Positions 1-64,000 of a DNA stretch of 64,000 bases are shown piece by piece; position 1 is the stretch's first letter, and each line of letters opens with the position of its first letter. The stretch comes from Candidatus Bathyarchaeota archaeon (lineage in GTDB: Archaea; Thermoproteota; Bathyarchaeia; Bathyarchaeales; Bathycorpusculaceae). Below the pieces are notes generated by a model that was given only the letters and a program-made list of their open reading frames with translations, ran no database searches and was not told the origin of the DNA. Where the stretch lies: NCBI GenBank assembly GCA_963827165.1, contig CAWGZR010000005.1, forward strand, positions 768,001 to 832,000, in the 5' to 3' direction. The position numbers were made by a program, and so were the translations under genes.

Positions 1-1337
1 TTGACAAAAACGTGCATCCGACAGTTATTATTGAAGGTTACAAGAAGGCAAGCGAGAAAGCTCAAGAAATACTGAATCAAATAGCCATTCCTATTTCGTT
101 CGATGATGATAAAACCCTCAGGGATATAGCCATAACTTCCCTGGCAAGCAAAGGTATCAACGTTGCTGAAGATCACTTTGCAAAAATCATCGTTGAATCA
201 GTCAAACAAGTTACCGAAAAGGTCGAAGGCAAATGCAAAGCTGACATTGACCTAATAAAAATCGTTAAGAAACACGGCAAAAGCTTGGATGAAACAGAAC
301 TCGTCAAAGGGATGGTTATTGACAAGGAAGTCGCAAGTTCACAAATGCCCAAAGTAATTGACGGTGCAAAAATTGCCCTGTTAGACACGAAGTTGGAGAT
401 TGAAAAAACAGAGTTCGATGCCAAAATTAACATTGAAAGCCCCGACCAAATGCAGGCTTTCCTCGACGAAGAAGAACGCATGCTCAAAGAAATGGTTACG
501 TCAATCACGAAATCTGGCGCAAATGTCGTGTTCTGCGAAAAAGGCATTGACGACATGGCATTGCACTTCCTAGGCAAAGCCGGAGTTTTAGCAGTTAAAA
601 GCGTAAGCAGTAGCGATGTTGAAAAACTTTCCAAAGCAACAGGCGCCACAATAGTTGCAAACGTAAAAGACTTGGGCGCTGATACACTCGGCAAAGCAAA
701 ACGGGTTGAAGAAGTCAAAATCGGCGACGACAAACTCATCTATGTCCGCGATGCAAAGAACCCCAAAGCCGTAACCATCGTTATCCGAGGCGCATCTAAC
801 CATGTCATCGACGAAGCAGAACGATCACTCCATGACGGTTTATGTGTTGTTCGAAATGCGATTGAAGACGGCAAAATCGTTGCAGGCGGCGGCGCACCAG
901 AAGCAGAACTAGCCAAAGGCTTACGTGCATACGCAGTCAAAGTCGGCGGACGAGAACAGCTCGCCGTGGAGGCTTATGCAGATGCGGTCGAAGCAATTCC
1001 ACTTACATTGGCGGAAAACGCAGGGTTGGACCCGATAGACATCATGGTTGCGTTAAGGGCTCAGCATGAAAAGCCAGACAGCAAATATTTCGGCATCGAA
1101 GTTACAACAGGCAAAATCAAGAATATGCTAGATCTACTCGTCATCGAACCACTTCGCGTGAAACAGCAAGTCATAAAATCAGCCACAGAAGCCACAAACA
1201 TGATACTCAAAATCGACGACCTAATTAGCATCAAAGGCGGCGGAAAAATGCCTCCAATGCCTCCAGGCGGCATGGGCGGTATGGGCGGCATGGGTGGAAT
1301 GGGTGGCATGGGCGGTATGGGCGGAATGCCCTACTAA
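1..1337 (+). CDS. ths: Thermosome (group II chaperonin) subunit, 5'-truncated by window edge
   Basis: HPTVIIEGY, GMVIDKE, VAGGGAPE, IEPLRVK..A.EA..MILKIDD motifs; GGM tail. Confidence 0.97.
   Translation, partial: DKNVHPTVIIEGYKKASEKAQEILNQIAIPISFDDDKTLRDIAITSLASKGINVAEDHFAKIIVESVKQVTEKVEGKCKADIDLIKIVKKHGKSLDETELVKGMVIDKEVASSQMPKVIDGAKIALLDTKLEIEKTEFDAKINIESPDQMQAFLDEEERMLKEMVTSITKSGANVVFCEKGIDDMALHFLGKAGVLAVKSVSSSDVEKLSKATGATIVANVKDLGADTLGKAKRVEEVKIGDDKLIYVRDAKNPKAVTIVIRGASNHVIDEAERSLHDGLCVVRNAIEDGKIVAGGGAPEAELAKGLRAYAVKVGGREQLAVEAYADAVEAIPLTLAENAGLDPIDIMVALRAQHEKPDSKYFGIEVTTGKIKNMLDLLVIEPLRVKQQVIKSATEATNMILKIDDLISIKGGGKMPPMPPGGMGGMGGMGGMGGMGGMGGMPY
1266..1328 (+). repeat. Seven 9-bp coding repeats (GGN GGN ATG) encoding the (GGM)7 chaperonin tail
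   Basis: ggcggcatg/ggcggtatg/ggtggaatg units read directly. Confidence 0.9.
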
Positions 1338-1456
1338 AAGCCTAAAATTTCTTCTTTCTTTTGTAGTTTAGAATCCATTCGATCTTATTGTTTTTCTCAA
1401 AGCAACCTTATATTTGGAAATGCTAGACATTATCGATATCTTGGAGCCTCACATTT

Positions 1457-2185
1457 ATGAAGCATGTCAACATCGCTGCGTTTGATTGTCCAGACGCATG
1501 GTTCAAAACGCTGAAAAACATTTGGAATGAAGGCGATGCCTTCCAGGTTGGATATGGCTCTGAAGAAACAGAGACAAAGAAACTGAACCTCACCATAGAA
1601 ATCATGCATCCAGAGAATCGTCCGCTTCTCAGCGACAAGGCTCCCTGCGACATGGCTTACGTGCAGTGGTACGCGTTGACTTACCTGTGGTGCGGCAAAG
1701 AGGGAAAGCAAGATGAAACCTACACTTACGGTAGCCGGCTTCGGGATCCAGTGGACCAAGTCGAAGAAGCCATAAACCGCTTTGTAGAAGAGCAGAGGGA
1801 CAGGCAAGTGACAATGGTGGTGCGGTTGCCCGAAGACATTCTAAAAATTAGCCCCAAAACAAAAGAGCGAATGGAACCGCCTTGCCTGAGCCTGATTGAC
1901 ACGGAAATCCTGAAGGGACAAATGCATTTGACGTGTTACTTCCGCAGCTGGGACGCATTCGCTGGGTTGCCTGCAAACATCGCAGGGCTCCAACTTTTCA
2001 ATGAAGCTTTTGTCACAGAAATCAACGAGCGAGGAAACCTTTCGCTCAAAACTGGCAAATTGATTTTCCACTCCAAGAACTGTCACATCTACAAGCGCCA
2101 GTTTCACCTTGTTCAGGAGCTCTTGGAACCAAAGGATAAACTAAGTCGCATGGCAAAAGCAATGGTTGAAGAAAAAGAGGAATAA
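1457..2185 (+). CDS. thyA: Thymidylate synthase, archaeal ThyA-type
   Basis: YTYGSRL, catalytic PPC, FRSWD..GLPAN, HSKNCHIY. Confidence 0.85.
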   Translation: MKHVNIAAFDCPDAWFKTLKNIWNEGDAFQVGYGSEETETKKLNLTIEIMHPENRPLLSDKAPCDMAYVQWYALTYLWCGKEGKQDETYTYGSRLRDPVDQVEEAINRFVEEQRDRQVTMVVRLPEDILKISPKTKERMEPPCLSLIDTEILKGQMHLTCYFRSWDAFAGLPANIAGLQLFNEAFVTEINERGNLSLKTGKLIFHSKNCHIYKRQFHLVQELLEPKDKLSRMAKAMVEEKEE

Positions 2186-2359
2186 GCTGGCGCAAGCTCA
2201 GGCAGCACACCGTCATGTAGCTGATTAATTGCCTCTTTAATCTGAGATTTCTATCTTCCGAAAAAAATCGTTACCTCTGCAAAAGTATCAAAGCGCAAAG
2301 GATTTATTCCCTTCCAAAGTGCAAAGAAAGGTTTTAAAGGCTACTTTTGCCTAGAAAGA

Positions 2360-2887
2360 TTGGGGAAACTAATGGGTTACGCTGCGAAATGGAAGGCGCT
2401 TGAGGACCTGATGATCGCGCTCAACATGAAAGGCTTTGCGACTTCGCCAAAAATAATTGGTGATTTAAGAAGCGCTAAGCTGATGATTAAAATCTCTGGT
2501 GCAGGTGAGGGCAGCGACGACGCATCCATGAAGCTAGATGAAATTCTTGGAACAGTCGAATCGGAACTTGTATCTGGGGCACAAAACGTACTGACGTCAG
2601 AAGAAATTGATGAATGGCTCAAACGTTTAGACGGAGCCAGCTTGCCAACATGCGAGGTAAAAGGAGAAAGTGAAGCCGCCTTCGTCACAGGTGTTCCAAG
2701 AGACCAAAAATGGATTAGAGTCGAACCTATTGCCCGCTTGTCAACCTTGAAGCTTCAGCAAATCGCCAAGGAAAACAGCCTTTCGCTCAACCAGCAAAAA
2801 GACGGGCGGCTAGTAGTTTACGGTCAACAGGAAGGCATAAAGGCGTTTCTGAAGAAGATGACAGAAGAAGCTCAAACGAAAAAATAA
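2360..2887 (+). CDS. Conserved archaeal protein, DUF2096-like (start may be ATG 2372)
   Basis: W..LEDL..L N-terminus and GVPRDQKWIRV motif. Confidence 0.6.
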   Translation: MGKLMGYAAKWKALEDLMIALNMKGFATSPKIIGDLRSAKLMIKISGAGEGSDDASMKLDEILGTVESELVSGAQNVLTSEEIDEWLKRLDGASLPTCEVKGESEAAFVTGVPRDQKWIRVEPIARLSTLKLQQIAKENSLSLNQQKDGRLVVYGQQEGIKAFLKKMTEEAQTKK

Positions 2888-2975
2888 GCGCCAGCTAGTC
2901 AGCGATTAATTCGGCGTTTTTCGTTTCGATATGTTTTTTACGTAAAGTTCGCTAGTGTGCATTAACGTGATTGTC

Positions 2976-4217
2976 GTGGTGAAGCTTAAAGGATTCCAGA
3001 AATTGACGTTAACCGATAAAGCCCTCCAAACATGGCTTGAAACGTTGCAGATAGGCAAACCCAATGTTGAGGCGGTGTCTTTGCAGGGTGCGTTGGGTCG
3101 GGTTTTAGCCGAAGACCTTGTTGCTCAAGAAAGTTTGCCGCGGTTTGACAAATCAGCCATGGACGGTTATGCTTTGAACTCAGCAGACTCCGCGGGCGCT
3201 TCGCAGTCTAAACCCGGGATCTTTGAGTTAACCGACAGCCAAACGTTGGGTGCAAAGCAAGCCAAGCAGGTTTGGACTGGGAACCCAATTCCCAAAGGTG
3301 CCGACGCCGTCATTATGCTTGAAAACACCGAGAAAAAAGAAGCCAAACTTCAGGTTTGGAGTCAACTAACTCCAGGCGAAAACATCGCAAAAATCGGGGA
3401 AGACCTAAAAAAATGTACATTGATAGCTAAAGCAGGCGCCCGACTAAACCCATATCACATTGGGTTAGCAGCAGCTTTGGGCTTGAGCCATCTTAAAGTC
3501 GCCGTAAAACCCAAAATCGGAATAGTCGCTACGGGTAACGAGCTTGCCGAAGCAGGAGGAAAGCTTAGTGGCAGCCTGATTTTTGACTCCAACAAAATTA
3601 TGATTTCATCAATGTGCAGAGAGATAGGAGCAGATACAACCGACTATGGAATAGCAAAAGACGACGTCGACGAAATCGCTGAAAAAATCGGCGTGGCGCT
3701 TGAAACTCAAGACGCCGTCGTCACCACAGGTGGTACAAGCGTCGGCGGCTTAGATTTGGTGCCTGACGCAGTCAATAAGCTGGGAAAGCCAGGCGTCTTG
3801 GTTCACGGCGTTTCGCTTCGACCCGCAATGCCTACGGCGCTTGCCATGCTGCAGAAAAAACCTGTCTTGATTTTGTCTGGCAACCCAGTTGCAGCAATCG
3901 TAGGGTTCGAAGTCTTCGGTCGTCCGATGGTTTGCAAGTTTCTTGGCATGAATGAAACCGAGCCAAGACCCATGCTAAAGGCTGTTTTAACAAGGAAAGT
4001 TGCGAGTGCTTTGGGAAGAAAAACGTATGTGCGGGTTCACGTTACTTTGAAGGATGGCGAGTTTTACGCTGAGCCAGTAAGTGCCAAGGGGTCAGGTTCA
4101 ATTTCTACAATGACCCAAAGCAACGGCTTTCTCGTGGTTCCTGAAAACCGTGAAGGCATAAGCGGCGGCGAAGTGGTTATCGTGCACATGTTCGGCATCG
4201 CGGAGGCAGTGTCCTAA
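2976..4217 (+). CDS. moeA: Molybdopterin molybdo/tungstotransferase MoeA, paralog 1 (start uncertain, 2955-2979)
   Basis: GRVLAED, PRFDKSAMDGYA, TGNEL, TTGGTSVG, LSGNP. Confidence 0.93.
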   Translation: MVKLKGFQKLTLTDKALQTWLETLQIGKPNVEAVSLQGALGRVLAEDLVAQESLPRFDKSAMDGYALNSADSAGASQSKPGIFELTDSQTLGAKQAKQVWTGNPIPKGADAVIMLENTEKKEAKLQVWSQLTPGENIAKIGEDLKKCTLIAKAGARLNPYHIGLAAALGLSHLKVAVKPKIGIVATGNELAEAGGKLSGSLIFDSNKIMISSMCREIGADTTDYGIAKDDVDEIAEKIGVALETQDAVVTTGGTSVGGLDLVPDAVNKLGKPGVLVHGVSLRPAMPTALAMLQKKPVLILSGNPVAAIVGFEVFGRPMVCKFLGMNETEPRPMLKAVLTRKVASALGRKTYVRVHVTLKDGEFYAEPVSAKGSGSISTMTQSNGFLVVPENREGISGGEVVIVHMFGIAEAVS

Positions 4218-5447
4218 TTGTTCAGGAAACTTATGACTTTTGAAGAAGCGCAAAGAGCTATCGCGTCTCAGTTTAAAGCCCCCGCCTTAGGCGAAGAAGA
4301 CGCAGTGCTGCTGGAAGCTTACAACCGTGTGTTAGCTGAAGATGTGGTTTCGATGCTGGATATTCCCCCGTTTAGTCGCTCCACTGTGGACGGGTACGCC
4401 GTAAAAGCTGAGGACACTTTCGAGGGAGACGAAAATCAGCCTGCCTGCCTCAAGGTCAGCGGCGTCGTAAACATAGGCGAACAGCCTAAGGTCACGGTCG
4501 GCAAATGCGAGACGGTTGAAATCGTGACTGGAGCGCCGATTCCGGAGGGCGCAGACGCAGCGGTCATGGTTGAAGATACGGAACGGGAAGACAGCGAACT
4601 GCAAATATTCAGCCCAGTCAAGCCGAACGAGAACGTTATGAAGAAAGGTTCAGACATAAAGATGGGTGAGGTGGTGCTCAAAAAAGGGCAGGTCTTGGGA
4701 TCTTCAGAAATAGGCGTTTTGGCAGCCTTGGGCTTAACCAAAGTCAAAGTTTCAAAAATCCCGATGATCGCCGTCTTATCGACGGGCGGGGAAATAACGG
4801 AACCTGGCCAGCCCCTGTCGCAGGGAAAAATCTACGACATAAACGCTTATAGCATAAGCACAGCAGTTATTGAAAGCGGCGGCAAACCCGTTTACTTCGG
4901 CGTTGTAGCTGACGACAAAGCAGCTCTCTCAAAGGCTTTGCATACTGCGTTGTCTTCAGCGGACATGGTTATCACTTCAGGCGGCGTCTCCGTGGGTCCT
5001 CGGGATTACACTCCGCAAATCGTGGATTCGCTAGGCAAACCGGGAATTATTGTTTATGGCATAGCAGTTAAACCAGGCAAGCCTACGACTGTCGGTTTCG
5101 TCGGGGACAAGCCTATTTTTTCATTGCCCGGTCATCCCACGTCAGCACTGCTGATTTTCTATATGTTGGCTAGACCCCTGATTCAGCAGTTAGCTGGAAG
5201 ACCCGTCACTCCCATGAAAACCATCAGAGCTGCTGCGGGTTCACGCATGTTCAGCGCCAAGGGCAGGCGAACGTTTGTTATGGTCAGGTTGGTGTTTGAT
5301 AAAAGCTGCCGTTTGATTGCTGAACCCGTAGAATCAGGCGCTTCGGGCGCAATAACAACATTGGCGAAGGCTGATGGGTTCGTGGAGATTCCTGAAAACG
5401 AGCAGTTTGTGGATGCGGACCAAGAAGTCGCGGTTTTTCTTTTTTGA
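4218..5447 (+). CDS. moeA: Molybdopterin molybdo/tungstotransferase MoeA, paralog 2
   Basis: PPFSRSTVDGYA, TGAPIPEGADA, SGGVSVG..D, KPGKP, LPGHP. Confidence 0.93.
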   Translation: MFRKLMTFEEAQRAIASQFKAPALGEEDAVLLEAYNRVLAEDVVSMLDIPPFSRSTVDGYAVKAEDTFEGDENQPACLKVSGVVNIGEQPKVTVGKCETVEIVTGAPIPEGADAAVMVEDTEREDSELQIFSPVKPNENVMKKGSDIKMGEVVLKKGQVLGSSEIGVLAALGLTKVKVSKIPMIAVLSTGGEITEPGQPLSQGKIYDINAYSISTAVIESGGKPVYFGVVADDKAALSKALHTALSSADMVITSGGVSVGPRDYTPQIVDSLGKPGIIVYGIAVKPGKPTTVGFVGDKPIFSLPGHPTSALLIFYMLARPLIQQLAGRPVTPMKTIRAAAGSRMFSAKGRRTFVMVRLVFDKSCRLIAEPVESGASGAITTLAKADGFVEIPENEQFVDADQEVAVFLF

Positions 5448-5599
5448 AACGTGCCAAGAAAAGTTTAGGATCCACTAAAACTCTTTTCTTTTGTAAATCC
5501 TTTCTTCCGGCATCAGCAAAAACCCTGCATAATAGCCTTTCGCTGATTGAATACGATTGTTCGCGGGTCCAAGAAAATCCACAATCGAAAAAAATTGTT

Positions 5600-5956
5600 T
5601 TATGGTTTTCTTCTTATCAATAGCAGATAGATTGCGAAGACCCATGTAAGCAGCAAGTAGCCAAGCAGACTTAAGCCAATAAGAGCGTCGGTGAATCCTG
5701 CTACCACCAAGGTGTAGAGAGAGAAGGTGGTTGCTGCGATGAACAGGATGAATATTAGCCATGGCGCCCAACCGCGTTTTGTGAAAACTCCGTAGGCTAC
5801 GATTAGGCTTAGGATTCCAAGTAGCCCCAGTTGTGGCGCGTAGCTTGCGAAGGGCAGGGAAACAAGAAGAATCAACCCGCTGAGTACGTAGAAGGCTAAT
5901 GATAGCAGTTCGATGCGGTTGAAGTTTTTCAGTCTAGACGCTAAAGCTAAAGTCAC
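5600..5956 (-). CDS. Small four-TM membrane protein, unknown function
   Basis: Four hydrophobic segments; basic termini. Confidence 0.7.
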   Translation of the reverse strand: MTLALASRLKNFNRIELLSLAFYVLSGLILLVSLPFASYAPQLGLLGILSLIVAYGVFTKRGWAPWLIFILFIAATTFSLYTLVVAGFTDALIGLSLLGYLLLTWVFAIYLLLIRRKP

Positions 5957-6218
5957 TTTTTGCTCGCCTTTACCTTATGCATTAAGGGTATAACTAATAA
6001 GTTTTTGCGGTATACAACAAGGGCCTAACAGGCTTTTTCCTTCTGCAAATAACCTTTCCGCTGTTGAACCCACTGGCTTATTACTTTCCTCAAGGAACAA
6101 GGTTTTCCCCTCCAAGAGCGCCGTCTTTCCCCATTTGTGAGATACGAGTTTTTGCAACAGCGAAAAGGTTTAGAACCTGCCTATCAGAAGATAAGCCTAC
6201 ACGAGGCATGATTGTTGC

Positions 6219-7121
6219 ATGAGTTACATTGAATTGTTCGCTTCACAAACCAACGTTTTCAGCGGCGTTCAGAAACCTCTTAAAGAGGCGAAATACGTTG
6301 TTTTCGGGGTGCCCTTCGACACAACTAGCTCTTACCGCAACGGTGCAAGGTTTGCTCCATCCGCGATTCGGCAGGCGTCTTTGAACATTGAAACGTATAG
6401 TTTCCGCAGCGGGGTTGACGTTGAGGATTTGGCTTTGTATGACGCTGGCGACTTGGATGTTTCACTAGAAGCTGCGAAGACGGTTGACATGACGCGCCTT
6501 GTGGTTGATGAGATTTTGGCCGCTGGCAAGGTACCCGTGGCTCTAGGCGGCGAACACACGATTACGCTTGGAGCAGTGAAGGGCTTAGGATCAAAAGCGG
6601 GAAAAACCGCGATAGTCAGCTTCGATGCCCATCTGGATTTACGCTGCGAATTTCTTGGATCCTCACTGTCCCACACTACGTTTATGCAGTTGATAACTGA
6701 GGAGGTTAATCCGGCGAAAATCGTTGAGGTTGGCACGCGTAGCGTCTGCAGAGAAGAGTTGGCTTACGCGAAGAAGGCAGGAATCGAATTTTTCACTTCC
6801 CAAGAAATCCTAAAGCAAGGCTCCTTGATCATCGGAGAACATCTAAAAGAGATGCTTCTGCCTTACGAAAACCTGTATTTGACAGTGGATATGGATGTGC
6901 TTGACCCAGCTTTTGCCCCGGCGGTGCAGAACCCAGAGCCTGAAGGAATCAGCACAACACAACTCATAGACTTAGCTTGTTCCTTATGTGACAAACGGGT
7001 CCTAGGCTTCGACATAGTCGAGATTGTGCCGATTTATGATCAAGGTATCTCCTCGATTGCGGCTGCAAAAGTGGTATACGAAATGCTTTGCCAACTGGAA
7101 AAATCACGAAGAATTAAGTAG
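6219..7121 (+). CDS. speB: Agmatinase (ureohydrolase family)
   Basis: GVPFD.T, GGEHTIT, FDAHLD, DMDVLDPAFAP. Confidence 0.93.
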   Translation: MSYIELFASQTNVFSGVQKPLKEAKYVVFGVPFDTTSSYRNGARFAPSAIRQASLNIETYSFRSGVDVEDLALYDAGDLDVSLEAAKTVDMTRLVVDEILAAGKVPVALGGEHTITLGAVKGLGSKAGKTAIVSFDAHLDLRCEFLGSSLSHTTFMQLITEEVNPAKIVEVGTRSVCREELAYAKKAGIEFFTSQEILKQGSLIIGEHLKEMLLPYENLYLTVDMDVLDPAFAPAVQNPEPEGISTTQLIDLACSLCDKRVLGFDIVEIVPIYDQGISSIAAAKVVYEMLCQLEKSRRIK

Positions 7122-7145
7122 ATTCCCGATTTTAAAAAATCGGTA

Positions 7146-7727
7146 TCAACCCAAGTTCTTAGGTGTTAAGATTTTGTTAGCCAATTCTTCCGTCCATTAT
7201 CGGATGGCATTGCAATCCCGAGTATCGTAGATTCCCGGTTCCGCTTCTTTGTAGGCCGCGGCTACTCTTGGTCTGTCCATCGCCATGGCTTTTTTAGCGT
7301 ACCATGGCACGTCGTTGTAGTTGTAGACTCCTCCGAAAAGCCCCAATGCAACAGGATGCAGATTGTACTTAGCTGATTTTTCTTCCAGATATTTCCGTCT
7401 AGCGTTTTCGGCGGCTTCGGGTTTGCTATTGTCGGTGGCTGAGCCACAGCAGACGAAAAGCGCCAGTTTCTTGTTTGCAAGTTCTTTTTGGTGTTTTTTA
7501 AGGAAGTCTTCTGGCTCGCTGGTCCACCGATGCATTTGAATGCCGCTACCGACAACTACGAGGCCGTATTGGTTTATTTCTTTGATTTTCTGTTCCTTAG
7601 CGTTCACTACATCGACGTCTAGGTTTTTTTGCCGCAGAATGTTCGCGATTTCCTCAGATGTGCTGGCCGTTGCGCCATATTGGGTTCCGTAAACTATCAA
7701 TGCCTTACTCACTGTTTTCCCCTCCAT
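7146..7727 (-). CDS. Flavodoxin-domain protein (HemG/Flavodoxin_5-like) with an in-frame TAA at 7197-7199 before the last helix
   Basis: LIVYGTQYGAT FMN loop, VVGSGI, ALFVCC; readthrough gives DTRDCNAIR*WTEELANKIL. Confidence 0.75.
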
Positions 7728-8475
7728 TTACGTGGTGTGTTCGGGTTAGTTGGTACAGTTTTACTCCTATTAGGAGATGCCAAACCATCAAGAGTAAGCC
7801 TGCTCCTCCTATGAACAAGCTGGACCAAACGTAAAAGCCTGCCGCCGGCGCAAATCTCAAGCCCGCCAGATAAGCAAAATCGAAGGTGCCCGCTACGATT
7901 CCAATAAGTGCGGTTGCTTTGTTGAAGATTTTGCTCTTCGACATGACAGCTGATATTATTAGACCCGCGAAGGCGATGAGGAAAAGGCTGATGAGACCTC
8001 CAGCCCCCTGGTAGCCCGCGCCAGGAACACCCTTCGCTAAAACGGACTGTCCCGTAAGCAGCAAAGCTGATTTCTGCGCCTCAATTGTTGCTGAGGCATA
8101 TTGGCTGCTGAGGGAAGCCATATTGAAAGCTGTGTCTGACACAACGTAAACTAAATTGCCGACAAAACACATCAAAGCGGCGGCGAATGCGGCAGTTTTG
8201 CAGTTTTTCCTGAGCACAACATAGAGGGCGAGAAACATAAGGCTGACCATCGCGTAGTTGATTATATCAAAGAAATTGAGGAAAATGACTCCTAGCAAAC
8301 GATCTTTCTGCAGGAGCATGAACCAGCCATCCGCTGTCGTCGGCGCTGACCCGACGAATATTGTAGCTTCTGCGGCTAGATTTCTCCTGAAAACGAATCC
8401 AGCAATGAATGCAGCTACTGCACCAATCCGGATAAGCCGCCGCCAAGGTGGCTTGATATATGATGATTCAATCAT
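7705..8475 (-). CDS. Multi-pass membrane protein (DUF4386-like)
   Basis: About six hydrophobic helices; C-terminal W.LLIG.KL. Confidence 0.6.
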   Translation of the reverse strand: MIESSYIKPPWRRLIRIGAVAAFIAGFVFRRNLAAEATIFVGSAPTTADGWFMLLQKDRLLGVIFLNFFDIINYAMVSLMFLALYVVLRKNCKTAAFAAALMCFVGNLVYVVSDTAFNMASLSSQYASATIEAQKSALLLTGQSVLAKGVPGAGYQGAGGLISLFLIAFAGLIISAVMSKSKIFNKATALIGIVAGTFDFAYLAGLRFAPAAGFYVWSSLFIGGAGLLLMVWHLLIGVKLYQLTRTHHVNGGENSE

Positions 8476-8477
8476 GA

Positions 8478-8726
8478 TTAGTCGTCCCCTTCTGCCATTT
8501 GCCCGTTTGAACTAGAGATTTTGTCCATTCCAAGGTTGATTCTCAAGGCGCCATTTTTGCCGATAACTTCTAGAATTCCATCTTTCTTGAAAGCAGCAGC
8601 CACCAACTCGCCCAAAGTGCCTTCAAGCAGCACCGCGTCGCTGGAACAGTTGCTCATGGTCACGTTTTTGAGGTTTTTCTTCGATTCGAGTTCAATGGAG
8701 AAAAACCGTTGTCTGTGATTCTGCAT
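8478..8726 (-). CDS. Small hypothetical protein
   Basis: Co-oriented, 2-nt gap to next gene; LLEGTLGEL..GILEVIG.NG.LRI pattern. Confidence 0.65.
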   Translation of the reverse strand: MQNHRQRFFSIELESKKNLKNVTMSNCSSDAVLLEGTLGELVAAAFKKDGILEVIGKNGALRINLGMDKISSSNGQMAEGDD

Positions 8727-8778
8727 TTTTATTTGCCTCGATTCTACTGAAGAGTCGGCGAATTGTGATTAGTTTTAT

Positions 8779-9579
8779 TTGATTCTGATGCTAAGAAGTA
8801 AGCATTGGAGTCAAAACTTTAGGGGCGAAAGAAAATTGGTGGAAGCATCTGGGTTGGAAAAGCTGTTCTTTGAGTTGGCAAGCGAAAGCCGCCTTGGCAT
8901 ACTGCGTGAGCTTCAGAGGGAAAATTTGAAGATGCAGGAAATCGCTCGCCGACTTGATGTTACGCCGACTGAGGCTTTTCGGCAGTTAGAGCGACTTAGC
9001 GCAGCCATGTTGGTTCAGAGGCAGCCCGACGGCGCCTTCATGTTGGCCGAATATGGGAAAGTTGTGCTTCAGATTTCGACTTCGCTGGATTTTCTCTCCA
9101 AACATAAAGAGTACTTTTCGACTCACGATTTGATGATGCTTCCCCGTCAGTTCATAAACAGAGTGGGCGAGCTTGCGGGGGCAAAGTTAGAGATGGATAC
9201 GATTGAAAGCCTCAACAAAGGTGCAAAGTGGTTTACTGAAGCCAAACAATACGCTTATGGTATGGGCGAAGGCACAATCCCAGCACAGATGATTCCCGTC
9301 ATGAATCAGCAAGCTCAACGCGGACTCCAGATCAAAATGATGATCCCCGCAGAAATCCTGCCTGCCGCAAAACAACCAGGAACACCGAAAAACGTGGAAA
9401 TTCGAGGCTTATCCCGCATCCCAGGAATTATCGCCCTGAACGAGGAGATGGCTGGCATCTGCTTCCGACAACTTGGTGGGCGAATTGATTATGCGGGCTT
9501 CTTTGGAAGTGACTTCGACTTCCGCAACTGGGTTGAAGATCTGTTCACGTATTATTGGAATAAAGGAGAAAGGGCATAG
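8779..9579 (+). CDS. Winged-HTH transcriptional regulator with C-terminal DUF1724-like domain (start probably about 8836-8839)
   Basis: LASESRLGILREL..MQEIARRL..TEAFRQLERL HTH; W.EDLFTYYW C-terminus. Confidence 0.8.
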   Translation: MILMLRSKHWSQNFRGERKLVEASGLEKLFFELASESRLGILRELQRENLKMQEIARRLDVTPTEAFRQLERLSAAMLVQRQPDGAFMLAEYGKVVLQISTSLDFLSKHKEYFSTHDLMMLPRQFINRVGELAGAKLEMDTIESLNKGAKWFTEAKQYAYGMGEGTIPAQMIPVMNQQAQRGLQIKMMIPAEILPAAKQPGTPKNVEIRGLSRIPGIIALNEEMAGICFRQLGGRIDYAGFFGSDFDFRNWVEDLFTYYWNKGERA

Positions 9580-9594
9580 TTTGGGTGTGTCGTC

Positions 9595-10161
9595 TTGTCG
9601 TCGGAATTGACTGTTTTCACGATTGGGCATTCGACCCGAACCGTGGACGAATTCATAGGGCTCCTCAAAACTTACGGTGTGGCCTTGGTGGTGGATGTGC
9701 GGACGGTTCCTCGTAGCAGGCACAACCCGCAGTTCAACAAGGAAACTCTTCCCGCCAGCCTCAAACCATTTGGCATACGCTACATTCATATGCCAGAAAT
9801 CGGCGGTTTACGCAGACCCAAACACGACTCCGTTAACCTCGCTTGGAAAAACATGGGTTTCCGAGGCTACGCCGACTACATGCAAACCAAAGAATTCACC
9901 GATAACTTGCTAAAAATCGTCGCTCTTTCTCGGGAAAATTGCTTGGCATTGATGTGCGCTGAAGCCTTGCCCTGGCGCTGCCACAGAAGCCTTATCTCCG
10001 ACGCCCTCGTAGTACGGCACATAAAAGTGCAGCACATAATAACCGCAACCAGTCTCATCAGCCACAAAATTTGCGAGATGGCACGGGTTGAAGGAATAAA
10101 AATAACCTATCCATTATTTACCCAAGAAACACCGCAAAGAACTCTGAGCGATTTCAGTTAG
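9595..10161 (+). CDS. DUF488 family protein
   Basis: FTIGHSTR, VDVR..P.SR.NPQF, LMCAE..PWRCHRSLI. Confidence 0.9.
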   Translation: MSSELTVFTIGHSTRTVDEFIGLLKTYGVALVVDVRTVPRSRHNPQFNKETLPASLKPFGIRYIHMPEIGGLRRPKHDSVNLAWKNMGFRGYADYMQTKEFTDNLLKIVALSRENCLALMCAEALPWRCHRSLISDALVVRHIKVQHIITATSLISHKICEMARVEGIKITYPLFTQETPQRTLSDFS

Positions 10162-10310
10162 GAATAAATCTTACTTGCCAAAACTTTTATGCTTACCATT
10201 TCGGTAGTGAGAGGCGTCGTCATTACATTTTTGGTGATTCACGAGAAATGGAACCTTTTTGAGGATTTCTGACATGATTTAACCAAAAAAGACTTTATGC
10301 AAACATTTTT

Positions 10311-11654
10311 TTAGTTTCTTCTAAGTTTTGCTATGAAAAATCCGTTGCACTGGTGAAGGTGCGGATAAAGCCGTTGGCACTGGCTTAGCCCACGCAACCC
10401 TGGCAACCCAAGTTCAGGTTTGATTTCCGTCAAGGTAAATTCTGAGTGATCCTTCAGGAACCGCTCAATAATCATTTCGTTTTCTTCAACAGTTACGCTG
10501 CAGGTCGAGTAAATCATAACGCCGCCAGCCGCCACTTTTTCCGCGCATCTGTTAATCATTTGCCACTGGATATCTGACATCTTGCTGATCGACTTCGGAG
10601 TAATGCGCCATTTTGCCGAGGGCTGCTTTGCAAAGATGCCTGTACCCGTGCACGGCGGATCTAAAACCACTAAATCCGCATTCTCCACCAAGGGCAGGGA
10701 GGCGCATGCATCGGCAATAATCGGTTCGGCAATCTGGGTTCCCATGCGGCTTGTTTCTCGCTTCCACGTTTTCATCCTTCGCTCCGAGAAATCCACGGAG
10801 TAAATCGCGCCGCTGTTTTGCATTAGTTGGGCTAAATATGTAGTTTTTGCGCCTGGAGCAGCGCATACGTCGAAAACGGTGCTGCCTTCCTTGGGGTTGG
10901 CGGCTTGTGTGGCGAAGCAGCTTGCCTTATCCTGGACATAGAATAATCCTTCTTTGTAGCTATCTAAACTGTTTAGCGGCTGCTTGGTCTCTTGAACTTT
11001 GTATGTATATTTGATTGGCAGCTGCTCCAGTTTTACTCCTTCGGAGCCTAGTTTTTGTACTATTGTCTCTTCTGTTGCGGCTAAAGTGTTAACTCGAACG
11101 TAAGTGGGGGGCGTGTTCATGCTTCCCTGCAGAAACGCTATTGCTTCGTTGCGTCCCATCAAGTTGAAGCAGTATCTCACGAACCATGCAGGGTGGAAAG
11201 TTTCTAAGCTGATCCGTTCTTCGTCGTTTGCCTCTTCCAGAATGGGTTGAAGTTGGCGCGTCAGCAGAAATCCAAGGAACTGTTCGACTTCCCGCAGGGT
11301 TTCCCATCCCAAAATCGCTCTGCCCATGCTAGCGATGTGTTGTGCCTCTTGAAAATTGATTTTTCCCCAGTTCTTAGCGACGCGTGTCTGGTAAACGTAA
11401 AGGCGAAGAAACGATTGGATGCCCAGGTTGTACTCGCTGATTTTTTTGGGCGCCACTACAATGTTCACGAGTTTGTCTATGAGGTTTCGGCGGCGTGTGG
11501 TTTCAACTACGAGTCCGTAGGCGTAGCGTATGGCGTTCGCGTCTTTTATGCCAAGTTGATCGATGGTTCTTGCCAACGCTAAGTGCTCGCTTAGTTTCTG
11601 CATTTCCATCCAGCTAAGTGTTTCAATAGCGACTGTCCAAGCATCCTTCAACAA
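10311..11654 (-). CDS. RsmB/NOP2-class RNA m5C methyltransferase with NusB-like N-terminus
   Basis: QDKAS, DVCAAPGAKT, LDPPCTGTG, YSTCS..EENE. Confidence 0.93.
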   Translation of the reverse strand: MLKDAWTVAIETLSWMEMQKLSEHLALARTIDQLGIKDANAIRYAYGLVVETTRRRNLIDKLVNIVVAPKKISEYNLGIQSFLRLYVYQTRVAKNWGKINFQEAQHIASMGRAILGWETLREVEQFLGFLLTRQLQPILEEANDEERISLETFHPAWFVRYCFNLMGRNEAIAFLQGSMNTPPTYVRVNTLAATEETIVQKLGSEGVKLEQLPIKYTYKVQETKQPLNSLDSYKEGLFYVQDKASCFATQAANPKEGSTVFDVCAAPGAKTTYLAQLMQNSGAIYSVDFSERRMKTWKRETSRMGTQIAEPIIADACASLPLVENADLVVLDPPCTGTGIFAKQPSAKWRITPKSISKMSDIQWQMINRCAEKVAAGGVMIYSTCSVTVEENEMIIERFLKDHSEFTLTEIKPELGLPGLRGLSQCQRLYPHLHQCNGFFIAKLRRN

Positions 11655-11899
11655 ATCAGTTCACGTGTATGACATGATGAAGCGCCTATAAAAAAGAATT
11701 CAAGTCGCTTGAGCAAACTGATTGACGGCTTGGCGAACAGTTTCTATTTGAAGGTTCTATCTACAGAGTGATCGTCTTTTTGTATATTCAATTGACCCTA
11801 TACCCATCTTGGTAACAATTTTGAAAAAGTTCAGCCGTCAAACAGGCTAATTTCGTTCAGAGATACCGCGCAAAAAAAGAAAATTAAAAAGAGGCTGGT

Positions 11900-12331
11900 T
11901 TAACCACCTTGAGTGGCTTTGAATGATATTGCGCCTTCTAAGAATATGTAGGACAGAAGCAGAAACGCCACGCCTATTATGAGCAACATGTAGGCTTGCC
12001 TTGGCTTGTAGGCGCTTTTTGTGCTTTGGTAAATTGCGAAGAGACCAACGAATCCAAAAGCGTACAGTATACATGAGATTATTGTGTCGGAGATGAATTG
12101 TCCGCTGACGCTTGGGTACAAGAAGTAGATTGTGGTGGTTCCTAAATAGGCTGGAGCGGGATGTGTGATTAAAGTGTACAAGCCGCCGCCGAATAGGAAA
12201 ATTGCGTAGCCGACTCCGACGATAGTTAGTATTAGTGAAACGGGAGTTGTTGTTGAGACTCTTTGGAACCAGCGACTCAGCGAAAAGGATACGTCTGAAG
12301 ACCGCTTCTTGATTTTACTTGACATTTCCAT
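11900..12331 (-). CDS. OST3/OST6/OSTC(DC2)-like oligosaccharyltransferase accessory membrane subunit
   Basis: Three TMs with GG.Y..I..P, FLY....GQF..D.I.S..L...G..G pattern resembling eukaryotic OSTC/DC2 as recalled. Confidence 0.7.
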   Translation of the reverse strand: MEMSSKIKKRSSDVSFSLSRWFQRVSTTTPVSLILTIVGVGYAIFLFGGGLYTLITHPAPAYLGTTTIYFLYPSVSGQFISDTIISCILYAFGFVGLFAIYQSTKSAYKPRQAYMLLIIGVAFLLLSYIFLEGAISFKATQGG

Positions 12332-12539
12332 TCCCTTCCTTGATTAGTTGCTTTACCACTTCTTTAGCCGCCTCTCCAGTTAATGAATTTTTCTGAATCT
12401 CAACTAGATACTCCATCCAAACCAGCTCAGAAGCCTTGTGCCACACGTCAAATTTCTCTAGAATATTGCGGTAAGCTCTTAGATGCAATATGCAAAAACC
12501 GTCCTCCTTCGCTTCCCGGCTGCAAATCTTGCATGTCAC
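12315..12539 (-). CDS. Small Cys/His putative zinc-binding protein
   Basis: CKIC...FCILH; GTG start overlaps the topA stop (GTGA). Confidence 0.7.
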   Translation of the reverse strand: MTCKICSREAKEDGFCILHLRAYRNILEKFDVWHKASELVWMEYLVEIQKNSLTGEAAKEVVKQLIKEGNGNVK

Positions 12540-14611
12540 TCTTTTCTCTCTCCTTTCGCGGGGCAATTAGGGTTTAAACATAGTTTCCAGGAATGCCTTC
12601 CTCTTAGCCACACATTAATCACTGGGTAGCCGCAGCTTTTGCAGGGACTTTTCAAAGGCTTTAGCGGGCCCCTTTGAGGCAGCGGAAAAGTAACGTTACA
12701 TTTACCTTTGAAATAGTTTGTGCAACCCACAAACCGTTTGCCGGTTTTTTGGGAACGCAAAATGACCAGTTTCCCATCTCCGCATTTTGGGCACTCTCCA
12801 ACGGTCCTTTCTTCAAGCCGAGCTTTCTGCAAAGTTTCACTTAACTGTTGACCGATGGCCAACTCGTTTTCCGAAAGTGCAGATATCACTGGCTTCAAAA
12901 TGGAAACAGCGTTATGCAACATGGTGTCCTTCGTTTCTTTGCCTTCTTGGATATCTGCCATTTCTTGCTCAATATTTCTAGTCATTTCAGGTGAAACAAC
13001 CGTGGGGCAATAATTTGTTAGGATTTCAGCAACTTCAAAGCCAAGTTCTGAAACGGCCATATTTCCCGTTCCGAACACGTATTTGCGGTCTTGCAGTGTC
13101 TGTATTGTTGCTGCTCTAGTGGCTTTGGTTCCAATGTTTTCTTTCTCCATTTTCAAAAGCAGACTGCGGGGGTTGTACCTTGGCTGCGGCTTGGTAAAAT
13201 TATTTTTTAGAACCATCCGTTGAACTGCTACCGTTTGGCCCTGGTTTAGAGGCGGCAAAACCACGTCTTTCACTTGGGCATAAGGTTCGTACAGTCGAAT
13301 CCAACCTTTGCGCAGAGTCCGCACTCCGTTCAGGCTAAACTTGTTTCCGTTGACCAGTAGGGTTGCCTTTACGCTTTCCCTCACCGCGGGTTCGCCGAAA
13401 ACAGCGAGAAACCTGCGCACTATGAGGTCAAAAATGTTTCTTTCAGCGTTACCCAGTGGTTTTTCCTGGATGTTTCCAGTTGGGTAAATCGCAGGATGCG
13501 CAGAGTCGATTTTTTCGCCCTCACTTGGCGTTAAAACTGGCTTTGCAAGCAGCTCAGCTGCTGGTTTGGCGTAAATGGGAATCTTAGCAAGCTTTTGCAG
13601 TATGGTTTTGTACCCTATTGCCGCCGGAAGTTTTTGGCTACTCGTTCTTGGGTAAGAGATCAACGCGTCCAGATAAAGGCGTTGAGCAATGCTTGAAGTC
13701 TGCATCGGTGTATTCCTGAAAATCCGGTACGCTTCACTTTGCAACGACCCCAAGTCAAAGGGGAAAGGCTGATTGACTAAAAAGTTCTCTATTGTCATCG
13801 ATTCAACTTCGCCTTTCCCGTTTTTGCTTTCAGCTACAACTCGCTTAGCTTCCTGCTTGCTCTCAAGGACTCTTTCGTATTCTGCTTCATAAAACGCCTC
13901 GCCAATGCTTATTTTGGCTGTCAGGGTCCAATATGGGGTAGGCACAAAGCATAAAATTGATTTTTCACGTTCTTCAACAAACTTTAAGGTTGGTCCCTGC
14001 ACTCGTCCAGTGCTGAGAACTGCGTATTGCCCGCTGCTTTTTTTCACGGCTGACGTCAACGCTCTTGAAAGGTTAATGCCGTAAAGCCAATCGACCTCGT
14101 GCCTAGCCAATCCAGCTTGAACCAGAGCAAAATCAAGATGGGGCAGCAAGTTGCGGAAAGATTTCTGCAGCTCTTCTCGTGTAAGCGTTGAGTACTTCAT
14201 TCGTTTGGCAGTTTGCTCTTTGCCGCCACAAGCGAATTTTAGTATGCAGTAGCCTATGAGGCTGCCTTCAAGATCAAAGTCACATGCATCAACGAAGCCA
14301 TCGGCACCATCGGCAAGCCTAGAAATAACCTTCAGCCAAACACGAATTCTGGACGCCCCTCTCTCAGCTAGGTGCCTGGGAACCCATTCATAGTCGAAAA
14401 CAGGGAATTCACTTTGAGGTTTCTTTTTGCTTGCCACAGTGTAAAGATGCCCAAGAGCTGGAACAACAACCAAGTCTCCCCCGCGATAAGCCTGATAATA
14501 TGGAACGCCGCAGTCAACATTTCTTTTCCCCTTTCCATCAACATCCAAAGCTGCAGCAATCCTGCTGGCTGCATCAGGCTTCTCAGTAATAATCAACGTG
14601 TACTTTCCCAA
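12536..14611 (-). CDS. topA: DNA topoisomerase IA (archaeal TopA/Topo III)
   Basis: TEKP TOPRIM, DACDFDLEG, STGRVQGP, catalytic ISYPRT, AHPAIYPT, C-terminal Zn ribbons. Confidence 0.96.
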   Translation of the reverse strand: MGKYTLIITEKPDAASRIAAALDVDGKGKRNVDCGVPYYQAYRGGDLVVVPALGHLYTVASKKKPQSEFPVFDYEWVPRHLAERGASRIRVWLKVISRLADGADGFVDACDFDLEGSLIGYCILKFACGGKEQTAKRMKYSTLTREELQKSFRNLLPHLDFALVQAGLARHEVDWLYGINLSRALTSAVKKSSGQYAVLSTGRVQGPTLKFVEEREKSILCFVPTPYWTLTAKISIGEAFYEAEYERVLESKQEAKRVVAESKNGKGEVESMTIENFLVNQPFPFDLGSLQSEAYRIFRNTPMQTSSIAQRLYLDALISYPRTSSQKLPAAIGYKTILQKLAKIPIYAKPAAELLAKPVLTPSEGEKIDSAHPAIYPTGNIQEKPLGNAERNIFDLIVRRFLAVFGEPAVRESVKATLLVNGNKFSLNGVRTLRKGWIRLYEPYAQVKDVVLPPLNQGQTVAVQRMVLKNNFTKPQPRYNPRSLLLKMEKENIGTKATRAATIQTLQDRKYVFGTGNMAVSELGFEVAEILTNYCPTVVSPEMTRNIEQEMADIQEGKETKDTMLHNAVSILKPVISALSENELAIGQQLSETLQKARLEERTVGECPKCGDGKLVILRSQKTGKRFVGCTNYFKGKCNVTFPLPQRGPLKPLKSPCKSCGYPVINVWLRGRHSWKLCLNPNCPAKGERKE

Positions 14612-14762
14612 GACAGTTTAACCCGCAGCTAACTATCACAAAACATCCATTCTTAAAATAAAGGTTTGCAATGCAAGCACCAAACCCTCAACAATCTCTA
14701 CGGGATTCTTTGTTAAGCAACCAATAAATAATCCATGGCCCTGTAATAGATGGGGAATTGGG

Positions 14763-14933
14763 ATGCCGCAACGTGTTATCTGCCATGGTTGCAACCATGT
14801 TTTATATGAAGGCTCTGAGTTAAAACCGCCGGATGAAATTATTACGCAAAACGGCGGAAAATGCCCAAAATGCAATCGAAAACTCTCTCTGTTACCTATA
14901 GACGTCGAAGTAAAACCCCTAAGTAAACGCTGA
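14763..14933 (+). CDS. 56-aa zinc-ribbon micro-protein (not in ORF track)
   Basis: Hand translation MPQRVICHGCNHVLYEGSELKPPDEIITQNGGKCPKCNRKLSLLPIDVEVKPLSKR; two CxxC pairs. Confidence 0.8.
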   Translation: MPQRVICHGCNHVLYEGSELKPPDEIITQNGGKCPKCNRKLSLLPIDVEVKPLSKR

Positions 14934-15274
14934 CAAGACGAAAACAACTCGCATTTTCTTGCCGGACAAAATTAATTAGGCAAAACTGCCTTGGCTGCGG
15001 AAAAATTTTTTTTTGACTAATGGAAAAAAAGATTGCTTCAAGTTCTCCTTCACTTTTCGACGCAGGTTTTCTAAGATCTTAACGGCATTTAAGTCGTTCT
15101 TGATTAAGAAATCAGCGTTTAACTTAGTCTTTTGTTTACTTTGCAAATTCAATGACACGGGTAGCTTCGACAATCCATGCTTGAACATTTTGGAAAGCCA
15201 TAAATAAACCTCTAAAGTGTATAAGTTAAGAATTAACAATTGAATAACCAATCGCTACAGTGAGGATGGCTTAA

Positions 15275-17599
15275 ATGGGGGAAGGAATTAAAGAACGACT
15301 AAGTAAAAGGCTAGCACCTTTCGGCAGACTGCGTCTCGAAGTAAGTCACGGCACAATAATTGCGTATTCCGCGCTAGCACTAATATTGTTTGTTTCGTTT
15401 ATTATCCGTATTTTACCGCTGCGCTGGGAAAACCTGACTTCGGGTGTAACAACACTCAACGAGTTTGACCCATACTATCAATTCACCGTGACGCAGTACA
15501 TGGTAACACACGGTTTACTTTCACCCTACTGGCCTTCACACTGGATAAATACTCAACTTTGGTATCCCTTCGGGCTCAACATGGCTACGGCGCTGCCTTC
15601 AATACCAATTACAGGGGCAGTAGCCTACGACGTTATCCACGCGCTCGGCGCCAACGTTAACATGATGACGCTTTGCGCATTGATTCCTCCTATAATCGGT
15701 GTAGTTTCAGTTTACGTGATGTATCTGCTGGGCAAAGACATCGGCGGAAGGGCAGTCGGCTTGTTTTCAGCACTTTTCATCGCGTTGGAACCATCAATCA
15801 TCGAAAGAACCTCGCTGGGTTTCTTCGATACGCAGGTCCCAGGCACGATTGGCCTGATACTTTTCGTGTTTTTGTTCCTCAGGTCAATTGACAACAACAA
15901 ATCCCTTCGGGCATCGATCTTGTACTCTTTAGGTGCGGCTGCAACCTTGGCCTATTTCATCGCAGGCTGGGGAGGAGCATACTACATGATTGACGCTACC
16001 GTCCTGTTCGTCTTCGTGATGCTACTGCTTAAACGATACAGTCAACGGCTACTCGTTAGCTACAGCATAACCTTCGGGTTAGCCCTTATGATTGCAACAA
16101 AAGTTCCCTATATGGGCTTAAGCTATCTGACTTCAGGAGCAGTTCTCCCCGTAGCTGCTGGATTCGTAATACTCCTAATTGCAGAGCTTCTACGCAACAA
16201 CATATCGCTAAGAAGCAAACTTACTATCTCAGTAACCGCGTTGGTTGTAATTGTGGGAGGGTTCAGCGCTTTAGTAGCAACCGGGCTTATCAACGGCAGC
16301 GGAATCACAGGGAAATTCGAAACGGTTATAGACCCCTTCATCAGGGCTTCTTCACCCATCATCAATTCAGTGGCTGAACAGCAAATTACCGCTTGGGGAA
16401 ACATTTACCTTGAACTAGGCGTCGGCATACTATTCTTCCTAGTCGGATTATACTTCATACTTAGAAACCCAACGACCAAAAACGTCTTCTTCATAGTTTT
16501 CGCGGTAACAGCACTTTTCTTCGCGGCATCCATGATTCGGTTACTCGCAATATTCGCTCCCGCCTTCGCCATAATAGCGGCAGTAGGCATCCTGAGCATA
16601 CTCAAACCATTCTACACACTGCTTAAGGAATCCCCACGCAGCCTTGCAAAGACAAAACGAAAGTTGGCACGCGTCAGCAAAGAATACAGCGGAATAGCAA
16701 TCTTCCTCATATTCCTGATCTTAGTAACCGAAGTGGCTTTCTCTCCGCAAACCGGAGGAATCCCAAGAGCCATCAACCAATCTTACATTCCTACAGCTCT
16801 TAGCGCATCAAGCCTTCCGATTGGCGGCTCAAGCCTCAGCGGACCCGTAACCGCATGGACATCCGCGTTAAGCTGGTTCCAAAGCAATACTCCAGCAAAT
16901 AGCGCTGCGGTCGCTTGGTGGGACTACGGCGACTGGCTAAGTGACATAGGAAACGTTACCACACTTTGCGATAACACAACCTATAACGCCACACAAATCG
17001 GCAACGTAGGCCTCATAATGATGGGCAACGAAAACCAATCCATGATGATGCTCAACCACTACGAGAACTACAATAATCCAGGCCGCGTCAACTACATCGT
17101 CGTGTTCCTAGTCTTGGCGATTCAGCAATCAAACGGCGGCAGCACAACCTACGTAGCAAGCCCCGCTGGATACGGAGATGAAGGCAAATTTGTCTGGATG
17201 GCAAGAATCTCAGGAACCTACGAGCAGGAATACATCAAAGACGGGTATATGGGCACAACTAACGGATTAACAGAATGGAAAGACGAAACATCATTTGGCA
17301 ACTACAGCTCAACCGGAGCATGGACATGGAATGATCAAGGAGAAAACTGCACCATCAACGAATTGATGTATGGAGCAGCTTCACAGTACACCTCACTGTT
17401 AACCCAAGCCGGATACAGCATCTCTTTAAGCTGGCAGGCATCATTGCCAAGCTACTTCACACCAGTAGACATCGCAGGCATAAGCACCTCACCATTCCAA
17501 TACGGTGGACTAGTACCATTAGTCGCAATCTACCAAGTAAACTATCCAGCATACTACGCAGCAACAGGGCAAACAGGCACAGGCGTCACTGTAGGCTAA
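15275..17599 (+). CDS. aglB: Oligosaccharyltransferase AglB/STT3
   Basis: EFDPYY, GFFD, SVAE, WWDYG, DNTT.N, DEGKFVWMARI; many TMs. Confidence 0.96.
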   Translation: MGEGIKERLSKRLAPFGRLRLEVSHGTIIAYSALALILFVSFIIRILPLRWENLTSGVTTLNEFDPYYQFTVTQYMVTHGLLSPYWPSHWINTQLWYPFGLNMATALPSIPITGAVAYDVIHALGANVNMMTLCALIPPIIGVVSVYVMYLLGKDIGGRAVGLFSALFIALEPSIIERTSLGFFDTQVPGTIGLILFVFLFLRSIDNNKSLRASILYSLGAAATLAYFIAGWGGAYYMIDATVLFVFVMLLLKRYSQRLLVSYSITFGLALMIATKVPYMGLSYLTSGAVLPVAAGFVILLIAELLRNNISLRSKLTISVTALVVIVGGFSALVATGLINGSGITGKFETVIDPFIRASSPIINSVAEQQITAWGNIYLELGVGILFFLVGLYFILRNPTTKNVFFIVFAVTALFFAASMIRLLAIFAPAFAIIAAVGILSILKPFYTLLKESPRSLAKTKRKLARVSKEYSGIAIFLIFLILVTEVAFSPQTGGIPRAINQSYIPTALSASSLPIGGSSLSGPVTAWTSALSWFQSNTPANSAAVAWWDYGDWLSDIGNVTTLCDNTTYNATQIGNVGLIMMGNENQSMMMLNHYENYNNPGRVNYIVVFLVLAIQQSNGGSTTYVASPAGYGDEGKFVWMARISGTYEQEYIKDGYMGTTNGLTEWKDETSFGNYSSTGAWTWNDQGENCTINELMYGAASQYTSLLTQAGYSISLSWQASLPSYFTPVDIAGISTSPFQYGGLVPLVAIYQVNYPAYYAATGQTGTGVTVG

Positions 17600-17621
17600 T
17601 GCGCATCGAGGAAGCGGCGCG

Positions 17622-18494
17622 GTGTTTCCAAAGGTTCCAGACCAACATAAACCCGGGAATCCCCCTGTTTCAAATGGCTTAGGCGTTTCTTACGTCCTAT
17701 TTGCCACAGTTTATCTTTTTCTTCTTTACTTCCTTGGATTCATAAAAAATCCCGCAGGTGTTTCAGCGCCAATTTCAGCCCCTTTGATCTTGGCTGCCTG
17801 CATCCTTTTCGGTGGCTTCATGGGTTTGCTTGACGACTGGATGGATCTTAAATGGCGCTACAAAGCGTTTATGCCTTTGATCGCTGCTCTGCCGCTCATT
17901 TACTACGCGAAGGAAGTGGGTGCAAGAACGACGCTGTTTTTGCCATACATTACTACTCTTCATCTGGGCACAGTTTACTTCTACGTTATTATTCCCGTGA
18001 TCGTGATGATAGTTACAAACTCTGTGAACATGCTTGGCGGATTGAACGGCTTAGAAACAATTTGTCCAGCTATCGTTATAATCGGTTTAATGGCCCTTTC
18101 ATCATCATACCTTCTGATGGTTGGACCCCTACTATTCTGGCTCGTGCTCGCATACTTTAATTTTAAAGGAAAAATCTTCGTTGGAAACTCCGGTTCTTTT
18201 GCTATAGGGATGACCATAGCATCGTTTGCAGTAATCTCAGATTTGAAGCTCAGTTTGCTCATAGCGATTCTGCCTTACATCTTCAATTCATCGCTGATTC
18301 TTCTGTCGATTTTCTTTACGCGGCAAAGAGCCAAGGTTAACTTTGACGGAACCAAACTTTGCTCCGACCACCGAAGAAGCCTAATCACCCTGATTACTTA
18401 CCATCGCCCCATGTCTGAGAAACAAGTGGTTAGAATAATAGCTTTGATAGTTGCAGTTTTCACCGTGCTTGCAGTGGCCAGCCAACTATATTGA
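17622..18494 (+). CDS. aglH: UDP-GlcNAc:dolichol-phosphate GlcNAc-1-P transferase (AglH/ALG7, MraY-like family)
   Basis: D.HKP..P, GLLDD, NSVNMLGGLNGLE, KIFVGNSG. Confidence 0.85.
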   Translation: MFPKVPDQHKPGNPPVSNGLGVSYVLFATVYLFLLYFLGFIKNPAGVSAPISAPLILAACILFGGFMGLLDDWMDLKWRYKAFMPLIAALPLIYYAKEVGARTTLFLPYITTLHLGTVYFYVIIPVIVMIVTNSVNMLGGLNGLETICPAIVIIGLMALSSSYLLMVGPLLFWLVLAYFNFKGKIFVGNSGSFAIGMTIASFAVISDLKLSLLIAILPYIFNSSLILLSIFFTRQRAKVNFDGTKLCSDHRRSLITLITYHRPMSEKQVVRIIALIVAVFTVLAVASQLY

Positions 18495-21230
18495 TTAGGC
18501 CAAGAAACTTTCAAGCTTCGTTAACCCGATGATCTCCTCAAAACTCAAGCCCAACGCGTCTAGCACCTGGTCAAAAGTAGACTGTAAGTACGCGATGTAC
18601 TTATCCACATCCACCTCGTTTCTCGACGTTAACTCCACCGGTTTTACGCCTGCATTTACATCATCTAAGGACCCTCTTGAAGATGATTTAAGCACCTTAA
18701 CAAAACTTATCTGGTCGCCTGCTCTTAGTTCCTTGCCGCTTTTCTGCAGAATCCTTGCAGCTTTAACGTGCTGCGGAGTAGTTTTCGTGTAACTAGACAG
18801 TTCATCACCCAAAACCATGTGAAACGCAAGCTCATTGATGTCAGCCCAGTCTCTCCGTTTAAGTTTCTGGTATCGCGCACGGATTATTTCTGCTATTTCT
18901 TTTTTGGCTTTTTCGAAATCTTCGGGGTTTTTGACTTTTGCAAGTTTTTCTTTCATTTTGTTGAATGCGTCTTTTATGAAGATGGGGATGTGTTTTTTCT
19001 TTCCAGTTAACCCTTTAACGTCAACTGTGCCGTCTTCCAAGACACCAAGATAATTCTTTTTGCGTGAACTGAAAACTGCGTAACGGTAAACTTTGTCAAC
19101 ATCTATACCCATGCTAAGTTCGTGCTCTGTGTAGTGAACTAACTCTTCAATTTGCTCTTTAGATGGGTTTTTGAGGAATAAGCTGTCAGTGTCTCCGTAG
19201 AGAACCTGGATGCCTAGCGACTCAGCGTGTTCGATGATGTGTGTGATGGAGTATCTTCCTATGGCTGCCGTGGCTTCGGCTACGGGTGGACAGTAAAGGT
19301 CAAAGCTGTCGGCTCCAAAAACGCCGTAGCTGGCGTTTAATATGACTTTAAGTGCGCCTTGGGTGATGTTGTACCAACTTCGCAGTTCAGGCGGCAATGA
19401 TTTGTCTTTTGAACGCTGCTTGTACCATTGCACTCGTAAATCCCGCAGTGACCCGATGAGCAAGCTTTCCAATGCTCGTTTCTCAGTGCAAACCCAATGA
19501 GGCGTGTCGGGTATCATGCGGCGTTTGCACTCGTTATGTTGACAGTCGATGGACTGGTACCCGAGGTTCCAAACCTTGATTATTGAAGGGTACAGGCTTG
19601 GAAAGTCCATTACTGAAACATTGAAGTGAACTCCTGGTGTCGGTTCAACAACTATGGCACCTTTGTATTTTTTCCCTTTTATGGTGGCTGTGGACGAAGT
19701 TTTGCCCTTCTTTGTGAGAATATCCTCGGCATTTGGAATCAGCATGTTCTTTCTTCGATGTTCACGATGCATGAAGTTGCGTATCCAACGGCTTACGCCT
19801 TGGCGGCTTACGTCCTCCATGGGCATGCTAGCTATTCGTGCCAGCACAAGAATCAGCTTCATCGCGGAATCGTTTTCGAAACTTGTCAGTTTGTAGGTTA
19901 TTTCTGAGTCTCGAAGACAATAAGCCGCAAGTTCAGAGTATGTCAAGTCCCCGAAGGCTTTTTCTAAATGTATTTTTTCGACGCCGAGGAGTGCGTTGCT
20001 GACGTCGTTGAGGGTTACGTCTCTGTAACGGTTGCCGTAAGCGTAGATTTGAACTGAACGGTTGAAGAAGAACTTGTACAGGTCAATATGGACGCCGTAT
20101 TTGAGCAGGCAGACGCGTTTTCCTACATCGATTGGAATCTCACTTCGGTTAAATCCCAGATTCATAGCCCGATGAGTAAGGTATCGGAGGTCAAAGTCAT
20201 CTCCGTTGAAAGTCAAGATGAACGGGTAATCCATCAAGACATCGAATGTTTTTCTAAGTAGGTCCCCCTCGGTTTCGCAGTACTCAACCGTTATGTCCGC
20301 AGCTAAACGATGACTACCTTCCCGCATCCCTTCGCGCTTCAGAACAAGAACCCGTTTCTCATCGTCTGAACCGTAAATTGACACGGCGATAACGGGGCAC
20401 GCGCCTTCCCTTGCATCAGGCATCCTTGTTGACAGAGGCGAATAGACTTCGATGTCTATAGCGGCTCGGCGAAATTTGGGGGCAGGGTACTCCAGAAGTC
20501 TTGCCCACATCTCCGCGTATTCGCGTTCTTCTTCGGTGCATTCTTTGAACAGACCTCTTATTTGGTTCAGGTTCTCGGTAGCTTCTTCAAACTCTGTTGA
20601 GACAAGGTTGCCGTCCTTAACTTCGTAAATCATGCCTGGCAGCAACTGTCGGTCGTAAATGTATGATTGATAATACTTTATTTTTGACTCCCAAACTTTT
20701 GTGTCGCTATCCGAAATGTTGCATCCACAAACTCTCGGGTAATCTTCAGGAATTATATCCCTAATCGTACCCGTCGGTCTACCTCCAATAGCCAAAGGAT
20801 CCTTCGCCACGATCTTGACTAAGTCAACAACTCTGTTTCCCAAGGGATCGTACTTTTTTAGTTTTTCAAAACCGTAAAAGCCCTCATGGTTCACTATCCG
20901 ATCGAATTTTCGTAATTTATCCACAGTCAAGTTTGTCAAGCAGTAGGGTTTGTGATCAGTGTTGTCGTACCAAAAATAAATCTGTTCAGATTCTGGCTCG
21001 TAAAGCTTAATGACGACTTTCTTTTGGCGCCCATCATAAGTTGCAGAGACAAAGTATGACGCATGAAGATTCTGAGGCGCTAAGGGCGGAAAACTGCGCG
21101 GTTTTCTCTTTTGCTTGACTTCTTGGCGACTTGGGGCATCCGACGGCGCCGCAGCTTCCACTTTAGCCTCCACTTTAGGAAGAGCCTTAGCTGGTTCACT
21201 GATACAGTAATCTAAGAGGGTGCGCCCCAT
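18495..21230 (-). CDS. polB1: Family B DNA polymerase, PolB1-type
   Basis: YFWYDNT.HKPY, DIEV, FNGDDFD, DFPSLYPSII, KVILNASYG, YGDTDS, KKNY. Confidence 0.95.
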   Translation of the reverse strand: MGRTLLDYCISEPAKALPKVEAKVEAAAPSDAPSRQEVKQKRKPRSFPPLAPQNLHASYFVSATYDGRQKKVVIKLYEPESEQIYFWYDNTDHKPYCLTNLTVDKLRKFDRIVNHEGFYGFEKLKKYDPLGNRVVDLVKIVAKDPLAIGGRPTGTIRDIIPEDYPRVCGCNISDSDTKVWESKIKYYQSYIYDRQLLPGMIYEVKDGNLVSTEFEEATENLNQIRGLFKECTEEEREYAEMWARLLEYPAPKFRRAAIDIEVYSPLSTRMPDAREGACPVIAVSIYGSDDEKRVLVLKREGMREGSHRLAADITVEYCETEGDLLRKTFDVLMDYPFILTFNGDDFDLRYLTHRAMNLGFNRSEIPIDVGKRVCLLKYGVHIDLYKFFFNRSVQIYAYGNRYRDVTLNDVSNALLGVEKIHLEKAFGDLTYSELAAYCLRDSEITYKLTSFENDSAMKLILVLARIASMPMEDVSRQGVSRWIRNFMHREHRRKNMLIPNAEDILTKKGKTSSTATIKGKKYKGAIVVEPTPGVHFNVSVMDFPSLYPSIIKVWNLGYQSIDCQHNECKRRMIPDTPHWVCTEKRALESLLIGSLRDLRVQWYKQRSKDKSLPPELRSWYNITQGALKVILNASYGVFGADSFDLYCPPVAEATAAIGRYSITHIIEHAESLGIQVLYGDTDSLFLKNPSKEQIEELVHYTEHELSMGIDVDKVYRYAVFSSRKKNYLGVLEDGTVDVKGLTGKKKHIPIFIKDAFNKMKEKLAKVKNPEDFEKAKKEIAEIIRARYQKLKRRDWADINELAFHMVLGDELSSYTKTTPQHVKAARILQKSGKELRAGDQISFVKVLKSSSRGSLDDVNAGVKPVELTSRNEVDVDKYIAYLQSTFDQVLDALGLSFEEIIGLTKLESFLA

Positions 21231-21337
21231 CCCATTCTCCTACTCTCTTTCTAGGTACATTTGAGACTAAAATCTTTAGTGACTACAAAACAATGTTTTG
21301 CCCTTCAAGGGGGGTGATCAAGAAAAATTGCGGGTTT

Positions 21338-21490
21338 CTATGCGAGTTTCCATGCATTTGTCATGTTGGGTTCATGCTTTCTGAAGATGTGGCTGTCGAC
21401 TGATTTTTTGTTGTCGAATATTTCGCCGCATTCGGGGCACATGTACTGGCCTGCTTTGGTCTTGGAGGTGATTTTGCGCATTTGACTCAT
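21338..21490 (-). CDS. 50-aa C2H2 zinc-finger micro-protein (not in ORF track)
   Basis: Hand translation MSQMRKITSKTKAGQYMCPECGEIFDNKKSVDSHIFRKHEPNMTNAWKLA; Y-x-C-x2-C-x3-F-x8-H-x4-H. Confidence 0.8.
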   Translation of the reverse strand: MSQMRKITSKTKAGQYMCPECGEIFDNKKSVDSHIFRKHEPNMTNAWKLA

Positions 21491-21675
21491 AAGTCCGCTC
21501 ACTCAAATCAACAATAAGACAAAGCGTGCATAAACCGCTGTGTGCAGATTCCAAGTTACGCACTGAAGCCGCCAATCTGTTTGCATTGACAACCGCGACA
21601 AAAGCACATTGGCGATTTTCTCAGCAAGAATCAAGTTTTTTTTTGCAACAAAACCCTATTAATTAATGTGGTTTT

Positions 21676-22171
21676 TTACCAAGGATTCTTTTTCAGTTTC
21701 AATTTGTAGGCTAAGTAGTTTGTGAACAGATGAATAGGCGGAGTAATCAGCAGGACCGTGACTGCCTAGTTGCCAACTTACGATTGCTAAAGGAAGCGCA
21801 AACACAACTGCCCCAACTACAAAATCGATTTGGTCAACAATAGGCAGTAACCCGCCAGGCGCGATTCCAATTCTTCTCTTCAGAAAAGCGCCTGTCAAAT
21901 CGCCGAGTAACGCTCCTAAAGGAATTAGGAAAGCAAATAAAATTGGGAAATGAAAAGCCACAACCTCCATCGCGCCGACCAATAAGCCGATAGCGAGACC
22001 AAAAAAGAACCCTCTGAAAGTTTTGTTGTTGCCAAAAACTCGTTTACCGTCGAAAAAGTTTTTGCCAAAATCCATCTTCGTTCCGCCCCCTGCAAGCACC
22101 GGCGTGGCGTTCGCACAGTAGGCTGGAAAAATAAATTTCAGTGCATTAACGACTAGCAGGGCTATACTCAT
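21676..22171 (-). CDS. carS: CDP-archaeol synthase with an apparent 1-nt insertion near 21765-21766
   Basis: PAY.AN..P, D.G..F.DGKR.FG..KT.RG, GDL..AF.KRR, DQ.DF; conserved tail HLFTNYLAYKLKLKKNPW lies in the shifted frame. Confidence 0.88.
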
Positions 22172-22187
22172 GTGGCTTCAACCGTCA

Positions 22188-22886
22188 TTATTCTCGGATT
22201 TGAGTATCTTGTATTCCAGATTCGAGTATTTGTACATAACAGCTGATTTCTTGAGTGTTTCTCGGCGACTTTTCGATAACGACTTTCATAGTTTGGGGGT
22301 ACTCGGTTGGTTTCAAAAAGATTATGGTATCCGCCCAGAATTTCGTGACTCTGTTGGCGACTGGTGCAACAGTAGCGGTTTCGCTATCAAAAACGCTTCT
22401 GACTTGGCTAAGCACAATCACCGGAATTTTTCGAATTTTCGCGGTTTGCGCCAAAATCGCCAATTGCCGGTTTAACTCACGGTTGAGGCTGAAAGCTTTG
22501 CTCGAACGCTCAGCAACTTCTGCACCGTACAATGAAGTCAAAGTGTCAATTATTATTAACCCAAAGTTCTTCTCCGTGTAATCTTGAATGCAGTCAACAA
22601 CAGCTGTCTGTTCACGGAAATCTTTGGGTTTAATCAAAATGACTTGTTTAGCAACCTGGTCAAAGCTTTCTTTTGAAATCTGTGCCATTCTTTTTGTGGA
22701 GAAGGTGTTCTCGCAGTCAACAAAGAGGATTTTATAGTTTTGTAGTGCGCAGTTAACGGCGCATTGAATGGCGAGCGTTGTTTTTCCTGTTTCAGGTTCA
22801 CCGTAGATTAAAACTACGTTTTCGGGTAAGATTCCTCCGCCGATGTTGTCGTCGATGCATTTGCAGCCCGTGCTGATTGTGACCAT
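22188..22886 (-). CDS. radB: DNA repair/recombination protein RadB
   Basis: ISTG...D...GGG, Walker A GEPETGKT, IIIDT, SQV; start placed at ATG 22886. Confidence 0.85.
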   Translation of the reverse strand: MVTISTGCKCIDDNIGGGILPENVVLIYGEPETGKTTLAIQCAVNCALQNYKILFVDCENTFSTKRMAQISKESFDQVAKQVILIKPKDFREQTAVVDCIQDYTEKNFGLIIIDTLTSLYGAEVAERSSKAFSLNRELNRQLAILAQTAKIRKIPVIVLSQVRSVFDSETATVAPVANRVTKFWADTIIFLKPTEYPQTMKVVIEKSPRNTQEISCYVQILESGIQDTQIRE

Positions 22887-22961
22887 TTTATACCCAACTT
22901 TATTAAACTTGAAACTAGTAATGTGTTTTGCACTTAAACGTATACTATAAGGTTTGATTGG

Positions 22962-23609
22962 GTGAAGGAAAAAGTTGCGGTTGCAACGGTAAAAGGGAAA
23001 GCTTACTTTCTGATCGTTAATCAGCTGCAAGAACATTGCATACCCTTCTTAAATTTGGTTCCAGGCGAATCAGTGCCTTCAGAAATCAAAGTTGTAATTA
23101 CAACCGAAAACGAACGGGGCTTGATCAACCATGAAAAAATTCTCGTCTTGCCCAAAGATGACGAACTGGACGTTCTGCTGGATGAGGTAAAGCGAATTAT
23201 TCTTGGGAAAGAGGCTTACGAAAAAATAATAGCAGGCGTTGACCCAGGACAAGCAATAGGGTTAGCGGTAATCGCAGACGGAAAAGTCATCGAGGAAAAC
23301 AACTGTTTTAGCCCGCACGAATTAGCGATTGACCTGCTTAAAATAGTCAAAAATGTTAATTTTTCCTTGACGAATGTATCGGTCAAAATCGGTGACGGAG
23401 TTCCCATCTACCAGGAAATAGTTGAAAACTTGGATGAAGCACTTCCTCGGCAGGTTGCGCTTGAAATTGTAAACGAAACGGGAACTAACCGACCACTGAA
23501 AGAAAATAAGCGCAGCCGAAAAATCAGACATATTTCTTCAGCTAAGCGAATAGCTGAGAGAACAGGCTACTTTGTTCCAAGGAGGAAAACGCTTGCAACA
23601 GACAGTTGA
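22962..23609 (+). CDS. Hypothetical protein with RNase H-like C-terminal domain
   Basis: IAGVDPG..IGLAV, KIGDG, V.E..T pattern resembling YqgF/RuvC-like folds. Confidence 0.6.
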   Translation: MKEKVAVATVKGKAYFLIVNQLQEHCIPFLNLVPGESVPSEIKVVITTENERGLINHEKILVLPKDDELDVLLDEVKRIILGKEAYEKIIAGVDPGQAIGLAVIADGKVIEENNCFSPHELAIDLLKIVKNVNFSLTNVSVKIGDGVPIYQEIVENLDEALPRQVALEIVNETGTNRPLKENKRSRKIRHISSAKRIAERTGYFVPRRKTLATDS

Positions 23610-24678
23610 CCCAAATAAGACGTTACTGGTAAACGGTCCAGCCTCGGTCAAGGTAGATTCAGGCAAAGCCGAAGTTTTCGGCTGCCAAGTTAAGATGTCT
23701 CAAAGGGTCGTTGTGAGGGAAGGAAAGCGGCTGCCCTTTTTCGTGCTTGAAAAAGCGGTGTTTAATATATCGTTAGGCCCAAACGCCGCAGTGGAAGAGG
23801 CCGCCGGGAGTACAATCCCTAATTCATGGAGTAAACCCATTGACTCAATCTTTGCGGTACAACATAAACCTGCGGTTGTTTTGGTTTTAGGAAAAATCGA
23901 CTCTGGAAAAAGCAGTTACTGTACTTACCTATTAAATAAGCTGGTGGATGGCAAACGAAGAGTTGCTATTTTAGACGGCGATTTAGGGCAATCAGACATT
24001 GGCTCCGCAGGAACCGTCAGCTACGCTATAGCTTCCAAACCTATATCGGAATTGTACGATTTGAAACTTGAGAACGCTTTTTTCGTTGGTGTCACGTCGC
24101 CGATAATGGCGATTGCCACGGTGATTGAAGGATTGGCTGTAATGAAAACTGAAATTCTGCAGAAATCTGTAGATTTCGTGGTAGTCAACACGGACGGCTG
24201 GGTTGAAGGCGAAATTGCAGTGCAGTACAAAACGTCCTTAGTTAGGGAACTAAAACCCGACATTATTGTCGCAGTTCAAGCTGGGGATGAACTTGCCGGG
24301 TTGATAGGCAATATAGGACAGACAGTGCTCTCAGTTGAGCTTTCTTCATCTCTTAACGAAAGAACCATGGAAAAGCGCAAAAGCCTAAGGGAAATGACGT
24401 ATGCACGATACCTTAAAGACGCAAAACTCCAAAACTACCCACTAAGTCAGGTGACACTTGAACCCACGGGTGCCCTTCCCAAGAATCAAGCGCCTGAGAA
24501 AGGACTGCTTCTCGGATTGTATGGTTCAGGAAACAATTTCCTCGGAATCGGAGTTTTACGTGAAATAAATCAGTTACGACGAGCACTAAAGGTGCAAACG
24601 GCTATTTCAGAAAAGCCCAAAAGAATTGTCATAGGTAAAGTTTGTTTAGATGAGAAACTACGGGAAATTCAAGACTGA
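23593..24678 (+). CDS. Clp1/Grc3(Nol9)-family polynucleotide 5'-kinase
   Basis: G..DSGKS, DGDLGQ, VVNTDGW, R...R...R lid; GGAGG upstream of TTG 23593. Confidence 0.88.
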   Translation: MQQTVDPNKTLLVNGPASVKVDSGKAEVFGCQVKMSQRVVVREGKRLPFFVLEKAVFNISLGPNAAVEEAAGSTIPNSWSKPIDSIFAVQHKPAVVLVLGKIDSGKSSYCTYLLNKLVDGKRRVAILDGDLGQSDIGSAGTVSYAIASKPISELYDLKLENAFFVGVTSPIMAIATVIEGLAVMKTEILQKSVDFVVVNTDGWVEGEIAVQYKTSLVRELKPDIIVAVQAGDELAGLIGNIGQTVLSVELSSSLNERTMEKRKSLREMTYARYLKDAKLQNYPLSQVTLEPTGALPKNQAPEKGLLLGLYGSGNNFLGIGVLREINQLRRALKVQTAISEKPKRIVIGKVCLDEKLREIQD

Positions 24679-26600
24679 ACTTTAAAAAAGGCTCTTATTT
24701 CTTCTGCTAAAACCCCTTTTTCGTTGGGCAGCGTTTTCATGCCGTTGGTTATCCATGAAGGCAAGAAGCCTCGGCAGTAACTTGTGGAGAAGCGGTAATC
24801 CAAAAAGACAATTGCTCCCCTATCCTCCAACGTCCTGATCGGCCTTCCCGCAGCTTGAGACGCTTTTTTCATAGCCGGCAAAATGTACCCGTATTCGCGA
24901 CCCAACCCTGGAAAACGCTTGTCGTAGTACTCGATTTGAGCTTTCACTCGTGGCGTTGGCTCAGCATAAGGGACGCCAACGACGATAACCGAGTTCATTT
25001 GGTTGCCTGGGAAATCCACGCCCTCCGAGGTTCTGCCCCCCTGTACTCCGAGGAATACGGCACCGCCTTTGCCCCCGCATGCTTTGAAGTTTGACACTGT
25101 TTTCTCGTTTTGCTCGGAGGTCATTTCTCTTTTTTCGTGAAAGAGCGGTTTGCTCAATGCATCTTCTAGTCCTTCGTTAAGGATGGAGTTCAAGACTTCG
25201 AACGAAGCGGCAAAAACTCCAGTGTTAGTAGGAGTGTTTTCAGCTACCTCATTTATCCGTTCGATCATCGCTTGGTACATTGACGGGGTTCTTTTTTCCA
25301 TCGAGGTGGTGATGCCGCAGCATACGGCTGAAAATACGTGCTCTTTTGGGAAAGGAGATGGAACAACACATTCAACGGTGCTTAGCGGAAGTTTCGTTAT
25401 TTTTTCGTAGGCTTTTAATGGTTGGAGGGTCCCTGACATTATCACGTTGGCATAGGTTGATGAAAAAACTTGCTCGGTTATTTTAGCGGGATCCAATGCA
25501 ACGATTTCTATCCTCGCTGTTTTATTCCTTTCCCGACCGAGGTAGCAGCTTGCCAAGTTTATGAAAGAGTCATCATCCGCAGTTTCCATCCATCTAAGAA
25601 GGAAATCGCCCATTGAATGAACATATGACCGTGGATTTTTCCCCTCGGCGAGCAGACGTTTCTTGATCGCGGTACCAGCTTCGGACATTCCTTCAAAAAA
25701 TTCTTTGGGATTGTCGATGCCCAGCTTTCTTATGTCGTCGATTACTTCCGTAGGCGAAATTATCTTCTCTCGGCTGACACCTTCTGTGAGTTTCTCAATG
25801 ATATCCTTAAAGAAAAACGCAAACTTCTCTACTTCCTTGTTCCCGAATTTGTTAGCTTCCAACTCAGCCTGCTTAACTGCAAACGAAGATAAACTGCTGC
25901 TGGAAATGTCAATGGCGGTCTCAGGCAGGTTATGCGCCTCGTCGACGATGAGTATGATTTTTGACATTTCAGTTTCCAAGTTTTTCATAAAAGCCATTCG
26001 AATGTTAGGTTCAAAAACATAGAGGTAGCTCAAAGCAATGACTCGGGCTTCCGCTACTGCAGACTTAACAAGCTCATATGGGCAAACCTCTCTTTTCATA
26101 CAAATCGATAAAATGTCAGATGCTAGATAGGGGCGAACAGCCACCGCCCGAGAAAGCTCGATATAATCGACCGACTTCTTAAGAACGTTGGTGTAAAAAG
26201 GACATCTGCTCTTGGCTTTGAGGAGCTCGCAGACTTCCATCATTGACTTTGAGTCAAAAGCACCGCCCGTTGCAAAAGCGTTAAGGCACATTTCATTACG
26301 CCCCCGGATGGAGACACCTACCACTGGTTGCTTTCTATGGATAGCTTTTAGTTCCTCAATAACCCGGTCGTGCTGCCTATGGGTTCTTGCAACATACAGT
26401 ATCTTCAGGTCTTTTTCCACAGCTATTGGAATGCAAGCGGAAAGAGCGGAAATCGTTTTTCCGAGTCCGTTGCTGCCTTCGATGAGAACCGAACGCCTTT
26501 CCCGTACGGCATTGTAGACTGTAGTGATGAATTCGTCTTGATAGGGCCTCACACTCAAGTAAGGGAAGTATTTTGCCACTTGGGAAGGCAACTTAATCAT
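24669..26600 (-). CDS. xpd: XPD/Rad3-family FeS DNA helicase
   Basis: RPYQ, G.GKT, four FeS cysteines, DEAHN, SGTL.P, EGVDF, QAAGRPIR. Confidence 0.93.
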   Translation of the reverse strand: MIKLPSQVAKYFPYLSVRPYQDEFITTVYNAVRERRSVLIEGSNGLGKTISALSACIPIAVEKDLKILYVARTHRQHDRVIEELKAIHRKQPVVGVSIRGRNEMCLNAFATGGAFDSKSMMEVCELLKAKSRCPFYTNVLKKSVDYIELSRAVAVRPYLASDILSICMKREVCPYELVKSAVAEARVIALSYLYVFEPNIRMAFMKNLETEMSKIILIVDEAHNLPETAIDISSSSLSSFAVKQAELEANKFGNKEVEKFAFFFKDIIEKLTEGVSREKIISPTEVIDDIRKLGIDNPKEFFEGMSEAGTAIKKRLLAEGKNPRSYVHSMGDFLLRWMETADDDSFINLASCYLGRERNKTARIEIVALDPAKITEQVFSSTYANVIMSGTLQPLKAYEKITKLPLSTVECVVPSPFPKEHVFSAVCCGITTSMEKRTPSMYQAMIERINEVAENTPTNTGVFAASFEVLNSILNEGLEDALSKPLFHEKREMTSEQNEKTVSNFKACGGKGGAVFLGVQGGRTSEGVDFPGNQMNSVIVVGVPYAEPTPRVKAQIEYYDKRFPGLGREYGYILPAMKKASQAAGRPIRTLEDRGAIVFLDYRFSTSYCRGFLPSWITNGMKTLPNEKGVLAEEIRAFFKVQS

Positions 26601-27267
26601 GTTGATCCTCCAAGTTGTTTGATGAGCAATAATCGTAAACTGGGCATTCGTGGCATCGTGGTCGTTGCGACTTGCAGGTTTTTCTGCCGTGGCCAATTAG
26701 CAGCAAATGAACCACCAAATAATCCTTCGATTCAAAAAGCGATTGAAGGCTTAGGCGTACCTCTTCGTAGTTGCCATCTGCAGGTGCCAAGCCGAGTCGT
26801 TTAGACACGCGATTTACATGCGTATCAACAGGTATTGTAGGCTGGTGGGCTGAGAAAAGTAACACGACGTCCGCGGTTTTCGGTCCTACCCCAGGCAAAT
26901 CCATTAGTTTCTTTCTCGCTTCATCTAGCGGCAAAGACAAAACAGGTGTAAGAGAACCACCGAATTTTTCAATTATGATTTTGGATGCTGTGTGTATTGC
27001 TTTGGCTTTGCTTTGGTACAAACCGGCAATGTGAAGGCAGTCTTCGATTTCCCCTAATTTAGCCTTTGCCAAGGTTTGAGGGGTTATTTCGAGATGCTTC
27101 GATAACTCTTTGAAGGCTCGCTCGGTGTTGGTATCCGCGGTGTTTTGCGAAATAATTGTTTCAACCAACGTTTCAAACGCGTCAACATTTGGCTTGATCA
27201 GCCTCGGCAACGCTACGGTATCCTTCAATATCTTTAAGATTGTTGCTCCGCGGCTTTGAGCTATCAT
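26593..27267 (-). CDS. nth: Endonuclease III (HhH-GPD glycosylase)
   Basis: SQNT.D, LPGVGPKTA, VDTHV.R, C-x6-C-x2-C-x5-C. Confidence 0.95.
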   Translation of the reverse strand: MIAQSRGATILKILKDTVALPRLIKPNVDAFETLVETIISQNTADTNTERAFKELSKHLEITPQTLAKAKLGEIEDCLHIAGLYQSKAKAIHTASKIIIEKFGGSLTPVLSLPLDEARKKLMDLPGVGPKTADVVLLFSAHQPTIPVDTHVNRVSKRLGLAPADGNYEEVRLSLQSLFESKDYLVVHLLLIGHGRKTCKSQRPRCHECPVYDYCSSNNLEDQHD

Positions 27268-27520
27268 CGTTTGCCTTGCCTTCTCCTAAAGAAAAGTAAT
27301 GCGGAACTATTGATTCCTGAAGCTATAAATAACCATTGGAAAGATCCACGCGGAAAACAAAGCAAAAACGAAGAGTGGTCAAAAATAAAAGTCACAATTC
27401 ACACAAGATTCAGACTTCCAAACCAATGAATCGCCTTATGCTTGGAAAAATTTCCACCCCTAAAGAATCACGAAGCCTCCTTTGATTAGAATTTTATGTG
27501 CTCACTTTGACTTGGTTCCA

Positions 27521-27610
27521 TTGACTTTCGTTGACTTTTATTGACGTCAGCTGACGTTAATTGACTTTAGTTGACTTTAATTGACGTTGGTTGACTTTAG
27601 TAGACTTTAG
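27521..27610. repeat. Intergenic tandem array of nine 10-bp units, consensus TTGAC(T/G)TTAN
   Basis: ttgactttcg ttgactttta ttgacgtcag ctgacgttaa ttgactttag ttgactttaa ttgacgttgg ttgactttag tagactttag. Confidence 0.9.
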
Positions 27611-27990
27611 GAGACGCAACCTACAGACGATTCAATCCCCAAACCAAAAAAGCAACTCAAACCACAAAGAGAAAAAATTTCCGCGTAAAAAACCAACCGT
27701 CCGCTCCTACTTTCAAGGACTCGTTCAATCCGCGAGAAGTGTTTTGGGATTTTTTGAGCTTATTGCTGCAACCAATCCAACCTCCCATAAACCAAAAAAC
27801 CAACTCGAAAAACTAAGAAACCCCGCCTGAAAATCACAAATTTCATCAAACCAAAAATCACAACTTAAGAACTTCAAAGAAAAATTCTATCAAAAGAATT
27901 TCAGCGGAATTGGCTTTGGCTAGGAAAGGTTTTTAGTGTGGTTATTATATGAGATGTTGAAAAGTGTATAGTGTAAAGTGAGGTTAAATT

Positions 27991-28719
27991 ATGTCAGTGT
28001 TTGCAGCCCCAGGAGCATACGACCGTGCAATAACCGTTTTCTCGCCTGACGGACGACTCTTCCAAGTCGAATACGCAATGGAACTAGTAAACCGCGGAGC
28101 CACAATTCTGGGCATCCAATGCCAAGAAGGCTTAGTTTTAGGCTCAGAAGAAAACATCGAAGTCCTTGAAGAAGCAGGTTACAGTTGGAAAATCTTCAGG
28201 GTAGACGACCATATTGGAGCGGCAATAGTCGGTTTAAGTTCAGACGCTAGAATACTCATCGATCAAGCGCGGATTTACGCTCAAAGTAACAAATTAACTT
28301 ACGATGAACCCATAGATGTAGAAGTCGTAACAAAACGCATATGCGACATTCAGCAGATGTATACGCAGCATGCAGGCGTACGACCCTTCGGAGTATCTAT
28401 AATCTTCGGCGGCGTCGACAAAACAGGTACACGCGTCTTCGGCACACACCCAAGCGGAACCTACAGAGGATACAAAGCCACAGCACTTGGCGCAGGAAGA
28501 GAAACAGTCCTAGCAATTCTCAAAGAGGAATACAAAGAAGACCTGACCATAGACGCAGGCATCAAACTAGCTGTAAAATGCTTGGTAAAAGCCTTAGAAG
28601 CACGCCAGTTGCCCCCGAGAATAAAAATCGCGGTAATACCACTAACGACCAAAAAAATGGAAATGCTAGCGGACGACAAGGTAGACGGCTACATCAAAGA
28701 GCAGGGTTCAAGCAAGTGA
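27991..28719 (+). CDS. psmA: Proteasome alpha subunit
   Basis: YDRAITVFSPDGRLFQVEYA, RPFGVS. Confidence 0.97.
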   Translation: MSVFAAPGAYDRAITVFSPDGRLFQVEYAMELVNRGATILGIQCQEGLVLGSEENIEVLEEAGYSWKIFRVDDHIGAAIVGLSSDARILIDQARIYAQSNKLTYDEPIDVEVVTKRICDIQQMYTQHAGVRPFGVSIIFGGVDKTGTRVFGTHPSGTYRGYKATALGAGRETVLAILKEEYKEDLTIDAGIKLAVKCLVKALEARQLPPRIKIAVIPLTTKKMEMLADDKVDGYIKEQGSSK

Positions 28720-28726
28720 AAATCTG

Positions 28727-29416
28727 ATGAGTGAAAAGTTCACCGTTGCACGCCTAACAAAAGAAAACGAGCATTTTGAGATATTAGTTAAGCCCCAAAA
28801 AGCACTCGACTACCGCAACGGAAAAACCTCATCAATAACCGAAGCCTTAGCCGCTGAAATGATTTTTTCTGACGCAAACAAAGGAACCAAAGTTTCAGAG
28901 GAATCAATGCACAAAGCCTTTGGAACAGTTGACGCACTGAAAATCGCAGATATTATACTCAAAAAGGGGACCCTTCAGCTTACAACTGAGCAGCGACGCA
29001 AAATGGTTGAGGATAAAAAAAGGCAAATAATTGATTTCATCGCGCGACAAGCAGTTGACCCAAAAACAAACCTTCCGCATCCGCCGATGCGTATCGAGAA
29101 TGCGATGGAGCAAATACGTTACCCGATTGACCCATACAAACCAATCGAGGAACAATCAAAAGATATCGTTAAACTGCTACGTCCGATTTTGCCCCTCAAA
29201 ATCGAGCAGGTCATCGTCGCAGTAAAGGTGCCCGCACAGTATTCAGCGAGAGCTTACGGGTCAATAAAAACCTTAGGAACCATAAAAAGAGAAGAATGGC
29301 GTGGAGACGGCTCATGGTACGGCGAATTAGAGTTGCCCGCTGGATGCTACGCCTCGTTGCTGAACAAACTCGGCGACGTAACCAAAGGAAATGGAGAAGC
29401 AAAAATAATCTCATAA
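28727..29416 (+). CDS. sdo1: Ribosome maturation factor SBDS/Sdo1
   Basis: HFEILV, IFSDA.KG, QLTTEQRR, DPKTNLPHPP.RIE. Confidence 0.95.
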   Translation: MSEKFTVARLTKENEHFEILVKPQKALDYRNGKTSSITEALAAEMIFSDANKGTKVSEESMHKAFGTVDALKIADIILKKGTLQLTTEQRRKMVEDKKRQIIDFIARQAVDPKTNLPHPPMRIENAMEQIRYPIDPYKPIEEQSKDIVKLLRPILPLKIEQVIVAVKVPAQYSARAYGSIKTLGTIKREEWRGDGSWYGELELPAGCYASLLNKLGDVTKGNGEAKIIS

Positions 29417-29444
29417 AAAAATAAAGATGGATGGTGAAGATTTT

Positions 29445-30167
29445 ATGCCAATATTCTTTGAAAAAAAACAGCTTGTGACGCCAGGAGACTTACTTGCTGA
29501 GGGCGAATATCTGCCTGGCGAAAACACATACGTGGAGCAAAACAAGATTTACGCCTCAAGAATCGGACTTGTAGATACCGATAACAAGAAAGTAAACGTG
29601 GTTGCGCTGAGGGCGTTTTATGTACCCAAAATGGGCGACATCGTGATAGGGACAGTCATAGAAGTTGGATTTAACGGCTGGACAATCGGCATACAAGCAC
29701 CCTACACAGCACTCCTGCGCGCTTCAGACGTCTTAAGCAGGCCCTTTAAGCCTCAAAACGACGAGTTATCAGCAGTCCTTAACGCAGGCGACTTGATAGT
29801 TGCGAAAATCGCTTCATACGACCGCGCCCATGACCCACAACTAACCGTAGGAGAGCCCGGCTTGGGAAAGATAACACGAGGACAAATCCTACACGTGACG
29901 CCCACAAAGATTCCCCGAGTAATAGGAAGAAAAGGCTCAATGATCTCCATGATAAAGCAGGAAACAGGCTGTCAAATCATTCTGGGATTAAACGGTGTCA
30001 TATTGGTCACTGGCAAAACAATTGAGGATGAGGACTTAGCAATTGAGGTCATCAAAAAAATTGAGCAAGAATCCCACACAAGCGGCCTCACAGACCGCAT
30101 AACACAGTTGCTTAAAGAACGTAAAGGTAAAGTTGAAGAAAAAGTGGAGGAAAACAAGATTGAATGA
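29445..30167 (+). CDS. rrp4: Exosome RNA-binding subunit Rrp4
   Basis: VTPGDLL, S1 domain, KH motif [18 protein letters not shown]. Confidence 0.95.
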
Positions 30168-30897
30168 AAAACCCGAAAAACTGATTGATAAAAAAGGCAT
30201 CAGATCGGATGGTAGAAAAGCCGATGAGCTTCGACCATTAAAGCTTCAAGTCGGAGTTTTATCAAACGCTGACGGATCAGCCTACATTGAACACGGCAAA
30301 AACAAGATTTTAGCCGCTGCATTTGGACCAAGAGAAATGCATCCTAAACATTTGGCTCAGCCAGACCGCATGGTTCTACGGTGTCGCTATCACATGGCTC
30401 CCTTTTCCGTGCAGGAACGCAAATCACCCGCACCTTCAAGAAGAGAAGTTGAACTCTCAAAAGTCATAAGAGAATGTTTAGAGCCAGCCCTGTTTCTGGA
30501 ACTTTATCCGCGGACAGGTGTAGACGTTTTCGTTGAAGTCTTGCAGGCCGACGGAGGAACCCGTTGCGCAAGCATCACCGCCGCTGCTTTAGCCATCGCC
30601 GACGCAGGTGTTCCAATGCGCGACTTAGTAGTAGGTTGTGCTGCTGGAAAAGTTGAAGACACAGTCGTCTTGGACCTTTATGACGCAGAAGACAAACTTG
30701 GCGCCGCAGATGTTCCAGTAGCTTACATGCCAGCACTTAACGCGGTTACGCTGCTTCAGATGGACGGCATCCTCGCTCCAGACGAGTTTGAAAAAGCCAT
30801 AAGCATGGCAATCGACGGCTGCAAGAAAATCTATGAAATGCAGAAGGAAGCGTTAAAAACCAAGTACATGGTTGTTAAGGAGACTGGTGAAGAGTAA
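30160..30897 (+). CDS. rrp41: Exosome exonuclease Rrp41
   Basis: R.DGR..DELR, ADGSA, MAPFS..ERK, ADGGTR; GGAGG before TTG 30160. Confidence 0.96.
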
Positions 30898-31688
30898 TGT
30901 CATCACTTATAACTAAAGTTAGACTGAAGCAAATAGAAGGGCTTCTAGAAAAAGGAAAACGCCTAGACGACCGAGGCTTGCATGACTATAGAGAAATTAA
31001 AATCGAGCAAGGCTTAATCGAGCGTGCCGAAGGGTCGGCAAGATGTTTCCTCGGCAAATCTGAAGTTCTTGCAGGCGTAAAGGTTGAAACGGGCGAGCCG
31101 TTCCCAGATACACCTAATGAAGGTGTAATGACGGTTAACGCTGAACTTGTTCCGATAGCTTCACCGAACTTTGAGCCGGGACCTCCTGACGAAAACTCAA
31201 TCGAACTCGCAAGAGTCGTTGACAGAGGCATCAGAGAATCTCACGCAATTGACACTGAAAAACTCTGCATTGAGCCAGGCAAGAAAGTTTTCGTTGTCTT
31301 CGTTGACGTTTACGTGCTGAACCATGACGGGAACCTGATTGATTGCGCTGCTCTAGCTGCTGTTGCTGCCCTATTGAATACAAAAATGCCGAACTATGAG
31401 ATTAAAGACGGCGAATTAAAGATGAAACAGGGATATACACCGCTACCTATGAAAAGCCACCCGATAACCGTAACCATGGGCAAAATAAACAATGTATTGA
31501 TCGTTGACCCTTGGCTTGAAGAAGAAAAGGTTATGGATGCCAGAATAACAATCGCAACTAACAGCGAAGGCAAAATCTGCGCTTGCCAGAAGGGTGGCTC
31601 AGGCTACTTTACACCACAACAGATTTTAGAAGCAACGAAGATTGCTCAAGAGAAAGCGGTCGAGTTACGCAAAAAGCTTGATTGGTGA
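30897..31688 (+). CDS. rrp42: Exosome subunit Rrp42
   Basis: PFPDTPNEG, FEPGPPDEN..ELARVVDRGIRES, DGNL.D. Confidence 0.96.
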   Translation: MSSLITKVRLKQIEGLLEKGKRLDDRGLHDYREIKIEQGLIERAEGSARCFLGKSEVLAGVKVETGEPFPDTPNEGVMTVNAELVPIASPNFEPGPPDENSIELARVVDRGIRESHAIDTEKLCIEPGKKVFVVFVDVYVLNHDGNLIDCAALAAVAALLNTKMPNYEIKDGELKMKQGYTPLPMKSHPITVTMGKINNVLIVDPWLEEEKVMDARITIATNSEGKICACQKGGSGYFTPQQILEATKIAQEKAVELRKKLDW

Positions 31689-32032
31689 AAAAAGTGCCAA
31701 AAACGAAGAAGGTCGGTTCACAAAGAGGTTTAGGACCACGGTATGGTGCCACAGTTAGAAAACGCTATGTAAAAGTCATCACCGAACTCAGAAAACCCCA
31801 CAAATGCCCAAGTTGTGGCTTCGTGCGGGTACACCGCGAAAGCGTCGGCATCTGGAAATGCGGCAAATGCAACTATACATACTCAGGCGGAGCATATACC
31901 CCACTAACAAAGCTAGGTGTCGTCGCAAAACGTGCAGCTAAAGGTTTACCCGTCGAGCAAGTGGCCAAAGAAGCGGCGAAAGCCGAGGCTGCTGACGTGG
32001 CAGAACCGGTAACCGAAGAAAAAACCGACTAA
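31682..32032 (+). CDS. rpl37ae: Ribosomal protein eL43 (L37ae) with Ala/Glu-rich C-terminal extension
   Basis: G.RYG..R, CP.C, GIWKC.KC, GGAY.P. Confidence 0.93.
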   Translation: MVKKVPKTKKVGSQRGLGPRYGATVRKRYVKVITELRKPHKCPSCGFVRVHRESVGIWKCGKCNYTYSGGAYTPLTKLGVVAKRAAKGLPVEQVAKEAAKAEAADVAEPVTEEKTD

Positions 32033-32377
32033 ACTCCTTCAATTTTAGTTTTTTGTAAATTATTTTTTTGCTTCAGCTTTCCTGACCAAAATACTGTCAG
32101 GTTTAACAACTTTGTTTGCTAACTCTAACTGCGTTTTCGCAGGCGGTTTGGTTCAAACTTGCTGTTTAAAATGTGTTGTCAACTGGCTACTTATGGGGGT
32201 CAATGCATATCGGATAGACTATAAACTTCGCCGATACAAGCTCGTAATAGAAGAATTCTGTGGTTATCCCAAAACAGTTTATAGTGCCAAATTAAACGAC
32301 TCGCCGAATTCCAGCGGTGATGCTGAAGGGTGCTCCAGAACTATTTGGTCAAACAAAAGAAAATGGGTTGGGTAGCT

Positions 32378-33448
32378 CTATAGGCCGAAGCTGTTGATCA
32401 CGCTCCTAGAGTTCGCGTCGATGACCAGTACGATTTTGTTTCCTTTATGGTCGAATTTTGCGAACCAAACGGGAACGTGAAGCAGCTCAACATCGCCAAC
32501 GTCTGAATCGGTGTGTATAGATTGAATCATGTGGTATTTCTCGTGTGCCTTTTGTGATTGGAGTTGGTCAACTAATGTTTTAGCTTGGGATTTGGCTACG
32601 TCTTCGCTGATGTCACCATTTAAGATTTTAACGTCTTTTGGCAGCTTGGAAATATCAAACAATTGCCTGCCTTCGAGGTTGAATTGATATTCGCGCGGCT
32701 GATAATCCGTCAGTGCTTTTAACGCAATAACTGGGAAGTTATAATTCATGTCTAACTGCTCGGTTTTTCTAGCTCCGCCGCCGTAACCCATTCCCATCCC
32801 CCAGGCCATGATTCTTATCCGTTTGAGTCCAAGGACTCCGGAAAATGGGTTTCCCATTGATTCTCCTGGAAAAGCGCGTCTTCCTCCCATTCCTCCACCT
32901 CGTCTTCCGCCTCCTCCTCCGAAACCTCCCCCCATGCCACCGAATATTACGCCCATTAAAGCGGCGGTTGTGGCCGTTTGTGCCAATTGTTGGGTTTCAT
33001 CTGATGCGACGATGCTGGTTCTGGCTGAGACGCTTACAATCCAGTAAGGCACGAAAGTGAGGCTCATTTCTTCTTGTTTAGCGTCTTCGTGAAGGTGCCT
33101 GTGAAGGAGACCTTTATCCATCATTGGAACAATTATGGAGTTTACTTGATCAACAGTCGCAACTTTCAAAGCGAGCATCGTTTGCTTCTGTATGTTAGTC
33201 CATCCTTGGCTTCCCAAAGTGACTCCAGTGCCACAGTACTCGCATGTGATAACCATCTCTCCAAACTTAGGCGCAATGGGCGCACCGCAACTGGGGCATT
33301 TCAAGGATTGTACCCCTGAAGGCGCAAGGACAGGGCCAGTTGACGTCGAAGATGATGGTTTAGCAGCATTTAATCCCGTGCTTGTTCCACATTTAACGCA
33401 GAAAGCAGCGTCGTCTGGAAGTTGAGCACCACAGTTATGGCAGTACAA
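32378..33448 (-). CDS. Double zinc-ribbon protein with a Gly-rich insert
   Basis: CHNCG..FCVKCG and CPSCG..CEYCG; VPYW and HVPVW motifs. Confidence 0.8.
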   Translation of the reverse strand: MYCHNCGAQLPDDAAFCVKCGTSTGLNAAKPSSSTSTGPVLAPSGVQSLKCPSCGAPIAPKFGEMVITCEYCGTGVTLGSQGWTNIQKQTMLALKVATVDQVNSIIVPMMDKGLLHRHLHEDAKQEEMSLTFVPYWIVSVSARTSIVASDETQQLAQTATTAALMGVIFGGMGGGFGGGGGRRGGGMGGRRAFPGESMGNPFSGVLGLKRIRIMAWGMGMGYGGGARKTEQLDMNYNFPVIALKALTDYQPREYQFNLEGRQLFDISKLPKDVKILNGDISEDVAKSQAKTLVDQLQSQKAHEKYHMIQSIHTDSDVGDVELLHVPVWFAKFDHKGNKIVLVIDANSRSVINSFGL

Positions 33449-33615
33449 TTTTTTTTTCCACCGACTCTCTAAATAAATCTCCTTTCTCTTAAATTTACCT
33501 CAAATTAGTTCCGTTTAGAGCTTCTTATTCCGTATTTTTTGCGAAAGAGCATGTTTGGCTTTCTGAAAGCTATTTTGGGAAAAAACTAAATACCTGACCA
33601 TAATACTCATGTTTC

Positions 33616-34311
33616 ATGGCTATCAAACAGAAGGGTGTAAACAAAAAGGTAATTTTCGCTGTGTTGCTGTTGGCTCTAATTGCAATTGGAGCCACTGCAG
33701 CCGCAGTTTACTCTTATCAAAAGCATCCTGCTTCCTTATCACTTGTAGGAGTTCAAGTTGGTGACAGGTTCACTTACAGCATAACCGGCAGTTGCTCAGA
33801 CACAGTACCAAATACGGATTATCCAGGCTTCTACCAACTCAATGAAACACAATACTACAATGTTACTATAACAAGTATCCAAGGTGATTCGGTTTCGTTT
33901 CAAACGGATTGGGTATTCGTAAACGGAACGGACATCACGGGGCAGCAAACAATCGACCTGTCCAACGGAGTCATGACCGATGAAAGCGGGTTTTCTTTTC
34001 TTTACCCTTCCAACCTTAAAGTAAGTGACCCGATTTACCCTCAAATGAGCACCAAGGTTCAAGTTAATGCAACCAATACCGAAACATATCCTAGCGGCAC
34101 CAGAGAAATCCTATACTACTGGGCAAGCACTACTCAGGCCTACAGACAAGACCCGACACAAAACACACAGCGTTACTTATATGATCAAATTTACTTTGAC
34201 AGGCAAACAGGAATGCTTACTGCTTTTAGCGAAATACAAGAATACAACAATCCACAGATAGAATTAGAAGTTATTTACTCGCTTACAAGCTCAACAGTTT
34301 GGAACGTTTAA
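33616..34311 (+). CDS. Membrane-anchored or secreted hypothetical protein, likely glycoprotein
   Basis: Basic plus hydrophobic N-terminus; T/Y/S-rich; sequons NET, NVT, NGT, NAT. Confidence 0.75.
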   Translation: MAIKQKGVNKKVIFAVLLLALIAIGATAAAVYSYQKHPASLSLVGVQVGDRFTYSITGSCSDTVPNTDYPGFYQLNETQYYNVTITSIQGDSVSFQTDWVFVNGTDITGQQTIDLSNGVMTDESGFSFLYPSNLKVSDPIYPQMSTKVQVNATNTETYPSGTREILYYWASTTQAYRQDPTQNTQRYLYDQIYFDRQTGMLTAFSEIQEYNNPQIELEVIYSLTSSTVWNV

Positions 34312-34712
34312 GCCGCTTTTCAAACTTGTTTTCTCTGATTTACCTTTATAGCAGATAGCTTTCTGCCTACTCGAATCATTTTTTTTCTTCCTTGCCCACG
34401 CAAAAAGGATCTTGTTGTCTCCTTTCCATGTTCGTTGTGATTCCTCATTTTGGAACGAAGAGAGTTTTTAGCTTCTGGGCCGAAATTCTTCAAACTTCGT
34501 TAAACTCAAACCCTACTTTGTGTATACTCGTAAAGCCTACCACCCGGGTCAAATAGAGGATCCAAACAGGCTGAAGTTGCAGGCTACAAGAGGCTTGAGT
34601 AACGGGTCCTATTGGTTAATTTAGATTTGGTTACGAAAAGAAGTGGATTTGCAACGATCAAAAGGGCAGTTAGGCGAAAAAATGAAATAGCTCAGCGCTT
34701 AAACAAGATGCA

Positions 34713-35495
34713 GTGAGGTGGAATGTGTTGTCGTTTAAAGCGAAGATGCAGGAAGCATCCAAAAGCAAGAGTTCACGAATCGTTTTGGCACTAGATTTTC
34801 TCTATGAAGCTCCAGAGAACCGGAGCAAAATTCTGGCAAAAGCACAAAGCATCCTCAAGGTTGTTCACCCTTACATATGCGCAGTTAAGATAAATCACCA
34901 TCTTGTCCTTCCCCTTGGAACCTTTGACGGCGTACAGCAGCTTGTAGAGCAAATCCGCGGACAAGGGTTGCTGGCTATTATGGATGCGAAAGTCAACGAT
35001 ATAGGAGCCACCAATCAGGTCATAGCGCAATATTACTTTTCGGCGGGTTTTGACGCTTTGATCGCGAACCCATTCATCGGTTGGGAAGAAGGCTTAAAAC
35101 CGCTATTTGAGGTTTCCCAGCGCCTTAACCGAGGCATGATACTTCTCTGCTACATGAGCCACAAAGGCGCCTCCGAAGGCTACGGACAAACCATAATCGA
35201 CCCGGAAACAGGCGAGAAAACGCTGCAGTACCTTTCCTTTGCCAAAAAAGCGCTCAAGTACGGTGCTGATGGAGTAGTGGTCGGTGCAACTTACCCACAG
35301 AAGATAACTGAGGTAAAGCATGTTGTCGGCGAAAAAGTTGCGATTTACTCCCCAGGCGTGGGCGCACAAGGCGGCTCTGCGGAAACTGCGCTTAAGGCAG
35401 GCGCCAATTACCTTATCGTGGGAAGAGAAATTACTTTTGCAGTTGACCCGGCTAAAGCCGCAGGGGAGCTTTTGGATTCGATAAAAGGGGTTTAG
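34713..35495 (+). CDS. pyrF: Orotidine 5'-phosphate decarboxylase (start may be about 34725)
   Basis: LALD, D.K..DIG.T, GVVVGAT, SPGVGAQGG, IVGR.I. Confidence 0.93.
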   Translation: MRWNVLSFKAKMQEASKSKSSRIVLALDFLYEAPENRSKILAKAQSILKVVHPYICAVKINHHLVLPLGTFDGVQQLVEQIRGQGLLAIMDAKVNDIGATNQVIAQYYFSAGFDALIANPFIGWEEGLKPLFEVSQRLNRGMILLCYMSHKGASEGYGQTIIDPETGEKTLQYLSFAKKALKYGADGVVVGATYPQKITEVKHVVGEKVAIYSPGVGAQGGSAETALKAGANYLIVGREITFAVDPAKAAGELLDSIKGV

Positions 35496-35500
35496 GCGGT

Positions 35501-35656
35501 TTATCTTCCGCGTTTGTTCTCCCAAAGCTCTTTTTTGAGCAGGTCACGGACCGCTGAACGTATGACGCTGCTTCTGCTCGGGTACATGTTCGCTCGGACA
35601 AGTTCATCTAAGCCTTCCAGATATGCCTCTGGCAACAACACAGTTACAAGTTTCAC
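35501..35656 (-). CDS. 51-aa ribbon-helix-helix protein, CdrS/CopG-like (not in ORF track)
   Basis: Hand translation MKLVTVLLPEAYLEGLDELVRANMYPSRSSVIRSAVRDLLKKELWENKRGR; GGGAGG upstream. Confidence 0.88.
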   Translation of the reverse strand: MKLVTVLLPEAYLEGLDELVRANMYPSRSSVIRSAVRDLLKKELWENKRGR

Positions 35657-36019
35657 TTTGTATTTTTCCTCCCTCAAACTATAATATGCTTATAACATGC
35701 CCCGAATATAAGAGTTAACCAGCAACCCCTACCTCATCGGTAACTCTTTGATTCAATACACCCTTTTCTTTTTGCCAAATACTTTGACAAATCTTCAGCA
35801 GCCCTCTTCAGCTCCTATCCTTATTTTTAGAGACAAGAAAAGCCCTTGCATTCACAGCAATCTATTTCGCAAAACCAAATCAAACCATCCGACTGCCCTT
35901 CGGTTTCAGATTTACTAGTTTTCCATTCATTTTAAGCGGCTTCTTTTTTGTGAGCCTATTAGTTTTAGTTCTTTTTGTGAGAAACTTCTAAGAAAGACAT
36001 TTTCTGTTTTAGGCTGCTG

Positions 36020-36862
36020 CTAAAAATTCCTAAGTTGGTTTAATGTCCCAAGATAGGTTCCATCTAACAAGTAAAGTTCAGAGTTATCGACGTCAACAGC
36101 TTTCGAACGCAGGACAGGTCCAATTAACGCTTCATTGCCGATTTCTTTTCGCGGTCTGGTTTCGTTCACGGGTCTGCCCCCTAAGAAATCGTTAAAGCTG
36201 GGCATAATGAAAATCTCCTTGGCCTTGAGCTTAACGCTATATTGTTTTTGTAGTGTTTCGGCGACGGTGCCCACGATTTTCACTTTGTGCTTTTGCAGAA
36301 GAATCCTCGCTAAAGCTTCAGTGTCACAGCTCGCCCTCATCCATGCCTGCCTTGTAATCTTAAATCCTGCAGGGTCGCGGAAGACGACGACTGGGTGCAA
36401 GTGCCCCATTACCAGAGTTTTGCAGCCGAGCAACGCGGGAGAAGGCCATTTGTGTCCATGGAAAACGCCTACGTCGTTGATGGCGACGCCTGTTGCAGGT
36501 AGAAGTTTGACTTTTTCTGGCAGAAGCGGCTCAATGTTTGCATCGTGGTTTCCGCGGACGACGGATATGTCGCCGATGAAAGCTTGCAGTTTATTGAAGA
36601 AGTCGGGTACGTCATGCCATTCGCCTAGTTCGCTTGAAACCACTGTGTACTTCACGTCGCCAATGATGACCAACCGCTGAGGCTTATACTCGCTAAGGAT
36701 TGCAGTGAGCTTGTTGAGAAGTTTGGGCGTTTGGCTTGGAATGTGGATGCCTTTTTGCTGAAGTTCCATCTCCCATCCGATGTGAGGGTCAGCGATAAGT
36801 AGGGTTTTGGATTTTTTTGTTTTCACCATCGCAGCGGGACTGGGCCAAAGCAAACGCAACAT
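36020..36862 (-). CDS. Calcineurin-like metallophosphoesterase
   Basis: AD.HIG.E, GDVK, GNHD, HGH, GHLHP, PSFN. Confidence 0.9.
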   Translation of the reverse strand: MLRLLWPSPAAMVKTKKSKTLLIADPHIGWEMELQQKGIHIPSQTPKLLNKLTAILSEYKPQRLVIIGDVKYTVVSSELGEWHDVPDFFNKLQAFIGDISVVRGNHDANIEPLLPEKVKLLPATGVAINDVGVFHGHKWPSPALLGCKTLVMGHLHPVVVFRDPAGFKITRQAWMRASCDTEALARILLQKHKVKIVGTVAETLQKQYSVKLKAKEIFIMPSFNDFLGGRPVNETRPRKEIGNEALIGPVLRSKAVDVDNSELYLLDGTYLGTLNQLRNF

Positions 36863-36863
36863 G

Positions 36864-37694
36864 CTATTTAACCAAACTCAAAATTATTTCGTGCATTTGA
36901 AGGTTATTCGAAGCTACAAAGCTCACCGTTTGCTTAGGGTCCAACACAACGTTCACTTCCTGATTAGACAGCGTTGTCACTCTTCCCCCTGCCTCCTTGA
37001 TGATTAGGAACGCGGCGGCGACATCGGTAGTTCGCAGTTTTCCACGAAGGTCAACAAAAGCGTCCGTCGAACCGTCAGCTACGTAGCAGAGCTCCAAAGC
37101 GTTGGCTCCGAAATGGCGGATATGCTTAGTTTTTTCAATAAGTCCGGTCACTTTTGGCGCGATCTGTTTGACTTTGTAAGTGTTCAAGTCTAAACCTATC
37201 AAGGCATCATCTAACGAAATGGTTTTTGACGGTTCGATCTTTTTTCCGTCCCGAAATGCTCCTTCGCCCAAGAAGGCGGTGTAAGTCACGTCATGGAAGA
37301 GGTCAGAAACCATGCCCGCGTAGACATCCGCAAGCCAAGACTTTCCTGAAATTGCGACCGAACAGGCATAGAAAGGCAACCCGTGCATGAAGTTTGTGCT
37401 ACCGTCAACTGGGTCAACCGTGACAAAACACTCCTCGGCAGACGCGCCGAAATTTTTGATTCCTGATTCCTCGCTGATAAGCGTGAAAGAAACGTCGTGC
37501 TGTTTTAGAGTCTCAACGATTGCCTTTTCAGCTGCCAAATCCATCGGTTTCATAGCATCTCCTCCGGCGCCTGAACCCAAGTTAGGCTGCATTTCCTTGA
37601 TCGTTTTGAGGCAGGGTTTGATGCTATTTTGGACATTGTTTTTGCATTCCATAAAGATTTTCTGCCAATTGTTTTGCTTTTGAGTTTTCGTCAT
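36864..37694 (-). CDS. suhB: Inositol monophosphatase / FBPase class IV family
   Basis: SEESG, DPVDGSTNF, R..GA.AL, DVAAA..I..EAGG. Confidence 0.9.
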   Translation of the reverse strand: MTKTQKQNNWQKIFMECKNNVQNSIKPCLKTIKEMQPNLGSGAGGDAMKPMDLAAEKAIVETLKQHDVSFTLISEESGIKNFGASAEECFVTVDPVDGSTNFMHGLPFYACSVAISGKSWLADVYAGMVSDLFHDVTYTAFLGEGAFRDGKKIEPSKTISLDDALIGLDLNTYKVKQIAPKVTGLIEKTKHIRHFGANALELCYVADGSTDAFVDLRGKLRTTDVAAAFLIIKEAGGRVTTLSNQEVNVVLDPKQTVSFVASNNLQMHEIILSLVK

Positions 37695-37800
37695 AGGTCT
37701 TCCTGCTTGTTGTTATTAGCGGGGGGCGTGTTGATAAATGCTGACCCAAAATTTGAGCTCAGAACAATCGAAAGAAATCAGTTAAACAATAGTCTAAATC

Positions 37801-37817
37801 CGAAATGCTTATATTTT
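37801..37817 (+). promoter_or_regulatory. Putative BRE/TATA promoter of the aromatic operon leader
   Basis: CGAAATGC-TTATATTT about 40 nt upstream of ATG 37855. Confidence 0.55.
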
Positions 37818-37854
37818 CTGGATAATGACTCATTCTGCAAGGTTCGAAGCTTCA

Positions 37855-37938
37855 ATGTCTAATCTCGCAAGCAAAAAAGCAAACGCTGTATCATGGTTCC
37901 AGAGCTTCGGCTACTTTTATTATCGTTATTTTCCTTAA
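37855..37938 (+). CDS. Putative aromatic-amino-acid leader peptide MSNLASKKANAVSWFQSFGYFYYRYFP (alternative in-frame ATG 37825)
   Basis: 9 of the last 14 codons are W/F/Y; directly precedes the aromatic biosynthesis operon. Confidence 0.75.
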   Translation: MSNLASKKANAVSWFQSFGYFYYRYFP

Positions 37939-37976
37939 GCCCAGAACTAAAAATTTTTTTTGGCATGGTTCTGGGC
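37939..37976 (+). terminator. Putative attenuator hairpin GCCCAGAAC/GTTCTGGGC enclosing a T8 tract
   Basis: Perfect 9-bp inverted repeat starting immediately after the leader stop; T run 37954-37961. Confidence 0.6.
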
Positions 37977-37994
37977 AAAGCACGGGTGTAACAA

Positions 37995-39239
37995 ATGGAG
38001 ACAACTGGCTGTAAAATGATTGTCGTTAAATTCGGGGGTTCCAGCCTTGCGGATCACGAGCGGCTCTTAAAAGCAGTGGTTGCCGTCGTTAACGAAGCCA
38101 AGAAGGGCACTCGGGTCGCCGTTGTAGTGTCCGCTATGGGTAAAACCACCGATGTTCTTATGGCGACGGCGAAGAACGCTTCCAATGGGAAACTGGAGAA
38201 AAAAGACCTCGATGACATTCTCTCAATGGGTGAACGAACCAGCATCAGAATCTTTTCGACCGCGTTGAAAACAAACGGGGTCGAATCCTGCTACTTCGAC
38301 CCAATCGACAGCAACTGGCCAATAATAACTGATTCCGCCTTCCAAAACGCCAACCCAATCCTTACAGACTGCGAAAAAAACATCCGCCAATGCGTGTTAC
38401 CGGTGATGGAAAAAGGCGTGATTCCCGTAGTTGCGGGTTTTTTGGGCAAAACCAAAGACGGCAAAATAACGACTTTGGGAAGAGGAGGAAGCGACACAAC
38501 AGCGTTTGTGCTGGCCGAAGCGTTGGGAGCCGACGAAATCATTTTGGTTACCGATGCTGATGGCATAATGTCTGCTGATCCCAAAATTCTGTCGAACGTT
38601 CAGCGACTCAAAGAAGTCGATGTGAACACGTTAGTCGGACTTGCTGATTCAGGAGCCAAATTCATCCATAGCAAAGCCTTAAAATACAAACCCAAAAACA
38701 TCAATGTCCGTGTCATTAATCACGCCAGTGGAAGCCTTTCCGAGGAAGGCACCTTGGTCACGGGTGGCTTGGCCACGGAGCTTGACGCTGAACTCGCGCA
38801 TCCTTTCCCAGTCGCTGAAATAACGGTGATAGGAAACGGCATTTCAGCCAACCCTCAAATCATTCAGGAAATGATTGAGAAAACCAAGCGGCACTCGCTG
38901 CTTTTAGGTATGTCAATGAACACCAACTCCGTCATCCTCTATGTTTCTCAAGAGAAAAACCTGGATGGCCTTTTCAACGACGTCCACAATATAGTAAAAA
39001 GCAATACAGAAACCATTGCGATGGCGGTCAAGAAAGACCTTGTCTTCATCAAAACAAGTGGTGTTGGCTTGGAAGAAACGCAAGGCATCATCGGAAAAAT
39101 CAGCGAGGATTTGCGGGTTGGCGGCATAAACATTTCAGGCATCTTAACGATAACATCTAGTATTCTCCTTTTTATGGATTGGAGTGAACGGGAAAAAGCC
39201 CTCAAACTGATTAAAAACTCTTTAAGGAGCGCTAAGTAA
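37995..39239 (+). CDS. lysC: Aspartate kinase (start may be 38016)
   Basis: VVKFGGSS, VVSAMG.TTD, TTLGRGGSD.TA, C-terminal ACT-like domains. Confidence 0.93.
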   Translation: METTGCKMIVVKFGGSSLADHERLLKAVVAVVNEAKKGTRVAVVVSAMGKTTDVLMATAKNASNGKLEKKDLDDILSMGERTSIRIFSTALKTNGVESCYFDPIDSNWPIITDSAFQNANPILTDCEKNIRQCVLPVMEKGVIPVVAGFLGKTKDGKITTLGRGGSDTTAFVLAEALGADEIILVTDADGIMSADPKILSNVQRLKEVDVNTLVGLADSGAKFIHSKALKYKPKNINVRVINHASGSLSEEGTLVTGGLATELDAELAHPFPVAEITVIGNGISANPQIIQEMIEKTKRHSLLLGMSMNTNSVILYVSQEKNLDGLFNDVHNIVKSNTETIAMAVKKDLVFIKTSGVGLEETQGIIGKISEDLRVGGINISGILTITSSILLFMDWSEREKALKLIKNSLRSAK

Positions 39240-39248
39240 GGTGGAAAT

Positions 39249-40040
39249 ATGAATCAAGGAAAAACTCGAAGACTAAAAAGAATCATGCAGCAAGACAACC
39301 GCACAGTAATCGTGCCAATGGATCACGGAGTAACAATCGGGCCTATCCAAGGCTTAGCCAATATGCAGCAAATAATCAACCAGCTCATGAAAGGGGGAGT
39401 CGACGCTCTCCTTGTTCACAAAGGCATCGCCAAGCACACTGACATCGGAAACACAGGATTAATCGTTATGCTGTCTGGCATGTCCAACCTTAGCCCTAAC
39501 GTAAACGGCAAAGTCCAAGTGTGCAGCGTGCGGGAAGCCATCCGTATAGGGGCAGACGCGGTTTCCGTGCATGTTAACGTCGGCGCCCAAGACGAGGATA
39601 AAATGCTTTTCAACCTTGGCAAAGTTGCTGACGAATGCGAAGTTTACGGAATGCCGCTGCTTGCCATGATGTATCCTCGGGGACCCAAAATACAGAATGA
39701 ACATGCACCCGACCTTGTTGCGCATGCAGCACGAATCGGCGCTGAACTTGGTGCAGACATCATAAAAGCAAACTTCACAGGAAACATAGAAACATTCAAA
39801 ACAGTCGTGGAAAGCTGCCCAGTTCCAGTTGTGATAGCAGGAGGACCAAAATGCAAGACCTCTGAAGAGGTTCTGCAAACCACTCGCGATGCAATTTCAG
39901 CAGGGGCTTCAGGGCTTTCAATCGGACGCAACGTCTTCCAACATGAAAACCCCGCTCAAATCGTTAAGGCGCTTTCAGCAATCGTTCACGCCAGCGCCAG
40001 CGTGCAGGAAGCGCTCAAAATCCTCGGTGAGAAAGCTTGA
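39249..40040 (+). CDS. 2-amino-3,7-dideoxy-D-threo-hept-6-ulosonate synthase (class I aldolase, AroA')
   Basis: PMDHG, MMYPRG, ELGADIIK, IAGGP, GRNVFQ; adjacent to AroB'. Confidence 0.9.
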   Translation: MNQGKTRRLKRIMQQDNRTVIVPMDHGVTIGPIQGLANMQQIINQLMKGGVDALLVHKGIAKHTDIGNTGLIVMLSGMSNLSPNVNGKVQVCSVREAIRIGADAVSVHVNVGAQDEDKMLFNLGKVADECEVYGMPLLAMMYPRGPKIQNEHAPDLVAHAARIGAELGADIIKANFTGNIETFKTVVESCPVPVVIAGGPKCKTSEEVLQTTRDAISAGASGLSIGRNVFQHENPAQIVKALSAIVHASASVQEALKILGEKA

Positions 40041-41080
40041 AGGAACTCTGGGTTGAAATCGAGCAAGCAGCTTCACAGCAAGAAAAAGAAAACTTGCTGA
40101 GTACCGCACATGAAAGCGCGGATGTAGTTCTCGAAGGGGCAGAAGCTAGTACTCGTCAAGGCAAAATAGACATAGTATTCCTCGCTGAGCTAAACGAAAA
40201 AAAGATTTCTCAAGCCAAAACTGACGGCAGAAAAACCGCCGTTAAAATTAATATAAGAGGGAAAGAAGACGAGAACCGGGCTGCCAAAGCCGCTGAGTTA
40301 GGTGTCGACTACATAATTATTGCCACCAACGATTGGCGAGTCATACCATTGGAGAACTTAATTGCTAAGGCGCATGGGGGCAAAAGCAAACTAGTAGCAG
40401 AAGTCGCTACCGCGCAGGATGCCAAAGTTGTCCTTGAAGCCTTAGAGCTGGGAACAGACGGTGTACTGCTTAAAACCTCAAATTCAAACGAACTCGCCAA
40501 AACAGTGAAACTTGTCAAAGGGCAGATGCCTAAGGTGGAGTTAACAACCGCGAAAGTTCTCTCCATCCAACCAATCGGCACAGGCGCCAGGGTCTGCGTA
40601 GACACAGTTGATTTAATGGCTCCCGGCGAAGGAATGCTTGTCGGCTGCCAATCCGCGGGGTTCTTTCTGGTGGAAGCTGAAGTGAACGAGAATCCGTATG
40701 TGCAATCTAGACCTTTTCGCGTGAACGCGGGGCCAGCGTCACATTACACGTTAACGTCGCTGCAAAGCACCAGGTACTTGTCTGAACTGAAGGCAGGCGA
40801 CGAAGTCTTAATCGTCAACAGAGAAGGAAAAGTTAGAATAACCAATGTTGGAAGGTCAAAAATAGAGTTCCGACCGCTGATCCTCATTGAAGCGCAAGCG
40901 GACGACGCAAAAATAAAAACCATATTGCAAAACGCTGAAACCATCCGCCTAGTAACGCCCAAAGCATCCAAACCCGTCACCGAACTGAAAGTCAACGATG
41001 AAGTCCTTGTCCATTTAGCCGCGAAGGGTGGCAGACACTTCGGCGTTTCCGTGCCAGAAGAAACGGTGATTGAGAAGTGA
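40037..41080 (+). CDS. 3-dehydroquinate synthase II (AroB')
   Basis: W.VIPLEN, RVCVDT, RPFRVNAG, YLSEL..G, LQNAETIRL, RHFG. Confidence 0.93.
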   Translation: MKELWVEIEQAASQQEKENLLSTAHESADVVLEGAEASTRQGKIDIVFLAELNEKKISQAKTDGRKTAVKINIRGKEDENRAAKAAELGVDYIIIATNDWRVIPLENLIAKAHGGKSKLVAEVATAQDAKVVLEALELGTDGVLLKTSNSNELAKTVKLVKGQMPKVELTTAKVLSIQPIGTGARVCVDTVDLMAPGEGMLVGCQSAGFFLVEAEVNENPYVQSRPFRVNAGPASHYTLTSLQSTRYLSELKAGDEVLIVNREGKVRITNVGRSKIEFRPLILIEAQADDAKIKTILQNAETIRLVTPKASKPVTELKVNDEVLVHLAAKGGRHFGVSVPEETVIEK

Positions 41081-41760
41081 CCATGAGAATTTGCGTTTCA
41101 ATCCTACCGAAAAACTGCTTAGAGGCATTAGATCTCATTAAATGTGCAGAAACAGCCAAAGCCGACCTCATCGAAGTTAGGTTGGACCATCTCGAAATAT
41201 CCACAAACCTAAAGGAAATTACCAAGAGCACAAAAATACCGTTAATCGCGACCCGTAAGCTGACTAGCGAGAACGGTTTTTTTTCTGGAACGGAAGCTGA
41301 AAAGGAACAAAGTCTTCTGAACGCTGCTGAAAACGGTTTCGAGTATGTTGACGTTGATCTGTCAAGCCCAAACCATCAGGAAACAGCCGAAAAAATTAAG
41401 CAATTAGGCAGAAAACTTATCCTTTCCTACCACAAATCCGACGGTACCTTAAGCTGCTCTGCACTGGAGAATATTCTGGACGAAGAAATCTCCTGCGGCG
41501 CCAACGTCTGCAAAATCGTGGTAACAGCTAAGAAAATCGAGGACAACTTGGCAATGCTTAATTTCGTTGCTTCCCATTCAAGCAAAGCTAAACTTGTCTG
41601 TTTTTGCATGGGTGAAGCGGGCAAGGTTTCAAGGCTTCTTTCCCCGATGTTCGGTGCCTTCTTCACTTTTGCTTCGCTTGAACAGGGCAGCGAAACGGCG
41701 AAAGGGCAAATGTCGATTAGCGAAATGAAAACTGCATACGACCTCTTAGGAGGACCTTGA
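41077..41760 (+). CDS. aroD: Type I 3-dehydroquinate dehydratase
   Basis: EVRLD, YVDVD, LSYH, CKIV, MG..G..SR. Confidence 0.92.
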   Translation: MTMRICVSILPKNCLEALDLIKCAETAKADLIEVRLDHLEISTNLKEITKSTKIPLIATRKLTSENGFFSGTEAEKEQSLLNAAENGFEYVDVDLSSPNHQETAEKIKQLGRKLILSYHKSDGTLSCSALENILDEEISCGANVCKIVVTAKKIEDNLAMLNFVASHSSKAKLVCFCMGEAGKVSRLLSPMFGAFFTFASLEQGSETAKGQMSISEMKTAYDLLGGP

Positions 41761-41763
41761 GAG

Positions 41764-42630
41764 ATGCTTGTTTCAGGGAAAACCAAGATTTTCGGAGTAA
41801 TCGGAGACCCCATTGAGCACAGCCTAAGCCCAATCATCCAAAATGCAGCGTTTGCAGCCTCAAAACTTGACTGCGCTTTCTTGGCGTTTAAAGTAAAAGA
41901 CTCTGAGTTGGGAAAAGCCCTGGATGGCGTACGAGGGTTAGACATTCAAGGGCTCAATGTCACTATGCCGCATAAAACCGGTATTCTCGGCTTCTTAGAT
42001 GAAGTTGATCAGACAGCCAAGCTATTGAAGGCAGTTAACACGGTTAAGAACAAGGAAGGAAAACTCTTAGGGTTCAATACTGACGGTGCCGGCGCAACGG
42101 CAGCGCTAAGAGAAAACGGCGTTGAGCTCAAAGGCAAAAAAATAATGTTACTTGGGGCAGGTGGGGCTGCGAGGGCAATAGGTTTTGCATTGGCTGAGCA
42201 AGCGGGCGAGCTTTCAATTTTGAATCGGTCAATTCAGCCTGCCGCCGAGTTGGCTGAACTAGTTTATCACGAGTTCAATACCAAGGTTTTCGCATACACA
42301 CTTTCACCGTTGACAGTTAGAGGAACTCTTATTGATGCTGACCTGTTGATTAATGCTACTTCAGTCGGGATGGAGCCAAACGACAAAGAAAACATAGTGG
42401 ATCCCAGGTGGCTTAAGTCTGACTTGGTGGTAATGGATATAGTGTACAACCCTATTGAAACCCGACTTGCGAAAAACGCGAAGAAGGCAGGCGCAAAAGT
42501 CGTCAGCGGTATTGAAATGCTGATTTATCAGGGGGCGGCATCGTTTGAAATATGGACTGGTCAAAAGGCGCCAATTGGAGTTATGAGAGAGGCAGCGTTT
42601 AATCATTTGGAGAAGGAGCAGAAGAGTTGA
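41764..42630 (+). CDS. aroE: Shikimate dehydrogenase
   Basis: HSLSP, NVTMPHK, NTD, GAGGAARA, NATSVGM, DIVYNP. Confidence 0.95.
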   Translation: MLVSGKTKIFGVIGDPIEHSLSPIIQNAAFAASKLDCAFLAFKVKDSELGKALDGVRGLDIQGLNVTMPHKTGILGFLDEVDQTAKLLKAVNTVKNKEGKLLGFNTDGAGATAALRENGVELKGKKIMLLGAGGAARAIGFALAEQAGELSILNRSIQPAAELAELVYHEFNTKVFAYTLSPLTVRGTLIDADLLINATSVGMEPNDKENIVDPRWLKSDLVVMDIVYNPIETRLAKNAKKAGAKVVSGIEMLIYQGAASFEIWTGQKAPIGVMREAAFNHLEKEQKS

Positions 42631-43496
42631 TGGGGCAAGCTACGGCTATTGCGTATGGCGCTGCGACGATTGTTAACGCGATGGCGACCGGGAAAGGCGC
42701 CGCTTTTGGAGTTGATCTGTACACAAAGGCACAGGTAAAATTGATTGATGATCCTTCGATTATCAAAGCGGAGATAGCTTCTGACCCCAAAGAAAGCACC
42801 CTTCTGATGGAGAAAACTGTCGCTCGGGTTCTACAACGATTCAATGCAGAAAAGAGGTTCGGTGTAAAAGTTAAAACTTGGTCAAACATCCCCATTGCCC
42901 GAGGACTTAAAAGCAGCAGTGCAGCAGCGAACGCGGTGGCTTTGGCGACTACGGCGGCGCTTGGTGAAATGGAAGATGACTTTAGAATTATCAATTTGGG
43001 TGTGGATGCCGCTTTCGACGCGAAAGTTACGGTTACAGGAGCTTTCGATGATGCGTGCGCTTCTTATTTTGGCGGCGTAGTCCTTACTGATAACTTGGAA
43101 CGGAAAATTGTTGGGCAGTTGTCGCTTCCTGACGATTTAGTCGTGCTTTTTCACGTTCCTCCAAGGAAAGCCTATTCGGCTGACTCGAACATTGAAAGGC
43201 TTAAAAACATGACATCGCTGGTTCAGGTTGCTTACGAGGAGGCTTTAGCGGGAAAGTTTTGGGAGGCTTTGACGCTTAACGGTTTACTTTACTCCTCTGC
43301 TTGGGGGTACGACTCATCAATCGCAATTGACGCATTAGCTGCTGGAGCAGTGGCGGCTGGGCTTTGTGGTAAAGGTCCCGCAGTGACTGCTGTTATGCCT
43401 AAAGATAAGGTTGATTCGGTGAGGGCTGCATTTCAAAATTTCGGCGGCGAAGTCTTACAGGCCGGTTTCAACCGGGAAAAAGCAAAGGTGATTTAG
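42627..43496 (+). CDS. aroK: Archaeal shikimate kinase (GHMP family)
   Basis: NA.ATGKG, GLKSSSA, TGAFDDA. Confidence 0.93.
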   Translation: MMGQATAIAYGAATIVNAMATGKGAAFGVDLYTKAQVKLIDDPSIIKAEIASDPKESTLLMEKTVARVLQRFNAEKRFGVKVKTWSNIPIARGLKSSSAAANAVALATTAALGEMEDDFRIINLGVDAAFDAKVTVTGAFDDACASYFGGVVLTDNLERKIVGQLSLPDDLVVLFHVPPRKAYSADSNIERLKNMTSLVQVAYEEALAGKFWEALTLNGLLYSSAWGYDSSIAIDALAAGAVAAGLCGKGPAVTAVMPKDKVDSVRAAFQNFGGEVLQAGFNREKAKVI

Positions 43497-43498
43497 TA

Positions 43499-44803
43499 AT
43501 GGTGGATGTAATCGTTAAAAAATCTGAAAAGCTCAGCGGAGAAATCTGCGCTCCCCCCTCAAAATCCTACACTCAGCGGATGCTTATCGCAGCGGCTCTG
43601 TCCAACGGCACAGGTAAAGTGTCAAACCCGCTTCTTTCGGATGATACGGAAGCAACCCTGCGCGCGATAACGTCTTTGGGCTCTGAAATAACGTTTGAGG
43701 AAAACTGTTGGGCCGTCAAAGGTGCAGCTCCGATTAAAAACGCGAAATCACTTGTCGACTGCGGAGAATCTGGAGCAACATTGCGCTTCATGATACCCAT
43801 AGCTGCCTTGGCGAGTGAGCCCTCAATTCTCCTTTTCCGAGGTTCTCTTGACCGCAGACCTATTGAACCTCTAATAAAAAGCCTAGATGACTTGGGCGCC
43901 AAGGTTCATTTGAAGAAATTCGGAGATAAAGATGCGGTGGTTGTCGAGGGCGGCGGAATCCTCGGAGGCCAAACCTCTATCCGCGGAGATGTTAGTTCTC
44001 AGTTTATTTCAGGCTTAATGTTTGCTTGTCCGATGGCGAAGGTGGATACCGAAATCGTGCTCGAAACGCCCTTGGAGTCTGTTGGATACGCAAAAATGAC
44101 TTGGGATGTACTTTCGAAGCACGGGGTTAGAGTGGACGTTTACGGCAACTTCGAGCGCCTCTTAATCCCTGCCAACCAAAACTTCAAGCCTATCGACTGC
44201 AGAGTGCCCGGTGACTTCTCCTCAGCCGCATTTCTCCTTGCAGCCGCAGCCGTCACTAACTCGAAAGTTCAAGTAGACGACCTCGATTACGCGAACACTC
44301 AGGGCGACAAAGCCATTCTAGGAATCCTTAAACAGATGGGTGCAGCGGGGAAAGTGTGCGAAAACAGAGTGGAAATAGACGGCTTGGGCACCCCCCTTGA
44401 GCCCTTGAACCTTGACGCAAAAAACATTCCTGACCTTGTTCCAGTTTGCACGGCTCTCGCATGCTTTGCTAAAGGCACCTCAAAAATAACCGGCGCGAAA
44501 AGGCTCAGGTTCAAAGAGTCAGACAGGCTGCAATCCCTGCAAGCCGAATTCTCAAAGATGGGTGCGGAGATAGAAGTAGACTCGGATGGGTTAACCATTA
44601 AAGGTAACTCTGCCTTGCACGGCGCCGTAATCGACTCCCACAATGACCATCGTGTGGCGATGGCTTGCGCTGTTGCTGCTCTTTGCGCTGAAAAGCAAAC
44701 TATCATTCAAAACGCACAGTGCGTCAGAAAGTCTTATCCGCAGTTCTTCCTTCATTTGAAACAGTTAGGAGCGGAAATCGTTGGCGGGAAATTCGACAGG
44801 TAA
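43499..44803 (+). CDS. aroA: EPSP synthase
   Basis: PPSKS, ESGATLR, SSQFISG, PGDFSSA, KESDR, DHRVAM. Confidence 0.95.
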   Translation: MVDVIVKKSEKLSGEICAPPSKSYTQRMLIAAALSNGTGKVSNPLLSDDTEATLRAITSLGSEITFEENCWAVKGAAPIKNAKSLVDCGESGATLRFMIPIAALASEPSILLFRGSLDRRPIEPLIKSLDDLGAKVHLKKFGDKDAVVVEGGGILGGQTSIRGDVSSQFISGLMFACPMAKVDTEIVLETPLESVGYAKMTWDVLSKHGVRVDVYGNFERLLIPANQNFKPIDCRVPGDFSSAAFLLAAAAVTNSKVQVDDLDYANTQGDKAILGILKQMGAAGKVCENRVEIDGLGTPLEPLNLDAKNIPDLVPVCTALACFAKGTSKITGAKRLRFKESDRLQSLQAEFSKMGAEIEVDSDGLTIKGNSALHGAVIDSHNDHRVAMACAVAALCAEKQTIIQNAQCVRKSYPQFFLHLKQLGAEIVGGKFDR

Positions 44804-45893
44804 AGAATTTGTAGTTACCACTTTCGGCGAAAGTCACGGCAAAGTCGTAGGAGTCTTGATAGATGGTTGCCCAGCAGGCTTACCCATATCTGAGGCTGAC
44901 ATTTTGGCCGAGTTGGACAGACGCATCCCCGCTGACCCTAAAATAGTCTCCAGCAGAATTGAAAAAGACGTTCCCAAAATTCTTTCAGGCGTTTTTAACG
45001 GCTTCACGACTGGCGCTCCAATAGCCGTTACCGTTGAAAACAAAGAGGTAGAATCAGCGGATTACGAAGCAATCAAGGATTTACCCCGTCCTGGGCACGC
45101 GGATTACCCAGCGAAAGTTCGATATGGCGGGTTTAACGATTACCGCGGTGGCGGCCGCTTCAGCGGAAGAGTTACAGTTGCTTTGATAATGGCTGGAGCC
45201 ATAGCCAAAAAACTGCTAAGCCGCTTCGACATTGACGTTTTAGCATATACAAGAGCCATAGGCAAAGTTAGAAGCGACAAGAAGTTCAGCACCCAAGAAA
45301 TCGAAAGGAATCGCTACGCCGTGACAACGCGATGTCCTGACCCTAAATGTGGAGAAAGAATGGAGCAAGCCATTGTTGACGCTAGAAGAGAGAGCGAAAG
45401 CATCGGCGGAGTAATTGAATGCATCGTTCTTAACGTTCCAGCGGGGGTTGGCGAGCCAATGTTTGATTCGCTTGACGCCGACTTATCTAAAGCTTTGATT
45501 AATGTGCCCGCCGTTAAGGGTGTGGAGTTCGGGTTGGGCTTCGAGATCACCGAGTTAAAAGGCTCAGAAAGTAACGATGCATACGTAATGCAAAATGGCA
45601 AAGTCACAACTTCAACGAATAACATGGGTGGAATCTTGGGCGGCTTATCCAACGGCATGCCCATCATTATGCGCGTGGCAATTAAGCCGACGCCTTCCAT
45701 CTTCAAAACACAGAAAACCATTGATCTATCAAGCATGGAAGAAACATCTGTAAGCGTCAATGGCAGGCACGACCCATGCGTGGTTCCAAAAGCCGTCCCC
45801 GCCGTGGAAGCCGCCGTTGCTGTGACGTTAGCTGACCACATGATTCGTGTAGGTTTCATACCGAAAATCTTGGAGGCAAAGAAAAAATGTTAG
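44781..45893 (+). CDS. aroC: Chorismate synthase
   Basis: FGESHG, RPGHAD, GGGRFSGR, KPTPSI, RHDPC. Confidence 0.96.
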   Translation: MAGNSTGKEFVVTTFGESHGKVVGVLIDGCPAGLPISEADILAELDRRIPADPKIVSSRIEKDVPKILSGVFNGFTTGAPIAVTVENKEVESADYEAIKDLPRPGHADYPAKVRYGGFNDYRGGGRFSGRVTVALIMAGAIAKKLLSRFDIDVLAYTRAIGKVRSDKKFSTQEIERNRYAVTTRCPDPKCGERMEQAIVDARRESESIGGVIECIVLNVPAGVGEPMFDSLDADLSKALINVPAVKGVEFGLGFEITELKGSESNDAYVMQNGKVTTSTNNMGGILGGLSNGMPIIMRVAIKPTPSIFKTQKTIDLSSMEETSVSVNGRHDPCVVPKAVPAVEAAVAVTLADHMIRVGFIPKILEAKKKC

Positions 45894-46150
45894 ACGAGCT
45901 TGAACTTTACAGAAAAGAAGTTGACCAAGTTGACGATTTGATTTTGAAATCGTTGACTGAAAGAGTCAAGATATGCATGGCGATAGGTTTGTTGAAGAAA
46001 AAGCGTGGACTGCCAGTTAAAGATATTTCCCGAGAAAATGATGTTTACAAAAAGGTAAAGGCGAAATCTGCCAAATTGTGCCTGGATTCCGCGAGGGTTG
46101 AGGCAGTTTACCGCGAAATAGTTAATATGTGCAGTGCAGTTCAAGAGTAA
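45887..46150 (+). CDS. aroQ: Chorismate mutase, AroQ type
   Basis: L..YR.E.D..D..I...L.ER, D..RE. Confidence 0.88.
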   Translation: MLDELELYRKEVDQVDDLILKSLTERVKICMAIGLLKKKRGLPVKDISRENDVYKKVKAKSAKLCLDSARVEAVYREIVNMCSAVQE

Positions 46151-46180
46151 GAAATAATCTGAAAAGGAAAGTTTACGGTA

Positions 46181-47260
46181 ATGCTCTACGAAATAAACGA
46201 GAAAGCCATAAGACTTGAGAACGAAGGAAAGAAAATAATCCGCTTAAACTTAGGTGACCCGGACCTTGCAACGCCACCTGAAATAGTGGAAGCTGCGTAC
46301 GCCGCAATGAAGGCAGGCAAAACAAAGTATGCCTCAGCTTACGGCGAAGAAAAATTAAGGCAGAAACTCGCGAAGATTCATGGAGTTAAACCAGAGAACG
46401 TAGTTATTACGCCTGGTTCAAAATGGGGCGTTTTCGCCACGTTATATCTGACGATGAAAGGCGGCGGCAACATCATCGTTCCCACACCTTACTGGACCGC
46501 CTACGATTTGATGGCTAAAAGCCTCGGTGCCGAAACAAGACTGTTGAGAACCGAAATGGAAAACGGCTGGAAAGTGGATTTGGGCAAGCTTGAAGCCACG
46601 ATTGACAAAGACACAAAAATGATTATACTCAATAACCCCAATAATCCAACAAGCAAAGTCATGGATCCCAAAACCTTAGACGGTATAGTGGAAATCGCCA
46701 ACAAGAGGGGTATAACCATCCTTTCAGACGAAGTTTACGGTCCAATTAGCTTTGTAAAAACAAAAAGCATCCTTGAATATGACGGCAACAACACCCATAT
46801 TCTCTCAAACGGCTTCTCAAAAATGTTCACAATGACAGGCTGGCGAATCGGCTACATAATAGCAAACAAGCCGCTAATCGACAACATAACAAAACTGAAC
46901 CAAATTACCATAAACAACGTTCCTGTTTTCATACAGGAAGCAGCTTTGAAAGGGCTTGAAATGCAGAAGAGCCTGACCAAAACAATAGAAACCGAATATG
47001 AGGAACGCGCAAAGATGGCGTGTAAAACCTTGGCGAAAGCAGGGCTATCCTTCACCGAACCCGAAGCACCCTTCTACGTGTTTCCCAAACGCAAAGGCTT
47101 AGACTCCGAAAAATTCGCGTTAAAACTGCTTGACAAAGGCGTGGCCGTTGCACCCGGAACCTCTTTCGGAGACTACCGAGAACATTTCCGCATCTCCCTA
47201 ACCGCGCCCAGAGAAGAAATCACGATCGGATTGGATAAAATAAGCGAGGCGCTTAAATGA
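46181..47260 (+). CDS. Class I/II PLP aminotransferase (aspartate/aromatic)
   Basis: G.PD, NNPNNPT, DEVY, SK.F.MTGWRIG. Confidence 0.92.
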   Translation: MLYEINEKAIRLENEGKKIIRLNLGDPDLATPPEIVEAAYAAMKAGKTKYASAYGEEKLRQKLAKIHGVKPENVVITPGSKWGVFATLYLTMKGGGNIIVPTPYWTAYDLMAKSLGAETRLLRTEMENGWKVDLGKLEATIDKDTKMIILNNPNNPTSKVMDPKTLDGIVEIANKRGITILSDEVYGPISFVKTKSILEYDGNNTHILSNGFSKMFTMTGWRIGYIIANKPLIDNITKLNQITINNVPVFIQEAALKGLEMQKSLTKTIETEYEERAKMACKTLAKAGLSFTEPEAPFYVFPKRKGLDSEKFALKLLDKGVAVAPGTSFGDYREHFRISLTAPREEITIGLDKISEALK

Positions 47261-48132
47261 AAACCGCCGTTCTCGGCGCGGGAAAAATGGGTGTTTGGTT
47301 CGCAAAATTTTGCGAAGAGAACGGCGATAGCGTAATCCTGTCAGATAGAAAATCTGAGAAGCTGACGAAACTTGGTAAAGAGTTAGGGGTCGAAACCACT
47401 ACTAACTTCGTGGAAGCGGCTAAGGTAGCTGACGAAATAATGATTTGTGTTTCAATCAGCAGCTTCGAAGAAGTTGTAAAAAAAATAGGCCCACATATTC
47501 ATGATGGGCAAGTGGTTACTGACATATGCTCAATCAAAGAGTACCCCGTCAAAGTCATGCATGAGTACATCAAGCACGGCTTGGTTTTAGGTACTCACCC
47601 CGTTTTCGGTCCGGGAAGCAAAGGCGTAAAACACAAAGCTTACGTGCTTACCCCAACGTCTCCCGAGGAGGAGAAATATGCCGACGGCTTCAAAAGGTGG
47701 CTGGAAAAAGAAGAAGCACACGTTTTTGTGATGACGCCTCAGAAACATGACCAACTCATGTCCGTCGTTCTAGGACTGCCTCATTTCCTCGGATTAGCTG
47801 CCTGCGAAACCCTTCTCGAACAAAAGGACTTCCCTGAAACCAAGAAGATGGCAGGGACAACTTACCGCATGCTATTTACTCTTGCAGAGGTAGCCGCTCT
47901 TGAAACTCCTGACCTATACGCTAACCTGCAGATGAAGCTGCCTGAGATGGGAAAAATCGAAGACCTCTACATCGCCAAGGCGCAGGAGTGGCTGGACTTG
48001 CTTAAGAAAAAGGACCCGTTGGTCATCATTAACCGAATGGAGCAGCTCAGAGCTAAGCTGCTGAAAGCTGACCCAAACTTCGTCGAATCCTACGAAATCA
48101 TGTACCGAATGCTTGAAGCGACGGAAAAGTAG
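47257..48132 (+). CDS. tyrA: Prephenate/arogenate dehydrogenase
   Basis: GAGKMG, D.CSIK, HPVFGP, HD..M..V.GL.H. Confidence 0.92.
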   Translation: MKTAVLGAGKMGVWFAKFCEENGDSVILSDRKSEKLTKLGKELGVETTTNFVEAAKVADEIMICVSISSFEEVVKKIGPHIHDGQVVTDICSIKEYPVKVMHEYIKHGLVLGTHPVFGPGSKGVKHKAYVLTPTSPEEEKYADGFKRWLEKEEAHVFVMTPQKHDQLMSVVLGLPHFLGLAACETLLEQKDFPETKKMAGTTYRMLFTLAEVAALETPDLYANLQMKLPEMGKIEDLYIAKAQEWLDLLKKKDPLVIINRMEQLRAKLLKADPNFVESYEIMYRMLEATEK

Positions 48133-48140
48133 GAAGTTAG

Positions 48141-48761
48141 ATGCACAAATCATTGGTTGTGAACTGTTCTTTAAAATCTAAAAGCGAGGCTTTAGTTGAA
48201 GCCGTTGGAAAGTTCAGCGAATATGAGGTTATCCATTTTAGCGATGTCAATGAGGGCTATCTAGTGGGCGAAGATTTTGACGCAGTTGTCCTCAGCGGTT
48301 CTGGAGCTCGAATAGTTGACCCGGCTGACAGGCGATTCTTCGAAGGCGTTGTCAAATTGATTAAAAACTGTGACTTGCCCACATTGGGCATTTGCTATGG
48401 TCACCAGTTGCTCTGCTGGGCTTTTGGCGCCAAAGTTGGGTCGCTTGCGCAGCCAGTTTTGGACCGTTTTGAGTCGGTACGGGTAGTTGAGGCCTACGGT
48501 ATATTCGGCGGTTTTAGAGAAAATCAGATAGTGCGTTTGTCAGAAAACCATTACGATTACGTCTTAAAAGAAAATCTTGACCAGGCGGGCTTCCATATTT
48601 TGGCGGATTCAGTTTCATGCGAAGTGGAAGCAGTTAAGCACAAAAGCAAACCGATTTACGGCGTTCAATTCCATCCTGAACGCATAAAAGCAAAAGACGA
48701 ATTGCATCCCGAGGGTCACAGGATCATCGAAAACTTTTACATGAAAGTGGTTAAAAAATAA
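48141..48761 (+). CDS. Class I glutamine amidotransferase
   Basis: LSG, GICYGHQ, GVQFHPE catalytic triad motifs. Confidence 0.88.
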   Translation: MHKSLVVNCSLKSKSEALVEAVGKFSEYEVIHFSDVNEGYLVGEDFDAVVLSGSGARIVDPADRRFFEGVVKLIKNCDLPTLGICYGHQLLCWAFGAKVGSLAQPVLDRFESVRVVEAYGIFGGFRENQIVRLSENHYDYVLKENLDQAGFHILADSVSCEVEAVKHKSKPIYGVQFHPERIKAKDELHPEGHRIIENFYMKVVKK

Positions 48762-48835
48762 CTACATAGATTTATCAAGTCGACTTTTAAGAAAAACTAA
48801 AGAATGCATGTTCGATGCTTTAGGGTGTGGTTTTT

Positions 48836-49271
48836 GTGGAATTTGAGAAGGCTCCAGCTGGACTTGTCGAATTCATCGCAGAAAAGGTGAAGAACGTAAA
48901 CTTCGAGTACCGCCAAATGTTCGGGTACCCCATCCTACTTCATCAACGGCAACATGTTTGTAGGACTTTTCGGTGATAAACTACTTCTGAGGCTTTCATA
49001 CGTTGACTCAGTGGAAATTTTTAAAACCCACCCGGACTCTGAGTTTTTTGAGTCAATGCCTGAAAGAGCAATGAAAGGCTATGTCGCACTTCCAAGATCA
49101 GTTTATTCAAACGACGCTGAGTTTGAGAAATTTCTCAATAAATCGATCGAATATGTTTCGTCGTTGCCTCCCAAAAAAACGAAAGCTAAGAAGAAAAGCG
49201 ACTATTCACCTATTTGTAGGGACAATCCCAAAATCTTGAAAAAAATTTATGTTGAAATAGCTCCAATTTAG
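48836..49271 (+). pseudogene. TfoX/Sxy N-terminal-family protein split by an extra C in CCCC 48928-48931
   Basis: Removing one C gives RQMFGYPSYFINGNMFVGLFG...MKGYV.LP...EYVSSLPPK. Confidence 0.75.
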
Positions 49272-50080
49272 ATTACTCGCGGGTAGGACCCTAGAATTTT
49301 CACGAATGTAGCGTATTTTTCCAAGGCTTCCAAAGCTTCTGCACAGCGTTTTTCGGTTCGATGACCTTCGAAGTCAAGGTAGAAGTTGTACTGCCATGCG
49401 GTGGTTTTTGTTGGTCTTGATTCGATTCTTGTCAAGTTGATATTTCTTGAAGCAAACTCTCCGAGGGCGTGGTAAAGGGTTCCAGGGGCGTGTTTGGCTG
49501 AGAAGATGATTGAGGTTTTGTCGTCTCCTGTCGGCGCCGCATCTTCATGTGACAACACCAGAAATCGGGTATAGTTCGATGCGTTATCAGCTATGTCTCT
49601 GGAGAGAATTTTCATGCCATAGAGACCTGCCGCTTTTTCGCTGGCGATTGCTGCAGCGTTGAAAAGGCATTTTTCTTTTATGAGCTTAACGCTTCCAGCT
49701 GTGTCATAGACAGGGATGATTTCCCATTTTTGTTTTTCAAGGTAGTTTCGGCATTGCGCCAGGGCCTGGGGATGCGAATAAACCGTTTCGATGTCCTCAA
49801 GTTTGGTTTGTGGGTTGCCGATAAGGACATGGGCAAGTTTCACCGCCACTTCTCCGCTGACTTTGAGGTCGTAGGCCAGGAACAAGTCATAGTTTTGGTT
49901 AACGCTGCCTTCGATCGAATTCTCGATTGGGATAACTCCAGCTGGAACCGCTGCATTCTTTACTGATTCGAAGACGTCACGGAAGTCCTTGCATGGAACT
50001 GGCTCCACTTTGCTGCCGAAGAACTTGTAGACCGCCATTTCGCTGTAGGCGCCGCTTTCACCTTGGAAGGCTACCTTCAC
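49268..50080 (-). CDS. pheA: Prephenate dehydratase
   Basis: AFQG..GAYS, PIENS.EG, SHPQALAQC, N.TRF, ESRP (ACT). Confidence 0.95.
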   Translation of the reverse strand: MKVAFQGESGAYSEMAVYKFFGSKVEPVPCKDFRDVFESVKNAAVPAGVIPIENSIEGSVNQNYDLFLAYDLKVSGEVAVKLAHVLIGNPQTKLEDIETVYSHPQALAQCRNYLEKQKWEIIPVYDTAGSVKLIKEKCLFNAAAIASEKAAGLYGMKILSRDIADNASNYTRFLVLSHEDAAPTGDDKTSIIFSAKHAPGTLYHALGEFASRNINLTRIESRPTKTTAWQYNFYLDFEGHRTEKRCAEALEALEKYATFVKILGSYPRVI

Positions 50081-51588
50081 GGTTTGTTTCCCTGCTTACG
50101 CTTAATCAGAAGCTTGTTTATACCGATTATCATCGCCTCAACACTAGCCATAACGATGTCCTCTCTAGCTGCACGTGCGGAGACAAGGTTTCCTTTTTCA
50201 TCTTCCACTTTAATAATGACTTCTGCAACCGCGTTTGAGCCACCAGTAATGGCTTCAAGACGGTATTCTCTGAGCCGAATTTTTTCTTGATTGCTGATTA
50301 GCTTCTGAATTGCTTTGAGAACCGCGTCAACTGGACCTACACCTGTCTCAGCTGCAACGTATTCTTTCCCATCCAGAACTAGCCGCACAGACGCAGTGGG
50401 AATGACTTTGATGCCTGTGACAACAGCCATGTCGCATAAGGAAACGATTTTTTCTTCCCCGATAACTTCGCCGATAACAGCTGAAGTTAACGCGAGCAGG
50501 TCAGCGTCTGTCACCATCTTACCTTTGTCGCCAAGTTCCTTAACTCGTTGAACAATCTCTTTCAGTTGCTTCTCTGTTGGGTGGATGCCGACTTCTTCCA
50601 ACTCGGCTTTGATGCCGCTTGTTCCTGCAAGTTTTCCAGCTACAAGTTTTCTTGTGCGTCCCACTAAGGCAGGGTCTATCGGTTCAAAGGTCAATGGTTT
50701 TTCAGTTACTCCGCGAGTGTGGATGCCTGATTCATGCGCAAAGGCGTTTTCGCCGACCAATGCCTTGTTAGCCTGCACAGCAATGCCTGTCAAAGTGGAA
50801 ACCATTCGGGACGTACTGTAGAGCAGTCGGCTATTTACACCCGTTCTATATTTGTAGATTATATGGAGTGCCATAACAACTTCTTCCAGCGCGGCGTTGC
50901 CTGCACGTTCGCCTAGTCCGTTGACTGCGACATGCACTTGTGCAGCGCCTGCTTCCACAGCCGCCAATGAGTTTGCGACTGCTAACCCGAAGTCGTCGTG
51001 GCAATGAATGCTGATGGGAACGCTAACTACGGATTTTATTTCTTCGACGAATTTTACGGTTGATTTGGGAATCATGATGCCGACAGTATCAGGTAGGTTT
51101 AATGTGTCCATCCCAGCTTCTTGTGCCGCTAGGCAGATTTTTTTGAGGAAAGACATTTCGGAGCGTGTGGCGTCCATGGGCGAAAACTCGCATTTAATCC
51201 CGTGCGCTTTAACATGCTCGATGGATTCGACGGCGGAAGCTAGCACTTGCTCAGGCGTCAAATTGACCGCATATCTCATCTGTACCTCGGAAGTGGGAAT
51301 GAAAACGTGAATTACGTCCACGTCGCAGTCCAGAGCCGCGTCAATATCGCCCTTTGTCGCGCGCGAAAGCGCGCAGATTTCAGAGTTCAAGCCCAGTTTG
51401 ACAATTTCTTTGACGACTTTTTTTTCGCCTTCAGAGGAACTTGGAAAACCCGCTTCTATGACGTCGACGCCCAGTTTGGCCAGTTGGCGCGCGATGTCAA
51501 CTTTGTCTTCAGGGGTTAAAGAAACCCCCGGCGTTTGTTCGCCGTCTCTTAGAGTGGTGTCTAAAATTCGAATGTATTTTCCAGTCAT
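50077..51588 (-). CDS. leuA: 2-isopropylmalate synthase / (R)-citramalate synthase family
   Basis: [29 protein letters not shown]-terminal regulatory domain; LeuA versus CimA not resolvable by eye. Confidence 0.85.
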
Positions 51589-51592
51589 TTTT

Positions 51593-52630
51593 TCAGCCAG
51601 TTTTCACTGTTAAGGCTGCGGCAATGGCTTCTGCCATTCCCACGGTCGTTGTGTCGCCGCCACAGTCTGGAACAGTTTGACCGTTACGTAATGCGTAAAT
51701 TACTCCATTCTCGATTGCCGCGCCTGCCTGAATGCATTTTTTGTCATTATATTTTTCTCCGAGCCACTCCAACATCATTTTTGCACTTAGAACCATCGAG
51801 ATCGGGTTTGCAGTGTGTTTTCCTTCCCTGTTTGGTGCGGAACCGTGTATGGGTTCGAAGAGTGCGAAGCCTTCGCCTATGTTTGCGCCTGGGGCCATAC
51901 CTAGTCCGCCGATGAGCTGGGCTGATTCGTCTGATAAGATGTCGCCGAACATGTTGCACGTGCAGAACACATCGAATATCTGCGGCTCCTTGATTAGGCG
52001 CATCGAAGCTGCGTCAACATACAACTCGTTAAACGCGATGTCTGGGTACTGCTTTGCTGTTTCACGGCATACGCTCGCAAATAACCCGTCAGTTATCCGC
52101 ATGACGTTTGCCTTGTGGATAGCAGTGACTTTCTTTTTGCCATTACGTAAACGCGCCATTTCAAAGGCTTTCTTGGCTATGCGCTGGCAGTTTTTGCGGG
52201 TGATCACTCTTAAACACAGAGTTGTGTCGTTGTCAAGAGTGAATTCTAAGCCTTTGTAAACGTCCTCGGTGTTTTCTCTTACCCAAAGCATGTCAATGTC
52301 TGGCCTAGCCGCTGGAACCGACGGGTAAGACTTGATTGGACGTAGGTTCGCGTATAAATCGAACATTAACCTGAGTTTAACTATAACGTCTGCCGCTGTT
52401 TCTCCAACGGGACCTTTGAGGCAAGCATGAGACGCCTTGATTATTTCAACGCTTTCTGCAGGCAGCGCCGCACCTCTTTTTGCCAACGTGCCATCGCCTG
52501 CTTCAGCCTCAACCATTTTCAGTTTTATGCCGAATGTCTTTTCAACGGCATCTAACACTTTCAGGGTCGCTTCTGTCAATTCTGGGCCGATCCCGTCTCC
52601 GGGAATCAGCGAAATCTTATACTCAGTCAT
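51593..52630 (-). CDS. leuB: 3-isopropylmalate (or homoisocitrate) dehydrogenase
   Basis: GDGIGPE, RENTE, HKAN, NMFGDILSD, EPIHGSAP. Confidence 0.88.
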   Translation of the reverse strand: MTEYKISLIPGDGIGPELTEATLKVLDAVEKTFGIKLKMVEAEAGDGTLAKRGAALPAESVEIIKASHACLKGPVGETAADVIVKLRLMFDLYANLRPIKSYPSVPAARPDIDMLWVRENTEDVYKGLEFTLDNDTTLCLRVITRKNCQRIAKKAFEMARLRNGKKKVTAIHKANVMRITDGLFASVCRETAKQYPDIAFNELYVDAASMRLIKEPQIFDVFCTCNMFGDILSDESAQLIGGLGMAPGANIGEGFALFEPIHGSAPNREGKHTANPISMVLSAKMMLEWLGEKYNDKKCIQAGAAIENGVIYALRNGQTVPDCGGDTTTVGMAEAIAAALTVKTG

Positions 52631-53130
52631 TTCTTGTCCAGTCTCCTACGTAAATTCTCGATTAGTCCACCATCAGCCAATATTTCTAAGATAAATGGTG
52701 GCAGCTTCTCTACTTGAAACTTTTTGCTCTTCGAGACGTTTTCTACCTTGCCAGCTTCGAAATCGACTGCTAATTCGTCGCCGGTTTCAACTGCTGCTGA
52801 TATTCCTTTGCATTCTATTACTGGCAAGCCAATGTTGATGGCGTTTCTGAAAAAGATTCTGGCGAAAGATTCGGCTAGCACGCATTTTACACCTGCGTAC
52901 TTCAGGGCTAAAGGCGCTTGTTCCCTGCTGGATCCGCACCCGAAGTTTTTGCCGCCCACCAGAACGACGCCGTTTTTGGCTTTCTGGGGAAAATCGGGGT
53001 CTATGCTTTCTAAAGCGTGTTTTGCTAACTCGTAAGGATCAACCAGTGTCAGGTATTTTCCAGGCAGAATGACATCTGTGTCGATGTTGTTTCCGAATCT
53101 TATTGCTGGACCTTTGATTTTTATGTTCAT
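52627..53130 (-). CDS. leuD: 3-isopropylmalate dehydratase / homoaconitase small subunit
   Basis: IDTD, NFGCGSSREQA, SFARIF.RN. Confidence 0.9.
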   Translation of the reverse strand: MNIKIKGPAIRFGNNIDTDVILPGKYLTLVDPYELAKHALESIDPDFPQKAKNGVVLVGGKNFGCGSSREQAPLALKYAGVKCVLAESFARIFFRNAINIGLPVIECKGISAAVETGDELAVDFEAGKVENVSKSKKFQVEKLPPFILEILADGGLIENLRRRLDKK

Positions 53131-54395
53131 GCTTTTACCTCCAGTTTTCTTGGGTCAGTGATTTTGCCTGTTACCGCTGAAGCAGCTACCGTGGCTGGGG
53201 AAGCCAAGTATACGCTGGCTTGAGTGCTGCCCATTCTCCCGATAAAGTTCCGATTTGAAGTGCTAACGCAAGTTTCACCCGCTGCCAGTAGTCCAATGTG
53301 TCCGCCTAAGCATGGTCCGCACGCTGAACCGCAAACTATTGCGCCTGCGTCAGTGAAGGTTTCCATTAATCCTTCGTCTAATGCTTGCTTGTAAACTTCC
53401 TGTGAAGCAGGAATCACAAGTGCCCTGACGCCGTCTTTTACGCGTCTGCCTTTCAGGACTTGCGCGGCTAAACGTAGGTCTTCTATTCTACCATTGGTGC
53501 ATGACCCAATGAAAGCCTGCTCTATTACAACGTTGCCTACTTCTGAAACAGGCTTCACGTTGTCCACCGATGATGGGCAAGCAATCTGGGGCTCCATCTT
53601 TGAAACATCAAACTCCGACGTGCTCTTGTAAACGGCGTCTTTGTCGCTTTTCAGCACTTCGAAATCTGGCAGGTTTTTGACTCTTCCCTTTAAGAATTCG
53701 CGGGTGATTTCGTCAGGTTCAATGATGCCGTTTTTGGCTCCCATTTCCACTGCCATATTGCACAGCGTCATTCTTCCCGATATGCTCATGTTTTTTATTG
53801 TTTGACCTGTGAATTCGGCGCTTTCGTAAATTGCGCCTTCAACGCTTACTTTCCCTATTATGGATAGTATTAGGTCTTTAGCTGTGACATACTTTGGGAA
53901 TTTTCCAGTAACGTTGATTTTTAATGCTTCGGGTACTTTAAGCCAGATTTTTCCAGTTGCCAAAACTGCTGCGGCTTCGGTTGATCCTATTCCCGTCGCA
54001 AAAGCTCCGAAGGCTCCGTAAGTGCATGTATGGGAGTCAGCGCCCACGATTACTGTACCAGGAACAACATGTCCCTTCTCAGGCATGACTTGATGGCAGA
54101 TTCCGCCTCTCCCAATGTCATAAATTCGCAGGTTCTGGTCTTTGGCAAATTGACGCATGGTCTTATGCAGTTCCGCTGCCTTCACAGATTCAGCCGGCAC
54201 CTGGTGGTCCAGTATAACCACTGCTTTTTGGTTATCCCAAACTTTCTTCACGCCTATTTTGTTGAATGCTTCAACAGCTAAAGGCCCAGTTAAATCATGC
54301 ACCATCACCATGTCAACGTTTGCGTCGACTATTTCTCCTGGATGCACGGTTTTTTTTCCTGAGGCTTTAGCCAAGATTTTTTCTGTTATGTTCAT
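53127..54395 (-). CDS. leuC: 3-isopropylmalate dehydratase / homoaconitase large subunit
   Basis: DSHTCT.G, GSCTNGR, C..C.G, NRNF.GR.G. Confidence 0.92.
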   Translation of the reverse strand: MNITEKILAKASGKKTVHPGEIVDANVDMVMVHDLTGPLAVEAFNKIGVKKVWDNQKAVVILDHQVPAESVKAAELHKTMRQFAKDQNLRIYDIGRGGICHQVMPEKGHVVPGTVIVGADSHTCTYGAFGAFATGIGSTEAAAVLATGKIWLKVPEALKINVTGKFPKYVTAKDLILSIIGKVSVEGAIYESAEFTGQTIKNMSISGRMTLCNMAVEMGAKNGIIEPDEITREFLKGRVKNLPDFEVLKSDKDAVYKSTSEFDVSKMEPQIACPSSVDNVKPVSEVGNVVIEQAFIGSCTNGRIEDLRLAAQVLKGRRVKDGVRALVIPASQEVYKQALDEGLMETFTDAGAIVCGSACGPCLGGHIGLLAAGETCVSTSNRNFIGRMGSTQASVYLASPATVAASAVTGKITDPRKLEVKA

Positions 54396-54440
54396 TTTTA
54401 TTCTCTTCTTCTATCAATTGCTTTTTTTGATACCGATAAC

Positions 54441-54458
54441 AATGACAAGTTTGTCATT
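54441..54458. promoter_or_regulatory. Inverted repeat AATGACAA-gt-TTGTCATT upstream of leuC, candidate operator
   Basis: Perfect 8-bp arms, 2-nt spacer, in the ilvN-leuC gap. Confidence 0.45.
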
Positions 54459-54501
54459 TTAAGAAAACTTGAAATTAAGGGTTTCCGTTCAAAGAGATGA
54501 T

Positions 54502-55014
54502 TTATTCGTCTATTCTGACGGTTTTTGCCCCTCTCGCTAATGCGGTTATGCCTGTTCTTGCAAGTTCAATGACTCCTGTTGTCTGCATAAGTTTTAGGAA
54601 CGCATCGAGTTTGTCAGGTGTCCCAGTTATTTCCACGGTTAGGCTATCAGTTGAGACGTCGATTATTCGTCCTCTGAAGACTTCCACACAGTTTATTATG
54701 TCAGAGCGATCTTTTGTGGTCGGCACGTTGACTTTTATTAAGGCGAGTTCCCGCATCACAAAGTGTCCTGGTTCTAGCTCTTCCACTTTCAGTACGTCGA
54801 TGAGTTTTGCCAATTGTTTGACGACTTGTTCAAGTGTTTTTTCGTCGCCGTTAACGGTTATTGTCATACGTGATGTATCGCTGTTTTCGCTTGGACCGAC
54901 TGTTATGCTTTCGATGTTGAAGTTTCTTCGTCTGAACAAATTGGCTACACCGTGAAGAACACCTGGCTTGTTTTCCACGAGGACAGAAATTACTTTAGTT
55001 TGATCGGTTTCCAT
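54502..55014 (-). CDS. ilvN: Acetolactate synthase small subunit
   Basis: VENKPGVL, RR.FNIESITVG, REL.LIKV, E.ARTG..A..RG. Confidence 0.95.
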   Translation of the reverse strand: METDQTKVISVLVENKPGVLHGVANLFRRRNFNIESITVGPSENSDTSRMTITVNGDEKTLEQVVKQLAKLIDVLKVEELEPGHFVMRELALIKVNVPTTKDRSDIINCVEVFRGRIIDVSTDSLTVEITGTPDKLDAFLKLMQTTGVIELARTGITALARGAKTVRIDE

Positions 55015-56726
55015 CAGTAGTCGCCCCTTTGTTGCGGTAAACCGCAGCCTGGAGGCACGAATGGAACAACGTCCTGTTCTGAGCCTATAGGCACATCGAT
55101 AACCGTTGTAACATTACTGGTTAGCGCTGTTTTAACTGCTTTTTGGAATTCTTCAAGAGAGTTCACTCTTAGTCCCTGTGCGCCGTAAGCTTCCGCAAGC
55201 TTAACGAAGTCAGGTGTTTTCCCCAAGTTAACTGCCATGTAACGGCGATTATAGAGCATTCTTTGCCACTGTGCAACCATACCCAGTACCGAGTTATTTA
55301 GCACTATGACTATGACCGGAATCTTTTCAGCGACAGAACATGCAAGTTCTTGTTCAGTCATTAGGAAACTGCCGTCACCAGCTATGTCTACGACGGGTCT
55401 ATCTGGGCATGCGACTTTTGCGCCTATTGCTGCTGGGAACCCAAAGCCCATAGTTCCAAGTCCGCCTGAACTGATGAAGGTTCTGGGTTTTAATGCTTGG
55501 AAGTACAGAGCTGACCACATTTGGTTTTGACCGACTTCTGTCGTAACGATGGCGTCTGCTGGCAGCAGCTTTCTTAGCTCTATCAGCAAGGCTTTGGGCA
55601 CTAGGTCTTTGGGTCTTTCTTTGAGGATTGGGCTCAGTTGCTCTTTTGCTTCTTTAATGCGTTTTGACCATAAGCTGACTTTCATCCTCGGAAGTTTCTT
55701 TGTGGTGACGGTCTGCAATAGCTTTAACGATATTTTTGCGTCTCCAACGATAGGTACGTCTACTTCAATATTCTTGCCTAGTTCTGCTGCATCTATATCT
55801 ATGTGGATTTTTTTGGCGTTAGGAGCAAAAGTATCCAAGTTAGCTGTTGCACGGTCAGAAAATCTTGTTCCCACGGCCAAGAGAACATCAGCTTCTCCAA
55901 TCAGCCTGTTTGCAGCTGGGTTTCCATGCATCCCGATGCATCCAACCGACAACGGGTGCCCCTCCGGGAAAGCCCCTTTCCCCATGAAGGTTGTCGCAAC
56001 TGGCGCGGTTAACAAATCTGACATCTGCATCAATTCGTCTGACGCGTTAGCGGAAATGACTCCGCCGCCAGCCAAAATAATTGGGTAAACCGCCTGTGCC
56101 AGTAGGTCAGCTGCTTCGCTGATTTTAGTCAAATCTGGAGTCATCGCTGGTTTGTAGCCTCGAGCTTCAATTTTTTCTGTAAGCCCCATCTCAATTTCAG
56201 CTGTGTCCGACTGCACATTCTTGGGTATGTCAATTAGGACTGGTCCCGGTCTACCTGATGATGCTATGTAGAAGGCTGCGTTAACCATTGGTTGAATTTC
56301 CATAATTGTTCTTGGCTGATAATTATGTTTGGTAATTGGCGTGGTGATGCCTATGATGTCTGCCTCTTGGAATGCGTCTTTACCAATCATATATGAAGAG
56401 TTAACTCCGGTTGAAGGAACCTGACCCGTAATTGCTATCATCGGCGAAGAATCCAGGTATGCGTTCGCTATCCCAGTGACCAGATTTGTTGCTCCGGGTC
56501 CTGATGTGGCCATACACACGCCCACTCGTCCGCTGGCTCTAGCATAGCCTTCGGCGGCGTGAGCCGCTCCCTGTTCGTGCCTAGCGAGTATGTGCCGAAT
56601 TTTCTGGTTGCCGCATAATTCATCATAGACAGGCAATATTGCTCCGCCTAAGATGCCGAATATGACGTCAACGTTTTGTTGTTCAAGAGATTCTATGAGT
56701 ACTTTTGCACCAGACATTCTAGTCAT
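55014..56726 (-). CDS. ilvB: Acetolactate synthase large subunit
   Basis: RHEQGA, TSGPGATN, GRPGPV, GQNQMW, GDGSF..NN TPP motif. Confidence 0.96.
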   Translation of the reverse strand: MTRMSGAKVLIESLEQQNVDVIFGILGGAILPVYDELCGNQKIRHILARHEQGAAHAAEGYARASGRVGVCMATSGPGATNLVTGIANAYLDSSPMIAITGQVPSTGVNSSYMIGKDAFQEADIIGITTPITKHNYQPRTIMEIQPMVNAAFYIASSGRPGPVLIDIPKNVQSDTAEIEMGLTEKIEARGYKPAMTPDLTKISEAADLLAQAVYPIILAGGGVISANASDELMQMSDLLTAPVATTFMGKGAFPEGHPLSVGCIGMHGNPAANRLIGEADVLLAVGTRFSDRATANLDTFAPNAKKIHIDIDAAELGKNIEVDVPIVGDAKISLKLLQTVTTKKLPRMKVSLWSKRIKEAKEQLSPILKERPKDLVPKALLIELRKLLPADAIVTTEVGQNQMWSALYFQALKPRTFISSGGLGTMGFGFPAAIGAKVACPDRPVVDIAGDGSFLMTEQELACSVAEKIPVIVIVLNNSVLGMVAQWQRMLYNRRYMAVNLGKTPDFVKLAEAYGAQGLRVNSLEEFQKAVKTALTSNVTTVIDVPIGSEQDVVPFVPPGCGLPQQRGDY

Positions 56727-56824
56727 TTTTCAATGCGTCTCCTTTTTCAACGAATATACTCTCGTCTGAACAAGAAAAGGCTGCAAATTTCGACGTGAGT
56801 CTTTGAGAGGGTTTCCTGGGCGAA

Positions 56825-56881
56825 TCAAAGAATACGTACCCGACGATCCCAACTATTGAGGTGACGATCCCTCATTTTCAT
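56825..56881 (-). CDS. Candidate leader uORF MKMRDRHLNSWDRRVRIL upstream of ilvB
   Basis: Lies between a TATA-like element (56924-56931) and ilvB; GAGG 7 nt before ATG 56875; ends V-R-I-L. Confidence 0.35.
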   Translation of the reverse strand: MKMRDRHLNSWDRRVRIL

Positions 56882-57095
56882 TCCTCGTAAATTCCACGTA
56901 CCCTAAAAGATCAGCCAAGTAAACATAAAAAGTTTACGGTGACTTCGCTAATCTCCACTGAAGATTACACTTTCCACCGTAACCTTAACTTGATAAAAGA
57001 GACCAAAACTTTTTTGCTTCTCCCTGTAAAACTAAAAATCCCTGGTAGCCGAAAGCCATTATTACTGGGTTTGCTTTTTTGTTTGGTGAAGTTCT

Positions 57096-57281
57096 ATGTG
57101 TGAATTTAACGTTATCCTCGAGGGGAAAACCCAGTTTAGAGATGTTATTTACGCTAGAGTTGAAGGCGACAAAGTAACGGTCAAAAACATTCTCGGAGAA
57201 TCCAAAGAGTTCATTGGCTACAAAATCGTTGATGTAGACGTGCCCAACACGAGGCTGGTGCTAGCTTCTACAAAGTCATAG
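57096..57281 (+). CDS. CooT-family small nickel-binding protein
   Basis: MCE start, .DV....EGD.V...NILGE.K...KI..VD pattern; GGTGA upstream. Confidence 0.78.
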   Translation: MCEFNVILEGKTQFRDVIYARVEGDKVTVKNILGESKEFIGYKIVDVDVPNTRLVLASTKS

Positions 57282-57768
57282 GCAAATTAGCGGTTAACAA
57301 ATCTTAGTTTGTACTCGATCGCTAAATAATTAACGCGTTGAATGTTTCAGTTTACTCCAAGAAACGGTAGAAGATGGGAAAGAAGAGAAACGACGTGAAT
57401 AGGCGTGGGCAACGCAGAAAATGTGGTGCAGAAGCTTGAAGTCATCAGGGGCCTGGGACCTTCATTCTCTCAATAAAAATTTCTGTTCCTAAACCTCGTG
57501 AAAACCGACGTCAAATAGAGTCTCTGCAGTCTTTCTCTGACTTCTATTTACTATAGATGTTCTTTTTCAGAGGTTTTAGTTTCTTTCGATGAAATCAGCG
57601 TTTTATAGAGCTCTATAGCTGTTTTTTAGATTTTTTCTGCAGTATAGTTGCAACCGATCCAAGCCCCAAACCAAAAAATCAACCCCAAACAAGTCCTAAA
57701 CTTTTTTTCGATGAACAAGAGCGAAGGATTAGTTTTTGTGATCCAATCAGCCGCAAAAACGGCTTGGC

Positions 57769-58896
57769 TCACTCGCTTGAGTTCTGGTTGTTATGAAGCT
57801 CAGAGAGCCTTAGCAGGGTTTCTTTGTAGACTTGGATGGCGTTTTGGTATTCGCTTATGTCTATGTGTTCGTCTAGGGTGTGATCGAGACGGGAGTTGCC
57901 GGGTCCATAGGTGACTATTGGGAGGTTCATAGCTTTTCCCAGGATGTTCATGTCGCCTGTTCCCGTCTTATGCAGGAGCGTCGCAGGCTTATTGAGCACT
58001 TTGCGTACCGACGAAGAGAAAACGTGCACGAGCGGAGACGCCTTGTTCGCCTCGAAAGGCTCGACGGTGTCCAGCACAGTTGCTTTTACAGATACCTTCG
58101 GGTTAGCCGCCTGGTACTTCGCAATTATCTTCTCTATCTGCTCAAAAACCTGCGCCGTGGAAAATTGGATCGGGACACGAACATCAATGTTCATTTCAGC
58201 CTCGAAGGGAACGACAGACATCGCTCTGCCGCCTGCAATCTTTACCAAGCAGGCGGTAACCGCGTTAAATGGACTCACGGAAGGATCCAGCGACGGATAA
58301 GAGGATGCGTTCTTGATTTGCTCCCAAACCTCATATGATTTTTCTAAGGCGTTATCGTAGAGCCAAGGTGTAGAAGAATGTCCCGTCTCGGTCCTGCAGA
58401 CGACCTTGAGTTGAATCTGCCCTTTGTAGCCGATTGTGATGTTTTCGACGCCGCTGGGTTCGCCAAAAATAGCGTAGTCAGCCTTGATCCCCTGAGTGAT
58501 AAGGTGCTTAACGCCCCGGCTAGTAGCCTCCTCCTCAACCACACTCGCAACCAAGATTTTGCCCTTAAACGCGGATTCTCGTGCCGCGGAAACCGCGGCC
58601 ATAATCATGGCGGCAAGAGGACCCTTCGCATCAACGGCGCCTCGTGCGTAGATTTTGCCTTCTTCGATGCGGAGCGGTAGATGCCCGGATACTGTGTCCA
58701 TGTGGCCGCAAAGCAAAATGACCGGATCGCCTTCGCCGACGACGCCGATTACGTTTCCAATTGTGTCTTTGCCAACTTCGAAACCCATCTTCTTCATTTC
58801 AACAGCTAAGAAATTAGCGGCATCCTCTTCTTTGCCCGATGGGCTATAGATACCCAGAAGATTAGTTAGGAACCGTACTGCTTCCTGCTCGCTCAT
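57769..58896 (-). CDS. lysK: [LysW]-lysine/ornithine hydrolase (M20 family)
   Basis: SPSG.E, GHMDTV, RGAVDAKG, EE, GEPS, YGPG...DH. Confidence 0.9.
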   Translation of the reverse strand: MSEQEAVRFLTNLLGIYSPSGKEEDAANFLAVEMKKMGFEVGKDTIGNVIGVVGEGDPVILLCGHMDTVSGHLPLRIEEGKIYARGAVDAKGPLAAMIMAAVSAARESAFKGKILVASVVEEEATSRGVKHLITQGIKADYAIFGEPSGVENITIGYKGQIQLKVVCRTETGHSSTPWLYDNALEKSYEVWEQIKNASSYPSLDPSVSPFNAVTACLVKIAGGRAMSVVPFEAEMNIDVRVPIQFSTAQVFEQIEKIIAKYQAANPKVSVKATVLDTVEPFEANKASPLVHVFSSSVRKVLNKPATLLHKTGTGDMNILGKAMNLPIVTYGPGNSRLDHTLDEHIDISEYQNAIQVYKETLLRLSELHNNQNSSE

Positions 58897-60076
58897 TCTC
58901 TTCCTCACCTAAAACTTCATCCAGCACCCCTACGGCACGGTCAATCTGCTCTTTTGAAATCACCAAAGGCGGCAACAATCGAACAACGGTTCTTCCAGCA
59001 TCCAAAATCAATACACCCTTAGCCGCAGCCTTCAAAATCACATTCAAAACATCGAAGCGCAGTTCCATGCCTAGCATCAAACCTAAACCCCGAACTTCCT
59101 TTATAATTCTATGCTTAGATTGCAGCCGCTCCAGTTCACTCTTGAAGTAACTGCCCATTTCAGACGCGCGCAAAGTTAAGTTTTCTTCGACAAGGGCAGC
59201 TATTGCTGCGCATCCAGCAGCACAAACTAGTGGACTGCCGCTGAAAGTGGTAGAGTGTTCGCCGACTTTAAGGGCCGACATTACATTTTCTTTAGCCACT
59301 GTTATGCCGATGGGTAAGCCGCCCGCGAACGGCTTAGCTAAACACATAATGTCAGGCGTAACACCCCAGTTTTGGCAGCCAAAAAGCTTACCGGTGCGCC
59401 CGAAACTTGTTTGCACTTCATCAAGGATAAGCAACACGTTCTTCTCGTCGCATATCTTTCGAACCTCTTGAAGGTAGCCGTCAGGAGGAACCCGAACGCC
59501 GCCTTCACCTCGGATAGGCTCCATGAGAACCGCCGCTGTTTTTTCGCTGATAGCTTCGCGGATTTTGTCAGCGTTATCGGGGGCGACATGCTTTATTTCT
59601 GGAACCAGCGGCATGAAGGGTTCACGATATTTTTTGTCCCATGTTGCGGAAAGGGCACCCATAGTTTTGCCGTGGAAACCCCCCATTAAAGCGATAATTT
59701 CTGGTTTGCACGTATATTTGCGTGCGACTTTAATGGCGCATTCGACTGATTCTGCCCCGCTGTTCGAAAGAAACACTTTGTCTAAGCCTTTAGGCGTTAA
59801 ATGGACTAGTTTGTCAACGAATTCTGCACGTCGGTCGTTGAAGTAGGCCCCATGGCATGTGATAAGCTGTTCTACTTGAGCCTGAACTGCAGCGACAACT
59901 TTCGGGTGACAGTGGCCCAGCAGCGCGACACCATAGCTGGTTGCGCAATCCACGTACTCTTTGCCGTTAATATCCCAGACAATTGCGCCTTTGCCCTTCG
60001 TCAGGACAACTGGTTTTTTGGAGAAAACGTTTGCCATGAACCTAGTTTCGACATTAATTATTTCTTGTTCATTCAC
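58862..60076 (-). CDS. lysJ: [LysW]-semialdehyde transaminase (ArgD/LysJ)
   Basis: NSGAES, FHGKT, EPI.GEGG, DEVQ..GRTG, AK..AGG. Confidence 0.92.
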   Translation of the reverse strand: MNEQEIINVETRFMANVFSKKPVVLTKGKGAIVWDINGKEYVDCATSYGVALLGHCHPKVVAAVQAQVEQLITCHGAYFNDRRAEFVDKLVHLTPKGLDKVFLSNSGAESVECAIKVARKYTCKPEIIALMGGFHGKTMGALSATWDKKYREPFMPLVPEIKHVAPDNADKIREAISEKTAAVLMEPIRGEGGVRVPPDGYLQEVRKICDEKNVLLILDEVQTSFGRTGKLFGCQNWGVTPDIMCLAKPFAGGLPIGITVAKENVMSALKVGEHSTTFSGSPLVCAAGCAAIAALVEENLTLRASEMGSYFKSELERLQSKHRIIKEVRGLGLMLGMELRFDVLNVILKAAAKGVLILDAGRTVVRLLPPLVISKEQIDRAVGVLDEVLGEEENERAGSSTVPN

Positions 60077-60878
60077 CAGTAATCACCGTACCAACCTTAT
60101 GATTCAAAGCTGAACTTATGGGCTCATTTCCCGTTCCAGCCGTGACCAAAACCTCTTTGACGCCTTGGCTTAGTGCCTCCAATGCTGCATGCACCTTAGT
60201 ACTCATACCTTGCCCGATGCCAGAGAGCACCTCTTTAACCTCTGTGGCGGCGATTTTTGGGACGTATTCACCCTTAAGCATCAAACCTTTCACGTCTGTG
60301 AGAAGAATTAAGCGGTCTGCTTTCAACGCGCCAGCAATAACTGCGGCTGTTCGGTCTCCATCTACGTTTAGTGGCTCACAGTCCTGGCTAATTGCGATTG
60401 GCGTCAAAATCGGAACATACCCCTTGCCAAGTAGCAGATTCAGCAGTTCACTGTTCACCTCAGTTATCTTTCCTGTATAGCCGCCATCGATGACTTTTTT
60501 GCGTCCCCGTTCGTCAACGGCGATAAGTTTTGTCTTCCGCTCTGCCTTCAGGGTAGCTGCATCCAACCCCGTTATGCCGACTGCGGGTACGCCTTGGCTT
60601 TGCAGGGCTAAAACTATTTGTTTGTTGATTTTGCCAGCCATAACCATGGTGTAGATCTCGATGGTTTCTTTGTCCGTGTAGCGGCTTCGGAATCCCTCGG
60701 GTGAAACGATGAATTTCTGTTCTTTTCCAAGTTTTGAGGCTACTTCGGTGACTTCTACCCCGCCGCCGTGGACAAGCACCACTTTGTTTGTTTTTGTCAC
60801 TTCTTTTAAGTCAGCGACTAAGTTTTGGGATGTACCCTCTTTGAGTATGCTTCCTCCCATCTTAATTACAAGCAGCAT
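60069..60878 (-). CDS. lysZ: [LysW]-aminoadipate/glutamate kinase
   Basis: VIKMGG, VHGGG, SRYTD, GGYTGKI, NVDGDR, GM..K; start placed at ATG 60878. Confidence 0.92.
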   Translation of the reverse strand: MLLVIKMGGSILKEGTSQNLVADLKEVTKTNKVVLVHGGGVEVTEVASKLGKEQKFIVSPEGFRSRYTDKETIEIYTMVMAGKINKQIVLALQSQGVPAVGITGLDAATLKAERKTKLIAVDERGRKKVIDGGYTGKITEVNSELLNLLLGKGYVPILTPIAISQDCEPLNVDGDRTAAVIAGALKADRLILLTDVKGLMLKGEYVPKIAATEVKEVLSGIGQGMSTKVHAALEALSQGVKEVLVTAGTGNEPISSALNHKVGTVITGE

Positions 60879-60883
60879 GGCGA

Positions 60884-61945
60884 TCACATCGGATGGAAAC
60901 CAGTGCTTTTCAGCGCTGTCGTTTCGTCGAAGCCCATGAGGATGTTCATACATTGCACCCCTTGACCTGAAGCGCCTTTGCACATGTTGTCCAGAGCGGA
61001 GAAAATTAAAAGCCGATTCGCATGTTCGTCAATTTCGAAGCCGACGTCGCAGTAGTTCGTGCCCATTGTCACTTTCGGGTCAGGCAACCGGTATGGTCCT
61101 TTCTGGTATTTCACTAAACGTATAAACGGTTCATTCCCGTACATTCCGCGGAACGCACGCCAGAGGTCTTTGTTTTCGAGTTTTTGTTTTGGAAAAGTGT
61201 GAATTGTTGCTAGGATACCGCGAACGATGTTTACGGCGTGTGGAGTGAAAGAAATTTTCACCGGTTCGCTGGATAATGCATCCAGTTCTTGTTCAATCTC
61301 TGCGATGTGGCGGTGTCCAACTACTTTGTATGGGCGAACTCCATTTGATCGCTCTGGGTGGTGTGAGGCAGGGGAAGGTTTGCTGCCGCCTCCAGAAGAA
61401 CCAACCTTGAGGTCCACGACAATTTTGTCTTTGTCAACTAGCCCTGCCTTTGCTATGGGCGCCAGCCCTAAAATGGCGGCTGTTGCTTCGCAGCCCGGAC
61501 AAGCAACGAGCTTTGCCTTCTTTATTTCTTCGCGGTGAAGCTCAGGCAAGCCATATACAGCTTCTTTGAGCATTTCTGGATGAGCGTGTTTCCAGCCATA
61601 GTAAGTTTCGTAGTCAGATGGGTTCTTGAGGCGGAAGTCAGCGCTCATATCGATTACCTTTAAGCCTCCCTCTAAAAGTTTGGGAACAAGGTTAACAGAA
61701 CCCCCGTGTGGTGTCGCCGTGAAGATTAAATCGCAGTTTTTCTGCAACTCAGCAATGTCTAGCGGCACAAACTTAAGTTGCGTTAAGCCCCGCAGATTCG
61801 GGTGAGCGTTAAACACAAATTCCCCTGCGCTTTGTCTTGAAGTGACCATAGTTACCTCTACTTGCGGGTGAAGAAGCAGTAGGCGCAGCAGTTCGCTGCC
61901 GACGTAGCCTGAACCACCGATTATTCCAATTCTCAACATTTGCAT
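60884..61945 (-). CDS. lysY: [LysW]-phosphate reductase (ArgC/LysY)
   Basis: GGSGYVG.EL, DMSADFR, YGLPE, PGC, HRH.AEI, DN..KGA.G. Confidence 0.94.
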   Translation of the reverse strand: MQMLRIGIIGGSGYVGSELLRLLLLHPQVEVTMVTSRQSAGEFVFNAHPNLRGLTQLKFVPLDIAELQKNCDLIFTATPHGGSVNLVPKLLEGGLKVIDMSADFRLKNPSDYETYYGWKHAHPEMLKEAVYGLPELHREEIKKAKLVACPGCEATAAILGLAPIAKAGLVDKDKIVVDLKVGSSGGGSKPSPASHHPERSNGVRPYKVVGHRHIAEIEQELDALSSEPVKISFTPHAVNIVRGILATIHTFPKQKLENKDLWRAFRGMYGNEPFIRLVKYQKGPYRLPDPKVTMGTNYCDVGFEIDEHANRLLIFSALDNMCKGASGQGVQCMNILMGFDETTALKSTGFHPM

Positions 61946-61965
61946 CCTTCCTCTTTACATTTTGA

Positions 61966-63150
61966 TTAACCGTCAATTAAGCTTTGAGCACCCTTCAAAA
62001 GGGGAACCGCAACGTTAAGACCCGTAGCAAGCCGAGTGTTCTCCCAGAATTCGGGACACGAATTTGATTCATGAAACACAAGGGCACCCTTATTTTTTTC
62101 TAGGCTTTCGTCGATGACGCTTTTGATGTTTTCATAACACTCGCTGTTCGCATAGAGCTGAAAAGCCTTTTCAAGCTTCGTACTCCACAATTGGAAATCA
62201 GTTAGGCGCATTTCATCCTGCTTAACCTTCTGAACGGGCAAGAACGCTTGGCCAGCCTTATCCAGCTGCCCCTTAACGTAAGCGTCATCCGCTGTTTTGT
62301 TTTCCCTGACGTTTACCATTGCATCCAAGGCAAAAATCCATGCTTCACTGCCTTTGCCAAGAGTTTTACCGCATTTCACTGCAAGTTCCTGAACAGTTCT
62401 GGGTAGTTTAGCTCCGAAAACCAGGTTGCCTAAAAAGGTGTTCGTTCTAAAATCTTTAAAGCCCGCCCGCGCCATCGCAGTCGGGTAGCAGACAGGTTGT
62501 TTACCCTTTTCTTTTGAAACGATAATCCGCAGATCGTAAAACCATTTTTCAACGAGTTCCTGCGCAACCACACCGACTGGGTTGATAATTGACGGTTTCG
62601 TTTCCTTGATATTGGCAACAAGTTCCTCAGCGTTTTTCGCCAGCATAATCATTTTGCCATGCGTTCCAGCGTCAGCCTTAATGACTATACCCTCCGCGAG
62701 AGGGATTTCCTGCTGGAAAAGTTCAGCTATGTCCTTCTCGTTGTGGATTTCTTGGCGATTCTTGAGGGTGTCGGTTGGGTCACAGGGGACATAAACTGTC
62801 TTGGGAATTGGCAAGCCTTCCTTCCATAACTTAAGCAAAGTGCGTAGTTTGCTATAGCAGACGAATTCGGCTTGGGATGTGTTTAGGGTTTTTTTGCCAA
62901 GTTGCTCCATGAAGTATGAGGCTTGGAGTCTGCGGTTTTTGCTTTGGGCACGATTAAGCACAACCGCGACGTCTTCAATTGTCGCAGTATAGTTTTTTCC
63001 TTTTGTTTTGGCTTTAAAGCCTTCTTTGGAGATAGAGAGGGCGATTTTTCTGAAGGGCAGAAAGGTCAGGTCGACGTCTAATTGATGCGCGGTTAGTTTG
63101 ATGCCGTTTTCATCATTTTCGGACCGTTCATACAAAAGGGCAATGCTCAA
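61966..63150 (-). CDS. Divergent, enlarged ATP-grasp ligase in the LysX/ArgX position
   Basis: SKL.T...L...GLPIPKT, K...G.HG, QE.V...DLR, FRTN..G, ESN..PEF; lies between lysW and lysY. Confidence 0.75.
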   Translation of the reverse strand: MSIALLYERSENDENGIKLTAHQLDVDLTFLPFRKIALSISKEGFKAKTKGKNYTATIEDVAVVLNRAQSKNRRLQASYFMEQLGKKTLNTSQAEFVCYSKLRTLLKLWKEGLPIPKTVYVPCDPTDTLKNRQEIHNEKDIAELFQQEIPLAEGIVIKADAGTHGKMIMLAKNAEELVANIKETKPSIINPVGVVAQELVEKWFYDLRIIVSKEKGKQPVCYPTAMARAGFKDFRTNTFLGNLVFGAKLPRTVQELAVKCGKTLGKGSEAWIFALDAMVNVRENKTADDAYVKGQLDKAGQAFLPVQKVKQDEMRLTDFQLWSTKLEKAFQLYANSECYENIKSVIDESLEKNKGALVFHESNSCPEFWENTRLATGLNVAVPLLKGAQSLIDG

Positions 63151-63213
63151 CGCTGTCCACCAAAAAAATACTTAAAAAACTCAACTGAATGAAAGCTTAG
63201 CAGTGAATGCTGC

Positions 63214-63420
63214 TTATTCTCCCCAGTCTTCCCCTTCAATCGTTAACTCTTGAAGGTCTACGCATCCGCCTTTGACTTGCTTAACTTCAAGTTCAAGCCC
63301 GCAACCCGGGCAGCTGAGGATTTCTCCTTTCTCCGTGTCAACTGGCACATCAAGCTCGGCGTCACAGTCAGGACATTTTGCCTTCATGCATTGGACATTT
63401 GAATTTACAGGTTTAATCAT
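63214..63420 (-). CDS. lysW: Amino-group carrier protein LysW
   Basis: CPDC..CPGC zinc ribbon, C-terminal EDWGE. Confidence 0.96.
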   Translation of the reverse strand: MIKPVNSNVQCMKAKCPDCDAELDVPVDTEKGEILSCPGCGLELEVKQVKGGCVDLQELTIEGEDWGE

Positions 63421-63668
63421 TTTTTATTCGTCACTTTATTTTTTATTGGAAATGACTTTTCCATTAATTCACTACTAAATTTAAACATTGTGACTGATTT
63501 GTTACAACTTGGACTGTGAATGTTCCATTTGGTGCATTTGTCTGGACAAGACAAACAGGAATCAGTCAACAAACACGCTGAATTCAACGAAAACCGTACC
63601 GTTCGCCACACAAATACAAGGGAAAACGTTAAATTTTCCCCAAAACAATAACCCCATGGTGAACGCGG

Positions 63669-64000
63669 TTGGATGAAAAAGACAAGGAAATAATAAAGTT
63701 ACTGAAAGATAATGCACGTGTAGGCTATGGCGAAATAGGCGCAAAAATCGCGCTATCGGAAGGTGCGGTGCGAAAAAGAATAAAAACGCTATCGGACAAC
63801 GGAACGATACTTAAATTCACAGTTAAAATCAACCTGGCGGAAGGCGCACAAGCCATAACTTTGCTTACCGCGGACACTGCTTATCCCACGCAGGAAGTTT
63901 CAAAGAAAATCCAAGCCATCCCAAACGTGGAAACAACCTATGAGGTCAGCGGCGAATACGATATTGTCGCTGTAATCGGCGGCATGAATATGGCTGAAGT
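63669..64000 (+). CDS. lysM: Lrp/AsnC regulator, LysM-like, 3'-truncated by window edge (not in ORF track)
   Basis: Hand translation MDEKDKEIIKLLKDNARVGYGEIGAKIALSEGAVRKRIK...YEVSGEYDI; GGTGA upstream; divergent from lysW. Confidence 0.85.
   Translation, partial: MDEKDKEIIKLLKDNARVGYGEIGAKIALSEGAVRKRIKTLSDNGTILKFTVKINLAEGAQAITLLTADTAYPTQEVSKKIQAIPNVETTYEVSGEYDIVAVIGGMNMAE

Follow-up and report, generated by a model that had tools for sequence, protein, structure and literature searches.

In the 64,000-nt stretch of a Candidatus Bathyarchaeota genome analysed here (the window), the aspartokinase-aro operon is preceded by a short upstream ORF (uORF) with a Tyr/Phe-rich tail, whose stop codon is followed at the very next base by a stable RNA hairpin. 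Such a uORF, 24 to 29 codons long, was found at all 107 orthologous aspartokinase loci (the ortholog set being defined by at least 51% identity of aspartokinase). We tentatively propose that this leader is a ribosome-mediated leader-peptide attenuator, which signals to the operon how much charged tRNA-Tyr and tRNA-Phe is available and in which the folded hairpin is the "on" state; we grant this reading a little less than an even chance.

The operon (37995..48132; this and all features below lie on the forward strand) is defined by Pfam matches and tightly packed same-strand ORFs. It encodes in order an aspartokinase, a DeoC-type aldolase (aroA'), a DHQ synthase II (aroB'), aroD, aroE, a GHMP-type shikimate kinase, EPSP synthase (aroA), chorismate synthase (aroC), chorismate mutase, an aminotransferase and prephenate dehydrogenase—a gene content leading from chorismate through prephenate to Tyr. 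The promoter TTATATTT (37801..37816), i.e. a BRE-like CGAAA and then a TATA box TTATAT (37809-37814), is at least 85 to 95% conserved in 83 leaders of the genus, with variable flanks. Archaeal transcription usually starts about 25 nt after the centre of the TATA box; because of this spacing, the start is predicted near 37839, upstream of the uORF, as the original prediction requires. An internal promoter in the A/T-rich loop of the hairpin was also considered and rejected: the loops of relatives are not TATA-like, and the ends of contigs prove nothing. At the other end of the leader, a Shine-Dalgarno-like GGGTG precedes the aspartokinase ATG (37984..37997); it is at least 90% conserved and lies 5–8 nt ahead of this ATG in the aligned genus leaders. 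In the window the ATG, at 37995, is 19 nt beyond the end of the stem. The TATA-like box, the ORF, the sequence of a mini-hairpin, the stem, the T8 tract, the two copies of an 8-mer and the operon start are all found where they had originally been placed.

The uORF (37855..37938) has 27 codons plus TAA and translates to MSNLASKKANAVSWFQSFGYFYYRYFP. Its last 14 residues include one Trp, four Phe and four Tyr, which are all absent from the first 13; across the genus the N-terminal half is variable while the tail, WFQSFGYFYYRYFP in the window, stays rich in Tyr and Phe. The main run of control codons, Y F Y Y R Y F (37912..37932), keeps its aromatic residues across the genus. Among the 85 distinct nucleotide versions of the uORF in the genus every one is open, with 24–29 codons, and in 86 leaders the last 12 residues are 37% Tyr and 27% Phe (64% together), against a genome-wide background of 3.2% and 4.5% (7.7% together). 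The check set beforehand was a conserved Phe/Tyr-rich uORF with synonymous variation in relatives, and this is what was obtained: the uORF is there at 107 of 107 loci, and in the genus Tyr codons alternate between TAC and TAT, the Phe located three codons ahead of the anchor Phe alternates between TTC and TTT, and Tyr and Phe replace each other in the tail. Counted from the anchor Phe through its final residue, this tail has 10 to 13 codons. The control run favours TAT and TTT, which this genome uses less often than their synonyms (37% and 45% respectively).

The original prediction had the leader sensing all three aromatic amino acids. Trp does not follow: it occurs in only 28 of the 86 leader peptides and at no fixed position. 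The composition of the tail fits a signal of Tyr over Phe, consistent with an operon that ends in prephenate dehydrogenase. The last residue is Pro in 49 of the 86 leaders; as in bacteria a Pro ahead of the stop slows peptide release, the ribosome would there stay longer on the 5' arm of the hairpin.

It must be pointed out that, within this genome alone, an aromatic uORF is unexceptional: 8 of 3064 upstream regions satisfy the rule of at least six F, W or Y among the last 14 residues of a short upstream ORF, and the uORF ranks about 14th in a genome enrichment scan that is full of noise. The candidate stands above chance because it is conserved in relatives, and not because of any rarity in a single genome. 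When every upstream region of the genome was scanned for short ORFs with an excess of any one residue, nothing but noise and no further convincing leader came out, and the upstream region of trpE in this genome has no Trp-rich ORF and no comparable leader. The uORF peptide matched none of the Pfam and NCBIfam profiles at E-values up to 10.

The hairpin that begins at the first base past the stop codon (C:D, 37939..37976) is an inverted repeat with perfect complementarity between its arms (37939-37947 and 37968-37976); it comprises nine Watson-Crick pairs and one U.G pair around an A5-U8 loop, and the 3.1-Mb genome contains no second copy of it, only one imperfect match that looks like chance. 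Its position is kept in the genus: the distance from stop to stem is 0 nt in 82 of the 86 distinct genus leaders, and 3–5 nt in the remaining four. Over these 86 sequences 97% of the cells are paired, with a mean dG of -18.6 kcal/mol, and the spacing between the arms ranges from 12 to 28 nt. Covarying stem pairs, which were also expected, did not appear in the genus. Within the genus the covariation score of C:D (0.092 vs 0.090) is no better than that of shuffles, 104 of 500 of which equalled it; the substitutions are almost all one-sided and give G.U, with 33 wobble cells vs 8 mismatches among the changes in the 5' arm (top pair excluded). It is only between genera and families that compensatory changes appear. 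The 3' arm is nearly invariant in the genus, which hints at a second constraint on it.

The loop carries a U8 tract (37954..37961), a candidate signal for archaeal termination or pausing. A run of at least four U lies inside the hairpin in 81 of the 86 genus leaders, and of at least five in 71, while two U at most follow the hairpin in 84 of them and in the window.

A second stem, A:B, would form upstream. Segment A, AGGTTCGAAGCT (37840..37851), lies in the 5' UTR 3–7 nt ahead of the uORF ATG and is at least 90% conserved in the 86 aligned leaders. It is complementary to segment B (37903..37911), the codons Ser-Phe-Gly directly ahead of the aromatic run, which read Ser-Phe-Asp in most relatives. 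Synonymous sites are frozen in B—AGC in 82 of 85 versions and TTC in all 85—in contrast with the other Phe and Tyr codons, which vary. Seven consecutive A:B base pairs can form in at least 80 of the 86 leaders and are also present in the minimum-free-energy folds; as there is no covariation, we infer this pairing from complementarity and conservation. The same stretch had been described as a c(UUCG)g mini-hairpin, AGCTTCGGCT, at 37903-37912. This requires Gly to be encoded there by GGC, as it is in 15 of 85 versions only (GAC in 60); the stretch is better seen as pairing with the 5' UTR, as the 3' arm of a conserved stem. Likewise the 8-mer CATGGTTC, repeated in the window at 37892 and 37964, is not conserved in relatives. 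A:B and C:D coexist in the minimum-free-energy folds, the Shine-Dalgarno motif (SD) belonging to neither, and we found in the genus no conserved pair of mutually exclusive helices, only these two compatible ones. An antiterminator between the 5' UTR and the post-stop region was rejected for the genus: the UTR pairs best with segment B, within the uORF, rather than with the hairpin arm, and the shuffle fractions are mostly 0.1–0.3. Rfam, its amino-acid operon leaders and T-box included, gave no match at the gathering score over the whole window; over 37700-38100, with E-values up to 10, a single chance snoRNA match came out, on the opposite strand and at 14 bits vs a cut-off of 80.

Outside the genus the layout recurs, in part of the loci, without its sequence. 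An aromatic uORF lies upstream of aspartokinase in 18 of 33 loci sampled in other families of Bathyarchaeia and, among loci of other classes of the phylum that bear an aspartokinase, in 6 of 13, as compared with a background of 8 in 3064 for that rule; at paralogous aspartokinase loci, which follow dapB, it was found in none of three. Across lineages one meets the same succession: aromatic uORF, stop, stable hairpin within 0–5 nt, SD, aspartokinase. The hairpins of other families share no sequence, and the uORF tails are alike in composition, not in sequence. In 16 of 22 leaders of other lineages the fold of the post-stop region is more stable than those of shuffles (z below -2). A run of at least four U between stop and SD is absent from 9 of these 22, and in the families f14, f11 (g26) and f7 a U5-6 run stands directly after the hairpin. 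In f7 and f5 the post-stop arm has a complementary stretch in the 5' UTR (shuffle fractions of 0.02–0.05 in three of five leaders and 0.19–0.44 in two); no 5'-UTR partner for this arm was found in the other families.

From these conserved parts and their geometry we infer how the element may work. Transcription would start about 16 nt ahead of the uORF, and a pioneer ribosome would translate it; once segment B is made, A:B would close over the 5' end of the uORF and limit further initiations. When Tyr- or Phe-tRNA is scarce the ribosome would stall on the Y/F run, 5–9 codons short of the stop, leaving the 5' arm of C:D free, so that the hairpin could fold once the 3' arm has been transcribed. 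With an ample supply the ribosome would reach the stop, where its footprint, about 9–10 nt past the stop, would cover exactly the 5' arm and block the hairpin for as long as it stays there. As output step we favour the control of archaeal termination, by which we mean oligo-U pausing or termination aided by aCPSF1/FttA. The folded hairpin would hide from it both the naked RNA of the leader and the U-tract, some of which pairs with the A-run; in the unfolded state both would be exposed and transcription would end before aspartokinase. An ortholog of aCPSF1/FttA, a factor reported in PMC8716108 to contact terminator U-tracts via its KH domains, is present in the genome (889 bits vs a cut-off of 580).

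The lineages and the timing both set limits to this output. Since 9 of the 22 leaders of other lineages have no U-run, oligo-U cannot be its universal form. Besides, the U-tract of the loop is transcribed before the 3' arm, so that the hairpin would come too late to affect a termination that is purely intrinsic to it; a factor acting afterwards, or a pause, is thus needed in the model. In f14, f11 and f7 hairpin and U-run resemble a terminator of the bacterial type, which a ribosome at the stop would prevent from forming; the control would then have the opposite sign.

The same sensor might rather act on translation: where the uORF ribosome stands and whether the hairpin is folded would set how well aspartokinase is initiated, by reinitiation or shunting across the hairpin base, by occlusion of the SD by the terminating ribosome or by opening of a standby site, and no transcription would be terminated. 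This appears to us unlikely, but it deserves serious attention. In every family, judging by eye, the hairpin ends a few nt before a purine-rich SD-like run and a start codon, and such a control, requiring neither a U-run nor any timing of RNA polymerase, matches the 9 of 22 leaders devoid of U-run. Blocking the first 11 nt past the stop does lower the predicted unpaired probability of the SD in f14, f30 and f27, for example from 0.72 to 0.21 and from 0.77 to 0.06; overall, however, the effect is no greater than in shuffled controls (3 of 26 leaders at 0.04 or below) and is inconsistent within the genus, the predicted accessibility in the window being 0.38 when free vs 0.39 with the 5' arm blocked. 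Sequestration of the SD by the freed 3' arm, visible in some families, was rejected on the same ground, as no greater than in shuffles, and the position of the SD outside both conserved stems also speaks against a translational output. Moreover, simple coupling has the wrong sign, as translation of aspartokinase would drop upon stalling, and A:B closing over the 5' end of the uORF would suit a single pioneer round better than a steady-state control.

The remaining explanations do without the counting of charged tRNAs. A TnaC-like arrest peptide would sense free Tyr or Phe in the tunnel and hold the ribosome at the stop, with the hairpin open and the operon off. The Ser-Phe-Asp/Gly/Glu-Tyr motif and the aromatic tail are indeed kept at the peptide level, Pro is often the last residue (49/86), and a ribosome held at a stop that adjoins the hairpin would matter; but the tails of different families have in common their composition only, the Y/F interchange and the variable length of 10–13 codons are unlike a motif fitting the tunnel, stem A:B accounts for the frozen Ser-Phe codons and the final Pro is not universal, which makes this reading improbable. 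It is still harder to believe that the uORF encodes a stable micropeptide acting in trans, or merely enhances translation, and senses no amino acid. The ORF is conserved and, given its conserved promoter, probably translated, and in f30 an SD-like AAGGAG is seen by eye before ATG, GTG or TTG starts. However, its N-terminal half is unconstrained, the protein profiles recognise nothing in it, the paralogous aspartokinase lacks it, and its enrichment is in precisely the amino acids that the operon finally makes, an enrichment met again in many families whose sequences are unrelated. The least credible proposal, to which we give hardly any weight, is that the inverted repeat and the TTCGAA-containing segments A and B are DNA operators for an aromatic-responsive repressor, the uORF being incidental. 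Archaeal repressor sites are commonly located at the transcription start, where segment A is predicted to lie, and A, B and the 3' arm of C:D are nearly invariant. Against this, the spacing of the arms is variable (12 to 28 nt), substitutions in the 5' arm mostly preserve G.U pairs on this strand, other families carry unrelated stems at the same post-stop place, and the open aromatic-rich frame at 107 of 107 loci is left unexplained; the presence of the repeat once in the genome, for its part, led us to discard a shared operator.

Leader-peptide attenuation is a textbook bacterial mechanism which depends on coupled transcription and translation. In pheL and trpL the stop codon stands at the 5' edge of an RNA helix, the position of the ribosome decides the folding and a U-run is nearby. 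The leader described here likewise has its stop at the edge of a helix and a U-run close to it, and is a short ORF with an excess of codons for the amino acids in which the operon behind it ends, as in E. coli pheL-pheA and trpL-trpEDCBA, which are leader-peptide transcription attenuators according to PMC11802643. It departs from them by its archaeal host, with a Pol II-like polymerase and neither Rho nor intrinsic termination of the bacterial type, in that no conserved set of competing helices 1:2, 2:3 and 3:4 was found in the genus, by a U-run in the loop rather than after the hairpin, and by an upstream helix built with the 5' UTR, inside which the start codon lies. The mixed Phe/Tyr peptide recalls aroR-aroF of Corynebacterium glutamicum (Neshat et al. 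2014, as presented in PMC11802643), where a Phe-Tyr-Phe leader before a common-pathway aromatic operon answers ribosome stalling, with a reported response to Phe and not to Tyr. That bacterial leader has three control residues whereas we count 7–10, with Tyr codons dominating (37% Y vs 27% F) and an operon ending in the Tyr branch.

Other comparisons bear on the output. In E. coli tnaC-tnaAB a leader peptide controls factor-dependent (Rho) termination, TnaC sensing free Trp and inducing a catabolic operon. The poly-Cys uORF attenuators of mycobacteria reportedly have a translational output. As in tnaC, the ribosome at the leader stop would, in our proposal, decide the access of a termination factor to the adjacent RNA—aCPSF1/FttA being described in PMC11616081 as the functional counterpart of Rho in archaea; unlike in tnaC, the control has to run with the reverse sign, we see no arrest motif that is conserved, and an RNA hairpin lies between the stop codon and the target of the factor. 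The mycobacterial uORFs are leaderless first ORFs rich in a single residue that control downstream biosynthetic genes (bioRxiv 10.1101/834739), and as described there they share with our case a polycistronic mRNA and a control with no obvious classical terminator; they are bacterial, and in our leaders the predicted SD sequestration does not go beyond shuffles. For the same reason the SD sequestration of translational attenuators of the ermC/cat type is not matched here, 3 of 26 leaders differing from shuffles.

Full-text searches of the literature gave us no archaeal leader-peptide attenuator, and the word stem "attenuat" is absent from a review of archaeal coupling. One may go further and suppose an attenuation of a properly archaeal type, old and widespread, in which a Tyr/Phe leader gates oligo-U termination by aCPSF1/FttA with the hairpin as anti-terminator and a pioneer-round stem; this larger claim is conceivable, and we hold it as rather doubtful. 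If it were true, leader-peptide sensing would either predate the split between bacteria and archaea or have arisen independently on a Pol II-like machinery. A conserved archaeal case would offer a compact natural read-out of the dialogue of the ribosome with archaeal RNA polymerase and aCPSF1/FttA, and an element of 160 nt would open functional coupling and polarity in archaea to direct tests. Such a case would also account for the way in which uncultured Bathyarchaeia tune their aspartate-semialdehyde-dependent (aroA'/aroB') aromatic pathway, and provide archaeal genetics with a ready-made amino-acid-responsive part.

Lastly, the RNA data comprise four runs of assembled contigs with small shares, unable as such to show ends, strand or level, and were set aside as evidence for termination. 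In support of the proposal, contigs from peat metatranscriptomes span the uORF, the hairpin and aspartokinase in relatives. The internal promoter mentioned above had been suggested by an identical RNA contig that begins at 37979, a position which is a contig end and not a mapped 5' end.

The leader that precedes this archaeal aspartokinase-aro operon for aromatic amino acids is a conserved Tyr/Phe leader-peptide element and almost certainly functional. Every feature of it listed in the original prediction was found in its place when the window sequence was inspected: on the forward strand, a BRE-like CGAAA and a TATA box (37801-37816); an upstream ORF (uORF) of 27 codons (37855-37938), whose last 14 residues include 1 Trp, 4 Phe and 4 Tyr and whose first 13 include none; a perfect 9-bp inverted repeat (37939-37947/37968-37976), which begins immediately behind the TAA and holds A5-T8 in its loop; and a Shine-Dalgarno-like GGGTG run, then the ATG of the aspartokinase-family gene at 37995. 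According to Pfam the operon continues with a DeoC-type aldolase and DHQ synthase II, which form the archaeal aspartate-semialdehyde route to dehydroquinate, then with aroD, aroE, a GHMP-type shikimate kinase, EPSP synthase, chorismate synthase, chorismate mutase, an aminotransferase and prephenate dehydrogenase. As the gene upstream of the leader, of the inositol-monophosphatase family, is divergently oriented, 37695-37994 constitutes the promoter-leader region. The BRE/TATA is conserved at at least 85-95% in 83 leaders and its position predicts a transcription start near 37839, which would put the 5' UTR segment 37840-37851 (segment A) at the extreme 5' end of the mRNA. The 10-nt stretch 37843-37852, with a TTCGAA core, has 21 exact copies in the source genome versus about 6 expected by length alone.

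In the source genome, 8 of 3064 upstream regions, the leader being one of them, satisfy an aromatic rule (an ATG ORF of 12-50 codons whose last 14 include six or more F/W/Y and which ends 20-120 nt ahead of a long ORF), and in an enrichment scan over all residues the leader sits amid many chance matches. A single genome thus gives no excess over chance, so that the case depends on the comparison with other genomes. The close relatives of the window's lineage come from peat, bog and soil. The aspartokinase ortholog is present in 24 of 24 same-genus genomes and in 3 of 16 same-order genomes from other families (51-60% identity); a public-genome scan supplied a further 80 loci (71-94% identity), the best 80 of 497 confirmed stretches. 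With these best 80 of 497 included, an ATG ORF with a Tyr/Phe-rich tail stands just before the gene at 107 of 107 loci of at least 51% identity; it was found at none of three loci where a paralogous aspartokinase follows dapB. The 107 loci, best 80 of 497 included, reduce to 89 distinct leaders; 86 belong to the genus and give 85 distinct uORF nucleotide sequences, 24-29 codons long.

Anchored on an invariant Phe codon, the tail consensus in the genus is Ser-Phe-(Asp/Gly/Glu)-Tyr-(Tyr/Gly/Phe)-Phe-Tyr-Tyr, then more Tyr, Phe or His. The N-terminal half of the uORF varies freely. Tyr codons alternate by site (TAC 64/TAT 18 at one, TAT 36/TAC 29 at another), the Phe three codons upstream of the anchor is TTC in 49 leaders and TTT in 14, and Tyr and Phe exchange at several tail sites. 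Over the 86 leaders Tyr makes up 37% and Phe 27% of the last 12 residues, against 3.2% and 4.5% genome-wide, Trp occurs in only 28 of the 86 peptides, and the central run favours TAT and TTT, the rarer codons of the source genome (37% and 45% respectively). Such a profile would be expected if the uORF is translated to sense Tyr/Phe codons, and not if it encodes a conserved protein.

Of 151 genomes sampled from the class, 76 encode DHQ synthase II. From the 70 matching genomes outside the genus we hand-picked 40 places, distributed among the families and away from contig starts, and retrieved the upstream DNA; 33 of them had a same-strand aspartokinase start and enough upstream sequence, and the strict aromatic rule held at 18 of these 33, in four further genera of the window's own family as well as in families f7, f11, f14, f16, f17, f19, f27, f30 and f34. 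One of them, the f17 locus L130, is doubtful: it belongs to the second motif type described below, its stem lies 5 nt past the stop, and the region behind the stop folds no better than shuffles (z +0.6). When the 18 loci are joined to the window and to the three outgroups from the order-level comparison (f5, f7), the stem begins 0-5 nt after the stop in 22 of 22 folded leaders (0 nt in 14). Its sequence is wholly different from one family to the next; two of its positions in the sister genus g18 are changed on both sides with pairing kept. For the 61 nt that follow the stop, folding beats shuffles (z < -2) in 16 of the 22 (median z -2.55), L130 and the f30 locus L141 being among the exceptions. 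Among 201 genomes from the phylum's other classes, 102 have DHQ synthase II; among 20 hand-picked loci, 6 of the 13 with an upstream aspartokinase have an aromatic short ORF that ends 16-70 nt before it (f42, f45 twice, f56 twice, f60), and none of the 7 without aspartokinase has one.

In three f30 loci (L139, L141, L143) a conserved AAGGAG precedes the aromatic uORF, whose likely start, judged by eye, is ATG, GTG or TTG; to go by these sequences, a fixed AAGGAG with a changing start codon is how a genuine site of translation initiation behaves. In families lacking the Tyr/Phe-tailed uORF, a second, conserved motif lies about 100-160 nt upstream of the aspartokinase start (L126, L128, L131, L134, L137 and L140 in f17 and f31; L138, L142 and L148 in f26): a purine-rich run, then CGTTTTCAGG-like and GTTTAC-like blocks. 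In several loci the motif can be read as a short ORF in which Arg-Arg-x-(Tyr/Phe)-Val-Phe units recur, and it may represent a second leader type.

For the 86 leaders of the genus RNAalifold yields a single consensus helix, the post-stop hairpin (37939-37976 in the window), with 97% of cells paired. It starts 0 nt after the stop in 82 leaders, 3 nt in three and 5 nt in one, has an uninterrupted stem of 9-12 bp in 80 of 86 and a mean dG of -18.6 kcal/mol. Its 3' arm is near-invariant and the stem changes are nearly all one-sided and G.U-preserving, two pairs being changed on both sides, in 2 sequences each. The covarying pairs that the original prediction had called for did not emerge within the genus (score 0.092 versus 0.090 shuffled, reached by 104 of 500 shuffles), so that covariation does not prove the hairpin there. 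A U-run of at least 4 lies within the hairpin in 81 of 86 leaders (at least 5 in 71), partly paired with the preceding A-run in minimum-free-energy folds, and 84 of 86 have at most 2 U after it. Segment A is complementary to the Ser-Phe-Asp/Gly codons (37903-37911, segment B), the two forming 7 uninterrupted base pairs in no fewer than 80 of the 86 leaders, and this stem appears in the folds of 4 of 4 genus members folded. The synonymous sites of segment B are frozen (AGC 82/85, TTC 85/85), which points to a constraint at the nucleotide level; the UUCG mini-hairpin proposed there is only the window's local form of this arm and is not conserved.

Because an end-product-rich uORF and a stable hairpin abutting its stop are the constant features, we consider it probable that the position of the ribosome sets the state of the hairpin. 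A ribosome at the stop codon would have to occupy the 5' arm, and one that stalls 5-9 codons before it, on the main Tyr/Phe cluster, would leave this arm free; the footprint figures come from bacterial toeprinting and are carried over to archaea by inference. As to the output, we favour a transcriptional one: the folded hairpin would shield leader and U-tract from oligo-U or aCPSF1/FttA-dependent termination, and the hairpin opened by a ribosome at the stop would expose them. The U-run conserved in the genus hairpins and the aCPSF1 ortholog encoded in the genome agree with this, as do the binding of aCPSF1 to U-tracts, reported in PMC8716108, the Pro right before the stop in 49 of 86 leaders, and the pairing of segments A and B, which would limit the leader to a pioneer round of translation. 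Against it, the U-run is missing in 9 of the 22 cross-lineage leaders, the loop U-run is transcribed before the 3' arm of the hairpin, and in f14, f11 and f7 a hairpin is followed by a U-run, an order that, taken as a bacterial terminator, would imply control of the reverse sign. The main rival is a translational output of the same sensor; its simplest testable form, a freed 3' arm sequestering the Shine-Dalgarno sequence, shows no excess over shuffles.

The nearest described systems are pheL and trpL of E. coli and the aroR leader of C. glutamicum with its Phe-Tyr-Phe, as described in PMC11802643. The leader resembles a bacterial attenuator at the sensing step, but in the genus its U-run lies inside the hairpin instead of after a terminator, and the two helices seen there are compatible instead of competing. 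Rfam gave no model at gathering score in the whole window and one chance match only in a permissive search of 37700-38100; the leader peptide matched nothing in Pfam or NCBIfam. Within the literature collection searched, archaeal leader peptides and attenuation led only to bacterial cases and to work on archaeal termination; PMC8116511 has no word beginning with "attenuat" and PMC2965389 names archaea only in its reference list.

Assembled contigs from four peat or wetland metatranscriptome runs cover parts of the stretch: one is identical to the window across 37979-38132, and three, from relatives, span the aromatic codons, the hairpin and part of the aspartokinase region. This shows that leader and gene can share one RNA-library contig, assembled contigs being uninformative on ends, strand and regulation.

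As to neighbouring genes, prephenate dehydratase, of the Phe branch (49268-50080, reverse strand), adjoins the operon end as the last gene of a converging operon; lying on the opposite strand, it is not controlled by the leader despite the Phe codons of the latter. No Trp-rich leader was found ahead of trpE on contig C11 of the source genome (L111:1450-2868, reverse strand). This trpE is a 472-codon frame matching the chorismate-binding family, with no ATG, GTG or TTG before codon 140 and an ATG at the 5' end in another frame, which points to a frameshift in the assembly or else to an unusual start. Another aspartokinase, with 36-49% identity (L028-L030; contig C5:125531-126685 in the source genome), directly follows the end of a dapB-like gene and has no leader, so that the aro-linked aspartokinase is a dedicated paralog. 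Between aspartokinase and aroA', many families have a gene of about 1.08 kb that is missing in the window's genus (L120-L121, L126, L128, L130, L132-L134, L136, L138-L139, L142, L144-L145, L147-L149, L152 and L157-L169).
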